From: Nitrososphaerota archaeon
GTDB taxonomy: Archaea > Thermoproteota > Nitrososphaeria_A > Caldarchaeales > Calditenuaceae
Direction of reading: 5' to 3'
DNA: 64,000 nt
Assembly: GCA_041641295.1 (NCBI GenBank)
Contig: JBEPYO010000001.1
Location: 602,776 to 666,775 of the forward strand
In this document: piece after piece, positions 1 to 64,000 of the stretch
Numbering within the stretch: the first letter of the stretch is position 1
Layout: the number at the start of each line of letters is the position of its first letter
Translations under genes and position numbers: made by a program
The notes under the pieces: generated by a model
What the model was told of the DNA's origin: nothing
The model's database searches: none
What the model saw: the letters and a program-made list of their open reading frames with translations, nothing else

Positions 1-745
1 GGTTGTATCCACGCGCCTTTGCGAAGAGCTGCCCAAGGATCCCTCCAGTCAATACTGCATGGATGCTCTCTGGCCTCTCTTTCAAGAAGCGCTGAAGCAC
101 CTTTACACACTCTACTGGCTTGTTACCTCCTAAGGTGAAGACGATCTTACTGGTTAGGGCGACCATCTTGTTGAGGGCGGAGAGCTCCCTCTCCATAACC
201 CTTCCCGCGTAGGTTGGAAGAAGTGCCGCGAGACCGACGATGGAGGAGTGGGAGCGGTGGGCTACGGAAAACGCGTCTAGGACGAAGATGTCCAGGTGGG
301 GGGCCAGCGTCCGCGGAAGCGTGCTATTAGCATGCTCCTCGGGGGTCTTCTCAACGTCCTCGTCCTCTAGCCGCCTCACGTTGTCCAGTAGTATGGCCTC
401 GCCCTTAGAGAGACCCTTAATCGCGTTTATCGCCTCGGCCCCAACGACATCGGGGATAAACCTTACTTCCTTACCCACAAGGCTTGAGAGTATCTCGGCG
501 TGCTGTCTCAGGTCTGTGAAGTCTGGGTCTCCGCGCCTGCCCTGGTGGGCGAGTATTACCAGTTTCGCACCTCTCTCCATCAGCTCCTTGACTGTTAGCG
601 AGTGGGCCCTGAAACGCTCGTTGAGCTGTATCTTCCCTGTCTGGGGGTCGATGGTGGAGTTGAGGTCCACTCTGAGGGCTACGCGCTTTCCAACTACGTC
701 CACTTGGTCTAGTGTCCTGTACTTAATTTCACCTTGCCCTGCCAC
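1..745 (-). CDS. pgk: Phosphoglycerate kinase, 3'-truncated at the window edge. A GTG start at 745 would overlap the gap stop by 17 nt.
   Basis: The minus-strand translation reads ...VDLNSTIDPQTGKI...ILAHQGRRGDPDF...EEHANSTLPRTLAPHLDIFVLDAFSVAHRSHSSIVGL..., which matches the PGK N-domain and the AHRxHxS signature. The frame is open from 757 downward. The only canonical in-frame start is GTG at 745-743. The + ORF 240..767 is its shadow. Confidence 0.85.
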   Translation of the reverse strand, partial: MAGQGEIKYRTLDQVDVVGKRVALRVDLNSTIDPQTGKIQLNERFRAHSLTVKELMERGAKLVILAHQGRRGDPDFTDLRQHAEILSSLVGKEVRFIPDVVGAEAINAIKGLSKGEAILLDNVRRLEDEDVEKTPEEHANSTLPRTLAPHLDIFVLDAFSVAHRSHSSIVGLAALLPTYAGRVMERELSALNKMVALTSKIVFTLGGNKPVECVKVLQRFLKERPESIHAVLTGGILGQLFAKARGYN

Positions 746-1766
746 GCCCCGACACCATCAGGACTAGGTCAACGAGCCTGTTGCTGTAGCCCCACTCGTT
801 ATCATACCATCCAAAGACCTTGACGAAGTCGCTCTTATCGCCCAAGACAAGTGTCTGGGTGGCGTCGAAGATGCATGAGTGCGGGTTACCTATAATATCG
901 ACGGATACTATGGGGTCCTCTGTGTATTCAACGATGCCCTTCATCCTACCCATGGCCTCCTCCTTGAACACTTGGTTGACCTCCTCGACCGTTACTTGCC
1001 TCTCGAGAACGGCTGAGAGGTCTGTGAGCGACCCGTTCGGTACTGGAACCCTCATGGCAATTCCGTGAAGCTTGCCCTTTACTTCGGGTATGACTTGGTG
1101 GAGGGCGGAGGCTGCTCCTGTAGTGGTGGGGATTATCGATGTGGCTGCTGCCCTAGCCCTTCTCAGGTCTCTGTGGTAGAGGTCTAGGAGCCGCTGGTCG
1201 TTCGTGTACGCGTGGATGGTTGTCATGAAGCCTTTAACCAGTCCGAAGTTGTCGAGCAATATCTTCACCATTGGTGCTAGGCAGTTTGTGGTGCAGGAGG
1301 CACCCGAGATGACGACGTGCTTCGACAGGTCTAGGGCTTGGTCATTCACACCCGGCACTATCGTTACGTCCGCATCGCTGGAGGGGGCCGAGATGATGAC
1401 CTTCTTAACACCATGCTCGAGGTGGCCTGCGGCGTCCTTCCTCTTAGTGAATAGACCGGTCGACTCTACAACCACGTCTACTCCCACCTTATCCCACGGT
1501 ATTTCTGACGGCTTAGAGACAGAGAAGTAGGCGAACTCCCGATTCCCAATCCTGATACCTCCACTCTCGGTTACCTTTACCTCCTCACCCAGCCGGCCGT
1601 GAACAGAGTCGTACTTGATCAGGTGGGCGGTGGTTTTAGCGTCCGCAATATCGTTAAAAGCCACAACCTCGAAAGCCTTTCCATAGAGCGAGTCTTTGAG
1701 GGCGGCGCGGAGGAATAGCCTTCCAATACGCCCCATACCGTTTATTCCGACTCTAACAGGAGCCAC
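729..1766 (-). CDS. gap: Glyceraldehyde-3-phosphate dehydrogenase, archaeal type. The listed ORF runs to 1898; the probable start is GTG at 1766.
   Basis: The NAD-binding motif VRVGINGMGRIGR lies at the N-terminus. Length and overall sequence fit archaeal phosphorylating GAPDH. A TATA-like TTATATTA sits upstream of the GTG at 1766. Confidence 0.85.
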   Translation of the reverse strand: MAPVRVGINGMGRIGRLFLRAALKDSLYGKAFEVVAFNDIADAKTTAHLIKYDSVHGRLGEEVKVTESGGIRIGNREFAYFSVSKPSEIPWDKVGVDVVVESTGLFTKRKDAAGHLEHGVKKVIISAPSSDADVTIVPGVNDQALDLSKHVVISGASCTTNCLAPMVKILLDNFGLVKGFMTTIHAYTNDQRLLDLYHRDLRRARAAATSIIPTTTGAASALHQVIPEVKGKLHGIAMRVPVPNGSLTDLSAVLERQVTVEEVNQVFKEEAMGRMKGIVEYTEDPIVSVDIIGNPHSCIFDATQTLVLGDKSDFVKVFGWYDNEWGYSNRLVDLVLMVSGRGRAR

Positions 1767-1880
1767 GCCTATACAATATGGGTTGTAATATAAGTATGTG
1801 GGGGGCTGAGTGAATATATCTGCGTGGACTTGTATGTTGGGCGTGCTGCGCATTGGAGGGCGGGGAGAATAACTTAAATA
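1767..1880. promoter_or_regulatory. Divergent promoter region shared by gap (minus) and leuA/cimA (plus)
   Basis: AT-rich stretch. TTAAATAT lies about 28 nt upstream of ATG 1881. The reverse strand has TTATATTA upstream of the gap GTG. Both are typical leaderless archaeal TATA spacing. Confidence 0.5.
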
Positions 1881-3497
1881 TTGGCTGGCCTTCAGCATGT
1901 GGCAAGGGGTGTCTCAATCGATTACGTCGAGCTTCTCGATACGACGCTTCGGGACGGCGCCCAGACTAGAGGCGTCTCTCTAAGCCTAAGGGACAAGCTG
2001 AGAATAGCTGAGAAGCTTGACGAACTCGGTATAGACATTATAGAGGCCGGCTGGCCGGGTGCGAATCCAAAGGACTCAGAGTTTTATAAGGCCGTTAAGA
2101 ACGTGTCATTCACGCACAGTAAGCTCGCCGTCTTCGGGAGCACCAAACACAAGAACTCGAGGGTTGACCAAGACCCTATGCTCAAAAGCCTAGTCGAGGC
2201 AGATGTCCCCTACGCCGTCGTGTTCGGTAAGAGCTGGCTACTCCACGTTAGGGAGGTCCTGAGGGCCACGCCAGAAGAGAATCTGGAGATGATCGAGGAG
2301 ACGATAAGCTATCTCAAGGCCCATGGGATGAGGGTGATCTTCGACGCAGAGCACTTCTTCGACGGGTGGAAGGACTCGCCCGACTACGCCCTCTCGGTCC
2401 TGAAGGTGGCCAGCGAGGCTGGGGCGGAGACGCTGGTGCTATGCGACACGAACGGCGGCACCCTACCATCCGAGCTACTAGGCATCGTCAAGAAGGTGAG
2501 GTCCGAGATTAACGCCCGCCTCGGGATACACGCCCATAACGATGCGGGCTGCGCAACCGCAAACAGTCTAGCAGCAGTGGAGGCTGGTGTGCGACATGTC
2601 CAAGGCACATTCATCGGGCTGGGGGAGAGGTGTGGCAACGCAGACTTGGCCCAGATTATACCGGCTCTAAGGCTCAAGATGGGGTTCAAGGTGCTCAAGG
2701 ACGGAGACGTGGAGAGGTTGAAGAAGCTCACCGAGGTTGCAAGGTTCATAGCCGGTGTGACCGGATTCCACCTAGCACCCAACCACCCCTACGTCGGGAG
2801 AAACGCCTTCGCCCATAAAGGGGGAGTCCACATAGACGCCATAATCAAGCACCCGAGAACATACGAGCACATCGACCCCTCGCTCGTCGGAAACGAGAGG
2901 GTCCTCTCCATCTCGGAGCAGGCCGGGAGGTCAGCGCTCATGGACCTGGCCAGACGCATAGGCCTGAACCTCTCTAAGGAGGAGCTGAAGGCGGCGACAG
3001 AGGAGGTAAAGAGGATGGAGTCGCTTGGATACCACTTGGAGCCGGCCGAGGCCACCGTAATCCTCCTCATCCTAAAGCACATAGGCATGTACAGGGAGCT
3101 CTTCGAAGTCAAGAACTGGTGGGTCGAGTCAGTCAACATAGGCAGGAAGATATCCAGAGCCATAGTAACAATATCTGTAAATGGCGACATAGTTACGGCG
3201 ATGGGCGAGGGGGTAGGGCCTGTGCACGCGCTGGACGAGGCTGTCAGGAGCGGAATCTCATCAAGGTTTCCAGCCCTAAGGGACGTCAGCCTCACCGACT
3301 ACAAGGTCCACGTAGTCGACAGCAAGGAGGGGACAGCAGCCTATGTCAGAGTCTTCACAGAGTTTACATGGAGGGAGAGAAGCTGGGTAACAACCAGCGT
3401 CTCCAACAACATAATCGAGGCAAGCCTCTCAGCAATAATCGACGGCTATAGATATCTGCTACTAGCTCTAGAGCCGGGACTATTAAACAACAGATAA
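1881..3497 (+). CDS. leuA: 2-Isopropylmalate synthase or (R)-citramalate synthase, LeuA/CimA family
   Basis: LLDTTLRDGAQ, HAHNDAGCATAN and the C-terminal regulatory domain are present. The protein is 538 aa. Confidence 0.85.
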   Translation: MAGLQHVARGVSIDYVELLDTTLRDGAQTRGVSLSLRDKLRIAEKLDELGIDIIEAGWPGANPKDSEFYKAVKNVSFTHSKLAVFGSTKHKNSRVDQDPMLKSLVEADVPYAVVFGKSWLLHVREVLRATPEENLEMIEETISYLKAHGMRVIFDAEHFFDGWKDSPDYALSVLKVASEAGAETLVLCDTNGGTLPSELLGIVKKVRSEINARLGIHAHNDAGCATANSLAAVEAGVRHVQGTFIGLGERCGNADLAQIIPALRLKMGFKVLKDGDVERLKKLTEVARFIAGVTGFHLAPNHPYVGRNAFAHKGGVHIDAIIKHPRTYEHIDPSLVGNERVLSISEQAGRSALMDLARRIGLNLSKEELKAATEEVKRMESLGYHLEPAEATVILLILKHIGMYRELFEVKNWWVESVNIGRKISRAIVTISVNGDIVTAMGEGVGPVHALDEAVRSGISSRFPALRDVSLTDYKVHVVDSKEGTAAYVRVFTEFTWRERSWVTTSVSNNIIEASLSAIIDGYRYLLLALEPGLLNNR

Positions 3498-3529
3498 TAA
3501 AATAAAAAAGTCTTTGTGGTTGGGATGCT

Positions 3530-4372
3530 TTAGCTTATCGGCTCGAATACATACGTAATGTCAACCGTCACCGTGTATGTTATCTCGCCACTCATTATTG
3601 GTGGTCCGCCAGCACCCTGCCCAGCTACGACCCCGACCTCCGCCCTCGCCATAGGTATGATTCCACCCCCATCTTCAGAGAACAAGACCTGGACCTGCCT
3701 GATTTCTTTAATTCTCATATTTAGGTACTCGGCAATCTTCGAGGCCTTGGCCGTTGCGTCGGCGAACGCCATCTGTAGAGCAGAGTCTCTTAGATTCTTT
3801 CTTGTCTCATCCTTCAGGTCAAACCACGCACCTTGGAAGTTGGTTGCTCCAGCCTGGATGGCGTCGTTAATGATTTTAGGGGCCTCCGATATCAGGCTGT
3901 CCTCGAGCGTCACGGTCACTAGGTTGATGGCGACGTATCCCTCTTGGCGGCATCCGTCTTTGTCGCATATCCAGTTGGGGTTTATCGCTACGTACGATGT
4001 CTTGATGTTCTTCTCATCAACTCCGTTCGCGAGAAGTGAGGCGACGACCCTTCCAGCCACCTCGCTGTTCAGGTTGGAGGCCTCCAACGGTGTTGCGCCT
4101 CGGGTCTCTACTCCGAGCATGAAACTCATCCTGTCCGGCTTTAGCTTGACAGTTCCTATACCCCTGATAGGAACACGAACGCCGGCGACCTCTCCATCTC
4201 CCCCACCATCTCCAGTCTGCAGTGTATACGGAACGCTACTCGCACTGCCTAGCATATTCATCGCGTAGAGGGATGCAGCCAAGACAGCAGCTATCGCCAC
4301 CACTGAGACAGTCAAAGCATATACTGTAGGAATCTCACCCTTGATCCTCCTTATGCCGCTCATGGCTAACAT
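3530..4372 (-). CDS. SIMPL-domain (DUF541) protein with an N-terminal membrane anchor
   Basis: N-terminal TM helix, a Gly-rich linker and a SIMPL/26 kDa periplasmic immunogenic protein-like fold pattern. Confidence 0.6.
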   Translation of the reverse strand: MLAMSGIRRIKGEIPTVYALTVSVVAIAAVLAASLYAMNMLGSASSVPYTLQTGDGGGDGEVAGVRVPIRGIGTVKLKPDRMSFMLGVETRGATPLEASNLNSEVAGRVVASLLANGVDEKNIKTSYVAINPNWICDKDGCRQEGYVAINLVTVTLEDSLISEAPKIINDAIQAGATNFQGAWFDLKDETRKNLRDSALQMAFADATAKASKIAEYLNMRIKEIRQVQVLFSEDGGGIIPMARAEVGVVAGQGAGGPPIMSGEITYTVTVDITYVFEPIS

Positions 4373-4765
4373 GTACCCCCGGACTATATATGTGCCTATG
4401 CCCTATACCCGCGGAGCCCCCAACACCCACACGTCTAAGCTAAATGTGGCTTCGAAGAATCTCTTGGAAACGAGGTTGCTGGAGACACCACTGCTAAACC
4501 TTCCCCCACCCATAGTATAATTTCGAGACCCTTACATTAGTTTAGGTGTCTCAAAGCTTATACGTGGGAGAGTATAAAGCGTGTTACATTAGTGTGTGGT
4601 AGGTGTTAACAGCTGACAATAGAGCAGATAAATACTTGGGAATATGGTGCTAGGCTCATAATAGATGGTGGAATTCCGTACTCCCTACCAGGCAAGGCTG
4701 CTGGGCTGTCGAGAGAGGTTGGAAGAAGTGATCAACGACTATCACCTGAGCTGAAGGATAAGCTT
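4373..4765. other. AT-rich non-coding leader preceding HTH-LAGLIDADG gene 1. Its last ~90 nt are in-frame with and homologous to the N-terminus of paralog 2.
   Basis: Marked GC drop with no ORF of 60 aa or more. The in-frame upstream translation ...PGKAAGLSREVGRSDQRLSPELKDKLMEALE aligns to paralog 2 ...TGKGLGRVRQRMTPEEKKKLMDVLK, but it is closed by TAA at 4607-4609 and has no canonical start. Confidence 0.5.
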
Positions 4766-5926
4766 ATGGAAGCTCTGGAGATTGGGATCCGGAGCGGATT
4801 TAGCTATCATAATGTCTGGAGGATGCTGCGTGGTAGTGGAGTAGAAGTATCGAGGTCTACTGTCAGGAGATATTACTACAAGAGATTTCCTGAGAGGTTG
4901 GGGAAGAGAGGGCCGTGCCTCGACAGGTCTATTAGGATTAAGGTTTTCGGCGAGGTCAAAAGGCTGCGGGGATTGGGACATTCGTACAACAAGATCATAA
5001 GGGAGATAGAAGAGGTGTACGGAGTCCGGCTAAGCAAGTCGCAGGTCAGTGAGTGGTTGAGAGGGATACATAACCCATTCAATGGGTGTAGGATACCGTC
5101 CATAGACTTCCTAGAGAAGACCCCAGAACTCGCATACGTTATAGGGGTTGTCTCTGGCGACGGATGGGCTGTTAGAAAAAGAAAAGGCGATGCTAGGATA
5201 GGGGGCATGGTCAAAGACAGGGAGTTCATAGAAGAATTCTCGAGATGCTTGGGACAGGTTCTTAATAGGTATCCGCCGAAGCCTGCACCAATAGGAAACG
5301 GGTTCTTCCGAGTAATTGTTCAATCAAAGGCTCTCTACGACCTGCTTCGGAAGCCTATCGACATAGAGGTGATAAGACCATTCGTGGAGCATTGTGAAGA
5401 GTGTATGAAGAGCTTTTTGAGAGGATTCTTCGACAGCGAAGGCTCAGTAAGTAGTTATGGCTCTATTACATGCGTCAACACTGACGAAAGACTCATCAAC
5501 TATGTTAAGATGCTTCTAAATAATCTAGGCATCAAAACAACTGGGCCACATCTTCAGATGAAGAGAGGAACACCATTCTTCAGCAAGAAGAGGGGCAAGA
5601 CCTACCGGACAAGAAAGGACGCCTATAGCCTCTACATCAGGACATGCAGCAGGCTAAAATTCTACGAGCTAGTAGGCTTCACAATCAAGAAAAGGCAGCA
5701 AAGATTAGAAGAATACCTGAGGAGACTAGGACGCCTAAACATGCCACCCAGCCAAACCTCCCCCCAAACACTATCCTCAACTCCCATCTCAACCTCCCAC
5801 TCACAATATAGAATATCCGGAATGGCCGCGGGTGGGACTCGAACCCACGATCGCCGGGTCCACAGCCCGGAGTGTTACCAGCTACACCACCGCGGCCACC
5901 GCTACGAGTTCGCAGATTTCAGGTAA
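4766..5926 (+). CDS. HTH-LAGLIDADG homing-endonuclease-like protein, paralog 1. The C-terminal ~50 aa read through the antisense of tRNA-His.
   Basis: Two LAGLIDADG motifs (PELAYVIGVVSGDGWAV and FLRGFFDSEGSVSS) with N-terminal tandem HTH-like segments. It is about 45% identical by eye to ORF 14491..15651. The homologous core ends near 5770; the tail SGMAAGGTRTHDRRVHSPECYQLHH is antisense tRNA. Confidence 0.75.
   Translation: MEALEIGIRSGFSYHNVWRMLRGSGVEVSRSTVRRYYYKRFPERLGKRGPCLDRSIRIKVFGEVKRLRGLGHSYNKIIREIEEVYGVRLSKSQVSEWLRGIHNPFNGCRIPSIDFLEKTPELAYVIGVVSGDGWAVRKRKGDARIGGMVKDREFIEEFSRCLGQVLNRYPPKPAPIGNGFFRVIVQSKALYDLLRKPIDIEVIRPFVEHCEECMKSFLRGFFDSEGSVSSYGSITCVNTDERLINYVKMLLNNLGIKTTGPHLQMKRGTPFFSKKRGKTYRTRKDAYSLYIRTCSRLKFYELVGFTIKKRQQRLEEYLRRLGRLNMPPSQTSPQTLSSTPISTSHSQYRISGMAAGGTRTHDRRVHSPECYQLHHRGHRYEFADFR
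5824..5897 (-). tRNA. tRNA-His (GUG) with a genomically encoded G-1
   Basis: Hand-folded cloverleaf. G-1 pairs with C73. The acceptor is GCCGCGG/CCGCGGC, the D-stem GUGU/ACAC, the anticodon loop CUGUGGA and the T-arm GUGGG-UUCGAGU-CCCAC. No CCA is encoded. Confidence 0.85.
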
Positions 5927-5953
5927 TATATTTGAGGGTGCCGGGTCTTAGAT

Positions 5954-6274
5954 TTAGGCGTATTCCCGCCAAGTGTAGCCGCACTTAGTGCATCTGAAGA
6001 ACTGTGTCATGGGCTCGTCGGCGGATCTTGTCTGGACGCTCCACCAGTAGGCTTCCTGGTTTCCACACTGTGGGCACTGTACGTCGCCGGTCTTCGGCAG
6101 CACCTCCTTCTCAACATCATCGACTATCACTGTTTTCCGCGGCTTCCTCTGTTTGTGGGTGATGATGTCGCCTGTAGGCTTCTTCACATACCCACACTTT
6201 CTACAGACCAGTACTACGCTGTTTGACTTCCGCTCAGTGATTAGGACTGCGTCGCAGCGTGGGCAGAACTCCAT
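5954..6274 (-). CDS. tfs: Transcription factor S / RNA polymerase subunit M (TFIIS-type zinc ribbon)
   Basis: N-terminal CxxC...CxxC and a C-terminal zinc ribbon with QTRSADEPMTQFFRCTKCG. Confidence 0.9.
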   Translation of the reverse strand: MEFCPRCDAVLITERKSNSVVLVCRKCGYVKKPTGDIITHKQRKPRKTVIVDDVEKEVLPKTGDVQCPQCGNQEAYWWSVQTRSADEPMTQFFRCTKCGYTWREYA

Positions 6275-6355
6275 GCCTCATCCTCCACCTCTTACACCGA
6301 GAGAATAGCACCGCACGGTTATTTGATTAACCTTATTCAAGGCCACCCGCCTCTC

Positions 6356-6634
6356 CTATGATAGGAGCTGCTGTATCGACTCTCTCAACCCCTTCGCCCT
6401 TGAGGAGAGTTCGCGTACGCCCTTCAGCAATACGTCGGCGGCTTTATGCCCCTCGCGAGTCCTAAGTATGAACCTTAACGTCCCGATTAGAGGGTGTGTT
6501 AGGGTGACGCCGGCGTATTCAACCTCCTCGAAAGAGTTGAGAACCTCCTGTAGCGAATCAAGGATGCTGAAGTCTATGTCTTTCAGCTCTAGCTCTAAGA
6601 CGTTTTCACCCCTCTCGATTACCTTGACCTCCAG
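6356..6634 (-). CDS. rpoL: DNA-directed RNA polymerase subunit L (Rpb11 homolog). No canonical start codon is present in frame.
   Basis: The minus-frame translation LEVKVIERGENVLELELKDIDFSILDSLQEVLNSFEEVEYAGVTLTHPLIGTLRFILRTREGH... matches RpoL. The frame is open only from 6676. The first in-frame ATG, GTG or TTG is near the C-terminus, so the gene is absent from the ORF track. Confidence 0.75.
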   Translation of the reverse strand: MEVKVIERGENVLELELKDIDFSILDSLQEVLNSFEEVEYAGVTLTHPLIGTLRFILRTREGHKAADVLLKGVRELSSRAKGLRESIQQLLS

Positions 6635-7239
6635 AGCAGACCACCACCCTCCGGTGAAAGCAACCCTCCAAACATCTTAAGGAGCGTATTAACCTTCCCG
6701 TAGTAGGGGACTATCGGCCTGTTAGTATATTTCCTCTTACACCTTGTGCAGAAGAGGGCTCTGCCACTCAGGGTCAGGGGGGCGCCGCATATATCGCAGA
6801 AAGCCTGGAAGACGCCAAGACCACGACCCCTAACCGTGAGGCTGTATATGCCAGAGTAGTCCTCCCGGATCCGCGCTACAATTATGTCTCCCACGGTGAA
6901 GAGTGGTGTTTCGCGGCGTTGTAGGGCTGCCGCTGTCCAGTGGGTCTTGACCGGGTGGCCGGCTGCAGCGAGTATGTCGCAGATAACTAGCTTGTCTTGG
7001 ACCTCTCTAACTTGGCAGAGGACGAGGTCTCCCGTCCTGATCTTTACCGAGGGCTTTGCGGCCTTGACAGAGACCGAGTGTCTCTTCAAGTCGTACTCCG
7101 CAACCCCAGCGACGGTTGCCACCACGGCCCCGTCTTTTAGGACCTCTGCACCCTCACCCGGCATGAACTCCTCCACTACGCAGAGCTTATCGCCTGGAAG
7201 GACTAGCCTGCCTGATGCTTGAAACCTCACTCCGAGCAT
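6619..7239 (-). CDS. csl4: Exosome complex RNA-binding protein Csl4 (S1 domain plus zinc ribbon)
   Basis: S1-like core and the C-terminal zinc ribbon CDICGAPLTLSGRALFCTRC. It is adjacent to rpoL, as in the archaeal exosome superoperon. Confidence 0.8.
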   Translation of the reverse strand: MLGVRFQASGRLVLPGDKLCVVEEFMPGEGAEVLKDGAVVATVAGVAEYDLKRHSVSVKAAKPSVKIRTGDLVLCQVREVQDKLVICDILAAAGHPVKTHWTAAALQRRETPLFTVGDIIVARIREDYSGIYSLTVRGRGLGVFQAFCDICGAPLTLSGRALFCTRCKRKYTNRPIVPYYGKVNTLLKMFGGLLSPEGGGLLWRSR

Positions 7240-7291
7240 AGACTGCTACGGGGAGTAGATAAAGTAGATGTTCCATCATGAGGGGTGTGAG

Positions 7292-7891
7292 ATGGGTGGG
7301 CGGGGGTTGATTGTGGCCATCGAAGGAATTGACGGCGCTGGGAAGACAACCCAGGCTAAGCGGCTTGTGAGATTTCTAAGGTCGAAGGGCGTGGCGGCAG
7401 AGTATACCTCGGAGCCGACCAGCTCCGCCCTCGGAAAGATGATTAAGTCCTACTTGAGGCGGGGAGGAGTGGACCCCCACCTGCTGGCCCTCCTCTTCGC
7501 AGCAGACAGAGTCTACCATCTAAACAAAACTGTCAACCCATTGCTGGAGAGGGGCCGCGTAGTGGTTTGTGACAGATACCTTTACTCGTCCTATGCTTAT
7601 CAGGGCGTGATGACCGGCCATCCCCTTTGGGTCAGGGAGATTAACAGGATGGCCCCACCACCAGATATCGCTGTCCTGCTGGACATCAGCGTTGAAGAAG
7701 CCCTTAGGAGGAAGAAGAGGAGGATAAGGTTCGAGGACCCGGCCTTCCTAGAGGAGGTTAGGAGGGAGTATCTTAGACTGTGCGAGGCTGGGTTGATGGT
7801 AAAGGTAGACGCCGGAGGTGGGGTAGACGCAGTCTTCGTCGAGCTGGTGCGGGTTGTTTCGCCGCGGCTTGGCCTGAGTCCTAGCGCATGA
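7292..7891 (+). CDS. tmk: Thymidylate kinase. The listed ORF starts at 7268; the ATG at 7292 gives a typical N-terminus.
   Basis: P-loop IEGIDGAGKTT and the DRY motif (CDRYLYSSYAYQG). Confidence 0.85.
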   Translation: MGGRGLIVAIEGIDGAGKTTQAKRLVRFLRSKGVAAEYTSEPTSSALGKMIKSYLRRGGVDPHLLALLFAADRVYHLNKTVNPLLERGRVVVCDRYLYSSYAYQGVMTGHPLWVREINRMAPPPDIAVLLDISVEEALRRKKRRIRFEDPAFLEEVRREYLRLCEAGLMVKVDAGGGVDAVFVELVRVVSPRLGLSPSA

Positions 7892-7908
7892 GGGATGCTC
7901 CGTGACTG

Positions 7909-8379
7909 TTATTCTTCACTGCTTCGCAGCATCTTCTTAATCTCCGAGGCCACCGATATGCATGCCTTCTCCACACTTTCAGAGAGGCCTGAGCCCTGCT
8001 CAAATCGCTCACCCTCTATGCCGTAGACAAGTATCCTAGCTGGGAGCATCCTGAGGGAGTCAGCCAAGCCGATAATCTCCGGCAAAGTCATGGTGTGTGT
8101 CGACCTCCACGCAGCCGTCTTTGATAGTTTGTCCGTCGAGTCGAGCCTGTGGATGGTTCCTCCACCAGAGAATTTCTCCATGGCATCGACTATGACCAAG
8201 AGGTCTATGTCGCCTGTCAGGTGGTCTAGAAGCTCGGTGAGCGTCTGAAGCCTGATAACCTCTGCACCAGCCTCTCCCGAGAGCAGGTCGGCGACCCTAT
8301 GCCCAGCCCCATCATCACCCCTAAACGTGTTGCCGATACACGCCACCATTACGCGTCTTCTGCGGCTACTCTTCCTCAA
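7909..8379 (-). CDS. hycI: Hydrogenase maturation endopeptidase (HycI/HyaD family)
   Basis: [15 protein letters not shown] motif, 156 aa. It lies immediately downstream of the hydrogenase large subunit with a 14-nt overlap. Confidence 0.8.
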
Positions 8380-9661
8380 TCTCCAGCTTTAGGAAGTGTG
8401 TCGCACAGGAGATGCATGGGTCGTAGTTTCTTACCGCCTGCTCGAACCGCCAGACTGCCTGGCTACGTGGGAGCCTCACTATCTCGGGGGCTAGGGCCCG
8501 GAGGTCCTCCTCAATCCTCTTCTGGTTCTGGGCTGTGGGGGGCACTATCTTGGCTGAGAGTATCCGGCCCTCGCCATCCACGTCGTATCTGTGGTAGAGT
8601 ATGCCTCTCGGAGCCTCAGTGCATCCGCAACCTCTCCCAGCTCTGACCTGCGGCTCAACCCTAGGACTCGACGGCTCAACATATTCGTCGATAATCCTGA
8701 GAGCCTCCTCAAAGGAGTAGTATGTCTCAGCAACTCGCGCGATTATGCTCTTGAACGGGTTCCTGCAAGGTGTCTTAAAGCCGATTCTCCTTAAGGCCCC
8801 TTTTGTGCGGTCGTGGAGCTTGTCATAGTTAAGGTTGATTCTGGAGAGGGGGCCGACCATGTATGAGCCCCTGCCGACTATGTAGGAGTGTAGCGCATTG
8901 GAGTGTGGGACCTGCTCCTCCGCAAAATAGTCCTCGTACTGGTCAACATCAATGTCCAATCCCTTATTCGACACAATCCTTCCCTCGTTCATCGGATACT
9001 CTTCTGGGTGTCTGAGGGAGACGAACTCGTAGTCCTGCTCAAAAGCAGGGAACTCTAGGTCCGCAACCCACTCCAGCAGGTCTTCAACAGTCGCCATGTT
9101 TTCTACTAGTCGCTCCCTCAGCTCCATTAGCTCGCGCTTAGAAGGCACGCGGTAGAACCCACCTACGCATGCTGAGACAGGGTGAATCTCCCGGCCACCC
9201 AGCAGCGAGACTATATCATTTCCCAGCTTCTTCACCTTGAGGGCATTCTTCACTACTCTGGGGTGTTTCTTAGCCATCTTAATTGCGTCGTCGTATCCTA
9301 GGAAGTCGGGTGCGTGGAGGAGGAAGGCGTGGAGCATGTGGCTCTCTATCCACTCACCACAGTAGTAAAGCCTCCTCAGACTCCTCACCGACGGGGCTAT
9401 GGTTACGCCGAAGAGCCTTTCAAAAGCATGCACCGAGCTCATCTGATAAGCCACAGGGCAAATCCCGCAGATCCTAGCAGTTATATCTGGGGCGTCATAG
9501 TACATCCGGCCCACTAGCAGTGCTTCGAAGAGCCTCGGAGGCTCGAATATCCTGAACTTGACGTCCACCACCTCGCGGCCTCTAAGCTTGATGTAGAGCG
9601 CGCCCTCGCCCTCAACCCTGGCTAGGTAGTCCACACGGTATTCCTTCTCCCTAGCAGTCAA
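8366..9661 (-). CDS. hydA: [NiFe] hydrogenase large (alpha) subunit, group 3b / sulfhydrogenase-like
   Basis: N-terminal [19 protein letters not shown] (RxCGxC...H) and C-terminal DPCISCATH nickel-binding motifs. 431 aa, matching the Pyrococcus HydA size. Confidence 0.85.
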
Positions 9662-10431
9662 GCCTCAGCCTCCACCTCCCTAAAGCCAGGCGCCCAAGCG
9701 TTGAAGAGTCTGAAGGCCATGACGACTTCCTCCCGCCTCCTACCCAGCTCTATGAAACGCTTCATTAGTGACTTAGAGTTAAGCGACTCTTTAGGCCCGT
9801 AGCAGCCATAGCATCCCCTCCCATAGGCTGGGCAGATGGCCCCACAGCCTGCATGAGTCACTGGCCCGAGACATGGAACGCCCCGAGCCACCATTACACA
9901 TGCCGTGCCCCTCAGCTTACACTCGACACAGACGCTCTGGTTGGGAATGCTGGGCGCCCTCCCCGAGAGGTACGCCGAAATCACCTCGAGTAGCTGGTAC
10001 TTGTTTATTGGGCAGCCCCGGAGTTCGAAGTCAACCGGCACGTGGTCTGAGATGGGGGTAGACTTGTCCAGCGTCTCGATGTATTCTGGCTTCGGATAGA
10101 CGTATTTCATAAACTCGGCTGAGCCCCTCCAGTTCCTGAGGGCCTGTATCCCGCCTGCTGTCGCGCACGCGCCTATGGTTATGAGTACTCTGCAGTTCTT
10201 CCTGATCTCTTTGATGAGCTCGGCGTCGTGGGGGGTTGTGATGCTTCCCTCTACTAGGCCGATGTCATATGGGCCCTTAACTACTGCACGGCTTGCCTCC
10301 AAGAAGTACGCGATCTCGAATGTCTCGCCAATTGTTAGCAACTCCTCCTCCAAGTCGAGGATGCTTAGCTGGCAGCCATCACATGACGCGAATTTATAGA
10401 CTGCAATCTTTGGCCTTCTCTTCGCCATCAC
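9658..10431 (-). CDS. hydD: [NiFe] hydrogenase small (delta) subunit. The likely start is [20 protein letters not shown] at 10431, rather than 10542.
   Basis: FASCDGCQ and GCPI Fe-S/NiFe small-subunit motifs. A start at 10431 gives a 4-nt overlap with the hydG stop; the listed longer ORF would overlap hydG by 115 nt. Confidence 0.8.
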
Positions 10432-11285
10432 ACCTCCCTCCGCCCGAAGAAGTTTGAGACTTCTGAGAGGCTGAAGACAGGCCCATCCTTGCAGACGAAG
10501 AACGGGCCGAACTGGCAGTGCCCACATATACCGACGCCACACTTCATATTCCTCTCCATAGAGATGAAAATCCTCTCATCTGGAAGCCCCTGATTCTTCA
10601 ACTCCTGCACGGTAAACCTCATCATTATCTCAGGGCCGCAGACGTATGCATAGGTGTTGTTTGGCTCGAGCCTCAAGTATCTGAACAGTGTTGTGACTAC
10701 GCCTATGTATCCGCGCCACTTCTCATCCCCTCTATCTACAGTGACGAGTAGCTGGGTGTCCAGCCTGCTCCTCCAGACACGCAGTTCTTTCTTATAGAGC
10801 AGGTCGGCTGGCGTGCGGGCCCCATAGAGAACATAGAGCTTCCCATACTTCTCCCTGTTTCTTATTATGTGTTGTATTGCCGGTCTTAGGGGTGCTAAAC
10901 CTATTCCACCCCCAACAATAATTACGTCCTGACCCTCAGCCTCTCTGAGCGGCCACCCCCTACCGAAGGGCCCCCTCAACCCCACGCTCGAACCTATCCG
11001 CGCCGTCGTCAAGGCCTTGGTCACAGGCCCCACCGCCCTCACGGTATGCTCCAGTGTCTGCCCGTTGGAGGAGGCTCCGCTTATGGAGATGGGGACCTCG
11101 CCCACGCCATAGGCGTAGAGCATGTTGAACTGGCCGGGGCTGAAAGCTATCTCGCCACGCCTGAGCGGACGAAGCCTAATGGTGTACGTGTCAGGCGTCT
11201 CTTTATTCCGTCCAACCAATTGGCACCAATCAATCCTGAACGGCTCTAGAGCGGTGGCCGCTCCGAGACTCTGCTCAGTCATCAC
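10428..11285 (-). CDS. hydG: Hydrogenase gamma subunit (FAD/NAD(P)-binding oxidoreductase with a 2Fe-2S cluster, AsrB-like)
   Basis: Ferredoxin-NADP reductase-like fold motifs with the C-terminal [10 protein letters not shown] 2Fe-2S motif. 285 aa. Confidence 0.8.
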
Positions 11286-11767
11286 ACCGCACCAGTCCTC
11301 GGCTCACCGTAGATATCCGCGAGACGCAGCCTAGCAGCCCTAAGCCTGTCAGCGACAACCATCACTATGCGCCGGTAGACCTCGTAGCCGAATTCGATGT
11401 CGCTCTCCATCATCCGCAACATTTTCTCACTGTCGATCGAGATCGCCATCGTGTTCTCAACGGCTACCGCGCCGGCGGTCTTCTTGAAGGGCTCTATGAG
11501 TGAGGACCAGCCCAGAACCTCCCCGCTGCCAATGGTCTCGAACCTGAACTCACCCCGCGGCGGAATATTGAAGTAAAGAGCTACAAGGCCATAGACTATC
11601 AGGTACAGTTTTTTATGCACTTCTCCCTCGCTGAATATCCGCTGCCCCGCTGTGAACCGAACAATGCTAGCGATTGATGCGAGCTCCTTGACCTTCTCCG
11701 CCCGCATGCCCTTGGTGAAGGGGTGGTCGCTCAGCAGTGTTAAGAGCTCGACCTGCTGGCTACTCAT
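11282..11767 (-). CDS. Cyclic nucleotide-binding (CAP effector) domain protein with no DNA-binding domain, embedded in the hydrogenase operon
   Basis: The cNMP-binding beta-roll pattern is present: [20 protein letters not shown]...[12 protein letters not shown]...[13 protein letters not shown]. There are 4-nt overlaps with hydB upstream and hydG downstream. Confidence 0.7.
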
Positions 11768-12948
11768 GTCGCACTCACCTCCAGCACCCTCTGCCTAATC
11801 TTCGCCGCCTCCTCCGTAATATCTATCCCCACTGGGCACCAAGTGATGCACCTGCCACAGCCCACACAGCCCATGACGCCGAACTGGTCAATCCACGTCG
11901 CGAGCTTGTGTGTAAACCACTGACGATACCTGCTCATCCTACTAGACCTGATGGGGCCTCCGTGGATATAGGAGAAGTCGGCATTGAAGCATGAGTCCCA
12001 TCTCCTCCAACGCTCAGCAACATTGCCCGAAAGAGTTGTAACCTCCTCAACAGTCGTGCAGAAGCATGTGGGGCAGACAAGTGTACAGTTAGCGCATGCG
12101 AGACACCTCTCAGCAACCTCTGCGTAGACCGGGCTCTCGAGGTTTTTGTACAACAAGTCCTTCAGACCGTTCACGTCCAGACCCTTCCTAAACAATGTTC
12201 GAGCCCTCTCAATCCTCGCAGCGGCCTCTGAGACTTCCTCGTCAGTCGCCCTCCGCGCACCGATACGCTCTAGGAGGCTCTTGCCAGCACTCGAACCCGC
12301 CTTAGCTACGAAGTAGTGTACACCATCGCCCACTACCTCAGTGAGGCCTATATCGTAGCCCGACCCCGCCTCAGGCCCCGTGCCGACGGATAGGCAGAAG
12401 CAGTTCTCACCCGGCTCGGTACAGTTGACCGCAACTATGAAGACCTCGCGCCTCATTGCCGAGTAGACTGGGTCCACGTATGGGCCGCCCAGCAACACCT
12501 TGTCTAGGACCGAGATGGCGGCGAGCTCACACCCCCTAACCCCTATGAAGGCCAGCTTCTTCCCCAACACGTTGTTGGGGGTGACTTCACCTTTTCTCGA
12601 AACTGTGAAGAGTTTGACGCGGGGTGGATATAGAAACCTCTTCCACGAGTGTGGGCCTACTACGAAGCCGAAGAACGCCTTATCACCTCTCTCCTCTAGC
12701 CTGTAGTATCCTGGCCCCTGCCTATCCCTCAGCCCCACTGGTAGCTGAGAGGCTGACTCAATCTCATCGTACACTATGGCACCCTCCCTGACTACTGGCC
12801 CAATAACAGAGTATCCAAGCCCTCGAAGAGCTGTGATTAGCTCGCCGAGAAGCGGGGGGTCGAGAAGATAATGATCGCTTTGATCTCTAAGTTCCCCCAT
12901 CACATGTTTTAGAGTATTGAAAATCATATAAATATATCGTGCCTTCAT
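11764..12948 (-). CDS. hydB: Hydrogenase beta subunit (4Fe-4S, AsrA-like). An alternative start at 12900 (MGELRD...) would place a TATA box inside the listed first 16 codons.
   Basis: Multiple CxxCxxCxxxCP ferredoxin motifs ([16 protein letters not shown]; [16 protein letters not shown]). It is the first gene of the hydBGDA-type order. Confidence 0.8.
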
Positions 12949-12975
12949 GCTGAAGGTCTATGCTTTCATGCTGAA
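12944..12975. promoter_or_regulatory. Two copies of the inverted-repeat motif TTCA-N3-TGAA (TTCATGCTGAA) spaced 21 nt apart, upstream of hydB. A candidate operator.
   Basis: The sequence is read directly. Copies lie at 12944-12954 and 12965-12975 within the 65-bp AT-rich gap between the mrp stop and the hydB start. Confidence 0.4.
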
Positions 12976-13013
12976 TATTATTGAGATATGTAGACAAGCA
13001 TAAGGGTGTGGAA

Positions 13014-13793
13014 CTAGTCTACACTTAGGCCCGCATTCCTGAGAACGTGTTTGAGCGCATCAGCGAACCGCGTCGAAAGAAGCTCATCCCTCCCCAGCCT
13101 GCCGCTCCGCGAACTCAGCAACGGGTCAAAAGGAATCTCTCCTAGAAACGCAACGCCTTTAGCACGCGCCAGCTCCTTCGTAGGACTCTCAGGGTCGCTG
13201 GTGGACATGTTCTCTACGAGGCCGATTATTTTTAGAGACGCCGACCTCAGAATATCTATGAGTCTTCCGGCCACGTTTACTGCCAAGTGCGTCGGCGTGG
13301 TAATCACGATTGCTCCGCCACTCCTCTTAACGTATTTCGAGATCGTGAGAAGTTCGTCCCCAGTCCCCGGAGGCATGTCTACTAACAGGTAGTCGAGCCT
13401 GCCGAAGGCTGTTAGGGCCAGCATCTCCTTCACGATCTCCTCCTTGGCCTGCCCTGTTAGGGGGAGGGGCCTACCCTTCGAGAAAAGGTCGATGGACATA
13501 ACCTTCAACCCCTCCACCACCGGCGGGACCAGACCCTCTCCCGACTCGACAGGATTGTCCTCAACACCTAGTAGTAGGCATGAAGAGGGGCCATGCAGGT
13601 CGAGGTCGAGCAGCCCTGTCCTATTGGATGCCCGTGAGAGCATGAGGGCGGCGGTGGCGGCTATTAGGCTCTTCCCCACACCACCCTTCCCGCCCGTGAC
13701 CAAGATTATTTGAGAGATTTTTCCTATGTTCTCCTCGATGAGGGAGTCTCTGTAGTCGAGCCGGCCCCCACTATCCCTCGACGCATACGACAT
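13014..13793 (-). CDS. Mrp/MinD/NBP35-family P-loop ATPase (ApbC-like); likely hydrogenase Ni-insertion partner of HypA
   Basis: ILVTGGKGGVGKS deviant Walker A, 259 aa. It overlaps hypA by 23 nt. Confidence 0.8.
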   Translation of the reverse strand: MSYASRDSGGRLDYRDSLIEENIGKISQIILVTGGKGGVGKSLIAATAALMLSRASNRTGLLDLDLHGPSSCLLLGVEDNPVESGEGLVPPVVEGLKVMSIDLFSKGRPLPLTGQAKEEIVKEMLALTAFGRLDYLLVDMPPGTGDELLTISKYVKRSGGAIVITTPTHLAVNVAGRLIDILRSASLKIIGLVENMSTSDPESPTKELARAKGVAFLGEIPFDPLLSSRSGRLGRDELLSTRFADALKHVLRNAGLSVD

Positions 13794-14178
13794 CTCTCAC
13801 ACTCACACCCCGACCCGAGACAATCCTCAAGTCTAGGCTTCCACACCACTTGCAGGCCGCATATGACGCTATCAGATCTGGGAGAAAATGTATCATCTCC
13901 CTCTCCTCCTCGCTGAGACCAGAGATGGCCTCGCCGAAAGTCATAGTGTGGCCGCATGAGCCGCAGCTAATCATAGCAGGCTCAATCTCGATGGAGAACT
14001 CTGCCCCCTTGACCGCGCTGGCCGCGATAAGCCTCTCCAAAGCCTCACGAAGCACACTTGTGTCGAGCATACTCAGCTCACCGACCAAGACCCTAAAGCT
14101 CCTGACACCACAGCCAGACTTTAACGAAAAGTCTCTAACCGACTCGACAACACCCCTCGCGATCGCATACTCATGCAT
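13771..14178 (-). CDS. hypA: Hydrogenase nickel incorporation protein HypA
   Basis: The MHE N-terminus, CGSCGH...CKWCG zinc-finger cysteines and 135-aa length fit HypA. Confidence 0.85.
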   Translation of the reverse strand: MHEYAIARGVVESVRDFSLKSGCGVRSFRVLVGELSMLDTSVLREALERLIAASAVKGAEFSIEIEPAMISCGSCGHTMTFGEAISGLSEEEREMIHFLPDLIASYAACKWCGSLDLRIVSGRGVSVRDVVCVEG

Positions 14179-14490
14179 ATCTCTTAAACAACTACACTAA
14201 CCAACCCATAACCCTTATCCCGGATTTTCAATCCTAACAGTCCAAGGACATCATAGTTTGTTCTTGGACTATTTGTGAATGAGCGATCACTAAAGTATCC
14301 ATATCCTGTGAATTTAGCTTCTATTGTGGCCTATGTGAATGCCTCTGGATTGACTGATCCTCCTCCTTGACTGATAGGCCTTTAGATTGGACGTGAGTGA
14401 CTTATTGGAAATTTAACAATCTTAAACCATAATATACTTTCAGCGAAGTCTCTTAAGAGTTATAAAGCCCCCATACTTGCTATTCTAGTC
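14179..14490. other. AT-rich non-coding leader preceding HTH-LAGLIDADG gene 2
   Basis: GC drops sharply and there are no ORFs. The arrangement is analogous to 4373..4765. Confidence 0.5.
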
Positions 14491-15651
14491 ATGTCTGGAG
14501 AGAGCTGCCCACGCGTAGCGGAGCCTGTAGCAGGGCAGGGAACAGGAGGACTAAATCCCGGTCTTCTCAACGAGCCCGAGGACCAAACAGGGAAAGGATT
14601 AGGAAGAGTCCGGCAGAGAATGACACCGGAGGAAAAGAAGAAGCTCATGGATGTGCTGAAGAGGGAGGCTCTGAGAGGGCTAGGATACGTGAGAATATGG
14701 CGGATGTTAAGGAAGGATGGGGTAAATGTATCGAGGCGGACCGTAGAATACTGGTATCGCAAGTTTTTTCCAGAGAGATTGGGGAGAAGGGGAAAATACC
14801 TTCCACGCGAATTGAGGATAACGCTGTACGAGGAAGTCCTGAGGCTGAGGAGGCAGGGATTAGGTTACAAGAAGATTAGGCGGAGGATTAAAGAATTATA
14901 TGATATCACGCTTGCACCCGCGGTAATTGTTGATTGGTGTAGAGGAATCCATACACCATATGGCGGAATACGAATTCCTACAGTAGACTACCTGAAGCCA
15001 TCCCCAGAGCTAGCTTATGTCATAGGTGTTGTGTGCGGGGATGGATCAGCTGTTAAAACAAGGGGGAGAAGCGGTGAATATGTTATCGGATCTCAAGTTA
15101 AGGATCGAGAGTTTAGCGAGAGATTCGCAGAATGCCTCGGTCGAATACTGAATAGGAGCCCGCCAACGCCGATACTCGTTAGAGGTAAGTTTCAGGTTTG
15201 TGTAAGATCGAGAACTCTTTACCAACTTCTCCGAAAACCAATCGACATAAACAGGATAAAGAATTTCACGGAGCATTGTGAAGACTGCATGAGAAGTTTC
15301 CTAAAAGGCTTCTTCGATAGCGAAGGATCAGTAAGTAAGGAGGGGGAAATTCGCTGTGACAACTCAGACAAACAACTCCTAAACTATGTCAAGACCCTCC
15401 TGAATCGTTTATGCATCGATGTAACAGGGCCGCACTTAGGTGTAAAGAAAGATACGCCCATCTTTAATAAGGATATGCAGAGAATATACATGAGAAAGAA
15501 AGAAGTATATTATCTCAATATCAGGGCTCCATATAGGCTAAAGTATTACGAGCTTGTTGGATTCTCTATTCGAAAGAAACAACAACGAATGGAAAACTAT
15601 TTCAGGAGAAGAGGACTACTGGGGGGTCGCCTACCAGACCACCCCCTATAG
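14491..15651 (+). CDS. HTH-LAGLIDADG homing-endonuclease-like protein, paralog 2
   Basis: LAGLIDADG motifs PELAYVIGVVCGDGSAV and FLKGFFDSEGSVSK with N-terminal HTH-like segments (LGYVRIWRMLRKDGVNVSRRTV; LGYKKIRRRIKELYDI). It is collinear with ORF 4766..5926. Confidence 0.75.
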   Translation: MSGESCPRVAEPVAGQGTGGLNPGLLNEPEDQTGKGLGRVRQRMTPEEKKKLMDVLKREALRGLGYVRIWRMLRKDGVNVSRRTVEYWYRKFFPERLGRRGKYLPRELRITLYEEVLRLRRQGLGYKKIRRRIKELYDITLAPAVIVDWCRGIHTPYGGIRIPTVDYLKPSPELAYVIGVVCGDGSAVKTRGRSGEYVIGSQVKDREFSERFAECLGRILNRSPPTPILVRGKFQVCVRSRTLYQLLRKPIDINRIKNFTEHCEDCMRSFLKGFFDSEGSVSKEGEIRCDNSDKQLLNYVKTLLNRLCIDVTGPHLGVKKDTPIFNKDMQRIYMRKKEVYYLNIRAPYRLKYYELVGFSIRKKQQRMENYFRRRGLLGGRLPDHPL

Positions 15652-15694
15652 TCTCTTTTCACCCCAATCTTGCTGGTGTCTCATTATATAAATG

Positions 15695-15786
15695 CGGGCC
15701 CGGTGGGACTCGAACCCACGGTTTCCGCGCCTTTAACGCTCTGCGGCTTAGGAGGCCGCCGCCTTATCCTTCTAGGCCACGGGCCC
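15695..15786 (-). tRNA. tRNA-Arg (CCU) with an ~18-nt insertion in the variable region, a putative non-canonical intron
   Basis: Hand-folded. The acceptor is GGGCCCG/CGGGCCC, the D-stem GCCU/AGGC, the anticodon stem GCGGC/GCCGC with loop CUCCUAA, and the T-arm GUGGG-UUCGAGU-CCCAC. Total length is 92 nt because 23 nt, not 5, separate the anticodon stem and T-stem. Confidence 0.7.
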
Positions 15787-15821
15787 ATTAACACGCTGTT
15801 TGACGAATTTCAAAAACCTTG

Positions 15822-17639
15822 CTATGGGACTGTTATGGATTTGGCGAGGTTTCGGGGCTTGTCCGGGTCGTGTCCTTTGACGAGGGCTGTGTAGTATGCG
15901 AGGAGCTGGAAGGGGATGGTGTAGGTTGTGGGTGAGAGGAGAGGATGGATCTTCGGCATCTCTATGTAGTAGTCGGCCAGCTGTTTCAGCTCTTGGTCTG
16001 AGGCGTCTCCCACGACGACTGTGTAGGCGCCTCTGGCCTTCATCTCCATTATGCTGCCTATGTTTAGTTTCCGGTACTCGTCTGGCGGCGCCACGAATAT
16101 GACTGGGACACCGCTCTCTACCACGCTTATGGGGCCGTGCTTACTCTCGCCTGCCGGGTAGGTTATGCAGGGGATGTAGGAGAGCTCCATGAGTTTGAGC
16201 CGGCCCTCTAGGGCCGTGCTGTAGGATACTCCGCGGCCGAGGATGAATACTACCCTGCTCTCAGCAATCCTCTCCGCCAGACGCCTTACAGGCTCATGAA
16301 CCCTCGTCAAAGTCTCGGAAACAGCTTGTGGAACCCTCTCCAGCCAAGAGTTGAACTCGTCAATCTCGTACTGGGCTATCTTCCCCCTAAGCCTTGCGAG
16401 GCGGAGGGCAATCTTGGCCAGCACTAATACTTGCGATGTGAAGGTCTTGGTTGCCGCCACCCCTATCTCAGGCCCGGCGTTCTGGAGGACATAGGCTCTC
16501 GAGACCCTCGTCAAAGTTGAGCCGACCGTATTGGTGATTCCGAGTATCGTGCAGGCCCTCATTCGAGCATACTCTAGCGCACTGAGCACGTCGGCGGTCT
16601 CGCCGGACTGGCTTACAGCCAAGATGACAGTGTCGACACCTATGGAGGCTCCATAATTGGGTATGAACTCGGAGGCTATTACGGGAAAGGTGGGGAGCCG
16701 GGCAACCTGTGAGAAGAGGTATGAGCCAGCAACACATGCGTTATACGAGGTCCCCGCACCGAGGAGAAATACTGTGCGCCCCCTGTCGAGGAGCTCCGCT
16801 AGAAGGTCTACATACTCGATCTGGAGTCTGAGGGAGTTCCTAAGAGTCTCAGGCTGTTCAAATATCTCTTTGAGCATGAAGTGTGGGTATCCCTGCTTCT
16901 CAGCCATCTCGACTGTTAGGTCCACTATCTTGACCGGCCTCTCAACAGCCTCACCCGTATCTATCCGTAGGATTCTGTAGCCGCTGCTAGTCAAGACCAC
17001 CATGTCTCCGTCATGCAGGAAGACCATCTCCTTGGTCATGTCTAGGAGGGCGGTGATGTCCGAGGCCACCATGTTAAAGCCCCTCCCAACCCCTATGATG
17101 AGCGGAGCCTCCCTCCTAGCTGCAAGGATTTTCTCCGGGCTCAAAGAGGAGACGAGAGCGACTGCATAGGACCCCTCAAGCCTCTGGAGAGCCTTCCTAA
17201 AAGCCTGCTCCAGCTCCTCACCCCTCCTCAAATACTCCTCGACCAGATGAGCTATGACCTCGCTGTCCGTCCTAGATGCTAGGGCGTGGTCGAGGTCTAG
17301 GAGCTCCTTCTTCAAGGCTAGGTAGTTTTCGATCACTCCGTTGTGAACTATGGCTATCCTTCCGCTGCAGTCGGTGTGGGGGTGTGCGTTCAGTGCCGTT
17401 GGGGCGCCGTGGGTGGCCCATCTCGTGTGGGCTATCCCAAGGGTGCCGGGCATGGAATCCAGCTTCAGCCTCGCATTGATCTCATTAACCCTGCCCGCAT
17501 CCTTCCTAACCACAACCTCACCCGCGTAGACTGTCGCCACTCCGGCCGAGTCGTACCCACGGTATTCAAGCCTCTTCAAAGCCCTCAACAATATAGGCGC
17601 TGCGCTCTCCGCGCCTGCGTAGCCCACAATGCCGCACAT
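15822..17639 (-). CDS. glmS: Glutamine--fructose-6-phosphate aminotransferase
   Basis: N-terminal MCGIVGY catalytic Cys and two SIS domains. 605 aa. Confidence 0.9.
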   Translation of the reverse strand: MCGIVGYAGAESAAPILLRALKRLEYRGYDSAGVATVYAGEVVVRKDAGRVNEINARLKLDSMPGTLGIAHTRWATHGAPTALNAHPHTDCSGRIAIVHNGVIENYLALKKELLDLDHALASRTDSEVIAHLVEEYLRRGEELEQAFRKALQRLEGSYAVALVSSLSPEKILAARREAPLIIGVGRGFNMVASDITALLDMTKEMVFLHDGDMVVLTSSGYRILRIDTGEAVERPVKIVDLTVEMAEKQGYPHFMLKEIFEQPETLRNSLRLQIEYVDLLAELLDRGRTVFLLGAGTSYNACVAGSYLFSQVARLPTFPVIASEFIPNYGASIGVDTVILAVSQSGETADVLSALEYARMRACTILGITNTVGSTLTRVSRAYVLQNAGPEIGVAATKTFTSQVLVLAKIALRLARLRGKIAQYEIDEFNSWLERVPQAVSETLTRVHEPVRRLAERIAESRVVFILGRGVSYSTALEGRLKLMELSYIPCITYPAGESKHGPISVVESGVPVIFVAPPDEYRKLNIGSIMEMKARGAYTVVVGDASDQELKQLADYYIEMPKIHPLLSPTTYTIPFQLLAYYTALVKGHDPDKPRNLAKSITVP

Positions 17640-17783
17640 TTAGCCGCGAGTAGGCTCCCCCCGCATTTAAGTCCTGCTATTTCGAAAGAATAGACGCGCT
17701 TCTCTCCAAGGATTGGAGAGGAAGATGTTGCCAGCTTTTGCTAAGTGTTTTCTTGAGATGGTGGGGAACGCCTCACAGGGGAG

Positions 17784-18071
17784 ATGGTTGTGCGAGAGTT
17801 TACTACGCTGGTGGGGGCGGGCTTGGGCGTAGATTTAAATGTCCCCCCTGGATTTGTGCTGGCTGGTGTCTTCCTAATGGTTAGGCCGAGGCCGCAGCTT
17901 TTTGTGAGGCTGGCTGTCAAGGTGCTCGGAGTAGTAGGCCTAGTCATCTCGGTCCAGATGATGCAGGCGCTCTTCTCCCTCGAGATGGGGGCAATGACTG
18001 TCTTCCCCTACATCGCCATCGCAGTGTTTGCCGCCCTCTTGGTCGCCAGCATCCTTGCAATCCTAGCCTGA
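17784..18071 (+). CDS. Small hydrophobic membrane protein. The likely real start is ATG 17877 (64 aa), preceded by TTTAAAT at 17834-17840.
   Basis: Two predicted TM helices. A TATA-like box lies about 37 nt upstream of the internal ATG. Confidence 0.35.
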   Translation: MVVREFTTLVGAGLGVDLNVPPGFVLAGVFLMVRPRPQLFVRLAVKVLGVVGLVISVQMMQALFSLEMGAMTVFPYIAIAVFAALLVASILAILA

Positions 18072-18087
18072 GCCATAGGTTGAGACG

Positions 18088-19269
18088 GTGCCTCCTCAGG
18101 AGTATCAGCTTGTATGTATAACGTGCGGCGAGACCTACCCCTACAACGAGATAGTATACAGGTGTCGGAGGTGCGGTGATCTATTAGAAGCGAGGATTGA
18201 GGGTGGAGATGTTTTCAGGCTGGACAGTCTTGGGGGACGGGTTCAGAGCATTTGGCGGTATAGGGAGCTGCTGCCCAGCTTTTTCACCCGGATAGTTAGC
18301 CTAGGGGAGGGTTATACTAGGCTCCTGAGGGCTGAGAGGCTCGCGGAGACGGTCGGTGTCAGGGAGCTGTATGTCAAGCTGGAGGGGCTCAACCCTACGG
18401 GGAGCTTCAAGGACCGTGGCATGAGCGTGGGCGTCTCGATGGCCTGCACGCTAGGGGCGAGGAGTGTGGTCTGCGCCTCAACCGGCAACACTTCAGCCTC
18501 CCTAGCCGCCTACGCAGCTAGGGCAGGTCTTGAGTGTAGAGTCTACGTGCCCGAGGGAAAGATAGCTCTGGGAAAGCTCTTCCAGGCTAGGATGTTTGGG
18601 GCCAGAATCCACCAGGTCTCGGGAAGCTTTGACGACGCCTTGAGACTAGTAATAGAGAGGAGTGGCGGCGAGGCCTATATTCTAAACTCGGTGAACCCGT
18701 GGAGGATTGAGGGGCAGAAGACTGCAGCCTTCGAACTCTGGGAGCAGATGGGTGGTGAGACAGACTATGTAGTCGTGCTACCGGTGGGCAACTCTGGAAA
18801 CATCTCCGCCTACTGGAAAGGATTCCGAGAACTCCTCGACCACGGACTCATCAACACGGCACCCAGGCTGGTGGGGGTGCAGGCCGCGGGAGCCGCACCA
18901 ATCGTCGAGATGCTTAGCAGGGGCTTGGACAGGCTCCCAGACTGGCCAAACCCTGAGACGATAGCAACCGCCATCAGGATAGGCAGGCCGATAAACTGGA
19001 AAAAGGGGGTCCGCGCAATAAAGGAGTCAGGTGGAACGGCAGTCAAGGTAAGCGACGAGGAAATCCTCCAAGCCCTGAGGCTCCTAGCAACGACTGAGGG
19101 AATTGCGACCGAGCCCGCGGGAGCCGCACCAATAGCGGGCGTCAAGAGGCTTGTGGAGGAGGGCTGGCTCGGCAGAGACGACAAGGTCATCTGCATAGCC
19201 ACGGGAAACATGCTCAAAGACACCAGCGAGATACTCGTAGCGTGGAACCAGCCCCAGAAACACGTCTAG
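18088..19269 (+). CDS. thrC: Threonine synthase, archaeal type with an N-terminal zinc ribbon
   Basis: CITCGETY...CRRCGD zinc ribbon and the PLP lysine motif TGSFKDRG. Confidence 0.9.
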   Translation: MPPQEYQLVCITCGETYPYNEIVYRCRRCGDLLEARIEGGDVFRLDSLGGRVQSIWRYRELLPSFFTRIVSLGEGYTRLLRAERLAETVGVRELYVKLEGLNPTGSFKDRGMSVGVSMACTLGARSVVCASTGNTSASLAAYAARAGLECRVYVPEGKIALGKLFQARMFGARIHQVSGSFDDALRLVIERSGGEAYILNSVNPWRIEGQKTAAFELWEQMGGETDYVVVLPVGNSGNISAYWKGFRELLDHGLINTAPRLVGVQAAGAAPIVEMLSRGLDRLPDWPNPETIATAIRIGRPINWKKGVRAIKESGGTAVKVSDEEILQALRLLATTEGIATEPAGAAPIAGVKRLVEEGWLGRDDKVICIATGNMLKDTSEILVAWNQPQKHV

Positions 19270-19350
19270 CCCCACCACCCTGGCAGAGCCTAGACACATA
19301 ATCCCATGAACCTACATATACGGCCAGCCCCACGCGAATTTGAAGAGGGT

Positions 19351-19447
19351 GGGCCGGTAGATCAGCGGTAGATCGCCCGCCTCGCAAGCGGAGGCCTCGC
19401 TCCGCCGAGAACGCGGGAGGTCCCGGGTTCGAATCCCGGCCGGTCCA
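19351..19447 (+). tRNA. tRNA-Ala (CGC) with a ~25-nt intron at or next to the canonical 37/38 position
   Basis: Acceptor GGGCCGG/CCGGUCC with the G3:U70 Ala identity pair. The anticodon stem CCCGC pairs perfectly with GCGGG only across a 25-nt insert (19387-19411). The insert itself forms a GCGGAG/CTCCGC hairpin. Confidence 0.75.
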
Positions 19448-19514
19448 AGGTTTTCCAGTTGTTGTGCCGCTCTCAGAGGGGTTTATTTTTAAATATCGGG
19501 GCTGATGCGTCAGA

Positions 19515-20969
19515 TTGGGAGGATTTATTGCCAAGGAATCCGAGAAGTTCGAGCGGTTCAGTGAGTGGTTTGATAACGTCCTCCTAACGGCGCGGATAGC
19601 CGACAACAGGTATCCTGTGAAGGGGTTTATCGTCTACCTTGAGAATGGGTGGTTCGTCATTGAGAGGATTAGGAGGAGGCTTGAGGAGCTCCTCGAGGAG
19701 GACGGACACCTTCCCATGTATTATCCACTAGTAGCTACGCTGGAGAATTTCTCGCGCGAGGCTGAGCACATCAAGGGGTTCATGGGCGAGGTTTTCGCGG
19801 TCGGTAAGCTTCGGACTGGGGAGAGCGAAGTCCAGGAGGAGGCCCCACTCATACTCAGGCCCACCTCAGAGACCATAATGTACCCGATGTTCGCCCTCTG
19901 GATCAACAACCACTCAGACCTTCCACTGAAGGTCCACCAAAGCTGCGCGGTATACCGCTACGAGACAAAGGCTACTAGGGCCCTCTACAGGGTTAGAGAG
20001 ATTCCGTGGAATGAAGCCCACACAGCCCATGCCACTAGGGAGGAGGCAGAGGCGCAGGTGAGGAAGGCCGTCGAGATCTATAGAAAGGTGTTGGACGAGC
20101 TGGGGATTGCCTACCTCACCCTTCGGAGGCCTGACTTCGACAAGTTCGCAGGCGCGGAATACTCTATAGCGTTTGATGCGTGGAATCCTGACGGGAAAGT
20201 CAACCAGGTTGCGACGGTCCACAACCTGGGGACAAACTTCTCCAGGGTCTTCGGCATAGTCTTTGAGAAGAAGGAGGGGGGTAAGGACTATGCCTGGCAG
20301 CTCTGCTATGGCTTCGGCTACAGTAGGGTCCTCGCAGCCATCATTGCACAGCACGGAGACGACCTAGGACCAATCTTCCCGCCCTGGGTGGCGCCAATCC
20401 AGATCGTAATCGTCCCCATACCGTATAAGGGTAGGGAGGCTGAAGTGTATGAGTACGCTAGGGAGGTGTATAGTCTTTTAAGGCCGGGCTACAGGGTGAG
20501 GCTTGACGACCGCGAGGACGCCACGCCGGGTGAGAAGTACTATTATTGGGAGAGGAGGGGTGTGCCGCTGAGGGTTGAGGTGGGTCCGAGGGATGTTGAG
20601 AAGAGGGCCGTGGTGCTTGCGAGGCGGGACACTGGTGAGAAGTTTAGCGCGCCTATTGAGAAGTTGAGGGAGGAGGTTGCAAGGGTACTTGAGGACATAG
20701 CCCGGAACCTCTCTGAGCGCTCGAAGAAGAGGCTCTGGGAGCAGATAGTAGATGCAAAAAGCCTAGAGGAGGGTGCAAAGAGTGTTGATCTGGGCAAGAT
20801 ATGTAGGGTTAGCTGGTGTGGAAGGGAAGAGTGCGCCCTCTCACTAAAGAGTGCAATGGGTGCGGAGGTGCGTGGATATCGCTACGATGTTGACGAGAAG
20901 AGTGATAGGCCCTGTATTGTCTGCGGCTCACCTGGCAGGACTTATCTCTACGTCTCGAGGGCCTACTGA
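19515..20969 (+). CDS. proS: Prolyl-tRNA synthetase, archaeal/eukaryal type, with a TTG start
   Basis: Class II aaRS motifs, RYPVKG, and a C-terminal ...YVSRAY ending in Tyr, which is typical of archaeal ProRS. Confidence 0.85.
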   Translation: MGGFIAKESEKFERFSEWFDNVLLTARIADNRYPVKGFIVYLENGWFVIERIRRRLEELLEEDGHLPMYYPLVATLENFSREAEHIKGFMGEVFAVGKLRTGESEVQEEAPLILRPTSETIMYPMFALWINNHSDLPLKVHQSCAVYRYETKATRALYRVREIPWNEAHTAHATREEAEAQVRKAVEIYRKVLDELGIAYLTLRRPDFDKFAGAEYSIAFDAWNPDGKVNQVATVHNLGTNFSRVFGIVFEKKEGGKDYAWQLCYGFGYSRVLAAIIAQHGDDLGPIFPPWVAPIQIVIVPIPYKGREAEVYEYAREVYSLLRPGYRVRLDDREDATPGEKYYYWERRGVPLRVEVGPRDVEKRAVVLARRDTGEKFSAPIEKLREEVARVLEDIARNLSERSKKRLWEQIVDAKSLEEGAKSVDLGKICRVSWCGREECALSLKSAMGAEVRGYRYDVDEKSDRPCIVCGSPGRTYLYVSRAY

Positions 20970-20983
20970 GGCAGCGATGTATC

Positions 20984-21763
20984 CTATGTCAGCTCGCCCT
21001 GGCTGACCTCTATTAGGCCCTTCTCCTCCAGCCGCCTCAGAACCTCCTCCACCTCCTCCTCAGGTATCCCAAGGGCCCGGGAGCATGTTTCAACCTCAAG
21101 TACCGAGCCCTCAGGGAGGGAGGAGATGTAGTTGTAGATCATGCGTTCTTTGGACGTGAGTGTTGGGACTTCCGGGAAGCTCTCCGCCATCTTCTGCGCA
21201 ATAATGGCCCTAGCCTCGTCAAGTATCCTCATGGCCTCGTCGGAGAGCTCTTCTTGGTCAGCCTCTTGGGAGGGGAGGCTTATCGACATGCCAGAGCCGG
21301 CTATTAGACTGTCTATCGCGCCACTAAGGCTGTCTAGGCTCTCAGCGGCCTCCGGGACAACCTTCACAATCTCCATCCTGACACGCTCCAACAACCCCTT
21401 CAGCACGGGCGCCAGCCCTATGATCTCCCGGAGCTCCAGAAGACTCTCCATCCTTACCCTAACCTGCTCGAGGACTAGGAGGGACTGGAGGACAATCCTC
21501 GCAATCCTACGGAGCTCGGCTATCTCACCGGCATAAATGGCCGCGTAGCCCTCATCACCCATCTGGAGGGCTTGGATACACCGCTCAAAATACTCCCTCC
21601 CACGAGCCTCCAGCCCCGCATACTTGTTCTTCAAACGGTTAATCTGGGTGTTAAGCATCATGAGGGCGGATGATAGTCTCGAACTGTAGGAGTCTGGCGC
21701 CTCCCTTACTCTGCGCCCCCTCCCAAGGGCCCTGGCCCTGATATACTCAATAATCCTAGCCAT
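20984..21763 (-). CDS. cdvB: ESCRT-III/Snf7-family protein with a C-terminal winged helix (CdvB-like)
   Basis: Snf7-like helical hairpin (REYFERCIQALQMGDEGYAAIYAGEIAELRRIARIV...) plus a C-terminal wH (LEVETCSRALGIPEEEVEEVLRRLEEKGLIEV). No cdvA or cdvC lies adjacent. Confidence 0.5.
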   Translation of the reverse strand: MARIIEYIRARALGRGRRVREAPDSYSSRLSSALMMLNTQINRLKNKYAGLEARGREYFERCIQALQMGDEGYAAIYAGEIAELRRIARIVLQSLLVLEQVRVRMESLLELREIIGLAPVLKGLLERVRMEIVKVVPEAAESLDSLSGAIDSLIAGSGMSISLPSQEADQEELSDEAMRILDEARAIIAQKMAESFPEVPTLTSKERMIYNYISSLPEGSVLEVETCSRALGIPEEEVEEVLRRLEEKGLIEVSQGELT

Positions 21764-21910
21764 TGTTCAGAGGCCCTGCCGCCCGTCTCCATAGATAAAT
21801 CCTGAAGGTGGGGGGTCGCGGGGCCATTAACCCGTATTACCTGATAAATCTCCGGGGAGTCCCTGCGACATGCTTGATGGCTGTGAACGGATAAATATGG
21901 GGGCGGATAT

Positions 21911-22096
21911 TTGGGAGGCGTGTCAGGCTCGCGGAGGCGTAGGAGGGAGGCGCCCCTGCCAGCCACTGGGGCAGGGCTACTAAGATTCTTTGAGGAGGAG
22001 ACCAAAGGTATTAAGCTCAAGCCCCAGATAATATTGCTGGCCGGCGGCCTCTTGATAGCAATGGTACTACTGTTTCGAGTCCTCTTCCCAATATAG
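21911..22096 (+). CDS. secG: Preprotein translocase subunit Sec61beta (SecG)
   Basis: AGLLRFFEEETKGIKLKPQ followed by a single C-terminal TM helix. About 60 aa. Confidence 0.75.
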   Translation: MGGVSGSRRRRREAPLPATGAGLLRFFEEETKGIKLKPQIILLAGGLLIAMVLLFRVLFPI

Positions 22097-22173
22097 GGAG
22101 TCCCCCTAAAAACCAGCCTGAAGATGGTGAGGAAAAAATGTAGGAGGTGTATGTGGTAGCGGCAGGGCCTCTT

Positions 22174-22344
22174 CTACTGGCCCTGCTGCGTCTGTGCAGG
22201 CGGCGCCTCTGGAGGAGCTGGCTTCGCGGCAGGCTTCTTGGCCGCAGCCTTCTTCTTGGCTGCAGCCTTCTTCCCCTTCGCGCGCGCCGTCTTCTTTCCA
22301 CCCTTCTTAGCCTTTGCCGACCCCTTAGCTTTTCGCGCCGGCAT
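22174..22344 (-). CDS. Small (56 aa) Lys/Ala-rich basic protein; a candidate chromatin or nucleic-acid-binding protein. It is below the 60-aa cutoff of the ORF track.
   Basis: Hand translation gives MPARKAKGSAKAKKGGKKTARAKGKKAAAKKKAAAKKPAAKPAPPEAPPAQTQQGQ*. The ATG is preceded by CACTATATTTT about 22 nt upstream, and TTATATTA lies further upstream. The opposite-strand ORFs here are Arg/Leu-rich shadows. Confidence 0.6.
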   Translation of the reverse strand: MPARKAKGSAKAKKGGKKTARAKGKKAAAKKKAAAKKPAAKPAPPEAPPAQTQQGQ

Positions 22345-22444
22345 ACCTCACACGCAAAATATAGTGAGATTATCAATAATATAAGAATTTTGCTGTCCCA
22401 GCTATTCCACGAAGGGTTTATACCACCACAGCCACCATGTTTGT

Positions 22445-23041
22445 GTGTTGTCGAGGTTCTCGGTGATTGTTTTAGCAGCGGGTGGGTCGAAGCGGATGGG
22501 GGCGAACAAGCTTCTAACAACACTCTCAGGTAAGCCGCTGGTTTCGTGGAGTGTTGAGGCGGCGCTTGCCTCAGGCTGTGCTGAGGTGGTAGTGGTTGTT
22601 GGACATGAGGCGGAGAGGGTTAGAGAGGTCCTTCCCCCAGGCGTTAGGCCTGTGGTTAACAAGGAGTGGGAGGAGGGGGTTTCAAGCAGTATTAGAAGGG
22701 GTGTGATTGAAGTCTCCCACGACTCGGAGGCGGTGGTCATAATGGTTGCCGACCAGCCCCTAGTCCATCCCTCCATACCAGCGCTCCTAGCCAACCTAGT
22801 GCTTCAGGGAGGGCACCCTCTATCCTGCGCCGCCGTGGGAGGCGAGCCTCGAAACCCGGCCGCCTTCCACAAGAGCCTCTACAACGAGCTGATTGGATTG
22901 GAGGGTGATAGGGGCGCGAAGAGCGTTATTTTCCGGCACCTATCCGAGGCGGCGCTTCTCGAAGTGCCTGAGGAGATGCTTATGGACGTAGATACGCCCG
23001 GGGACTTGGAGAGATTGGCAAAAATCCTGAAACCCAGCTAG
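22445..23041 (+). CDS. MobA-like nucleotidyltransferase (molybdenum cofactor guanylyl/cytidylyltransferase family)
   Basis: N-terminal VIVLAAGGSKRMG NTP-transferase motif. 198 aa. Confidence 0.7.
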   Translation: MLSRFSVIVLAAGGSKRMGANKLLTTLSGKPLVSWSVEAALASGCAEVVVVVGHEAERVREVLPPGVRPVVNKEWEEGVSSSIRRGVIEVSHDSEAVVIMVADQPLVHPSIPALLANLVLQGGHPLSCAAVGGEPRNPAAFHKSLYNELIGLEGDRGAKSVIFRHLSEAALLEVPEEMLMDVDTPGDLERLAKILKPS

Positions 23042-23093
23042 GTAAAATTGATTTATCCACTATGGGGCTCGGATTTGGCGGAGGCTGGACGGT

Positions 23094-23858
23094 TTGGGCA
23101 GGCTTGACGGGCTAGTAGCTCTGGTAACCGGTTCGAGCAGGGGGATTGGTAGGGGCATAGCTGTAGAGATGGCTAGGGAGGGGGCGAAGCTAGCTATACA
23201 CGCGACCCGTATAGAGGGTTTGAGGGAGACTGCTCAGACCCTCACCGAGCTGGGTGCAGACTTTGTGGAGCTTGCAGCAGACCTATCCCGGGCCGAGGCA
23301 TGTGATAGGTTAGTGGACGAGACAGTCGAGAGGATGGGCAGAGTCGACATACTCGTTAATAATGCGGGGGTCAACGTTGCCAAGCCCGCATCGGAGCTAG
23401 GCCTTGACGAGTGGGACTGGGTGTTGGCTGTAAACCTTAAGGCCCCCTTCATCTGCTCGAGGCGCGCCGCCAAATACATGTCAAGTAGGAAGTGGGGTAG
23501 GATTATCAACATAGCCTCGGTGACCTCCTTCATGGGCATCGGGTGCAGAGCGGCCTACGCCTCTTCTAAGTCGGGTATACTGGGTCTGACCCGCACCCTA
23601 GCCCTTGAGTTGGCGCCGCATGGTGTCACGGTCAACGCTATAGCACCGGGATTCATTGCAACCGACATGGTTAAGCGGCGGATAGAGGAGGGGACACTCG
23701 ACCTCGAGAGATTACTCAAGAGAATACCTCTTGGCAGGCTTGGAACCCCAGAGGAGGTGGGGAGGCTGGCGGCGTTCTTGGCAAGCCCCGAGGCCTCCTA
23801 CATCACCGGCCAAGTCTTCGTGATTGACGGCGGGTTCCTAGCCAACGCCACTCCTTGA
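23094..23858 (+). CDS. Short-chain dehydrogenase/reductase (FabG-like)
   Basis: [12 protein letters not shown] Rossmann motif and the YxxxK catalytic motif (YASSK). Confidence 0.85.
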
Positions 23859-23899
23859 AAAACTCGAATACGTTATTAAGCGGGGATTAGCAGTTCTGG

Positions 23900-24505
23900 T
23901 TGAGGATGCCTAAAAAAGGCAGGAATGGAGCGAGCCCCAGAGGAGGGCGCCACAAGCTATCATATCTTGTAGCCCTCATCCCCGCGGCTGTCTTCGTGGG
24001 TCTTATCGTGTTCCTATTATCACAGCCCGCCGCTCAGCCGCCCATCACACAGGTATCCCCTACAGCCGAGAGAAAGGAGGCACCGGACTTCGTATTGAGA
24101 AAGCTCACCCCCAACGGCCTGAGCGATGAGACATTCACCCTTTCATCTGCCAGGGGTAGGGTGGTCTTCCTAGACTTCGCATGGTGGCGGTGCCCACATT
24201 GTAACAACATGGAGCCGGTGATTAAGGACCTCTACTCGGAGTTCAGCGGTCGAGGAGTCGTCTTCGTTACCGTGCTACTCGATGACATGCAGAGCAGTGT
24301 CTCGGATAGTGCCCGCTTCGTCGCCCAGCATGAAATTCCTTGGACGGCTCTCTGGGACGAGGGAGGGAGAGTTTTCAGCCGGTATGGAATAAGGGAGACC
24401 CCCACTTATGTCATAATAAACAGGGAGGGTAAGATTGTCACGGTCGTGAAGGGTGAGCAGCAAAGGCAGGTTCTCGCCGACATTTTGAGATCGGTTCTAG
24501 GGTGA
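23900..24505 (+). CDS. Membrane-anchored thioredoxin-fold thiol:disulfide oxidoreductase (CPHC)
   Basis: N-terminal TM helix and a WRCPHCNNMEP active site with redoxin-family features. Confidence 0.75.
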   Translation: MRMPKKGRNGASPRGGRHKLSYLVALIPAAVFVGLIVFLLSQPAAQPPITQVSPTAERKEAPDFVLRKLTPNGLSDETFTLSSARGRVVFLDFAWWRCPHCNNMEPVIKDLYSEFSGRGVVFVTVLLDDMQSSVSDSARFVAQHEIPWTALWDEGGRVFSRYGIRETPTYVIINREGKIVTVVKGEQQRQVLADILRSVLG

Positions 24506-24957
24506 TAGGTGGCTTGGGCCACTGGTCGCCTCCACGCATGGCGTACCTATCCTCAGCCATCCTCTCAGCCGCAGGTCTCCCCCTCTCGATCTATCTAGTC
24601 TCACCGGGCGAGCTCCCCCAGTTCTGCGAGGTTGGGAGCAGATTCTCCTGCGTGACGGTAATCCACAGCGAGTACTCCAGATTCATGGGCATACCTGTTG
24701 CAGCTGTTGGGGCTTTATGGTTTGGAGGGGCCCTAGCCCTGTCCTTGGCAGCGGTGGCTGGGCTCAGGGTTGGGAACATCCTCCTATACTGGTCGGTCCT
24801 AGGCGTTCTCGGCGCTCTGGCCCTACTCTTCGTCGAGATATTCATGATAGGGAGTATATGCCTGCTCTGCACCTTTGCGCACGCAGCAGGGGCAGGGATC
24901 TTTGCAGCAGCCTACCTAGCACATATCTGGACTCAGCCGCCCATAACCTCTGGGTAG
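24502..24957 (+). CDS. Vitamin K epoxide reductase (VKOR) family protein
   Basis: Loop cysteines FCEVGSRFSC, a TM-embedded CLLC active site and several TM helices. It overlaps the upstream Trx-like gene by 4 nt. Confidence 0.75.
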   Translation: MIGGLGHWSPPRMAYLSSAILSAAGLPLSIYLVSPGELPQFCEVGSRFSCVTVIHSEYSRFMGIPVAAVGALWFGGALALSLAAVAGLRVGNILLYWSVLGVLGALALLFVEIFMIGSICLLCTFAHAAGAGIFAAAYLAHIWTQPPITSG

Positions 24958-25172
24958 AAGTAGAAAGTCTTCCCCACCTCCCTTATGACCTCACCCACCT
25001 CAGCAGCCTCGTCTATCACCTTCCCCCTACCCACAAGTTTAAAGAAGGCTCCAGAGACGCCTATCTCCCTCGAAACCCGGTCTATAAGCTGTTCTACACG
25101 CTCGTTGAGAGACACCTCGATCTTGAACCTCCGCGCAGGGCCTATGAGCGGTATAATCTCGATTACCTCCAT
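24933..25172 (-). CDS. Ubiquitin-like beta-grasp small protein ending in Gly-Gly (MoaD/ThiS/SAMP-like)
   Basis: 79 aa ending ...FYFYPEVMGG, a diglycine C-terminus typical of sulfur-carrier or SAMP proteins. Confidence 0.45.
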   Translation of the reverse strand: MEVIEIIPLIGPARRFKIEVSLNERVEQLIDRVSREIGVSGAFFKLVGRGKVIDEAAEVGEVIREVGKTFYFYPEVMGG

Positions 25173-25350
25173 TCCACCCGCCCTTCCGCACCCCCCATAT
25201 TTTAAGGGAGCAGGATCTAGCGGGTGGGGGATTTCTTGGGTATATAGGGAAAATTATCGGACGCAGCTCGAGGTGGGGTGGAGAAAACTCTATTATCGGT
25301 TAGGGGGGTTTAGCTGTGAGCTGAGGGGCTTGGGAGCTGGGCTGGACGAG

Positions 25351-25770
25351 ATGGATAGAAAAATCATAGAGTTGATGAGGCTTGACGCTAGGAGGAGCTA
25401 TCAGTCAATAGGTAAAGAGCTCGGGGTCTCGGAGGGGACCGTCAGGAAGAGGGTGAAGAGGCTGATAGAGGCTGGAGTCATAAAGCGCTTCACAATTGAG
25501 GTTGAGAAGCCCCAGCAGGTCCAAGCAATATCCATGATCTCTGTAGACCCCTCTGTCCCAACCCCCGTCGTCGCCGAGAAGCTTGCGAAGGTCCGGGGGG
25601 TCGAGAAGGTCTACGAGATCACAGGAGAATATGACGCCTTAGTCATTATCTCTATGGATAGCATCGCAGAGCTTAACAGGTGTATTGAGGAGATTAGGAT
25701 GATTCAGGGTGTGAAGGAAACTAACACGGCGATGGTTCTCAGGGTCGTGACCCCTCAATTAGCCGGATGA
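25351..25770 (+). CDS. Lrp/AsnC family transcriptional regulator. The listed ORF starts at 24985; MDRKIIELMRLD at 25351 is the family-typical start.
   Basis: HTH segment IIELMRLDARRSYQSIGKELGVSEGTVRKRVKRL plus the RAM domain. Confidence 0.8.
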   Translation: MDRKIIELMRLDARRSYQSIGKELGVSEGTVRKRVKRLIEAGVIKRFTIEVEKPQQVQAISMISVDPSVPTPVVAEKLAKVRGVEKVYEITGEYDALVIISMDSIAELNRCIEEIRMIQGVKETNTAMVLRVVTPQLAG

Positions 25771-26248
25771 CCTTCTCGACAGCCTCCTTGGGAGTCTGTG
25801 CAGTGTGTATGAGAGTCTTGTGCCTATCGTCTAAATACTTGCCAGCGTATTCATCCGCTACGCCCCCTGAGCCCACTAAGGCGACGACGGGTTTCTCCTC
25901 CAAGTAGGCCGCCGCGACCTCTATGAGGGTTCCCGCACCTCCGCCAACCACTATGACACCGTCCGCCGACCAGACATTAACCATGTTCCTCATGTGGCTT
26001 AGCCCCGTCGCGATCTTGACAGTGCTATAGGGGTTGGCCTGCGAGGTGTCCTTCTGGGGCAGGATAGATACAGTGATGCCTCCGTGCTCGTAGGCTCCCC
26101 TCGCCGCCGAGGCCATCACTCCACCAAGCCCGCCCGTCAGAAGAATATGTCCACGCCGCGCAACCTCCGCACCCACCTCATAGGCTAAAGCCCTAGCTAC
26201 GTCGGTACAGGAATCCTCGTTATAGCCCACAACAAGTATCTGATACAT
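25739..26248 (-). CDS. LOG/TIGR00725-family Rossmann-fold protein
   Basis: TGGLGGVM and VGGGAGTLIE motifs. Confidence 0.65.
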   Translation of the reverse strand: MYQILVVGYNEDSCTDVARALAYEVGAEVARRGHILLTGGLGGVMASAARGAYEHGGITVSILPQKDTSQANPYSTVKIATGLSHMRNMVNVWSADGVIVVGGGAGTLIEVAAAYLEEKPVVALVGSGGVADEYAGKYLDDRHKTLIHTAQTPKEAVEKVIRLIEGSRP

Positions 26249-26304
26249 GTGTAGCCACCTCCGTAGACTTACACCTTCCTACCATCTCAAAAAATGTGCC
26301 TTTT

Positions 26305-26832
26305 TTAAGGGCGGTGTCGCCTGTGCTTTCCCTCACCCTTGGCCTGGTTCACCGCCGCATCCACGACGTTGGCGTCCATCAGGGCGAGTAGGAGTTCGTC
26401 ATAGTTCTTCTCAATATCCACTAGGGCGCTGTCGGGGGAGGTTATGTCCACCATTCTTTTACATTTCCAGACATACCCACCGCCCTTAAGATTCAGCCTA
26501 GTGAACACACCCACAAGCCTTCTGTCCAAGTCGTAGTTAGGCCACGGCAGGATGTATTCGACAAAGCAGAATCTGTACGCTTTCTCATGGACATCCCCGT
26601 AGAAGGTGTTGAAGTAGAGGTTGAGCGGCTCATCCCTCACATAGGTCTCCCAAGTCGTGTACCGCGTGTAGAATGGGACCCAGCCATCCTCCCGGAGCTC
26701 CATATCCTCCAGGGAGATTGGGCGCTTCCAAGCAGATGGAAAGAACCCGCGCATCTCAAGGAGCGGTAAAATTGCCCTCTGAATAATCCCCTGCCTCATC
26801 AACTCTATCCTCTCCCTGAGGCTAAGATTCAT
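26305..26832 (-). CDS. Hypothetical protein
   Basis: Long ORF with coding-like composition and no recognised motifs. Confidence 0.4.
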   Translation of the reverse strand: MNLSLRERIELMRQGIIQRAILPLLEMRGFFPSAWKRPISLEDMELREDGWVPFYTRYTTWETYVRDEPLNLYFNTFYGDVHEKAYRFCFVEYILPWPNYDLDRRLVGVFTRLNLKGGGYVWKCKRMVDITSPDSALVDIEKNYDELLLALMDANVVDAAVNQAKGEGKHRRHRP

Positions 26833-26956
26833 TCCTCATCACTCGCCAAGCAGCTCGGCCACGACCCGCGAGCCAATCATTCTCCGCCAAACGGACGCTA
26901 AATCTTACTACATAGCGGTTTAAATAACCTTAACTCAGTTATGAGAGAGGGTCAAA

Positions 26957-27736
26957 ATGATAGTCGTAGACGCTAATGAGGCCTCTGAGAACTCTAAGAT
27001 GGTTGAGGCTCTTAAAAAAGTGGTGGAAGTCGCCGTCAAGCCCTTGGAGGCGGGAGACTACCTGATACTCGGCTCGAGGGGACAGGCGCTCATAGAGAGG
27101 AAGAGGATCTTCGACTTTCTAAACAGCTTGAAGGGTAGGCTGTGGGACCAGCTTACCGCCCTCAAGAGCTTCGAGGGTGAGAAGCTGCTTATTCTTGAGG
27201 GCTACCTGGGGCTTTATAGGAAGAGTAAGTGGAATGAGACAGCGGTTCTCGGGCTGATCGACCGGATCGTGCTGGAGTGGGGGATACCGATTATACCCAC
27301 GCCCGACGTAAGGGCCACGCTCACTTATCTGGTGTGGAAGCATAAGAGGCTGGGCGAGGAGGAGAGGCTTAGAGAGTATCCTTTGAGGGTCAGTGGTAGG
27401 GAGATGACACCCCAAGAGCAGGCGCTCTACACGCTTGAGGGCCTCTGCGGACACAAGACAGCCAAGGCCCTCCTAGCCCAGTTCAAGACGCTGGGAAACG
27501 TTATAGCCATCTTCCACAACCGCCCGATACTTGAAGTCGAGAAGGCGCTCAGGGATGTAAAGGTTGGGGGGCGCAGAATACCTTCAACCACGATAAAGAA
27601 GATGCATGTAGCCGTAAACACGGTTTATACGGAGCCCAGCCAAGCTGGTGTGGAGGGTGTCGATGCCCAGTCCAGCAGAGAGAGCGGAGAAGGTGATGGC
27701 AGCAGTCAGGGAGCTCAAGGAGAAGGGGGGTTATGA
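26957..27736 (+). CDS. xpf: ERCC4-type nuclease (short XPF-like) with a C-terminal HhH region
   Basis: GDYLI...ERKRIFDF ERCC4 catalytic motif and a downstream HhH-like GHKTAKALLAQFKTLGNV. The acidic/Gly tail has no obvious PIP box. Confidence 0.6.
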   Translation: MIVVDANEASENSKMVEALKKVVEVAVKPLEAGDYLILGSRGQALIERKRIFDFLNSLKGRLWDQLTALKSFEGEKLLILEGYLGLYRKSKWNETAVLGLIDRIVLEWGIPIIPTPDVRATLTYLVWKHKRLGEEERLREYPLRVSGREMTPQEQALYTLEGLCGHKTAKALLAQFKTLGNVIAIFHNRPILEVEKALRDVKVGGRRIPSTTIKKMHVAVNTVYTEPSQAGVEGVDAQSSRESGEGDGSSQGAQGEGGL

Positions 27737-28085
27737 AAAGGCCTACGAGCTGATAAATCAGATCAAGGACCTATGCCCGCCGGGAATCGAGTGGGGCTTC
27801 GAGCTGGCCAGGGTGGCGGGAATCTCATACATCGCTGAGGGAGGCAGGATAGTGGTCCTGAGCGTATCGAGGGGTGAGTTCGGCCCCTTCATGGATTCGC
27901 GGATGAGGGTGATCTCGGTGGACAATATCCCTGTCAATGCCCTGTCAGGCGTAGTATCTGACCCCGAAGGCTTCCTCGACTCTTTCGTCAACCACCTACA
28001 TCAGTGGCTTAAGAGCTCATCCCCAAACAACCCTCTGCGGTCTGAAGTATTAGAGTTTGTTAAAGCGCTATCCGCTAAGAGGTAG
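27648..28085 (+). CDS. Hypothetical protein; the start is probably at an internal Met (27663 or 27696)
   Basis: ORF only. Confidence 0.35.
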   Translation: MWRVSMPSPAERAEKVMAAVRELKEKGGYEKAYELINQIKDLCPPGIEWGFELARVAGISYIAEGGRIVVLSVSRGEFGPFMDSRMRVISVDNIPVNALSGVVSDPEGFLDSFVNHLHQWLKSSSPNNPLRSEVLEFVKALSAKR

Positions 28086-28094
28086 GCAGCCCAC

Positions 28095-28589
28095 CTACCC
28101 TTTCAGCCGCTTTATTATCTCCTCAGCCTCGAGCTTACCCTTCTCGGAGAGCCTGTAGATCTTCACTCCCGACTGGTCGGTGTCGGCCACGAAGTGGTCC
28201 TTGTAGGGCTTTCTGAAGAACTCGGTGTCAAGCCAGCTCTTCGGCACCTCCTTCCCCAGCTCCCGCGTCCTCTGGTTTATCTGCTCCCTACTCATGGGCC
28301 CCTCATAGTAGAGTAGCAGCTCGACAAGCTCCCTATACGTGAGTGATTCGAGGTGTTGTAGGAGGTCCTGCGGAAACCTCTTGGCTGCCTGCTGGGCCGA
28401 AGGTGCGTGTTCTTGTGCGAGATGCCCCACCGACTGCTGGGCGAGCGCCACGGCCTCCCCCAGCCCCGACGCCTCAACCGAGCCCCGAACCCTAAGCTTC
28501 AGCATCGGCGATAACTGAAGCTCAACCTCCACCTCATACTCTCTATTCTTTTCTCCGTGCTGCATAGCATAAGATGGGCCCAGATACAA
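28095..28589 (-). CDS. Hypothetical protein with a winged-helix-like C-terminal half
   Basis: ORF only. Confidence 0.35.
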   Translation of the reverse strand: MYLGPSYAMQHGEKNREYEVEVELQLSPMLKLRVRGSVEASGLGEAVALAQQSVGHLAQEHAPSAQQAAKRFPQDLLQHLESLTYRELVELLLYYEGPMSREQINQRTRELGKEVPKSWLDTEFFRKPYKDHFVADTDQSGVKIYRLSEKGKLEAEEIIKRLKG

Positions 28590-28597
28590 TAAATCCT

Positions 28598-29179
28598 TTA
28601 ACCGCTTGGACGTGGCTCGGTTTTTCCAAGACTAAGGATCTGTGAGGGCCTGAGTACCGATACTCCAGTGACACCTCCGAGGACCTCTATTAGCACTATC
28701 CAGTCGGGGTTCTCGAGGTTCACTTTGCGGTCCACCCTGGCCGCTACCGCCTCTATCACCTCGCGGCTCGAGAGCTGCGTGTGCCGCTTCTCCACGACCA
28801 CCTTATACGTCGCATCAGGCGGTATCTTGTCCTTCAGCCGGTCTACAGTCGCGGCTATCTCCTCAATCTTGCTTTGGGCCACAAGCTCTACAGGTATCAG
28901 CCTCATGATGCCCTCCACCTTGATGGGCTCCTTGGCTGCAATCTCTCTAGCCCTCTCGACGACCTGGAATGGGTCTAGCCGAGTGTAGGCCGTTAAGACG
29001 CCCTGAATCTTGGTTATCTCCACCTGGGGGTTCTCGTCACCCATCTCGCCCAGGAGGCTTGATAGTGTTGCTACACCCAGGACCTCCTGCCCTCTAAGGG
29101 TTGTCGCTATCAAGTTGAATGGCCTGGTCATCCGGCTAGTAAAGGTGCGCGCAGGGACAAAAACATCTCTCACCACCAT
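28598..29179 (-). CDS. Hypothetical protein, possibly THUMP-like RNA-binding
   Basis: The IVLIEVLGGVTGVSV segment resembles a THUMP strand. The assignment is weak. Confidence 0.35.
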   Translation of the reverse strand: MVVRDVFVPARTFTSRMTRPFNLIATTLRGQEVLGVATLSSLLGEMGDENPQVEITKIQGVLTAYTRLDPFQVVERAREIAAKEPIKVEGIMRLIPVELVAQSKIEEIAATVDRLKDKIPPDATYKVVVEKRHTQLSSREVIEAVAARVDRKVNLENPDWIVLIEVLGGVTGVSVLRPSQILSLGKTEPRPSG

Positions 29180-29341
29180 TAGAGGGGTATCTCGGCTAAC
29201 CTCCTGCCTCGTAGAACGCCTGGCCAGTCGGGCAAACCCCCATCTAAGAGGCTTGCACTATCCAAAACCAGAAAAACCAGCACATACATTTAAACAAATA
29301 GACATCACGGCGAAAATAGTGTAACAAAATAAACCTATCAC

Positions 29342-29557
29342 ATGGGATTCCAGGCATTTACTAAGAACGGAGAGATAGAGCGTGATAATAGCACCGTCAG
29401 CGAGTTTTTGTCATGGGGTCAGAAACATGACCACTGGTTCTCTAAGAAGCATGATTGGTCTCCTTTGCTCAGGATTGAGGCTACGCTTGGCAAGAACTAT
29501 CTTATATTAAGGTGCATCCCAGACTTAGCCATAATACAACACCTACAACCATCCTAG
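29342..29557 (+). CDS. Small hypothetical ORF in a low-GC island
   Basis: TTTAAACA lies about 50 nt upstream. Composition is AT-rich. The call is uncertain. Confidence 0.25.
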   Translation: MGFQAFTKNGEIERDNSTVSEFLSWGQKHDHWFSKKHDWSPLLRIEATLGKNYLILRCIPDLAIIQHLQPS

Positions 29558-30175
29558 AAGGGCCTCCACTAGTGAACTAACGTTACTGCTGTTGCTGATG
29601 AGGATGGAGGGATGTGAATGATCTCCTTCGCGCTCCATCTTAAAGCCTACCTGAGGCGGGTCGAAGTAAGCGGGGTTTCTTACGACCCCTGTCTCTGTAG
29701 TAATCTTATCCAATCCAGCCATTTCCAAGGCCACGAAGAACTTGGAGGTAGCCCCACCTATCATAACTAGCTTCGCACCGCTTAAAGCAGCATTTCTAAG
29801 GAAGACAAGTAGCCTAGGATCACTCAAACTCTTCTCGAACCACTCGCCTCCGAATACGACCAACGTGTTAGCGCTCAGCGCCACATCTCCCGGAATATCT
29901 GCTAAAGATGTTATACGAGCCCCTCTAAATTCAAGCTCTTTAACAACTTCAGACGCCAACTTACCACCGCCTATATGAAGAACCATAAAATTACTTAAAT
30001 CGCGCTGCACGCTCCATCCTCCCGGTGTTTGAATACTCCGTGACCACATTGTTGATAGTAGAAAACTTGAAGATAATATAATGATTAATGCTGATAGTAC
30101 AATCAACCCCAACATAATCATGCTTTTTCTTTCTTTGATCGATAAAAGTTTCCTATCTACATGGATTATCATCAC
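29543..30175 (-). CDS. Membrane-anchored hypothetical protein (low-GC island)
   Basis: N-terminal TM helix followed by an extracytoplasmic domain. AT-rich codon usage. Confidence 0.45.
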   Translation of the reverse strand: MMIIHVDRKLLSIKERKSMIMLGLIVLSALIIILSSSFLLSTMWSRSIQTPGGWSVQRDLSNFMVLHIGGGKLASEVVKELEFRGARITSLADIPGDVALSANTLVVFGGEWFEKSLSDPRLLVFLRNAALSGAKLVMIGGATSKFFVALEMAGLDKITTETGVVRNPAYFDPPQVGFKMEREGDHSHPSILISNSSNVSSLVEALLGWL

Positions 30176-30551
30176 TAAGCTTGTATTGTCAACTTCTACT
30201 TAAGCTTAGTTCATATTCTCATTTAAGGTGGTTGTATCCGCGACAGGCCTGTTACCGAATGGGCTCTCTCATATGCGCTTACATTCTGGAGAGGATTATC
30301 AAGACGGCACCAATCTCTATCAGGCCTAATAAATTGACAAGTGTCCCGACACAGCCCACTTTCACGGTACTGAAGACTGCCTCATTTAAGATGTTGTCGC
30401 TAAAATGCTAACTATACAAAATATGAAGACTCTTAAAAAGGACTGTGATAGACTCCATCAGACCTTAAATGACCTCCCTTATATTTGGACACCACATACC
30501 AAAAAATAAAAGAAAGGTAAGTAATGCTTAGTATATGGAGGGTAGCGGTAT

Positions 30552-31562
30552 TTGAAAAACGTCACCCTCATTTTTGACGATAAATGTGCTATATGTCGGA
30601 GACTTGCCACTGATGTGAAAAAATATTCTTATGGGTTAATAAGGGCATTACCGCTTGACAGCGGCGAATCGAAAGAGTTGCTCCATAAACTATATGGTGA
30701 ACACCCTCCCAACAGCTTCTTTCTAATTCAGCAAGATGGAAGCTATATACAGGTGAGTTATGGTATCAGGGCAGCTTTTAAAATAGCTAGTCTGGTGGGT
30801 CTCAAGAATGCTGTGAGGCTTTTTGCATCTTATCTCGACTATCACAGGGTGCTCAGGAGGTCGTTGAGGTCAAACATATGCTGTAATAATGGAACTATAG
30901 CGATTAATGTGGCTAAACGTCGAACATTAAACTTCCTAATTAGGGGCGGGGTCTTATTAGCATTTTACGCATTGCTAGGGTCTTGGCTTATTCCCAAGAC
31001 TCTCGGAGAACAGCGGGAAAGACCTATAAGAATAATTGAGACAAGACGAGTAGCTGGTGAAGAAAAAAGGAATATCTTAGGGGGTGTCATCTCTGATAAT
31101 GACTTCCTAAATGCAATGCACTGGCTAATCAGAAATTCCTTCACGCCTCAGATCAATGACGCTAGCGTGGAGCATATTTTTGCCCAGGCTGGTGAGACAC
31201 AGCTGGTCTTTCTCAAAGTACAAATACCATTCAGAGGTGAGGGGGACCCCCAACTGCTCTTCATAAGAGGCATAGAGGGTCCGCTGAAGGATGAAAAAGT
31301 GGCTCTAGCGTCTTATATTTCTCCAGATGGCCACCAACACGGATTCGCGAGTAAAGATGGAATAACCAGAGAGGTTACCTATGGGAGCCATGATCCTCTA
31401 GGCTGCGGAATCTGCTTAGCCAGATGCGTGGTGCTCACTTGCTGGACATGTTGGATCGCATGCGCATATGCGTCTACGGGTGTAGGTGTTGCGCTTTGCC
31501 TCGTATGCACCCTAGTATCTTGTCCATTCTGTTTTACGGGGTGTTACTCGTACTGTCGGTAG
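30552..31562 (+). CDS. Fusion protein: N-terminal DCC-family (DUF393) thiol-disulfide oxidoreductase, a TM helix, a central domain and a 12-Cys hydrophobic C-terminal tail. TTG start.
   Basis: LIFDDKCAICRRLA is the DxxCxxC DCC motif. The C-terminus is LGCGICLARCVVLTCWTCWIACAYASTGVGVALCLVCTLVSCPFCFTGCYSYCR. The gene lies in a low-GC region. Confidence 0.6.
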   Translation: MKNVTLIFDDKCAICRRLATDVKKYSYGLIRALPLDSGESKELLHKLYGEHPPNSFFLIQQDGSYIQVSYGIRAAFKIASLVGLKNAVRLFASYLDYHRVLRRSLRSNICCNNGTIAINVAKRRTLNFLIRGGVLLAFYALLGSWLIPKTLGEQRERPIRIIETRRVAGEEKRNILGGVISDNDFLNAMHWLIRNSFTPQINDASVEHIFAQAGETQLVFLKVQIPFRGEGDPQLLFIRGIEGPLKDEKVALASYISPDGHQHGFASKDGITREVTYGSHDPLGCGICLARCVVLTCWTCWIACAYASTGVGVALCLVCTLVSCPFCFTGCYSYCR

Positions 31563-31583
31563 GTTGTCAAACCCTTTTGATAG

Positions 31584-31955
31584 GTGTTAGCGACCATGTC
31601 TATGGATTATGATTGGAAGAGAGCTAGGAGAATTGCAGTATATCACATAATGTTGGGATTGATGTTTTTAATACCTACTTTACTTGGTCCATTTGCTCTG
31701 CTCTTAAACTTAGACGTATATTGGCCTCGTGGTTGGTATTGGTTATATGTAGCTCCGCCGATATACGGGTCTATGGCAGTCCACAACTTCCTTATAGCTT
31801 ATGGTCTACGGAGGAAGAGGCCTTGGGCGTGGCGTGAGACGGCTCTCAAGGACCCAAGATGGTACGCCTCAAGACGCTCAATACTCTCGGCAATAGCAAT
31901 AACAATCATAATAGTTGTGTCAATTATAATATTATTTTTTTCATATGCGGGGTGA
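31584..31955 (+). CDS. Small polytopic membrane protein (low-GC island)
   Basis: Three predicted TM helices. It lies immediately downstream of the Cys-rich fusion gene. Confidence 0.45.
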   Translation: MLATMSMDYDWKRARRIAVYHIMLGLMFLIPTLLGPFALLLNLDVYWPRGWYWLYVAPPIYGSMAVHNFLIAYGLRRKRPWAWRETALKDPRWYASRRSILSAIAITIIIVVSIIILFFSYAG

Positions 31956-32613
31956 TGCTCTCACGTTCCAGCCCCTCACAACCTTGTAGACATACTTGAT
32001 GACCTTATCGTCGAAGGGCCTCCACTATTGTGGATGTGGATGACGCCATAGAACACTCTCTCATCTCTTCAGCAGTATATGAAATATGTATCATCCACCC
32101 ACCTCAGTCTCCTTGGCCTCTAATACTCCAGTGCAAACATCGCCCTCGTCGTCCCTCAGCTCAAACTCCTTCAGCTTGGCAATTCTCTCGGATAGCGGCT
32201 CATCAAACCTGACATAAGTCCGCCAGGGCCTATACCCTTTAGACGAATATTCCAACCACTCACGGTTGCTCGAATTGGGAGTAGTGGATATAAACGGTTG
32301 AGGCCCGACAGAACAGAACACCCCAGATCTAAACAACCAAAATCACTAATGAAGGGAATAATAAGAGAGTGAACAGGAGAATTAGGACAAGAAGGAAAAA
32401 TAGGGGAAGTTGGCCGGGCGGCACTCCACCAGAGAACCCGGAAGATCCAGGCAGCAGTGCTACGACCTAAGCTTGTTGGGGGTTAAAATCCTTATATCTG
32501 ATGGAAGAGTATTGGTATAGTCCACTTTGAGGACAGGGTTATAGAGATTCCCACACAAGCTAAGAAGTTAACAGTTAAATCCCTGGTTGTGTTGATATGA
32601 TTTAAGATGCCTC

Positions 32614-33180
32614 ATGAGTGAAGAATGGTGGCGTAGGAGGAGGTTCTTCCGGCCCTTCGAGTTCATCGATGAGATGATGAGGGAGTTTGAGCGCTGGTTT
32701 GAGGAGGAGTTTAGAAGGTTTGAGAGGGAGTGGCCCAAGGAGCTGGTGAGGGAGGTTAGGACCCCGACTGGGGTGCGGAGGGAGATAGGCCCGATAGTCT
32801 ATGGATACTCAATAACGATAGGCCCTGATGGGCGACCAGTCGTCAGGGAGTTCGGGAACGTCAGGCCGAGCAGGCGCGGAGAACTCCCAGCCCTCACCGT
32901 GGAGAGGGAGCCGCTAGTCGACATGATAGTCGAGGATGAGCAGATAAAAGTGGTAGCCGAGGTCCCAGGCGTCAGGAAGGAGGACATTAACCTGACTGTG
33001 CGCGACTCCAGACTCATCATCAAGGTTGACACAGAGACTAGGAAATATTACAAGGAGCTGGACCTGCCTGAGGAGGTTGAGCCCGAGAAGGCTAAGGCCA
33101 CTTATAACAACGGAGTCCTCGAGGTGGTTTTGCCCAAGAAGGGAGGCGGTCACCCGCCGAAGACCATAAAGGTCGAGTAG
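32614..33180 (+). CDS. Hsp20/alpha-crystallin small heat-shock protein
   Basis: Alpha-crystallin domain pattern (VDMIVEDEQIKVVAEVPGVRKEDINLTV...YNNGVLEVVLPK). Confidence 0.8.
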   Translation: MSEEWWRRRRFFRPFEFIDEMMREFERWFEEEFRRFEREWPKELVREVRTPTGVRREIGPIVYGYSITIGPDGRPVVREFGNVRPSRRGELPALTVEREPLVDMIVEDEQIKVVAEVPGVRKEDINLTVRDSRLIIKVDTETRKYYKELDLPEEVEPEKAKATYNNGVLEVVLPKKGGGHPPKTIKVE

Positions 33181-33211
33181 CTGGGCTCCTGAGCATCCAT
33201 TTTTTTAAACG

Positions 33212-33538
33212 CTAGTCTGGCCAGCTCCAATACTTGTAGAGTATGTATGCTTCGCCGCGCTTGAAGAACCTGTGTTTTACCTCGCTGAACCTGAACCTAG
33301 ATGCCTCGGGGCGCGGAGTCATTCTTTCAACCCCCTCCGACTCGATTATCCTGAATCCTACAACGTCTCCGATCCTAGAGCCGTAAGGGTGAGTGGCACT
33401 CTTCATCATCGTGTCTATAAGGTATGACGCGACGTTCTCGGCCTCCTCTCTCGTCGATAGTCCGCCGCTTAGTCCGAACTCCTCCTGCCCCACCCAGCCC
33501 CTACCCTGGACGAAGAATTCTATCACATAGAGACCCAT
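33212..33538 (-). CDS. Hypothetical protein
   Basis: ORF only. Confidence 0.35.
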   Translation of the reverse strand: MGLYVIEFFVQGRGWVGQEEFGLSGGLSTREEAENVASYLIDTMMKSATHPYGSRIGDVVGFRIIESEGVERMTPRPEASRFRFSEVKHRFFKRGEAYILYKYWSWPD

Positions 33539-33551
33539 TCAGCCTTCACCT

Positions 33552-34025
33552 CTAACCCCGCAGCCCCACCCTCCTGATGGCGGCCTCGTTTATGATGCTT
33601 GAGGCTGCGAGCGCGATTGGGAGGGCTGCGATACCGGCCTCCACTAGCGGCTGCTGGCCTAGGAAGACTATGTGTGCTATTGCAAGTGCTGCGCCAATTC
33701 CCGCCGCTGAGAGGTTTCCCAAGGTCGAGGATGTGATGGAGAGTGCCAATGCTGCGAGGGTAGCAATCACGGCTAGGGGCCAGGGGAGAAGTCGCGCCAC
33801 GGTTATACTGGGATTCAGGATTATGAGGAGTAGATAGGACACCGCTATTATTGGAGGAATATACCCCAAGAGCGCCGGCCTAGTCCTCTTCTCCTCGCTC
33901 GCCACCATGACTAGGGTGAATCCGCTTCTACATGAGGGGCACTCGGCCTTCCATGCTTGGAGATAGACTTCATACCCGCAGTTTGTGCATCTGAAGAGCC
34001 GGAGCCTCTTGCCCACGAAATCCAC
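33552..34025 (-). CDS. Zinc-ribbon plus multi-TM hypothetical membrane protein
   Basis: CTNCG...CPSC ribbon followed by hydrophobic helices. Confidence 0.45.
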   Translation of the reverse strand: MDFVGKRLRLFRCTNCGYEVYLQAWKAECPSCRSGFTLVMVASEEKRTRPALLGYIPPIIAVSYLLLIILNPSITVARLLPWPLAVIATLAALALSITSSTLGNLSAAGIGAALAIAHIVFLGQQPLVEAGIAALPIALAASSIINEAAIRRVGLRG

Positions 34026-34069
34026 GTGTTGCGCTCATGGATATATATGTGAGCAGTGTAACTTAACGT

Positions 34070-35089
34070 GTGATGGAGCCAGAAGCCGCTGACAGCCTAT
34101 ACGACATAGTTATAATCGGGTCCGGACCCGCCGGATACACCGCTGGTATATACGCCGCTAGAGCAAACCTCAAGACGGTTATAATAGCGGGAGTCACGCC
34201 GGGTGGACAGCTCATGTTAACAGGCGTAGTCGAGAATTTTCCCGGATTCCCTGACGGAGTCCAAGGGCCTGACTTGATGGAGAGCATGAGGAGGCAGGCA
34301 GAGAACGCCGGAGTGGAGATCGTATATGACGACGCGGTGGACGTGGATTTCAGCACCTATCCAAGGAAGATAATAACCTCTGATCGGACCTTCCTCGCCA
34401 AGGCCGTGATAATTGCGACTGGAGCGTCGCCGAAGTGGCTCGGGCTTGAGTCTGAGAAGCGCTTGCTAGGGCGCGGCGTATCCAGTTGTGCAACATGTGA
34501 CGGCCCGTTATTCAGGGGGGCGAAGTGTGCCGTCGTTGTTGGCGGCGGCGACTCTGCCATGGAGTATGCCCTCTTCCTATCCAAGCTAGTTGAGAAGGTG
34601 GTGGTTGTCCACAGGAGGGATAAGCTCCGGGCCTCGAAGATTATGCAGGAGAGGGCCCTCTCAAACCCGAAAATAGAGTTTGTGTGGAATAGCGTTGTAG
34701 TGGATGTGTTGGGGAGTGAGAGGGTTGAGGGGGTCAAGGTCAAGAACAAGCTGACGGGTGAGGAGAAGGTTATACCTTGCAACGCAGTGTTCGTCGCAAT
34801 AGGCCACGCGCCTAATACTGAGTTTCTGCGGGGTAAGTTGGAACTAGACGAGGAGGGATACATTAAACTGTATAATAACTTCGAGACGAGTGTTAAGGGT
34901 GTTTTCGCGGCTGGCGATGTCCACGATAAGAGGTATAGGCAGGCGATAACGGCTGCTGGTTTTGGATGCATGGCTGCGATGGAGGCGATAAGATTCATAG
35001 AGGAGGGACATCCAGAGAGGCTTGAGAAGGAGTATCGTGCTGGACGGGTAGAAGTGGTCTCCGGCTCTAACCCCTCAGAGCAATCTTAG
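34070..35089 (+). CDS. trxB: Thioredoxin-disulfide reductase
   Basis: Two FAD/NAD GxGxxG motifs and the CATCDG redox-active motif. Confidence 0.9.
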   Translation: MMEPEAADSLYDIVIIGSGPAGYTAGIYAARANLKTVIIAGVTPGGQLMLTGVVENFPGFPDGVQGPDLMESMRRQAENAGVEIVYDDAVDVDFSTYPRKIITSDRTFLAKAVIIATGASPKWLGLESEKRLLGRGVSSCATCDGPLFRGAKCAVVVGGGDSAMEYALFLSKLVEKVVVVHRRDKLRASKIMQERALSNPKIEFVWNSVVVDVLGSERVEGVKVKNKLTGEEKVIPCNAVFVAIGHAPNTEFLRGKLELDEEGYIKLYNNFETSVKGVFAAGDVHDKRYRQAITAAGFGCMAAMEAIRFIEEGHPERLEKEYRAGRVEVVSGSNPSEQS

Positions 35090-35693
35090 AAATCCTGTGG
35101 GCCTCCTTAAGGGGCGCAATTAGGTCGCACCCCACAGAGTTAACCAGCCTCAACACAGACTCGACATCAACCATGTGGCCCACGCTCACATAGTATCTCC
35201 TACCACCCTTCCCTCTAAGAATTACACCTACCCTCTCTCCTCCAGCCTCAAGATACTCCACACCATCCTCAACCCTAGTCTCACCGTAGAGAAGCGATTT
35301 CGCAACACCCACCGATGGTGTGTCGGCGAGTAGGCCGACGATGCTGGCGAGGCCCGCCTTCCTCGGGTGGGCTAGACCATGACCATCAACTAGGAGTAGA
35401 TGAGGCCTTGTTGACAGCCGCTTGATGGCAGCTAGCATTAAGGGGGCTTCGCGGGCATATAGCAGCCCGGGGATGTAGGGGAAGAAGACATCTCCACGAA
35501 ACGTTACTGTCTCTACCACCTTCCTCCCAGTTTTGGACCATAGGACAGCAGCTGCTACACCCTCCTCCCCCCTGTAGGAGACGTCGAGGCCACACAACAT
35601 CTCAACGCTCCCAACATCCAGCTGTGTGACATGTACCTGTCCAGCCAAGAGTAATTGTATTCCCTTGAAGAAGTCGACTAGATGGGATACCAA
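35067..35693 (-). CDS. nfi: Endonuclease V (deoxyinosine 3' endonuclease)
   Basis: DVSY...LLVDGHGLAHPRKAGLA...GVAKSLL motifs. Confidence 0.8.
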   Translation of the reverse strand: MVSHLVDFFKGIQLLLAGQVHVTQLDVGSVEMLCGLDVSYRGEEGVAAAVLWSKTGRKVVETVTFRGDVFFPYIPGLLYAREAPLMLAAIKRLSTRPHLLLVDGHGLAHPRKAGLASIVGLLADTPSVGVAKSLLYGETRVEDGVEYLEAGGERVGVILRGKGGRRYYVSVGHMVDVESVLRLVNSVGCDLIAPLKEAHRISKIALRG

Positions 35694-35743
35694 TCTAAGT
35701 GGGGATGATGTGTCGGAGGGATATATTTACAGCGGGTGGTGTG

Positions 35744-36958
35744 TTAACGCCTTGCCGGAGCTGGCTCAACCGCACGAACATTCTCTAGGACCATTTCTAT
35801 CGATTTTGAGAGTTCGGCAAGGCTCTCCACCCTTATCGCCGCTCCCTTGACCTCGGCTGGGCCGAGTACGATGAGTGGGATGCCCTGTAGGGCTATTGTC
35901 TCGGCGAGTATTTGGTTCTCTGAGTTCAGGGGGCCTATTGGCGGTGAGGTGTAGATTGCCGCGGCGCAGTCCCGGGCCTCTTCGAGCGCTCGGTGCACGT
36001 TCTCTGGGCTTATGGGTTGGAAAGCCTGCTCGGCAATAATCACCCCTCCGAGCAGGGCCGCTACACAGTAGTCTATGTCTCCCTTGTGTAGCACGCCTGT
36101 AGAGAACTGGTAGCCTAGCCTGGCGAGCATCCTGTAGACTAGAGCCCCGCTCCCACCACCCGCCACCACGAAAAGTCGCGGCTTATCCTCCGCCCCGGGC
36201 CTAAACTCGACTGACATGAGCTCTGGAGAAAAGGTTAGCTGCCCGTCTAGTCCGTAGAGGTGCATGGGGCCGCCAAGAGCTACGAACTCCTCCGGCGAGT
36301 CGTATAACACGACTCTGCCTCCCGACACGATTAATAGACGGTCAGCCATCCTGAGGGCTAGCTCAACCTCGTGGAGCGAGGCTATGACGGCTATTTCCCT
36401 CTCCCTAGCGACCCGCTTAATCGTTAGAAGTATCTCCACCCTCGCCTTCGGGTCGAGGTAGGTTACTGGCTCATCGAGTATGAGGACTTTGGGCTCCTGA
36501 GCCAAGGCCCTCGCTATCATCACCTTCTGCCTCTGCCCGTCGCTGAGCTCGCTTAGCCGCCTGTCCGCCAGGTGTTCGATGCCCGCGTCGGCTAGGGCCC
36601 TCCAGACTTCCCTCCTGTCCCTATCGGTTAGAGTGTGTAGCGAGTTGGTGTAGGGGTATCTGCCTAGCGAGACAGCCTCGAAGACTGTGAGCTGCGTCGG
36701 ACGCAATTGTTCAGTGAGCACAGCCCCCACGAGCCGGGCAATCTCCCTCGCACTCATCCTCGCGGCAGCAGCTCCGTCAACATACACCACGCCACCTAGG
36801 GGCTTCATCAGACGAGCAAGTGTTTTCAGGAGCGTAGTCTTTCCAGCCGCGTTAGGGCCTATCACGGCTACAAACTCGCCACCCCTAACCGAGATGTTAA
36901 CCCCGGCTACGACAGGCCTCCCACCATACCCCGCCGACAGGTTGACAGTCTCGATCAA
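35744..36958 (-). CDS. ABC transporter ATP-binding protein (FecE/FepC-like) with a ~150-aa C-terminal extra domain
   Basis: Walker A GPNAAGKTT, signature LSDGQRQ, Walker B LILDEP. The C-terminal 150 aa are outside the ABC fold. Confidence 0.8.
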   Translation of the reverse strand: MIETVNLSAGYGGRPVVAGVNISVRGGEFVAVIGPNAAGKTTLLKTLARLMKPLGGVVYVDGAAAARMSAREIARLVGAVLTEQLRPTQLTVFEAVSLGRYPYTNSLHTLTDRDRREVWRALADAGIEHLADRRLSELSDGQRQKVMIARALAQEPKVLILDEPVTYLDPKARVEILLTIKRVAREREIAVIASLHEVELALRMADRLLIVSGGRVVLYDSPEEFVALGGPMHLYGLDGQLTFSPELMSVEFRPGAEDKPRLFVVAGGGSGALVYRMLARLGYQFSTGVLHKGDIDYCVAALLGGVIIAEQAFQPISPENVHRALEEARDCAAAIYTSPPIGPLNSENQILAETIALQGIPLIVLGPAEVKGAAIRVESLAELSKSIEMVLENVRAVEPAPARR

Positions 36959-38022
36959 ACCTGTACACCTCGTCCTTTTAGGAGGAGGTAGATTACCAAG
37001 GGCGCGCCGAAGAGTGCTGTTACCGCTGTTATCGGTATCTCGATTGGTTTGAAGGCGAGGCGTGAGAGTAGGTCGGCGGCTGCGGCGAGGGTTGAGCCGA
37101 GGAGGGCTGATGCGGGGATGATTGTGAAGTGGTTTGATGTTCGTGTGAGCTGACGGGCTAAGTAGGGTGCTGAGAGGCCGATGAAGCCTACTGAGCCGGC
37201 TATGGTCGTGACTATCGAGACCGGTAGGGCTGCTGCTGCGACTATAAACATCCTCGCCCTATTCAGGTTCATCCCCATACTCCTCGCATAATCCTCACCC
37301 AAGAGAAGGGCGTTCAGAGGCTTGCAGAGAAATATCGTCGCAAATAGGAAGACAAGAAGGAGGGGTAGGCCTGGGCTTAAGATGCTCCACCTAGCGCCTG
37401 AGAAGCTCCCCATGATCCAGTATGTGAAGGCCCTGAGTCTCTCGATGTCGGCGAAGATCTGGAGGATGCTGGTTATGGCGTATGCGAGATATGAGAACAT
37501 TATGCCCGCAATAAGTATTGTCGTGGTGGTGCGCACGACTCCGGAGAGGGCGACCATGACTATTACCACTGTGAGGGCTCCTATGAAGGCGGCGGTGTAG
37601 AGGGAGTATGGACTTGTTGGCGTCCAGAGGCCGAGTGTCGCTCCCGTGAAGATTGAGATGGCGAGAAAGAGGCTTGAGCCTGCCGAGACACCCAGTATGT
37701 AGGGGTCGGCCAGCGGATTTCTGAAAAGGGCCTGAAGTATGGCCCCGGCTACTCCTAGGGAAGCTCCACCAAGCATCGCAGCCAGAGTCCTAGGAAGCCT
37801 GATGGATTGGACTATGAGCGACTCCTCGGCTCCGCCACCACCAGCCAAAGCCATCAACGCATCCCACGGATGGATTGCGTAGCCGCCGAGAACTATCGAG
37901 GCGATAAATAGTGGTGCGAGGGGGAGGCAGAGGAGAAGCAGCACCCGCCCTCTCCGCTTGGGCTTAAACTCGGCCGCGACACCCAACTCTGTCAAAACCT
38001 TCCGGCTCAATAGTCTCACCAC
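36955..38022 (-). CDS. FecCD/BtuC-family ABC permease
   Basis: Polytopic membrane protein with a 4-nt overlap with the ATPase gene. Confidence 0.8.
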   Translation of the reverse strand: MVRLLSRKVLTELGVAAEFKPKRRGRVLLLLCLPLAPLFIASIVLGGYAIHPWDALMALAGGGGAEESLIVQSIRLPRTLAAMLGGASLGVAGAILQALFRNPLADPYILGVSAGSSLFLAISIFTGATLGLWTPTSPYSLYTAAFIGALTVVIVMVALSGVVRTTTTILIAGIMFSYLAYAITSILQIFADIERLRAFTYWIMGSFSGARWSILSPGLPLLLVFLFATIFLCKPLNALLLGEDYARSMGMNLNRARMFIVAAAALPVSIVTTIAGSVGFIGLSAPYLARQLTRTSNHFTIIPASALLGSTLAAAADLLSRLAFKPIEIPITAVTALFGAPLVIYLLLKGRGVQV

Positions 38023-38024
38023 CC

Positions 38025-39287
38025 TCAGCCTCCCAGCCTCACGAAGTACCTCGCCTCACCACCCGGGTATAGGTTTGGGTAGAGTATGATTGCCAGGCTC
38101 CTAACCCAGCCCTCGGTGTCGTAGTATCCCAGCTGGTATACAGTGGGAGAGTAGGCGTATACTCGCCCCTCCCTGAATGCCTTGATCTCCTTTAATTCGG
38201 GCGCCTCGGACAGGATGTCTGAGAGAGAGGAGACGAAACTGGTCGGATAGACTACGACATCCGCGTCCCTACACCTTGACAGCACCTCTTCGATGTTGAC
38301 CGTGACGCTGCCAGTCGACCTAATATCGGAGAAGGCATACCTAGCACCAAGCATCCTCAGAGCATTGGCTGGGAAGGACTCTCCACCTGCAACATACACG
38401 GTCCCCCTGTAGACCATGAGCCAGCACACGAGCGGGGCACCGAGCCCAGACCTCTGAATATCGTTGACGACGCCACCAACCTCCCTCTCAGCCTCCGCGA
38501 ATACTTTGTATGCCTCCTCGTCTAAGTCGAAGAATGTTGCTATCAGTTTGATCCATTCGAAGCGGCCTAGAGGGCTAGTCTCTAGGTATTCGTTGTCTAC
38601 CACGTATGGTATTTTGAGCTCGTCCAGCCGCTGGGGCAGGTCTGAGCCGGGGAAGGTGTAGATGATGACTAGGTCGGGCTTGAGGGCTATGAGCTCCTCG
38701 AAGTTGGGAGAGTAGTCTGGCCCAACATCCTTTATCACGCCCCTCGAGAGCCGCTCCGCCACCTCCTCAAAATACCATTCATACTGCCCACCCCACATGA
38801 TGCCCACAACCTTGTCAAGTATCCACGGCGCAAACTCTCTGAGCCGCTCAACCAGTGCCACATGCGTGGCAGACATGAGGACAACCCTCTCTACAGGAGT
38901 GTAGACGACCACACCGCTTATGTCCGCGGGCGGCTCGCGGCCACGGGGCACCAGTATTAGCGTCCTATTCAGAGCGTCCCGGACAACCTTATACCCCTCA
39001 AACAGCTTTATCTCAAAAAGCTTAGAGTACTTGACCTCTAGCTCGAGTGGGAGGCGCGGTAGTTGACGAGTCGTTTCAGTCAGCCTGAGAGTAGTTGTTG
39101 CGGTCCACGTGGTCGTCCTTTCTATGGGGACTGTGGTGGTGTAGGCCTCTGTTCTGGTCTGAGTGATGGTGAGAGTGCTGGTGCGTGGGGGAATTATCGG
39201 TGTGGAGGCGGCGACCACTAGACCTGCTATGAACCCTATGACGAGCAAGGCTGTGATTATCGGTATGGTTCTTCGCTCCAGAGACAT
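38025..39287 (-). CDS. Periplasmic-binding-protein-type (FepB/BtuF-like) substrate-binding protein with an N-terminal TM helix and a Thr-rich linker
   Basis: Signal anchor, TTTxT linker and a class III SBP-like fold pattern. Confidence 0.7.
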   Translation of the reverse strand: MSLERRTIPIITALLVIGFIAGLVVAASTPIIPPRTSTLTITQTRTEAYTTTVPIERTTTWTATTTLRLTETTRQLPRLPLELEVKYSKLFEIKLFEGYKVVRDALNRTLILVPRGREPPADISGVVVYTPVERVVLMSATHVALVERLREFAPWILDKVVGIMWGGQYEWYFEEVAERLSRGVIKDVGPDYSPNFEELIALKPDLVIIYTFPGSDLPQRLDELKIPYVVDNEYLETSPLGRFEWIKLIATFFDLDEEAYKVFAEAEREVGGVVNDIQRSGLGAPLVCWLMVYRGTVYVAGGESFPANALRMLGARYAFSDIRSTGSVTVNIEEVLSRCRDADVVVYPTSFVSSLSDILSEAPELKEIKAFREGRVYAYSPTVYQLGYYDTEGWVRSLAIILYPNLYPGGEARYFVRLGG

Positions 39288-39337
39288 TGGATGGATATTC
39301 CATCCAACGGTATTTAAATCTACCCTCTCAAATACCC

Positions 39338-39550
39338 CTACGACCCACTCCCAAGCCGCTCCCTAAGCCGGCCAATCTCCCTACGAACCCTATCAAGCCT
39401 AGCCTCCAATCGTGAAACCCTGTCACCCTCCGAGAACTCGCCAAGAATCCTCTCAGCATACATGAGATCCTCCGGGGTAACGGCTATACGCCTCGGGGGG
39501 CGACCAGTCCTAAGCAGTCGTAAAAGCCATCTCAGCACCATCGAGACCAC
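39338..39550 (-). CDS. Small hypothetical ORF (70 aa)
   Basis: ORF only; doubtful. Confidence 0.2.
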   Translation of the reverse strand: MVSMVLRWLLRLLRTGRPPRRIAVTPEDLMYAERILGEFSEGDRVSRLEARLDRVRREIGRLRERLGSGS

Positions 39551-39676
39551 GCCTCTGATGCAGGTTATGATGGTTCTCCAGCCCTATTAAAACTGGGCTT
39601 GAAGCCTAGGGACCCGGCTATCCTTAGGGAATACCTAGAGTCTGATGGTCTAAGCCTTAGGTAACACACTTATGGG

Positions 39677-40393
39677 ATGGCTAGGCAGCGGGCTTGTGGG
39701 AGGATGTTGGAGGGTAGTAGGGATCTCGAGGCTGTTGTCAGGGTGGCTGTTGAGAGGGTTACTGGCCTTGGCCGTGGAGTCGTCCTAGGGCTTGGAAGCG
39801 GGAGGACAGCGGCAGCCTTCATCAAGTCGCTGGCCGCATCTGGAGGGGCTCGGACAGTTGAGGCCGTGATTCCGACCTCACTTCAGGCGGAGGCGGCGGC
39901 ATCGGAGAACGGCTTCAGGATTGGAAGCCTCTACAACTACGAGGACCTAGACATCTACGTCGACAGTTTCGACCAATGCAGTCTCGCAGGCGACCTAGTT
40001 AAGGGGATGGGTGGAGCCTTGGCCAGGGAGAAGCTGCTGATGAGGCTGGCTAGGTTCGTCCTCTTGATAGGGACTGAGGAGAAGCTGGCCGAGAAGCTTT
40101 CTGCACCGATACCGCTTGAGACCATACCATACGCTGCACCCACACTGCCGAGGCTGCTGCGAGGTAAGGGGTGGAGTGTGAGGGCCAAGATCTCCGAAGG
40201 AAAGGCCGGCCCGGTCGTGACTGATAATGGAAACGTCTTAATGCTTGTTGAGGTTGGCGTGGTGGATGACCCGCCCCTCCTTGAGAGGGAGTTGAAGATG
40301 ATTCCCGGAGTTGTAGAGGTTGGTGTCTTCCCAAACAGGGGGTATAAGGTCATTATAGGGATGAGAGACGGCACAATTAGGGAAATAACATAG
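39677..40393 (+). CDS. rpiA: Ribose-5-phosphate isomerase A
   Basis: GLGSGRTAAAF and DSFDQ...KGMGGALAREK motifs. Confidence 0.8.
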   Translation: MARQRACGRMLEGSRDLEAVVRVAVERVTGLGRGVVLGLGSGRTAAAFIKSLAASGGARTVEAVIPTSLQAEAAASENGFRIGSLYNYEDLDIYVDSFDQCSLAGDLVKGMGGALAREKLLMRLARFVLLIGTEEKLAEKLSAPIPLETIPYAAPTLPRLLRGKGWSVRAKISEGKAGPVVTDNGNVLMLVEVGVVDDPPLLERELKMIPGVVEVGVFPNRGYKVIIGMRDGTIREIT

Positions 40394-40541
40394 GAGGACC
40401 TGCCCGCCGCAGCCAGCCACTCCCAACAACCCCCTACCCGGCACCCCCAGAGACTGTTAAAACGGTCAGAAACAGTCATGAACCACGATACGCAGGATTC
40501 TAATTTAGGAAGGCTTTTACCCCCCACAGCAGTCGTTCACA

Positions 40542-41390
40542 GTGATGATCAGCCACAAGATCCAGCTTCCCGCCACACTCCTCACCCTCATGCTCCTAAT
40601 CGCCACGGGGGTGTTTTCCCATGTGGCAGCCGCACAGGAGGAGCAGGAGGAGACGGAAGATCTGCCGCTCGGACTCCAGCTAACCGAGACACTACACACG
40701 ATAATAGAGGAGCACAAGCAGGCAATTCAGAACGTGATACTGGAGTTCAAGCTGGAGCATGAGGAGTTGATAGAGAATAAGACAGAGCTGATCAGGAGCT
40801 TTATCGAGGCGAGGTTTAACAGGACCTTAGAGATAAAGGAGGCCATACGGGAGCTTAACATGCTATACGCGGCGGGGAACATTACGCGGGAGGAATACTT
40901 GGCGAGGCTCAGCATGTTGAGGAGCGAGTTAAAGGCATTGGCAAAGTCATCGGAGAAGCTCGGCAAACTCCTCCACGAATTTGCGTCGGAGATGAAGGAG
41001 ATTGTTAAGGAGAAGGTCGAGAGGCTGAGGGAGATTAACAGGGAGTTTGGGAAGAGGGTCTCGGAGGAGGCGAGAGAGATAGGGAAACGAATGAGAGATG
41101 AGCTGAGAAGAGGAGAGGAGTCAAACACAACAACTACCACAACAACCCCCCAACCCCCGAGTAGTGAGAATAGAGGGCGGGGTAGGGGCGGCCCCCACTC
41201 CTCTAATACAACAGCCACACAGACAGAAGAGGTCGAGGGGCAGCATAGAGGTAATGGGCATGAAAACCGGGGAAGAGGCCATGCATCAACTTCGACATAC
41301 ACCACCGCCGTAGACGTTGATGAAGAGGAGGGTAGGGGTAGAGGAGAGGGGCGGGGACGATCCTCCAGCGAGAGGATGGGAGGAAGATAG
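40542..41390 (+). CDS. Secreted coiled-coil protein with a Thr-rich and RG-repeat C-terminus
   Basis: Signal peptide, long heptad-like helical region, and TTTTTTTP / GRGRG low complexity. Confidence 0.45.
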   Translation: MMISHKIQLPATLLTLMLLIATGVFSHVAAAQEEQEETEDLPLGLQLTETLHTIIEEHKQAIQNVILEFKLEHEELIENKTELIRSFIEARFNRTLEIKEAIRELNMLYAAGNITREEYLARLSMLRSELKALAKSSEKLGKLLHEFASEMKEIVKEKVERLREINREFGKRVSEEAREIGKRMRDELRRGEESNTTTTTTTPQPPSSENRGRGRGGPHSSNTTATQTEEVEGQHRGNGHENRGRGHASTSTYTTAVDVDEEEGRGRGEGRGRSSSERMGGR

Positions 41391-41478
41391 TCGGAATACA
41401 GAAACGCGGCGGCACGAAACAATTATGTGATGCCGATAGGATGGATAGTCATCGCCAGCCAAACTGCAGGGGATAGGA

Positions 41479-42348
41479 ATGCTGTGGATTATTGCGCTTG
41501 CAATGGCCTTAGCGCTGCCCTCCTACACCGTGTATCACATAACCATTCTCCCCGACGGCTCCGCCGTCTGGGTTATCGAGCACAGATTCCCCCTCTCTAC
41601 GGCTGATGAGATTGAGATATTCAAGAATATGGTGTCCCACCCCGAGAACCTCACCGCCGACTACGAATCGAGAATCGAAGCCATAGTCGCTGACACCTCT
41701 CGGGTTCTTGGACGTGGCATGTCAATTGAAGGCTTCAGGGTGGGAGTGGATACAGTTGAGACCGTGAGCGGTAGGATGGGGCTTATCAGGATTGAATTTA
41801 CTTGGCGGGGCTTCGGGAAAACAACACCCACAGGCGCGGTTGAGCTGGGAGACGTCTTCATAGGCGGCTTCTACCTATCCGAGGGCGAGACCCTCAGAGT
41901 CAAGATTCCTGCATCATTCGAAGTGGCTGAGGCCAGACCAGCGCCAGATAGCCGGGGGGCCGACTATGTCGAGTGGCGGGGAAAGATAGTCTTCACAGAC
42001 GGAGAGCCCCGACTCGTGATAAAGCCCACCACCGCTCAGCCTCCAGCCCCAACCCTGCTATGGGGCGAGCCTACCTTACTCTATGTGGCAGGCGGGGCAG
42101 CAGCCTCGATCCCAGTACTATATGCGGCCTATAGGTTGAGGGGTAGGAGGAGGCCGAGGGAGAGCGAGCTGGACATGGTGATCAGAATCATTAAGAAGCA
42201 TGGTGGCGTGGTTTACCAGTCCCAGATTGTGCGGGAGAGCGGCCTGTCAAAATCCACTGTCAGCACAATTCTCAAGATGTTGGAGTCTGAGGGCAGGGTT
42301 ACGCGGGTGAGGGAGGGCAGGGAAAACATAGTCAGGCTTATGCGGTAA
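41479..42348 (+). CDS. Membrane protein with an extracytoplasmic domain, a TM helix and a C-terminal winged-helix DNA-binding domain
   Basis: Signal peptide. A C-terminal MarR-like wH: IIKKHGGVVYQSQIVRESGLSKSTVSTILKMLESEGRVTRV. Confidence 0.5.
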   Translation: MLWIIALAMALALPSYTVYHITILPDGSAVWVIEHRFPLSTADEIEIFKNMVSHPENLTADYESRIEAIVADTSRVLGRGMSIEGFRVGVDTVETVSGRMGLIRIEFTWRGFGKTTPTGAVELGDVFIGGFYLSEGETLRVKIPASFEVAEARPAPDSRGADYVEWRGKIVFTDGEPRLVIKPTTAQPPAPTLLWGEPTLLYVAGGAAASIPVLYAAYRLRGRRRPRESELDMVIRIIKKHGGVVYQSQIVRESGLSKSTVSTILKMLESEGRVTRVREGRENIVRLMR

Positions 42349-42414
42349 GAGAGAAGATGCTTCGGCGCTAGCATTTATTCTAGAACTCCCTGCTCTGATG
42401 AGAGTGATTGAGGT

Positions 42415-43854
42415 ATGGCTTTCCGACTCGGCAGGCTTAGGGGCGAGATGCCGCGGGATGTCGCCGAGTACACATCGTCTCTCAAATTTGACCGAGAGAT
42501 TTACGGCGAAGTTATTGTGATAAATGCCGTTCATCTCAAGTTGCTGGCGAGGCTCGGCCACCTCAGCGGCGACGCACTGACAAGGGGGCTCGCAGCCCTC
42601 AGGGAGGCTTATGACAACCCGTTGGAGATGGAGGATCCGAGCCTCGAAGATGTCCACATGGTTGTCGAGGACTATCTCGTCAAGACTGTACCTGAGGCCG
42701 GCGAGAACCTCGCCCTCGGCAAGAGCAGGAATGACTCGGTTGCAACAGCCATTAGGATGAGGGCTAAGTCTTGGGCTTTGACTTTGATGGAGTCGTCGCT
42801 AGGGCTTGTTGAGGCCCTTCTGGTGAGGGCGTATGGCGAGGCAGAGACAGTCTACCCGGCAACAACTCACCAGCAGACGGCAGCACCCGCAACCTTCGGC
42901 TTCACACTCACACACTATGCCTCTAGGCTATTATCAGCCCTCGGAAGCCTAGCTAAGGCCTACGAGGAGCTGGACCAATGCCCCCAAGGCGCGGCAGCCT
43001 GCTGCGGCTCCACCCTACCAATAGACAGAAGGTGGCTTGCGGAGCAGCTAGGCTTTAAGCGGGTTCTGGAGCACGCACTCGACGCGTCCTCTAGCCGCGA
43101 CTTCGCCGTCGACATTCTCTCGGCAGTGCTGAAGCTCCTCGTAGTTGTATCAGATATGGCCGAGTGGCTGATACACGACTTCACGCTGGGGTTGCTGGAC
43201 ATGGGAGACGAGTTTTGCTCGACCAGTAGCATAATGCCCCAGAAGAGGAATCCAGTTGTCCTCGAGGTTGCGCGAACTAAGGTGTCTGAGGCGCTGGGTG
43301 AGGTTGTCAGGGTCTCTTCAATGATTCAGAGGAGGGTGGGGGGCTATGTCCTCGACCTGCAGCAGGTTACTCCCTCAATCTGGAGGCTGCTCGGGGAGGC
43401 GGAGAGCACCATGAGGGTGCTGTCCAAGCTTGTGGGGACGCTGAGTGTCGACGCGGAGGCCGCTCTTAAGAGGTGTGGGATGGAGGCGGGGATGGTGGAG
43501 CTCGCAAACTACTTGACCTTGAAGTATGGCGTCGGCTTTAGGCGGGCCCACAGGGTCTGTGGCAGGATTGCGCGGATGCTCGCAGAGGGAAGCCTCACAG
43601 AGGAGGCTCTATGGCGAGTGTTTGAAGAAGAGGGGATACCTGCTAAGCTCACCCTAGAGGAGGTTTCCAAGATCCTTGACCCGCGCACGATTGTATCCAA
43701 CTACGCCACCCTCGGGTCTGCTAACCCCAGCGAGGTTAGGAGGATGGTTGAGGAGATGGGGCGTAGAGTGGAAGAACTTAGGACATGGGTCTCGGAGAAA
43801 AGGAGAGTGCTCGAGGCTGTGGTGGAGAAGACCTTTAACGCTCAGGCCCTTTAG
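42415..43854 (+). CDS. argH: Argininosuccinate lyase
   Basis: Fumarase/aspartase family signature GSSIMPQKRNP. Confidence 0.9.
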   Translation: MAFRLGRLRGEMPRDVAEYTSSLKFDREIYGEVIVINAVHLKLLARLGHLSGDALTRGLAALREAYDNPLEMEDPSLEDVHMVVEDYLVKTVPEAGENLALGKSRNDSVATAIRMRAKSWALTLMESSLGLVEALLVRAYGEAETVYPATTHQQTAAPATFGFTLTHYASRLLSALGSLAKAYEELDQCPQGAAACCGSTLPIDRRWLAEQLGFKRVLEHALDASSSRDFAVDILSAVLKLLVVVSDMAEWLIHDFTLGLLDMGDEFCSTSSIMPQKRNPVVLEVARTKVSEALGEVVRVSSMIQRRVGGYVLDLQQVTPSIWRLLGEAESTMRVLSKLVGTLSVDAEAALKRCGMEAGMVELANYLTLKYGVGFRRAHRVCGRIARMLAEGSLTEEALWRVFEEEGIPAKLTLEEVSKILDPRTIVSNYATLGSANPSEVRRMVEEMGRRVEELRTWVSEKRRVLEAVVEKTFNAQAL

Positions 43855-44902
43855 AGGTTGTACCGAGGAACTCTTCCACGGCCCCAGCTATTACTTTGGC
43901 GGCGAATTCAAGCTCCGATATGCTTACCGCCTCCTCAGACGTGTGTGCTAGGAGGGAGTTTCCGGGACCGTAGGCAGCTATGTTTCGCGTAAGCCTGTAT
44001 AGTATGTTCATGTCGCTTGCACCCGTCTTCTTCAGTATTCGCGGCTTTCCACCCTGCCTTAGGATTGAGCGGGTGAGCGCCCTGACGATTGGTGAGGAGA
44101 GCCGGGTCTCGACTGGCTCCGTCAGGTCCAGCACCTCCATCCTGCAGCGGTGAAGAGTGACGGCAGCCTCAACTCTCTCCAGTATCGCGGAGGCCTCGAC
44201 GCCAGGCGGGTATCGGACGTTTACTACTGCCTCAGCGGCCTCGGGGAGCTTGGTAGGCCAATCACCTGCGCGTATCATTGTTACGGCGGATGTGGGGTTT
44301 TCGTAGCTTTTCCCCGCGAAGCTCATTCTGATGTCTTGTATCGCGTCGAGTAGCTTGTCCAGTGCCGATTCGCCCATGTATGGGGCTGAGCTGTGGCCGC
44401 CCCTTGCGGTGGCATAGATTTTTACGGTTAGGCTGCCCCTGTAGCTCACCGCTATTCCGTTGCCGCCTGTAGGCTCTCCTATGATGACGCCATCCGGTCT
44501 CAACCCTCTGCCCAGCATCTCCTGCGCCCCTCTACCCTCACCCTCCTCATCAACCAGCCCCGCAACAATCACCGTCGCGGCGTCGGGGTCAATCCTAGCT
44601 TTGGACGCGCCCACGAGCATGGCCGCAAGCGGGCCCTTAGCATCCACAGCACCCCTGCCATAGACCTCCGAGCCCCTCAGACCATACTCCAACTCCCCTG
44701 GAACCGTGTCTACGTGGCCAGCCAGCAATAGCAACCTCGGACCACTCCCCCTCCTAAAAATATAGTTCCCTGCATTGTCTATCTCGAGCGAGTCATAGCC
44801 AAGCCTGCGGGCCAGTACATCCATGGTCTCGGCGAGCCTCCGCTCCATACCGGTCGGAGTGTATTTGCTGAGAAGTTCTAGGAGTACCTCTTCAACCCTC
44901 AA
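43835..44902 (-). CDS. lysK: M20-family deacylase: [LysW]-lysine/ornithine hydrolase (LysK/ArgE)
   Basis: M20 metal-binding motifs (LLLAGHVDTV). The position in the lysW cluster supports the call. Confidence 0.8.
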   Translation of the reverse strand: MRVEEVLLELLSKYTPTGMERRLAETMDVLARRLGYDSLEIDNAGNYIFRRGSGPRLLLLAGHVDTVPGELEYGLRGSEVYGRGAVDAKGPLAAMLVGASKARIDPDAATVIVAGLVDEEGEGRGAQEMLGRGLRPDGVIIGEPTGGNGIAVSYRGSLTVKIYATARGGHSSAPYMGESALDKLLDAIQDIRMSFAGKSYENPTSAVTMIRAGDWPTKLPEAAEAVVNVRYPPGVEASAILERVEAAVTLHRCRMEVLDLTEPVETRLSSPIVRALTRSILRQGGKPRILKKTGASDMNILYRLTRNIAAYGPGNSLLAHTSEEAVSISELEFAAKVIAGAVEEFLGTTSKGPER

Positions 44903-46065
44903 CCAGCGCCACCCCTAGCAGACTGCTGAAGGACCTTTTCCAAGGCAGAGATAGCCACACTAACATCTTCTTCGTTTATCAGGTATGGAGGTAGGAATCT
45001 CACAACAATGAGCCCGGCCCTGAGAGCTAGGACACCCTCCTCCTGGAGACCGGTGATCACGGAGGAGGCCTTCACCTTGAGCTCGACCCCAATCATCAAC
45101 CCCTTACACCTAACCTCCCTCACAACGCCTGAAAACTCAGAGGCCACTTCTCCCAGACGTGAGGCGATAATCCCTCCCATCCTGACAGCCGCCTCCGGAA
45201 CATTCTCACGCTCAAGCGCCTCGACGCCACCGACGACCGCAGCCAACGCTAATGGATTTCCCCCATGCGTCGAGCCATGCTCACCCTCCTCCACCCTCGC
45301 CGCCACCTCTTCCGAGACCGCAACAACGCTGACTGGAAACCCACCGCCAATCGACTTCCCAGCCACCAAGATGTCGGGCCTGACGCCGTGCTCCGTGTGG
45401 CTCCACACGCGACCAGTCCTGCCGAATCCTGCCTGAACCTCGTCAACTATGAGGTAGGCGCCCACCTCCCGACACCTCTCCTCCAAAGCCCTCATGAACT
45501 CGCGCGTGGCTATGTGTATCCCACCCTCGCCTTGGACAGGCTCAACTATCACGGCCGAAACCCTCTCATCAATGGCCCTGAGGGCGTCGACGTTGTTGAA
45601 GGGTAGGAAGAGTGTCTCGCCTGGGAATGGGTCGTAGCCCTGCCTGTATCTCGGGTTGTGCGTTACGCTGAGGGCGGCCATCGTCCTGCCATGGAAGGCT
45701 CCGGTAAAGGAGACGTAGACCTTCCTGCCACTCCGCTTCCTCGCAAGCTTTAAGGCGAGCTCCACCGCTTCGCTGCCACTGTTCATGAAGAATAAGTGTC
45801 CGAGATGGCTTGGCAGTATCCTACCCATACTCTTCAAAGCCTCCTCAAGTATATCAGTATCAAAGATGGGGGGCAGACAGGTTATCGACTCTAGCTGACT
45901 TCTAAGCCTGGCGACAACGTATCTGTTTCTGTGGCCTAGGAACGCGGCTCCATGCCCAGTATGGAGGTCTAGGTATCTCCTCCCCGAAGCATCCCATACA
46001 TACTGCCCCTCAGCCCTAGAGACCTTCAGGCCCCTGGGGGCAGAGAATCTCAGGAGGGCCGGCAT
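44899..46065 (-). CDS. lysJ: Class III aminotransferase: LysJ/ArgD (acetylornithine or LysW-aminoadipate semialdehyde aminotransferase)
   Basis: PLP-dependent AT-III fold motifs. Cluster context supports the call. Confidence 0.8.
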   Translation of the reverse strand: MPALLRFSAPRGLKVSRAEGQYVWDASGRRYLDLHTGHGAAFLGHRNRYVVARLRSQLESITCLPPIFDTDILEEALKSMGRILPSHLGHLFFMNSGSEAVELALKLARKRSGRKVYVSFTGAFHGRTMAALSVTHNPRYRQGYDPFPGETLFLPFNNVDALRAIDERVSAVIVEPVQGEGGIHIATREFMRALEERCREVGAYLIVDEVQAGFGRTGRVWSHTEHGVRPDILVAGKSIGGGFPVSVVAVSEEVAARVEEGEHGSTHGGNPLALAAVVGGVEALERENVPEAAVRMGGIIASRLGEVASEFSGVVREVRCKGLMIGVELKVKASSVITGLQEEGVLALRAGLIVVRFLPPYLINEEDVSVAISALEKVLQQSARGGAG

Positions 46066-46073
46066 AGGGCACT

Positions 46074-46922
46074 CTAGCTCCTCAGCACGCGGATGGTCTC
46101 CTCGACAATCTTCCCAGCCAAGTCGTAGCCGGTCACCTGCACCGTGTTCCTAAACTCGACGACCGCGTTAACCTCGCTGACAAGGGTCTCACCCTCACGA
46201 GTCTCTAAGAGGTCTATTCCTAGGACCCCTCCACCCATAGCCTCTCCCGCCCGAATAACCAGGTCTACCTGTTCCTCCGTGAGGTTGGCGGGTGCTGCCT
46301 TGCCTCCCAGGGCTGTGTTTGTCTTCCAGCGCTGGCTAATCCTGTAGATGGCTGTGGGGACCTCGCCCCACACGTAGAAGGCCCTGATGTCGCGGCCCGG
46401 CTTCTCCACATACTGCTGGATGTAGTGTATCTTGAAGTGGGGGGAGCTCATAGCTTCTCTGAAGTCCATTATGTCGAGGAGGTCGTCCTCACTCTTGGCT
46501 CGCGCTATCATCCGCCCCCAGCTTCCCATGATTGGCTTGACCACGACAGGGTAGCCGATCTCGCGCGCAGCCATGAGCGCACCCTCCCTGCTGTACGCTA
46601 TCGCTGTCCTCGGAACCTTCACGCCTCTACTCACAAGCCTAGCCGTTGTGACGAGCTTGTCCCCACTATCCCTGATCGTCTCGTAAGAGTTTACGACCCT
46701 TATCCCCCGCGACTCGAGTATCGCGGTGGTGGCCAGGGCCCTGTAGTGGCTCACACACCTCTGGAAGACGAAGTCGACGTCATCGCCCTTACTGTCAGCA
46801 CCTAGGAAGTCTATCTTCTCAGGTATGAAGACTAGCCTCAGTCCTAGGCCACGGCTCCTGATAGCCTCTATAAGCATCCTCTCCTCGTGCCGCAGCAGGT
46901 CGTAGACTAGGCCAATTATCAC
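46074..46922 (-). CDS. lysX: RimK-type ATP-grasp ligase ([LysW]-aminoadipate/glutamate ligase)
   Basis: ATP-grasp motifs. It lies immediately downstream of lysW. Confidence 0.75.
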   Translation of the reverse strand: MIIGLVYDLLRHEERMLIEAIRSRGLGLRLVFIPEKIDFLGADSKGDDVDFVFQRCVSHYRALATTAILESRGIRVVNSYETIRDSGDKLVTTARLVSRGVKVPRTAIAYSREGALMAAREIGYPVVVKPIMGSWGRMIARAKSEDDLLDIMDFREAMSSPHFKIHYIQQYVEKPGRDIRAFYVWGEVPTAIYRISQRWKTNTALGGKAAPANLTEEQVDLVIRAGEAMGGGVLGIDLLETREGETLVSEVNAVVEFRNTVQVTGYDLAGKIVEETIRVLRS

Positions 46923-46926
46923 TACC

Positions 46927-47109
46927 CTACTCTCCCCAGTCCTCCCCCACTTCCTCGGCCAGCCTCAGAGTCCTAGAACCGTTGCTTGTGACTAGTTCGA
47001 GTTGGGCTCCACACTCTTCATGCTCGAAAAGCTCGCCGTCAAGGGCGTCGTCGGGGATTTTGACGGCGCCGAAGCAGACGGGACACTTGAGTTCCGGCAA
47101 TAGGCTCAC
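46927..47109 (-). CDS. lysW: Amino-group carrier protein LysW
   Basis: Zinc-finger CPVC...EHEECG and the diagnostic C-terminal EDWGE. GTG start. Confidence 0.85.
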   Translation of the reverse strand: MSLLPELKCPVCFGAVKIPDDALDGELFEHEECGAQLELVTSNGSRTLRLAEEVGEDWGE

Positions 47110-47161
47110 CTATTCCGTACCTAAGACACCTGAATTCTTATTGATAAACGTATCTCGACTG

Positions 47162-47186
47162 CCGTAACTCGTATTTCCGGTTACGG
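47162..47186. promoter_or_regulatory. Perfect 7-bp inverted repeat CCGTAAC-N11-GTTACGG between the lysZ stop and the lysW start
   Basis: Sequence read directly. It lies in the internal promoter region of the lys/arg cluster. Confidence 0.3.
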
Positions 47187-47216
47187 GTATAGTATCCTCA
47201 AATCCTCTATGCGGCG

Positions 47217-48041
47217 TCAAGTGCTGACCACCGTCCCTCTGCCCGATAAGGCCACTGAGATGGGGTCGTCGCCGAGCCCGCTAGCTATCAACACCCTCTT
47301 TACGCCACCCAGTGCCGCTTCAGAGGCAAGTGCAAGCTTCCTGTTCATACCGGGGCCAATCTTCTTAGCCAGCTCAGACGCCTCGCCGGGAGAGAGCCTC
47401 TCCACAACCTTCCCATCCACAATTACGCCCTCCACGTCGCTGAGAAAGACAAGCATCTCGGCGCCGATCCCTCGAGCTATCCATGAGGCAGCCTGGTCCC
47501 CATCGACATTCAGAATCTCCCCCTCTGTTCCGAGGGCTAGAGGGGCTATTACTGGGAGATACCCTGCCTGCAGTATCTGGGCTATCAGGGATGCATTAAC
47601 CGACCTTATGCTTCCAGTATATCCACCGGGAATTATCCTCTTCCTACCCCGCTCATCCACGATGATTATCTTCTTTTTTCTTTCAGCAACTAGTAGTCCG
47701 CCGTCGACGCCCGAGAGCCCGACCGCCCTGCCACCATACCGCTGAACCGCCGAGACTATCTCCTTGTTTATCTTCCCGGCCATCGCCATCACGTAGACCT
47801 CCAGCTCCCTCTCATCCGTGTATCTGCTCCGGATTCCCGAGGGTGACGTGACTATGGTGGGCGTCACTCCAAGCCTCTTAGAATATTCGGTCACTATGTC
47901 TCCGCCCCCGTGGACGAAGACTATCCCTTCACCACTGCTGCGGGCCAAGCTCTTCGCGATGTTCTCCATATTGCTCTGAAGAGCCCGACCACCTGCCTTA
48001 ACAACAATCACCATACCACGCCCTTCACCCCATCCACTCAC
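47217..48041 (-). CDS. lysZ: Amino-acid kinase family: [LysW]-aminoadipate / acetylglutamate kinase (LysZ/ArgB)
   Basis: VVKAGG and HGGG motifs. Confidence 0.8.
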   Translation of the reverse strand: MSGWGEGRGMVIVVKAGGRALQSNMENIAKSLARSSGEGIVFVHGGGDIVTEYSKRLGVTPTIVTSPSGIRSRYTDERELEVYVMAMAGKINKEIVSAVQRYGGRAVGLSGVDGGLLVAERKKKIIIVDERGRKRIIPGGYTGSIRSVNASLIAQILQAGYLPVIAPLALGTEGEILNVDGDQAASWIARGIGAEMLVFLSDVEGVIVDGKVVERLSPGEASELAKKIGPGMNRKLALASEAALGGVKRVLIASGLGDDPISVALSGRGTVVST

Positions 48042-49093
48042 ACAGGGCTTATGGGCAGCATGTTCAGCCCCTCCCTCTCATCAAGCCCGAGCATAATGTT
48101 CATGCACTGGACCGCCTGGCCTGCAGCCCCCTTCATCAGGTTATCTATGGCAGCGAATAAGGCTGCCCTCCTCCTAGAAGGCTCAACCGCGAACCCCACA
48201 TCGCAGAAGTTGCTTCCAATCACGTATTTCGGGTCCGGATACTTTACTGGGCCGGAGCGGACTATACGTATGAAGGGTTCCTTACCGTAGTGTCTTGCAT
48301 AGGCCCTCCATATGGTGGTCTCGTCTAGAGAGTCTGCGAGCCAGACGTGGGCGGTTGCCAGGGCGCCCCTAACGTTGCCGACCGCGTGGGGGACCATGGC
48401 TATCTGAAGCCTTCTGCCGCAGAGGAGTGAGAGCTCCTGCTCAACCTCCGCCACATGCCTATGCCCTTCCGCCTCGTAAGGTCTGATTACGTTGGCTCTC
48501 TCGGGGTGGTGGGTTCCTTGACTGGGCTGCCGCCCAGCCTCGCTGCTCCCCACTTTAACGTCCACGGCAATGTGCTCTACTTCTATAAGCCCCTCCCTCA
48601 CCGCTGGGGCTAGAGCGAGTATAGCTGCTGTCGCGTTACACCCCGGACAAGCCACTACCCGCGCATTCCTTATCTCGTCCCTGTGAATCTCGGGCAGCCC
48701 ATAAACACTCTCCGACAGCAGTTCAGGGTCTCCGTGCGTAAACCCATACCACTCCTCGTAGAGCCGAGGGTCTCTAAGCCTGAAGTCTGGGCTTAAGTCC
48801 ACAACCCTTAAACCGGCCTCAACCAGCCGCCGAGCCATCGTGTGAGATACGCCCGAAGGGACGCTCAGGAAGACCAGCTCGGCCTCGGAGACTATCTTCT
48901 CCAAGTTGAGTTCGGAGAACTTCATCGTGCCCAATACTGAGCGGAGATTTAGGTGAACAGCTGCTACAGGTTTTCCGGCATACTCGCGTGAGGTAGCTGC
49001 GACGATCTCGACGCGTGGGTGGGTCGCTAGGAGTCTTAAGGCCTCGCCGCCAGTATAGCCGCTCGCACCTATTATCGCAACCCTTGTGGTCAT
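48038..49093 (-). CDS. lysY: N-acetyl-gamma-glutamyl-phosphate / LysW-aminoadipyl-phosphate reductase (LysY/ArgC)
   Basis: VAIIGASGYTG Rossmann motif and an active-site Cys region. Confidence 0.85.
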   Translation of the reverse strand: MTTRVAIIGASGYTGGEALRLLATHPRVEIVAATSREYAGKPVAAVHLNLRSVLGTMKFSELNLEKIVSEAELVFLSVPSGVSHTMARRLVEAGLRVVDLSPDFRLRDPRLYEEWYGFTHGDPELLSESVYGLPEIHRDEIRNARVVACPGCNATAAILALAPAVREGLIEVEHIAVDVKVGSSEAGRQPSQGTHHPERANVIRPYEAEGHRHVAEVEQELSLLCGRRLQIAMVPHAVGNVRGALATAHVWLADSLDETTIWRAYARHYGKEPFIRIVRSGPVKYPDPKYVIGSNFCDVGFAVEPSRRRAALFAAIDNLMKGAAGQAVQCMNIMLGLDEREGLNMLPISPV

Positions 49094-49935
49094 CGCTTCA
49101 TCACCGAGACCACATACTTTGCGAGCTCGTCAGCAACACTTATCCCAGTCGCCTCCATGAACCCCTTAAACTCCGGCACACCATTCACTTCATTCAGATA
49201 GAGTTGCCCGCTGCTCTTATCCTCAAGGATGTCAATTGATATGAACTCGCCGCCGACTGTCTTGGCAGCCTTGATGCTTAGCTCGGCTATCTCGCCATTA
49301 ACCTTGATCGGCTCAGTCTTACCTCCGAGCGCTACATTAGTCCTCCACTCGTCCCCTACGCTCTTCCTAACCACAGCGCCAATCACCTCTCCGCCTATTA
49401 CTATTGTCCTAATATCCCTCCCCCCACTCTCTATGTATTCTTGGACGATGTGTGTTCGCAGCTGCTGGCTCTGCATCATCTGCCTGTGCTCTAGGACGCT
49501 TCTCCAAGTGTTCTTATCCTTCACGAGGGTTACGAGCCTGCCCCAGCTCCCGATGGGGGGCTTATCGACGAAGGGTTTGGGGAAACGCCTATACGCTACT
49601 TCCGCAGACTCCGCTCCCAATACAACCATGCTTCGAGGTATCTTGAGGCCTTGAGCCTTCAGCTTGCTCAGTGTTAGTATTTTATCGCCGCAGAGCATGA
49701 GTGTTGTGGAGCTGTTTATCGCTATTGCGCCTGCCGCCTCCCTGATGGCGGCGGAGTAGAGGGCCTTCTGCATCGAGACAACCCTGACTAGAGCAACCCC
49801 TGCGGCCAGCTCTCCTATCAGCAATGGCATGGTGTTGACGTTGGTTAGCTTGACCTCTACCCCCCTCTGCCTAAAGCTCTCTATCATCAGCTTCTCCTCA
49901 AGCCTCGGCATATCGTAGAGCAGCTCAACCTCCAT
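49090..49935 (-). CDS. argX: Second RimK-type ATP-grasp ligase (ArgX-like, LysW-glutamate ligase)
   Basis: ATP-grasp motifs. It is a paralog of 46074..46922 and the first gene of the cluster. Confidence 0.65.
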   Translation of the reverse strand: MEVELLYDMPRLEEKLMIESFRQRGVEVKLTNVNTMPLLIGELAAGVALVRVVSMQKALYSAAIREAAGAIAINSSTTLMLCGDKILTLSKLKAQGLKIPRSMVVLGAESAEVAYRRFPKPFVDKPPIGSWGRLVTLVKDKNTWRSVLEHRQMMQSQQLRTHIVQEYIESGGRDIRTIVIGGEVIGAVVRKSVGDEWRTNVALGGKTEPIKVNGEIAELSIKAAKTVGGEFISIDILEDKSSGQLYLNEVNGVPEFKGFMEATGISVADELAKYVVSVMKR

Positions 49936-50072
49936 CCCCTTTTCTACACCCTCCCCGCCACGACCATTCCAGCGCTACTGCATGATGATAAGCCTAAATA
50001 AAAACCCATTCCAAAACTAAAGAAAATTAAGAATAAATGGCCTGTTTCTAAAGAATCTACAGGCACACAGGC

Positions 50073-50807
50073 TCACCTAATCAGCGGGAAAATACTAGTG
50101 ACTATGTAGTCGATGAACTCGGACTCGGGCATCTTTGTGAAAGCGGTTACAACAGCATTCCTTGTCAAGCCTATGATCTTCCCACCGGTCCGCGTCGTGT
50201 AGACGATGTACCATATCTTCCCGTGGCTGAGGTATTCTTGGTATAGAGCCGTGTCCATGAGCGAGGGGCCGGCAAGCGCTAGCTTGTCCACACCCGGTAT
50301 GTCGACCTGGTCGAACCAGATCAGCTTTGTCCCCTCTGGGTTGGACTCGTGTATCTGCTGCATGTTCTCTGGGGGGATATAGGCCTCGACGATGCTCTTA
50401 TAGTTGAGGAAGAGGGCGTTTGAGAGTGTGGTTGCTGCAGAGTTTGCGAAGTGCTTCTCCTGGGCTATTGTTAGAAGTATCTTATCACCTCTGTTCCGAA
50501 ACTCCACATAGGCCTCGATCGTCTTCACAATTGGCAGCTGTTTTCCCCTCTGCTTGATTCTGACGAGCTTATCCCTGCTGAATATCCCGGAGATGTAGTC
50601 CTTTCCCGCATGAATGTCCCGAACATCTGTTAGGAGCTCAATCTCCCTATCCTCCTCCTTAACCAGCTGCCTCTCCTTAAACTCGCCCAGCTTGGCCGCT
50701 ATCGTGGCTAGAGAGACCTCCTCCCTAACCTCGAAGATCTTCGCAGTAAGTACCATCGACTCCATGACAGACGGGTTATGGCCGTATTTAAGAGATGATG
50801 AGCACAC
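50073..50807 (-). CDS. Hypothetical protein in a lower-GC region
   Basis: ORF only. Confidence 0.4.
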   Translation of the reverse strand: MCSSSLKYGHNPSVMESMVLTAKIFEVREEVSLATIAAKLGEFKERQLVKEEDREIELLTDVRDIHAGKDYISGIFSRDKLVRIKQRGKQLPIVKTIEAYVEFRNRGDKILLTIAQEKHFANSAATTLSNALFLNYKSIVEAYIPPENMQQIHESNPEGTKLIWFDQVDIPGVDKLALAGPSLMDTALYQEYLSHGKIWYIVYTTRTGGKIIGLTRNAVVTAFTKMPESEFIDYIVTSIFPLIR

Positions 50808-50925
50808 ATGCTCTGCCGCGTTGTCTAGTTGGTTGGATTGTAGGGTAGATATTGAAGTCTATGGGATTGTTTTCGTAGTAGGGTAGGCATCTGTATGAGT
50901 CGAGGCTCCGACCCGGTGCAGCGGG

Positions 50926-52719
50926 GTGGCTGACATCATGCTACGAGTTGCAGTCATAGATCTTGACCACTGCCAGCCAACAAAGTGTGGGACACCGTGC
51001 ATAGCCTTCTGCCCGCCAGTCAGGAATAAGATAGAGGCCATCAAGATGGGTGAGAACGGGTTTCCAATAATCAATGAGGAGCTCTGCATCGGCTGCGGCA
51101 TATGTGTTGCTAAGTGCCCCTTCGAGGCGATAGCCATAGTCAACCTGCCATCGGAGCTCGGAGGCGACCTCATACACCAGTATGGCGTTAACTCGTTTAG
51201 GCTCTATAGGCTGCCCTACGCCGAGCCAGGGACGGTCACAGGGCTTCTCGGGAGAAACGGTATAGGGAAATCCACGGCCCTATCGATTCTGGCTGGGCAG
51301 CTCAAACCCAACCTAGGAAAACTTGAAGACGGGTATGGTTGGGAGGAGGTTGCGAAGAGGTTCCGAGGAACACTGATTCAGGACTACTTCAAAAAGATGT
51401 CAGCCGGTATGCTCCGAGTGACCTACAAGCCGCAGAACATTACTCAAATCCCCCGAGCAGTGAAGGGGAGGGTCCGCGAGGTTCTAACCCGAGTCGCAGG
51501 CTCCAAGCCGATAGACGATGTCGTCAAGAGGCTTGAGTTAGAACACCTCTTGGATAGGGAGGTCTCCGCTCTGAGTGGTGGCGAGCTCCAGCGTCTAGCA
51601 ATCGCGGCGGCCATATTGAGGGGCGGGGACTGCTATATTTTCGACGAGCCCTCCAGCTTCCTAGACGTCAGGCAGAGGGTGAGGGCGGCATCGGCCATTC
51701 GAAGCCTGGTAGGAGAGGGGGCTCGGGTCTTCGTCGCAGACCATGACCTCTCATTCCTAGACTATGTCTCCGACACCATATTCATCTTTTACGGCGAGCC
51801 AGGAGTCTATGGAATAGTCTCAGGCCCCTACAGTCTAAGCGAGGGTGTCAATACTTATCTCGAGGGCTATGCACCGCTTGAGAACGTTAGGTTCAGGAGA
51901 TATGAGATAGCCTTCTCAGCACATAGCCCCCCAGCACCTGACTCTGCCGGAGGGCCGTCCATCTACTGGTATCGGATGACGAAGACGTATGGGTCTTTTA
52001 GACTGGTAGTTGAGGAGGGTAGCGCCAAGATGGGGGAGGTGGTGGGCATAGTGGGGCCGAATGGCATAGGCAAATCCACATTCATCAAGCTTCTAGCAGG
52101 AATCGAGTCGGACGACTCTGGCAACAGGATAGAGTATAGGTCGCTCAGCTACAAGCCCCAGCACCCGGAGCCGAGAGACGAGATAGTAGCCGACGCCTTG
52201 AGGAGGGCGGCTGGAAAGGACTTCGACACAGAGCTCTACCGGTCGGAGCTGCTGAAACCCCTCGGCCTCGACAGGCTCCTAGACAGAAACATGATGGACC
52301 TCAGTGGTGGAGAGCTACAGCGCGTAGCTATTGCTGAGGCACTGTCAAAAGAGGCCGAGATCTATCTCTTAGACGAGCCGAGCGCCTTCCTAGACGTAGA
52401 GGAGAGATACGTTGTTGCGCGGCTCCTCAAGAGGCTGGCCAGGGAGAAGGGCGCCTACATATTCCTGGTGGAGCATGACTTGATGCTGATTGACTTCGCC
52501 GCTACTAGGCTGATGGTTTTCACAGGCCAGCCTGGGATAGAGGGGCATGCCCTACCGCCGATGGGTATGAGGGAGGGGTTCAACAGATTCCTCTCGGAGC
52601 TAGGCATAACATTTAGGCGCGACAGGAAAAGCAATAGGCCCCGCGTAAACAAGCCAGACTCGAGGCTTGACCGCATCCAGAAGGAGATGGGAGAGTACTA
52701 CTATGTTGAGGCGGGGTAG
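50926..52719 (+). CDS. abcE1: ABCE1/RLI ribosome-recycling ATPase (N-terminal 4Fe-4S domain plus two ABC domains)
   Basis: CGTPCIAFCP and CIGCGICVAKCP ferredoxin motifs; two Walker A sites (GRNGIGKST and GPNGIGKST); LSGGELQR signatures. Confidence 0.9.
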   Translation: MADIMLRVAVIDLDHCQPTKCGTPCIAFCPPVRNKIEAIKMGENGFPIINEELCIGCGICVAKCPFEAIAIVNLPSELGGDLIHQYGVNSFRLYRLPYAEPGTVTGLLGRNGIGKSTALSILAGQLKPNLGKLEDGYGWEEVAKRFRGTLIQDYFKKMSAGMLRVTYKPQNITQIPRAVKGRVREVLTRVAGSKPIDDVVKRLELEHLLDREVSALSGGELQRLAIAAAILRGGDCYIFDEPSSFLDVRQRVRAASAIRSLVGEGARVFVADHDLSFLDYVSDTIFIFYGEPGVYGIVSGPYSLSEGVNTYLEGYAPLENVRFRRYEIAFSAHSPPAPDSAGGPSIYWYRMTKTYGSFRLVVEEGSAKMGEVVGIVGPNGIGKSTFIKLLAGIESDDSGNRIEYRSLSYKPQHPEPRDEIVADALRRAAGKDFDTELYRSELLKPLGLDRLLDRNMMDLSGGELQRVAIAEALSKEAEIYLLDEPSAFLDVEERYVVARLLKRLAREKGAYIFLVEHDLMLIDFAATRLMVFTGQPGIEGHALPPMGMREGFNRFLSELGITFRRDRKSNRPRVNKPDSRLDRIQKEMGEYYYVEAG

Positions 52720-52727
52720 GGGCATCC

Positions 52728-53144
52728 TTATCTCTTCAACATTATCTCGTGCCGATTTTCCCAGCTATGCCTGACAGCGGCAGCCACCTCATTACATGCA
52801 ACCAACATTAGGGCTTTCTCAAACTTCCGAAACATCTTAGCAACTTCTCTCTGCTTCATCTTCAAGACCTTCGCAGCCTTATCCAAATCATATCCAATAG
52901 GTGTGGAAAACTGGGATAGGTCGAAGGGCGGCCGCGGCTTGTAGTCTCTGACGCGGTAACATGCCTCAAGCCAAGTGGAAGCCTCCTCCTTCGACGCAAC
53001 ATGCCTATCGCTCCAGAGCCTCAAGACACCGCTCTTCTCCGGCATTAGCTCGCAGACCAGCTCTGTTAAAGCTTCCCAGACTATGAAGCTCCGCCTATCA
53101 GAGAAAGCCACACCCTCATCGATACAGACAATATAGCTCGTCAT
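52728..53144 (-). CDS. Hypothetical protein
   Basis: ORF only. Confidence 0.35.
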   Translation of the reverse strand: MTSYIVCIDEGVAFSDRRSFIVWEALTELVCELMPEKSGVLRLWSDRHVASKEEASTWLEACYRVRDYKPRPPFDLSQFSTPIGYDLDKAAKVLKMKQREVAKMFRKFEKALMLVACNEVAAAVRHSWENRHEIMLKR

Positions 53145-53214
53145 ACCTCCTAGGCCCTAAGCCCTATCCATCCTTAGTTTTTACTTATAGTGTTTCCCAC
53201 TTAACACCAATCTC

Positions 53215-53979
53215 TCAGTTAGTGGACGGTGATTCTCCCAGCCTGCTCCTAAGCCGTCTCAGAAACCGCTCCGTTCTCTCCCTCCTCGGCCGCTCTAGGA
53301 CTTGACGGGCATCACCCTCCTCAACGATCTGACCCTCATCTATGAAGACGACACGGTCTGCCGCCGCCTCGGCAAAGTCCAACTCATGTGTGACGATGAG
53401 CATTGACCTGCCCTGCTTCGCGACTTGGTATAGGGTCTCGACAACCTCGTATCTCAGCTCGGGGTCCAGTGCAGAGGTAGGCTCATCTAGTAGGAGTAGT
53501 TTGGGGTCAATCGCTAGAGCCCTCGCTATAGCGGCTCTCTGCTGCTGGCCACCCGAGAGCTCCAGAGGATACTTTCCGGCTAATTCTCCGAGGCCGAGCA
53601 TGTCAAGAACGGACTTAGCCGTCTCCTCTGCCTCTCGTCTACTCATCCCCTTACTAAGCTCTAGTGGAAGGGCCACATTCCTGATAATGGTCATGTGGGG
53701 AAAAAGGTTGTATTGCTGGAAGACAAACCCTGTATTCGCTCTTATTCTTCTGAGGACCGCCGGGTCAGGGCTCACAGTGAGCCCGTCTATGCGAATCTCC
53801 CCACTCCAAGGCCTCACCAAGTATGGAATACATTTCAGGAGCGTGCTCTTGCCCGAGCCACTCGGGCCGAGAATAACGACTTTCTCGCCCCTCTTGACGC
53901 GCAGGTCTATGCCCCTCAAGACCTCAACCTTCCCATAGCCAGCCCTTAACCCGTTAATTTGCAGCAGCTCCTCGCTCAA
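53215..53979 (-). CDS. Polar amino-acid ABC transporter ATP-binding protein (GlnQ-like)
   Basis: Walker A GPSGSGKST, signature LSGGQQQR, Walker B LLLDEPTSALD. Confidence 0.85.
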   Translation of the reverse strand: MSEELLQINGLRAGYGKVEVLRGIDLRVKRGEKVVILGPSGSGKSTLLKCIPYLVRPWSGEIRIDGLTVSPDPAVLRRIRANTGFVFQQYNLFPHMTIIRNVALPLELSKGMSRREAEETAKSVLDMLGLGELAGKYPLELSGGQQQRAAIARALAIDPKLLLLDEPTSALDPELRYEVVETLYQVAKQGRSMLIVTHELDFAEAAADRVVFIDEGQIVEEGDARQVLERPRRERTERFLRRLRSRLGESPSTN

Positions 53980-54644
53980 ACTAGAGCCCTCTTATAACCG
54001 GGAATAGCATATCGCGTCTCCAGCATCTTAGAAAACTGCGACGTGGGCAGACAGATGGCGAGATAAATCGCAGCGGCCAGCAAGTATATCTCGGGCATAA
54101 ACGTGTAGGAGACCATATACTCGGTCCTTCTAAACAGCTCGGCAACACCAATAATCGAGGCGAGCGACGTATACTTGATGAGGGCTACAAACTCGTTGAC
54201 TAGCGCGGGGGTGGCAACCCGGATTGCCTGCGGAAATATGATGAACCGGTAGGTCTGGACAGTCGTCATCCCAAGCGACTCCGCGGCAAGATACTGCTCC
54301 TCAGGAATACCCTTAATCGCAGAGCGGAGGATCTCGGCCTGATAAGCCGCGCTATTGAGGCCGATCGCTATCACAGAGGCTGTGAAAGCGTCCAGCCTAA
54401 TACCAACCGTGGGAAGACCAAAGTAGATAAAGAATATCTGCACGAGTAGCGGTGTTCCGCGGAAGAACTCGATGTACGAGCGGGAAATAATCGAAAGTGG
54501 CTTAGAGCCAAAAACTCTTGCCGCGGCTAAGACGGCCCCCAGTGCTAAGCCGAGAGCGAAGGAGAGAAGTGTCAGCTGCATCGTTACGGGTATGCCCTCC
54601 AGCAAGTAGGGGAGGATCTGGAACAAAAAACGACTAATGTCCAA
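53976..54644 (-). CDS. Amino-acid ABC transporter permease (HisM/GlnP family)
   Basis: EAA-like loop and polytopic TM. 4-nt overlap with the ATPase gene. Confidence 0.8.
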   Translation of the reverse strand: MDISRFLFQILPYLLEGIPVTMQLTLLSFALGLALGAVLAAARVFGSKPLSIISRSYIEFFRGTPLLVQIFFIYFGLPTVGIRLDAFTASVIAIGLNSAAYQAEILRSAIKGIPEEQYLAAESLGMTTVQTYRFIIFPQAIRVATPALVNEFVALIKYTSLASIIGVAELFRRTEYMVSYTFMPEIYLLAAAIYLAICLPTSQFSKMLETRYAIPGYKRALV

Positions 54645-54657
54645 CTCCTAAAACCGT

Positions 54658-55488
54658 TTATTGCCCAAGCCACTTATTAATTTCTTCCTCGAAGATCCGG
54701 CTCATCTCGCCGCTTGACGTAAGATCTTCTATCACCTTGTTGACGATGTATTTCAGCTCCTCTTCACCCTGTGGGATTCCTATAGCAGCACCGCTTAGAC
54801 TCCCAATCTTCAGGACTACAGCCAGCTCAGGGTCGCGGGATGCAAGCACGGTAGCGATTATGTCTCCCACGATTATCGCGTCGAGGTCTCCCCTCTTTAG
54901 CGTCATGACCATCTCGGGGTAGACCCGGTCATAAGAGACTATGTTAGCCTTTCCCCCCAGGTTCTCCTTGGCCCACTCCTCCTGTATCGTGCCCTGCTGG
55001 ACACCTATGTTTTTGCCGACCAGCGCTGACTCTGAGGTGATTTGAGACGCCTTACTCTTAAGCACCACGACCGCGGCGTCGTATGCCACATAGTATCCCT
55101 TAGAGAAGTCGATCTCTCTTTCACGCTCCGCCGTGTGGTGGAGATCTGCCAAGATAAGGTCGATCTGCCCAGCCTTCAAGGCCTGAATCAAAGCACCAAA
55201 CTTCATGTCGCGGATCTCAAGTTTGACACCGATCTCCCGCGCAATCCTATCAGCAATCACGATGTCTATGCCAGCGAAGTTGCCCTGCGCGTCTATGTAT
55301 TCGAAGGGCGGCCAGTCTGCGCTCGTACCAACTATTAGCACACCTCGACTCTTAATTGTGTCGAGAAGAGACGGCTTGGCCGGTGGAGTCATAAGTGAGG
55401 AGGCTGCATAAAACCCACCGGCACCAATAACAACACCTACAACCAATGCGACTGCAATCCAAACGGCACCAACACTTTTAGCCGCCAT
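54658..55488 (-). CDS. Amino-acid ABC transporter substrate-binding protein
   Basis: N-terminal TM/signal and a type II SBP fold pattern. Confidence 0.75.
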   Translation of the reverse strand: MAAKSVGAVWIAVALVVGVVIGAGGFYAASSLMTPPAKPSLLDTIKSRGVLIVGTSADWPPFEYIDAQGNFAGIDIVIADRIAREIGVKLEIRDMKFGALIQALKAGQIDLILADLHHTAEREREIDFSKGYYVAYDAAVVVLKSKASQITSESALVGKNIGVQQGTIQEEWAKENLGGKANIVSYDRVYPEMVMTLKRGDLDAIIVGDIIATVLASRDPELAVVLKIGSLSGAAIGIPQGEEELKYIVNKVIEDLTSSGEMSRIFEEEINKWLGQ

Positions 55489-55674
55489 GTTCGGTCAAAG
55501 TAAGGAAGTGGCCTGTTTAAAGACTTTTTTATAACACCGCAATACAGGCAGTTTTTACAACTTAAGACAGGCCATTTGGTTGAATTCTTTAAGTGGGGTG
55601 CTGTAGACAATATCTGCGACTCATATTTTTCTACGATAAGAAGATATATATTGAGGGGAAAGGCTGGAATAAGC

Positions 55675-56013
55675 ATGACACGTTATAAGGCCCCCGATCT
55701 TCCAGCCGAGAAGGTTACCCCGGAGCTGGTTAGAGATGAGCTACTGAAGTGTTTTGAGAGCGCCAACAAAGAGTTCATGGAGATCCTCGGCCAGCCCTAT
55801 CAGGACGAGGTCTTAAAGCAGCAGGTCCGCCAATTCCTCGAGGGCGTGTTTAAACAGTGTGGGGTAAGCATCGAGAGGCCGACTAAGGAGGGGCTCTTGA
55901 TGGCGATAGAGGCCTGTAAGGCCAATGCTGAAAAGATGATGGGAGAGAAGGGCGCAGCAGTTATCAGACACCACTATGAAGAAATGATGAAGCTGATTAG
56001 CAAGCTCCGCTAA
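55675..56013 (+). CDS. Hypothetical helical protein. The listed ORF starts at 55576; MTRYKAPDL at 55675 is the more likely start.
   Basis: ORF only. Confidence 0.35.
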   Translation: MTRYKAPDLPAEKVTPELVRDELLKCFESANKEFMEILGQPYQDEVLKQQVRQFLEGVFKQCGVSIERPTKEGLLMAIEACKANAEKMMGEKGAAVIRHHYEEMMKLISKLR

Positions 56014-56081
56014 GACACGCCCTACCTACAAAATAACTAAAAAATTACTGGGTCTTAGGAGACTATCTCTCTTAAACTCTT

Positions 56082-56339
56082 TTAAGCCAAGAGTTCAGCC
56101 TTAACCAACGCATCTACAAGCTCTTTTATAGGCTCTCGAAGCTCATCTGGGTTTATCTCTGATATGTCTGCAACCTCCTGTATTACCTCCTCAACAGTCT
56201 TCTCCTCAAACCTATCCCAGATGGCTACAATCGACTCGTTCACAAGATACGCAACTCCTTTCTCGTTGACTAGGAGGAGCTCACCCTCCCCGGTCTGCGT
56301 GAGATATCCCTTCTTGTTTAGACGCTTTTCCTCAGCCAA
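56082..56339 (-). CDS. PqqD-family protein (RiPP recognition element-like peptide chaperone)
   Basis: 85 aa. LLLVNEKGVAYLVNESIVAIWDRFEEKTVEEVIQEVADIS...EPIKELVDALVKAELL matches the PqqD/RRE pattern. Confidence 0.55.
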   Translation of the reverse strand: MAEEKRLNKKGYLTQTGEGELLLVNEKGVAYLVNESIVAIWDRFEEKTVEEVIQEVADISEINPDELREPIKELVDALVKAELLA

Positions 56340-56426
56340 TTCAGCTATAGACTGGACCGCGCCTTATAACCCTTTACTGACTATTTCAAGCGAACTCGAA
56401 ATAAAAACTGGCAACGAGGGGCATTA

Positions 56427-57275
56427 ATGACATATATCGGCGATGCGCTGTTTTTCTCGATGGTCCCGGCCGGGCAGAACACGTCTTGGGGGTTGAGGAA
56501 CAGGCTCTCGAGGATAATTAAGCCGAAGGATGGCAGGACACTTATGCTTGCTGTAGACCACGGATATTTTCTGGGCCCTATCCGCGGCCTCGAGAACCCA
56601 AGGAGGACGATAACACCACTCCTTCCATACGTGGATGCGGTGATGCTTACGCGCGGTGTTCTAAGAACCTCGATAGACCCGGAGTATGATGTTCCCGTGG
56701 TCTTGAGGGTTTCAGGAGGGAATACGATTGATGGCCCCGCACTTGGTGATGAGGAGATTGTAACGTCGATGGAGGATGCTATCAGGCTTAACGCCTCCGC
56801 CCTCGCATTCTCAATATACGTAGGTACACAGTTCGAGCATCAGACACTCAAGTCGCTAGCTAGGCTTGTGGACGCTGGTGAGAGGTATGGGATACCTATT
56901 CTAGCGGTCACGGCTGTGGGGCGTGAGCTGGAGAAGAGGACTGCAAAATACATCGGGCTCGCATGCAGGGTCGCAGCTGAGCTGGGAGCGCACTTCATCA
57001 AGACATACTATACAGAGGACTTCCACAGGGTTGTGGACTCTGTCCCTGTACCGCTCGTGATTGCGGGCGGGCCTAAACTAGAGTCGGACCTAGATGTCTT
57101 ACAGCTCGCATACAACGCTGTATCAGAGGGCGCGGCGGGCATAGACTTCGGCCGCAACGTCTTCCAGAACCCCAACCCAATAGGCATGATCAAGGCGCTA
57201 CGGGGAATAATCCACGAAAACATGACACCGCAAGAGGCTGCAGAACTACTAAAGCCGGAGAAGATAAAAGCATAG
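56427..57275 (+). CDS. fba: Class I fructose-bisphosphate aldolase, archaeal DhnA family
   Basis: LMLAVDHGYFLGP motif and a Schiff-base Lys region (HFIKTYY). Confidence 0.7.
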   Translation: MTYIGDALFFSMVPAGQNTSWGLRNRLSRIIKPKDGRTLMLAVDHGYFLGPIRGLENPRRTITPLLPYVDAVMLTRGVLRTSIDPEYDVPVVLRVSGGNTIDGPALGDEEIVTSMEDAIRLNASALAFSIYVGTQFEHQTLKSLARLVDAGERYGIPILAVTAVGRELEKRTAKYIGLACRVAAELGAHFIKTYYTEDFHRVVDSVPVPLVIAGGPKLESDLDVLQLAYNAVSEGAAGIDFGRNVFQNPNPIGMIKALRGIIHENMTPQEAAELLKPEKIKA

Positions 57276-57487
57276 AGAATTTTGTAATCGGTATCGCGGT
57301 AGCAATCCTCTATCCTTTTTCTGTGATACTCGACGCTACGCTAAAAAGCATAGGTGTTGAGATAGCTACTTCTAGCTGGAGGTGAGACTTGTTTACCCTG
57401 CGCAGCCCTGTCATATACGCGACCTATTCTTTTATGCGTTAATCTATATAAAAAGCATATTAACCTGTTCATTTCCGTTAAGAAGCA

Positions 57488-59842
57488 ATGACGTTAACTA
57501 AGCTGTTCGGCGCTAAGGTTCGGCGTAAAGAGGACCCACGGCTCTTGACCGGCCGTGGAAAATTTACGGCCGACATACATCTTCCCGGGACTTGCTATGC
57601 CGTTTTTGTTAGAAGCATGCGCGCCCATGCCCGGATCAAATCTGTTGACGTCTCGGATGCGCTTAGAATGGAGGGCGTGATAGCTGCCTTGACAGGTCAG
57701 GATATTAAAGATGCGTTAGGGGCAGTGCCTACTGCTTGGCTGCTACCCGGAGCCGAGCTCAAAGTGCCTAGGTATATGCCGTTGGCGGTGGACCGGGTAA
57801 GGTATGTTGGAGACCCTTATGCTGTGGTTGTAGCCAGTTCGCCCTACATAGCGGTCGATGCTGCTGAGCGTGTCAAGGCTGAGTTTGAACCCCTTCCTTC
57901 AGTAACCAATCCTGAGAGGGCGGTCCAGCCCGGTGCGCCACAGCTCTATGACGATGTCCCAAATAATACTGCGCTTGTCTGGAGGGCCTCTGGCGGAGAT
58001 GTTGATGAAGTGTTTTCACGCGCAGATGTTATAGTCAAGCAGAAGATGTTTATTAATAGACTTCAGCCTACGCCGATAGAGACTAGGGGCGTTTTAGCCG
58101 TCTATGACAGGTATGCCGAGAAGGCCACCGTCTATATAACCAGCCAGTTTCCACACGTCCACAGGCTTCTTCTATCGGAGATTACAGGCATACCCGAACA
58201 CCGGCTCCGCGTGGTCTCCTACGACGTGGGAGGGGGATTCGGTTCAAAGGGTCACTGTTACGGAACAGAGGCAGTGGTCCTGTATTTGGCTATGAGGCTG
58301 GGAATTCCAATCAAGTGGATTGAGACGAGGGAGGAGAACTTTAAGTCGACTATCCATGCGAGGGAACGTGTCGTATATGCAGAGGCTGCGGCGGCTAGGG
58401 ACTGCAGGGTTCTGGGTCTTCGGGTGAAGTGTTACGCCAACTTGGGCGCCTATCTCTCTACATTTGCCCCCGGCATAGCTTCCTTAGTGTTTGGGGGCAC
58501 GTTCCCGGGCCCCTACAACATCCAAGCCGTCTCGGTCGAAGTAGTTGGGGCTTTGACCAATACAGCACCGGTTGATGCGTACAGGGGGGCTGGCATGCCT
58601 GAGGGCACATATGTTCTCGAACGCTTGATTGACTTGATTGCTAAGGAACTCAACATGGACCCTGCAGATGTTAGGGCGCGCAACTTTATTCCTAGAGATG
58701 CATTCCCATACCGCACACCCATGGGGCTTACCTATGATAGCGGTGACTATGAGAAGGCTTTCAGAAAGGCTCTCGAACTTGCAGAGTATTGGCGCTGGCG
58801 CGAAGAGCAAGAGCGCGGCAGGGCTGCAGGGCGGCTGATCGGAGTCGGTATCTCGAGCTTCGTGGAGCTCAGTGGGCTGGGGCCGTCGGCGGCTATGAGG
58901 GCTGTGGGGTTAAGCTTGGGATTCTGGGAGAGCGCAGTTGTGAGGGTTCACCCGACTGGAAAGGTTACAGTCTTCACCGGTGGTCATCCGCATGGGCAGG
59001 GTGAGGAGACCACCTTCGCCCAAATAGTTGCCGATAAGCTGGGAGTGTCTATCGAGGATGTTGATGTCGTCCACGGGGATACGGAACTCACCCCGTTTGG
59101 GCTGGGCACGTACGGTAGCAGGACAGCAACGGTCGGAGGCGGAGCCATAGCACTAGCATGTGACAGAATAATCGAGAAGGGAAGGAAGATCGCGGCCCAC
59201 TTGCTAGAGGTGCGTGAGGAGGACGTTGCATTTGAGGCGGGCAGATACTACGTGAAGGAGCTACCCGAGAGGCAGAAGAGTATACAGGAGGTGGCCCGCG
59301 CAGCCTACGCAGCCGGCGTCAACGAACTCCCACAAGGAGTAGAGCCAAGCCTAGAGGCCACGGCCTTCTACGACCCATCAAACTTCACGTTCCCATTCGG
59401 CACACACGTCTGCGTAGTCGAGGTCGACCCGGAGACCGGCCAAGTCAAGATTCTGAAATACGTGGCTGTAGATGATTGTGGAAACCAGATAAACCCGATG
59501 ATTGTTGAGGGACAGATTCATGGAGGAGTGTTGCAAGGGCTTGCTCAGGCGCTCTACGAGGAGGCGGTTTATGATGAGAGCGGCAACCTGCTGACCTCAA
59601 CGCTCGCCGACTACTTGGTGCCAACGACCGTAGAAGCACCTGACATCATCACAGATTTCACAGTCACTCCCTCCCCCCACAATCCACTGGGCGTTAAGGG
59701 TGTAGGTGAGGCCGGAACCATAGCCTCCACATCGGCAGTAGCCAATGCTGTTCTAGACGCCCTCACACACCTCGGGGTCAGACACATAGACATTCCACTC
59801 ACACCCGAGAAGATTTTGAGAGCGCTAGGAAAGATTCAATAA
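57488..59842 (+). CDS. Xanthine dehydrogenase/CO dehydrogenase family molybdopterin-binding large subunit
   Basis: 784 aa with XDH-family motifs (GGGFGSK and the C-terminal dimerisation region). No adjacent FAD or 2Fe-2S subunit genes. Confidence 0.75.
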
Positions 59843-59913
59843 TGTGCTAGGACTCCCGCTAGTCAGCCGACGTATTTACTGGTATGGAGAGGCTGACAAC
59901 TTAGAACCCGTGT

Positions 59914-60738
59914 TTAATCTCCGACGATTATCCTTCCTTCCATACCTTGCTCGCGGTGCCCAGGGATGGAGCAGTAGAACGTATAGGTGCCTACCTGATC
60001 GAATGTAAGCACTCCCAAGGATGTGGACCGCTGAGGATTGTTTAGCTTGAAGCCAAGCTCGTCTATTGTGATGTCGTGCAGTTGGTTGTCAAAGTTCTTC
60101 ACCACTAGTACAATGTTATCTCCCCTGTCGACGGTGAACTCTTTAGTAGTTTTGTAGTTAACGCTCTCCTCCTCGATGTACAGCGTCGCGCCGGGTGAAC
60201 CACTAGCTAGGGGCCAGCCCGAGCCGCCTGGTGAGGCTGATGATAGGTAGGCAGTGAAGAGTGATCCCACCATCACGCCGAAGACTATCAGAGAAACTGC
60301 GTTAAGCTTGGAGACTTTAAGTGGTGTGATAGGTATCCTGCCCCTAATTTCTCGGAAGCCCTGTATAGCAAAGACGACTGAGAGGGGCGCGCCTAAAAGA
60401 AATGTAAGCGCAATTATGAATGAGTCTGGCTGGCTGCTAGGCCGTGAAAGTATTCCCAATATCTCTGTCACAAAGAGTGCTAGCGTGACCATCAGGCTTG
60501 CTGACCCCGCTAGAAAGCCCCACAACCTACCACGCAGTACCGCTATGAGCGAGGCTATGTAGGCTAGTATGAAGACGATGAAGGGTATTGCTGGAAACGG
60601 AAATCCAAAGCCGCCGAAAGCGATAAGGAAATAGGCGAAATATACTGAGCCGAGTGCCAGAATAACCGACATCGATATTTTGTTTATCGACCACCTGTGC
60701 ATAGTCTTAGAATGCTCTTCTGACATGATATTTTCCAT
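59914..60738 (-). CDS. Polytopic membrane protein with a C-terminal cupredoxin (blue copper) domain
   Basis: The Type-1 Cu ligand pattern ...YTFYCSIPGHREQGMEG (C, H, M) is present. Confidence 0.6.
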   Translation of the reverse strand: MENIMSEEHSKTMHRWSINKISMSVILALGSVYFAYFLIAFGGFGFPFPAIPFIVFILAYIASLIAVLRGRLWGFLAGSASLMVTLALFVTEILGILSRPSSQPDSFIIALTFLLGAPLSVVFAIQGFREIRGRIPITPLKVSKLNAVSLIVFGVMVGSLFTAYLSSASPGGSGWPLASGSPGATLYIEEESVNYKTTKEFTVDRGDNIVLVVKNFDNQLHDITIDELGFKLNNPQRSTSLGVLTFDQVGTYTFYCSIPGHREQGMEGRIIVGD

Positions 60739-60779
60739 GAGGGTAATATAAAATAGTTATGTGAATAACATAGTTCTGG

Positions 60780-61253
60780 TTGTCTCACATAGACTTATTA
60801 AGGTCATCTCCTATGAGTGTGGTCATGACAGCTGAACAGAACAAGACTGTCGTCAGAAAAATAATTGAAGAGGTGAATCGCGACCACAGCATTAGTAACA
60901 TAGACAACATACTAAGAAAATTCTATAATGATGAAATGGTTTACCATGGCACTGGCACAGGCGAGACACTTGATAAGAATGGTATGAAAGAGTTTTTCAG
61001 CATCTATTTTGCAGCTTTCCCCGACATGAAATTTGAGATCCAAGACCTCGTCGCAGAGGGCGACAAAGTGGTATACCGCATGACTGCAAAGGGCACGCAT
61101 AAAGGAGAATTGATGGGAATACCTGCTACAGGCAGAACTTTCTCGGTCAGGACGATTGGAATAATGCGGTTTAAGGATGGTAAGGTTGTGGAAGAGTGGG
61201 AAAACTTTGACGAGCTTGGTGTATTTCGACAGTTGGGCCTAGTCAAAGAATAG
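60780..61253 (+). CDS. SnoaL-like (NTF2-fold) ester/polyketide cyclase family protein; lower-GC gene
   Basis: SnoaL-like pattern (VYRMTAKGTHKGELMGIPATGRTFSVRTIGIMRFKDGKVVEEWENFD). Confidence 0.55.
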   Translation: MSHIDLLRSSPMSVVMTAEQNKTVVRKIIEEVNRDHSISNIDNILRKFYNDEMVYHGTGTGETLDKNGMKEFFSIYFAAFPDMKFEIQDLVAEGDKVVYRMTAKGTHKGELMGIPATGRTFSVRTIGIMRFKDGKVVEEWENFDELGVFRQLGLVKE

Positions 61254-61560
61254 AATAATGAAGTCAATATATTGACCTCACTTTAGCCCTGTAACACCGA
61301 GCATACGCTAGTATATTTGGCCGGCTCAAAAGTTATCCGCCATCTTTTTTACCAACATTTACTCTTGCATACGACCTAGTACAACTTGACAGTCACTGCC
61401 TCGCCCTGATAAAGGTTCTAAGAGCGCCTAGGGAGATTTGATGGGTTGTTAGGACCGTCGCGTATTCCGCTTTGAGTGTTAAAGTTCTTTAATAGAGGCA
61501 CCCTCAGGATTTATTGTTGGGGTAGTCCGTAGGCTTTTGTGGGGAGGGGTTTAGGGGCCA

Positions 61561-62694
61561 TTGAGGTTCTTCGCAACCACTGTGACTGGGCTTGAGGATG
61601 TAGCGGCTGCGGAGATCTCGAGGCTTCTTGGCGTAGATGTGGTTACCGATGTCTCGAAGGTCTTCTTCGATGCGTCGCCTGAGGGGTGTGCCCTCCTCAA
61701 CTACTCGGCCAAGAGTGTGAACAAGGTCTATCTGCTTGTGGCGCGGGGTGAGGCTACGGGTCTAGCCGAGATAGAAGGACTCGCGGCTGCGCCGAGCCTA
61801 GTTGAGCTTATCGATAGGGGGCAGAGTTTTGCGGTGAGAGCGGAGAGGCATGGTGAGCATGACTTCACCAGCTTGGACATAGCGGCGGCTGTGGGGGAGG
61901 CTATAATAGAGTCATACAAGAGTGCGACCGGCGTTAGGTTGAGGGTTGACCTCAACGACCCTGATGTCGAGTTTCTAGCCATCCTGAGGGATAGCGACTT
62001 TATCCTAGGTCTCAACACTACCGGCCTATCACTCCACCACAGATACTACAGGGTCCGACACCATAGGGCCGGCCTCTCCCCAACCGTCGCGTACTCGATG
62101 TTGATGATTGCTGGCTGGCAGCCAAGCGAATCCTTGCTAGACCCGTTCTGCGGCTCAGGAACAATCCCGATAGAGGCGGCAATACATGCCCTCAACATCC
62201 ACCCGGGAATAAGGATGGAAAACCTCGCGATGACGAGGCTTAGGATCTTCAGCCCCGCTATGCTTCGCCAGCTTAAGGAGAGGCTGATGAGTGAGGAGGA
62301 GTCTCCCAAGCCTCTGGATATAGCTGGGATAGATGCATCACCAAAAGCTCTCGCAGACGCGGAGACGAATCTAGAGATGGCCGGCTTAAAGGGGTGTGTA
62401 AATCTATCATTGGGAGACGCTCTGAATCTCGAGAAGTTCATCAAGAAGCCCTTCAGCAAGATCGTCTGCAACCCTCCATTCGGAGTGAGGATGGGGCTCC
62501 GCGACCCCTACAGCTTCTACACCAAGGCATTCTCATCTATGAGACGTGCCTCGCCGGGCGCGAGTCTCACACTTATTGCGAGTAAGCCTGTAGTTGTTGC
62601 CCGGGCCCTAGAAGATGTGGGCTGGACCGTGACGGGGGAGAGGAGGATAATGCTCGGCTCGATAGCCGCCCATATAATAAAAGCAGAGCAGTAA
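61561..62694 (+). CDS. trm14: THUMP-domain tRNA (guanine-N2) methyltransferase (Trm14/TrmN-like)
   Basis: N-terminal THUMP. Class I MTase motifs DPFCGSGTIPIEAA and CNPPFG. Confidence 0.75.
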   Translation: MRFFATTVTGLEDVAAAEISRLLGVDVVTDVSKVFFDASPEGCALLNYSAKSVNKVYLLVARGEATGLAEIEGLAAAPSLVELIDRGQSFAVRAERHGEHDFTSLDIAAAVGEAIIESYKSATGVRLRVDLNDPDVEFLAILRDSDFILGLNTTGLSLHHRYYRVRHHRAGLSPTVAYSMLMIAGWQPSESLLDPFCGSGTIPIEAAIHALNIHPGIRMENLAMTRLRIFSPAMLRQLKERLMSEEESPKPLDIAGIDASPKALADAETNLEMAGLKGCVNLSLGDALNLEKFIKKPFSKIVCNPPFGVRMGLRDPYSFYTKAFSSMRRASPGASLTLIASKPVVVARALEDVGWTVTGERRIMLGSIAAHIIKAEQ

Positions 62695-62700
62695 ACCCTG

Positions 62701-63345
62701 CTAAACTATCTGCTGATATTCCTCGCCTGGGACGGGCTGGGCGGTGAATTGCTCGATGGTCAGGGATGATAGGAGTTCAGGGGTGGCCTCTCCCCGCTCA
62801 ATCAGGTATCTTCGCGCGAGATACCAGAAGGCGAATGGGAGGGAGGTTCTGCCCCTATTATTCATGGGGATTATGAGGTCTATATTGTTGCAAACGTTGT
62901 CGGTGCTGCACATAGCTATTACCGGCTTCCTAGCGATCGAGGCCTCAACCACTGCCTGCAAGTCGTAGCGAGGGTCGGAAACCAGCACGACCTCTGGCTC
63001 GACATAGTATTTTAGTGTCCTATTTGTCAGGATTCCGGCCGGTATCTTGCCGGCGACGGGGATGCAGCCAGTAACCTCGCAGAACCTCTGAACAGCCCTT
63101 ATCCCATAGACGTGTGTTGAGACGACCAAGATTTTTGAGGGTTCGAACAGGGCCATGAACCGGGCCGCTATGTTCAGCCGCTCTAGGAGCTTCCTAGCCT
63201 CGAATAGGTATACCCCGTCCGGCCTCATCCTATATATGAAGCGCTCCATGTGGGCAACCTTTACCTTGGCTCCAAGATGCACTCCACTCTTAACGAGGAG
63301 CTCCTGAAGCTCCACGTCAGGTGAGAGATAGTCCCTAGCCTCCAA
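62701..63345 (-). CDS. rpsB: 30S ribosomal protein S2
   Basis: uS2 family pattern (VHLGAKVK...VVSTH...PVIAMCSTD). It is adjacent to eno, as in the conserved archaeal cluster. Confidence 0.85.
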   Translation of the reverse strand: MEARDYLSPDVELQELLVKSGVHLGAKVKVAHMERFIYRMRPDGVYLFEARKLLERLNIAARFMALFEPSKILVVSTHVYGIRAVQRFCEVTGCIPVAGKIPAGILTNRTLKYYVEPEVVLVSDPRYDLQAVVEASIARKPVIAMCSTDNVCNNIDLIIPMNNRGRTSLPFAFWYLARRYLIERGEATPELLSSLTIEQFTAQPVPGEEYQQIV

Positions 63346-63451
63346 GCATCATCACCGGGATAGCCACCCTCAAGCCTACCTCGCACAAGATATGGACAAT
63401 TCTGTATTCATATACCTTTACAGAGCCCTCCCCACACGCATCGAGAAGGGT

Positions 63452-64000
63452 TTAGGCAATCCTCCTGACCCTTGAGGCCCCAACTTCTTCGCTGATCCTG
63501 ACCAGCTCGTTGGCCTTGGCAATCCTTTCACCTCCCAGAACACCAGCCTTAATCACCTTACACCCCATTCCAACCGCAAGGTGCGAGAGATAGGCGTCGG
63601 TTGTCTCGCCTGACCTGTGGGAAGCGACAGGCACGGCACCACCCTTTAGGCAGGCCTCTACGGCGCCCCAAGTCTGGTATAGGCTCCCAACCTGGTTGGG
63701 CTTGATGATGGCCGCGTTGATAGCTCCCTTCTTGAGGCAGTCCTCGATCAGTTCTCGCCGCGTAACAACTAGGTCGTCGCCGCAGATTAGAGTGTTGGGT
63801 AGGCGTTTTCTCAGTTCGGCGAAGGCGTCTGGGTCATCCTCCAAGAATGGATCCTCTATGTATACTAGGTTTGCCTTTCCCGCCAACTCTTCGATGTAGT
63901 TTATGAATCCTTCACGGTCCAAGTAGAGGCCCTGGCTCTTCAAGACATATCTCCGCGAGGACTCATCATATATGCTCCCAGCAGCAACATCTAAGCCCAC
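63452..64000 (-). CDS. eno: Enolase, 5'-truncated at the window edge; only the C-terminal 182 aa are present
   Basis: IKPNQVGS and the SHRSGETTDAYLSHLAV enolase signature. Confidence 0.9.
   Translation of the reverse strand: MGLDVAAGSIYDESSRRYVLKSQGLYLDREGFINYIEELAGKANLVYIEDPFLEDDPDAFAELRKRLPNTLICGDDLVVTRRELIEDCLKKGAINAAIIKPNQVGSLYQTWGAVEACLKGGAVPVASHRSGETTDAYLSHLAVGMGCKVIKAGVLGGERIAKANELVRISEEVGASRVRRIA

Follow-up and report, generated by a model that had tools for sequence, protein, structure and literature searches.

A candidate archaeocin precursor with a DCC-like redox domain ahead of an internal twin-arginine-like signal, on a small island in a Caldarchaeales-like genome

The stretch of DNA analysed here (64 kb, hereafter the window) carries, between a THUMP-domain gene and an Hsp20 gene, a small insertion of low GC content. 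One of the three ORFs on this island combines in a single chain a DCC-like redox domain, an internal signal that resembles those of the twin-arginine (Tat) pathway, a folded middle domain and a cysteine-rich tail. The features of the locus are these:

29189..32613, no strand: low-GC insertion (the island), 3.4 kb, with three ORFs, flanked by the THUMP and Hsp20 genes
29543..30175, minus strand: divergent island ORF of 210 aa, with an N-terminal transmembrane (TM) anchor and a domain of ~160 aa
30552..31562, plus strand: putative precursor gene for the four-part protein described above, 336 aa
30552..30866, plus strand: DCC-like domain, putatively of thioredoxin fold, aa 1-105, sub-threshold for PF04134, with a CxxC at aa 12-15 (nt 30585-30596)
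30879..30884, plus strand: Cys-Cys pair, aa 110-111, in the stretch that separates the redox domain from the RR motif
30915..30992, plus strand: twin-arginine-like motif KRRTLNFL (aa 122-129) and h-region to aa 147, with RRxF conserved in the family
31020..31385, plus strand: folded middle (pro-) domain, aa 157-278, modelled by AF2 as one strand, two helices and six to seven strands
31395..31559, plus strand: hydrophobic 12-Cys tail, aa 282-336, the candidate mature peptide
31584..31955, plus strand: small membrane protein of 117-123 aa, depending on the choice of start, 22-40 bp past the stop of the precursor gene; candidate immunity or partner protein
31956..32613, no strand: right-hand remainder of the island, with short ORFs only and no convincing gene

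The limits of the island are set by comparison with four relatives (L008, L009, L010 and L012), to which DNA homology ends at ~29152-29188 and restarts at 32614-32620. In three of these (L008, L010 and L012), which lack the island, the THUMP and Hsp20 genes adjoin, and in the fourth (L009) a different insert of 1.6 kb occupies the same spot. The GC content is 0.445 in the island versus 0.557 in its flanks, and the GC3 of the island genes is 0.41-0.45 versus 0.62-0.75 for the flanking genes. Because homology to the relatives breaks at 29188/32614, and because both GC and GC3 are low, the precursor gene appears to have arrived on a small, foreign and recently acquired island, together with the genes for the 210-aa and 123-aa proteins. 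A 24-nt direct repeat (29551-29574 and 32007-32030) was considered as the island's boundary and rejected; its copies lie elsewhere than at the ends, and no remnant of a paralogue is found there. Translations of the right-hand remainder bear no relation to the island proteins. The 210-aa ORF has no match in Pfam and is not conserved beside homologues of the precursor gene, and none of the three island proteins has a match in PHROG or PADLOC. The THUMP-domain gene at the flank shares 82-85% identity with its counterparts in 'Archaeon HR02' and in Nitrososphaerota/Thermoproteota MAGs and 62% with that of Candidatus Caldarchaeum subterraneum; because of these identities we regard the host as a Caldarchaeales-like (Aigarchaeota) archaeon.

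The precursor ORF begins with a TTG codon, and the same 336-aa product is called in both the JGI and the NCBI gene sets; its sequence is base-identical in a JGI metagenome contig and in NCBI contig WUQR01000139.1 (1.26 Mb, GCA_009889515.1). An earlier note on this DNA had pointed to a DxxCxxC motif near the N-terminus and to 12 cysteines in the last 55 residues, and both are exactly as described. The segment LIFDDKCAICRRLA (aa 6-19) holds D9, C12 and C15, the two cysteines forming the CxxC, and the tail cysteines, 12 by count, lie at positions 285, 288, 292, 297, 300, 304, 316, 319, 324, 327, 331 and 335. Long stop-free frames of the window have a Cys background of 1.3%, from which ~0.7 Cys would be expected per 55 residues; 12 in 55 is matched nowhere else in the window in any frame, the runners-up having 9 and 8. 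A hydrophobicity scan of the protein picks out a single helix (aa ~128-147) and, at the C-terminus, a strongly hydrophobic tail.

An exhaustive phmmer search of 1.84 billion cluster representatives (E <= 1e-3) found 32 related proteins, and a profile search added five haloarchaeal ones (from Halosimplex salinum, Halorubellus litoreus and metagenomes), bringing the family to ~37. Word-index protein searches, whether run with the whole protein, with the alignment of the family or with the C-terminal module, gave almost nothing beyond the query and members already known, and a viral scan with the query gave no match. The only two metagenome matches to the query were set aside as chance, being due to the peptide PDGHQHGF inside an unrelated repeat protein; the query's sole NCBIfam match, YgbI, was likewise discarded (14.6 bits against a cutoff of 400 bits). 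The members follow a common plan in which a DCC-like domain of ~100 aa is succeeded by a short linker, a twin-arginine motif with a G/A-rich hydrophobic stretch, a variable spacer or domain and a Cys-rich C-terminus. Members that reach 200 aa number 32; 30 of them have 7-16 Cys in their last 60 residues, and the other two, P0019 and P0030, lack a Cys-rich end. The distribution of the family is sparse: it includes Aigarchaeota-like archaea, Haloarchaea and other archaeal-type contigs, and one member is located among bacterial-type TetR and GntR regulators. The source databases (NCBI, JGI) label these proteins only as 'hypothetical' or 'DCC family', and in the literature searched we found no paper that connects DUF393/DCC with bacteriocins or with Tat.

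The earlier note treated these parts as a fusion and named a frameshift between two genes as one thing that would refute it. Suspicion of an artefact, be it such a frameshift or the decay of the ORF on a defunct island, could be raised by the metagenome-derived source of the genome, by the TTG start codon and by the absence of a gene from the right third of the island. It is effectively refuted: two independent assemblies have the identical ORF, the full architecture is kept in distant homologues (~37 proteins of the same layout), and AF2 folds two domains of the protein at high confidence.

Proteins of the DCC family typically stand alone, as the 113-position Pfam model also reflects. The only other DCC fusion that we saw is to an HTTM domain. 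In the family studied here, AF2, run on the family alignment, models aa 1-105 as an alpha/beta domain with pLDDT >90. The Pfam model PF04134 gives the query 21 bits (E = 8.5e-4), short of its gathering score of 27.8; 25 of 31 relatives match it at E <= 0.1, the best at 8.5e-6. Because the query falls below the gathering score, even though most of its relatives touch the model, we call the domain DCC-like, sub-threshold by Pfam, rather than a member of the DCC family; of the DCC/DUF393 identity noted earlier, the DxxCxxC motif stands and the family assignment is weaker than it had seemed. With the DCC1-like/DUF393 oxidoreductases (PF04134; YuxK) the protein shares the N-terminal DxxCxxC and perhaps also the thioredoxin-like fold, its AF2 model showing an alpha/beta domain of ~100 aa, and it differs from them in its 230 extra residues as well as in its score. 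Within the family C15 is invariant and C12 is kept in at least 90% of members. Foldseek searches of the PDB with this domain gave weak matches to thioredoxins, TrxP and Mrx1, with probabilities up to 0.98 but E >= 0.05, and a sequence search of the PDB found no DCC structure. The Cys-Cys pair that follows the domain is invariant among the seven closest homologues; the haloarchaeal members have CxC in its place.

The earlier note had placed a TM helix after this domain. One hydrophobic helix is indeed present, but a plain TM reading does not do it justice: 28 of the 34 members that span the region have an RRxF motif 105-115 aa past the CxxC, with a hydrophobic, G/A-rich stretch after it (examples of the motif in relatives are DRRRFLGL, ARRNFLRT and SRRAFTGA), and in several members AxA or lipobox-like SAGC sites lie downstream of the h-region. 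We therefore take the helix to be the h-region of a conserved internal Tat-like signal, which would fix both the topology and the export route of the protein. The query's own motif is degenerate when compared with S/T-R-R-x-F-L-K, and a hydrophobic h-region follows it. TIGR01409 is weakly matched by 7 of 31 members (at most 16.5 bits, the cutoff being 16.7) and Pfam TAT_signal by two; the query matches neither. Tat signals lie at the N-terminus of the precursor, whereas this motif begins at aa 122, behind the folded 105-aa domain. AF2 gives the helix at aa 120-145 a pLDDT of 52-66, no other RR-type signal was seen within the 64-kb window, and no signal-peptidase site or tail-release site is recognisable in the query. 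Proteins pass through the Tat pathway in the folded state, and their signal keeps its N-terminus in the cytoplasm (PMC3387779, PMC2689190). A comparable arrangement is found in the Rieske iron-sulfur subunits, where an RR motif and h-region can likewise persist as an N-in anchor; these subunits, whose N-terminus is weakly and non-significantly touched by the family profile (E ~0.3), differ in having a defined Fe-S site and no folded domain before the signal.

Beyond the signal, the ~150-aa domain that had been noted earlier corresponds to a folded domain at aa 157-278, to which two independent AF2 runs, the second of them on the C-terminal half alone, give a pLDDT of 75-96. It is common to the query and to P0002, P0003, P0007, P0008, P0012, P0019, P0021 and P0028, and Foldseek found no significant or credible structural match for it in the PDB. 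The tail, in contrast, has a pLDDT below 50 in both runs (aa 279-336). It is hydrophobic enough for two membrane segments, whereas most tails in the family are polar and knotted; its cysteines show a tendency to lie on one helix face (resultant 0.45 and 0.62, with p ~0.05 for the second half), too weak for us to build on it. Counterparts of both the middle domain and the tail are found in P0021 (from a Methanosarcinales MAG), and several tail cysteines line up between the two proteins. In P0021 the shared module follows two CxxCH motifs and a signal peptide of the ordinary kind; on this ground, the C-terminal module of the query is predicted to be located outside the cell. The possibility had been raised that the tail might occur as a stand-alone peptide or as an anchor on unrelated families; neither was found, P0021, with the same middle domain, being its only other carrier.

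Across the family, the Cys-rich C-terminal modules of the different subfamilies cannot be aligned and are of at least six unrelated types. One of them is recognisable: aa 186-327 of P0027 match NF033852, 'bacteriocin fulvocin C-related protein', over its full length (107.6 bits against a cutoff of 35). The 45-aa, Cys-rich fulvocin C peptide, whose alignment we take as a lead only, matches the extreme C-terminus of P0027 (aa 288-324, 48% identity), so that the mature peptide would presumably be the very end of this module. The query itself has no match to NF033852, and a profile comparison (hhalign) of its C-terminal module with the fulvocin module of P0027 gave a probability of 0.4%, i.e., no similarity. 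The halocin C8 domain (TIGR04449, halocin_C8_dom) has no match at E <= 1 in the query or in any of the 37 members.

The gene downstream of the precursor had been described as encoding a 3-TM protein. Two TM segments (aa 16-46 and 94-123) are clear, but the third is only a weakly hydrophobic, aromatic-rich segment (aa ~50-75), so that the count of three is approximate. In a survey of ten loci, the window included, a small polytopic membrane protein adjoins the precursor gene in six (the window, L003, L006/L007, L023, L024 and L027), and an ABC ATPase with an ABC-2 permease does so in three (L023, from Halosimplex; L026, that of the fulvocin-type member; and L029). No homology was detected among the adjacent membrane proteins, with the exception of the two haloarchaeal ones (41% identity). 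Such a pattern is what one would expect if variable toxins had variable partners, although it is weaker evidence than a single conserved partner would be.

Taken together, we propose that the 336-aa gene encodes a single-chain precursor of an exported, Cys-rich, membrane-active peptide, a candidate archaeocin or bacteriocin for which the 123-aa protein is the candidate immunity protein; we give this reading a probability of about 0.5. A redox-matured, bacteriocin-like peptide with an adjacent immunity candidate was among the suggestions of the earlier note, and it is favoured by the fulvocin-type module of P0027, by the ABC-2 transporters and small membrane proteins beside family members and by the location on an island. 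Because the C-terminal module of the query is unlike those of fulvocin and halocin C8, its own link to bacteriocins depends on the N-terminal module that the query has in common with the family and on its context. In the mechanism that we envisage, the RR motif and h-region would insert via the Tat pathway with the N-terminus in and the C-terminus out, so that export would carry the middle domain and the tail across the membrane and leave the redox domain in the cytoplasm. The CxxC domain would act in cis on the cysteines of its passenger, either forming disulfides before export, Tat being restricted to folded proteins, or keeping the toxin harmless inside the producer; this specific role is a tentative suggestion that we consider doubtful. 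Proteolysis outside the cell would free the tail, much as happens with halocin C8 and fulvocin C. The resulting peptide, heat-stable and laced with disulfides, would be membrane-active and attack the membranes of competitors, and the downstream 123-aa membrane protein would shield the producer.

There are precedents for several parts of this scheme. The microhalocins are cut from larger precursors that carry a Tat signal, and in the case of halocin C8 the toxin is the C-terminal 76 aa, the N-terminal part being membrane-associated and conferring immunity (PMC3387779; bioRxiv 10.64898/2026.07.27.741052). The halocin C8 precursor ProC8 of Natrinema thus has a Tat signal, a single precursor gene and a hydrophobic Cys-rich C-terminal product, as we propose for the query, and ABC transporters and regulators lie nearby, as they do in the family loci L023 and L029. 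The two nonetheless differ: there is no sequence relation (as judged by TIGR04449), the query has its Tat-like signal inside the chain, after a redox domain of 110 aa, immunity would presumably be given by a separate small membrane protein, and halocin C8 comes from a haloarchaeon, the query from a thermophilic Caldarchaeales-like archaeon. With fulvocin C of Myxococcus fulvus (NF033852) the connection is of another kind, since the whole module is present in P0027 behind the same DCC-like and RR module, but the middle domain and tail of the query are dissimilar to it. A conserved N-terminal delivery or leader module with interchangeable C-terminal 'warheads' is also the plan of the polymorphic toxins and of the Nif11/NHLP leaders; the present family differs from these in that a catalytic CxxC is kept and in that export is apparently of Tat type, rather than by a peptidase-containing ABC transporter or a secretion apparatus. 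What we rate as new is the delivery module, previously undescribed, in which a redox domain stands ahead of an internal Tat-like signal; the known element is the proposed Cys-rich peptide-toxin precursor of the halocin C8/fulvocin C type.

Other functions for such a protein can be imagined. It might be a non-antagonistic, membrane-anchored surface protein whose exported cysteines serve to bind or sequester metal, to buffer redox changes or to stabilise the envelope in heat, the tail being an unreleased C-terminal anchor inserted by Tat. A C-terminal TM segment can hold Tat substrates (PMC3387779), the tail of the query could, as noted, span the membrane twice, no cleavage motif was seen, and Zip and multicopper-oxidase genes lie close to the member at L003. 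However, the tails of most relatives are of the polar, knotted kind, and the spacing of their cysteines varies between subfamilies, which argues against a common cofactor site; moreover, one member bears a recognised bacteriocin module, ABC-2 transporters and variable small membrane proteins adjoin family genes, and the foreign island suggests an accessory trait. We consider a surface protein of this sort rather unlikely.

Another alternative, which the earlier note had also suggested, is a transmembrane thiol relay that would pass reducing or oxidising equivalents in the manner of DsbD/CcdA from the cytoplasmic CxxC to the outer cysteines. The conserved CxxC and the Cys-Cys pair at aa 110-111 would both be on the cytoplasmic side and many cysteines on the opposite one, and genes for VKOR, a thioredoxin-like protein and thioredoxin reductase (TrxR) are found within the same 15 kb as the precursor gene. 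Yet known relays require intramembrane cysteines, whereas the sole conserved membrane helix has none, and the outer cysteines are not conserved in position; VKOR and TrxR, for their part, are core genes beyond the island, TrxR being present also in relatives without it. The relay is thus unsupported, and we hold it to be improbable. The long conserved N-terminal domain with variable Cys-rich C-termini would suit a RiPP precursor, with thioethers or cross-links made by a maturase in the style of the sactipeptides, ranthipeptides or lanthipeptides and with the DCC-like domain as an enzyme-derived leader comparable to Nif11/NHLP; three members do weakly match TIGR04117, 'Cys-Xaa-Xaa-Xaa repeat radical SAM target' (E ~0.02). 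These matches, however, are far under threshold and reflect Cys-rich composition, such peptides are not known to be exported by a Tat-type signal, and no maturase gene, be it radical-SAM, LanM, LanB or of another kind, lies in the island or adjoins a family member in any of the ten loci surveyed, so that a RiPP seems highly improbable as well.

If the reading as a toxin precursor is true, it has consequences beyond this one locus. As of a 2012 review, the archaeocins on record came from halophiles and Sulfolobus only (PMC3387779). A candidate in a hot-spring, Caldarchaeales-like lineage would widen the known range of archaeal conflict systems; its family is shared with the Haloarchaea and counts among its members one of fulvocin C type whose genomic context appears to be bacterial. 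Disulfide-rich proteins are awkward substrates for Tat, because their folding must occur in a reducing cytoplasm; a redox domain fused before the signal could solve this problem and might be reusable for the secretion of disulfide-rich peptides, and with it the uncharacterised DCC/DUF393 fold would gain a concrete substrate. In its most general form, which we put forward as a rather unlikely conjecture, the DCC-like domain and internal Tat signal would constitute a self-contained 'fold-then-export' cassette, in which the cytoplasmic oxidoreductase, tethered in cis just before the signal, installs or holds back the disulfides of its passenger for Tat and then remains in the producer for self-protection, and which archaea, and probably bacteria, would have reused for at least six unrelated families of Cys-rich toxins, among them the first candidate archaeocin from beyond the Haloarchaea and Sulfolobales.

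The intergenic site between the THUMP and Hsp20 genes, which in the window is occupied by the low-GC island, carries an insert that differs from the island and is about 1.6 kb long in a related genome (MAG Nitrososphaerota JAVYLC010000011.1, locus L009:6290-8001, the counterpart of window 29189-32613). This second insert contains overlapping ORFs that appear to be frameshifted and in which LAGLIDADG-like motifs (VAGDGY and FDSEGS) can be recognized. The site resembles an insertion hotspot. Among the assemblies, JGI metagenome contig Ga0394092_00069 stops at window position 32589, 25 bp short of the right border of the island (32613), and the NCBI assembly is continuous across this point. This contig break at the island's edge may be a sign that the population is heterogeneous for the island.

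Within the island there is a 24-nt direct repeat (29551-29574 and 32007-32030, 88% identical, with a spacing of 2456 bp). It was considered as a mark of the island's ends and rejected, its copies being located away from the borders, and the translations gave no sign of a duplicated gene at the repeat.

Among the loci of family members that were examined, the only case of a conserved adjacent membrane protein is that of the haloarchaeal pair, where a three-TM protein of 127-132 aa is encoded directly upstream of the family member (L023:4565-4963 and L024:5315-5698); these neighbors, from Halosimplex salinum and Halorubellus litoreus, are 41% identical to each other. A relative from a Methanosarcinales MAG (P0021, UZE92557.1; L027:6001-6744) has the middle domain and the hydrophobic Cys tail of the 336-aa protein; ahead of these lie a signal peptide of the Sec type and a pair of CxxCH motifs (haem c-type). 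Downstream of its gene, small membrane proteins of 142 and 91 aa are encoded. In the 123-aa protein encoded downstream in the island, a twin-arginine-like sequence, SRRSIL, precedes the last TM segment (aa 95-123, window 31866-31955); because nothing follows this last helix, the sequence is probably merely a positive-inside flank.

Elsewhere in the window, the lengths of two tRNA genes suggest that they are intron-containing archaeal tRNAs:

19351-19447, + strand, tRNA of 97 nt (Rfam match; not reported by ARAGORN)
15694-15786, - strand, tRNA-Arg(CCT) of 93 nt

The thioredoxin reductase gene (34070-35089) is also found in relatives that lack the island and is therefore a core gene. A 157-aa protein encoded outside the island (33552-34025, - strand) has a rubredoxin-like zinc ribbon (CxxC...CxxC) at its N-terminus, is hydrophobic in its C-terminal half and is kept in relatives at 67-79% identity. 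About 6 kb upstream of the gene for the 336-aa protein, a VKOR homologue is encoded next to a thioredoxin/AhpC-like protein (23906-24957; L001:3355-4406, in the locus covering part of the window); the two are candidate partners in extracytoplasmic disulfide formation and could act on exported Cys-rich proteins too.
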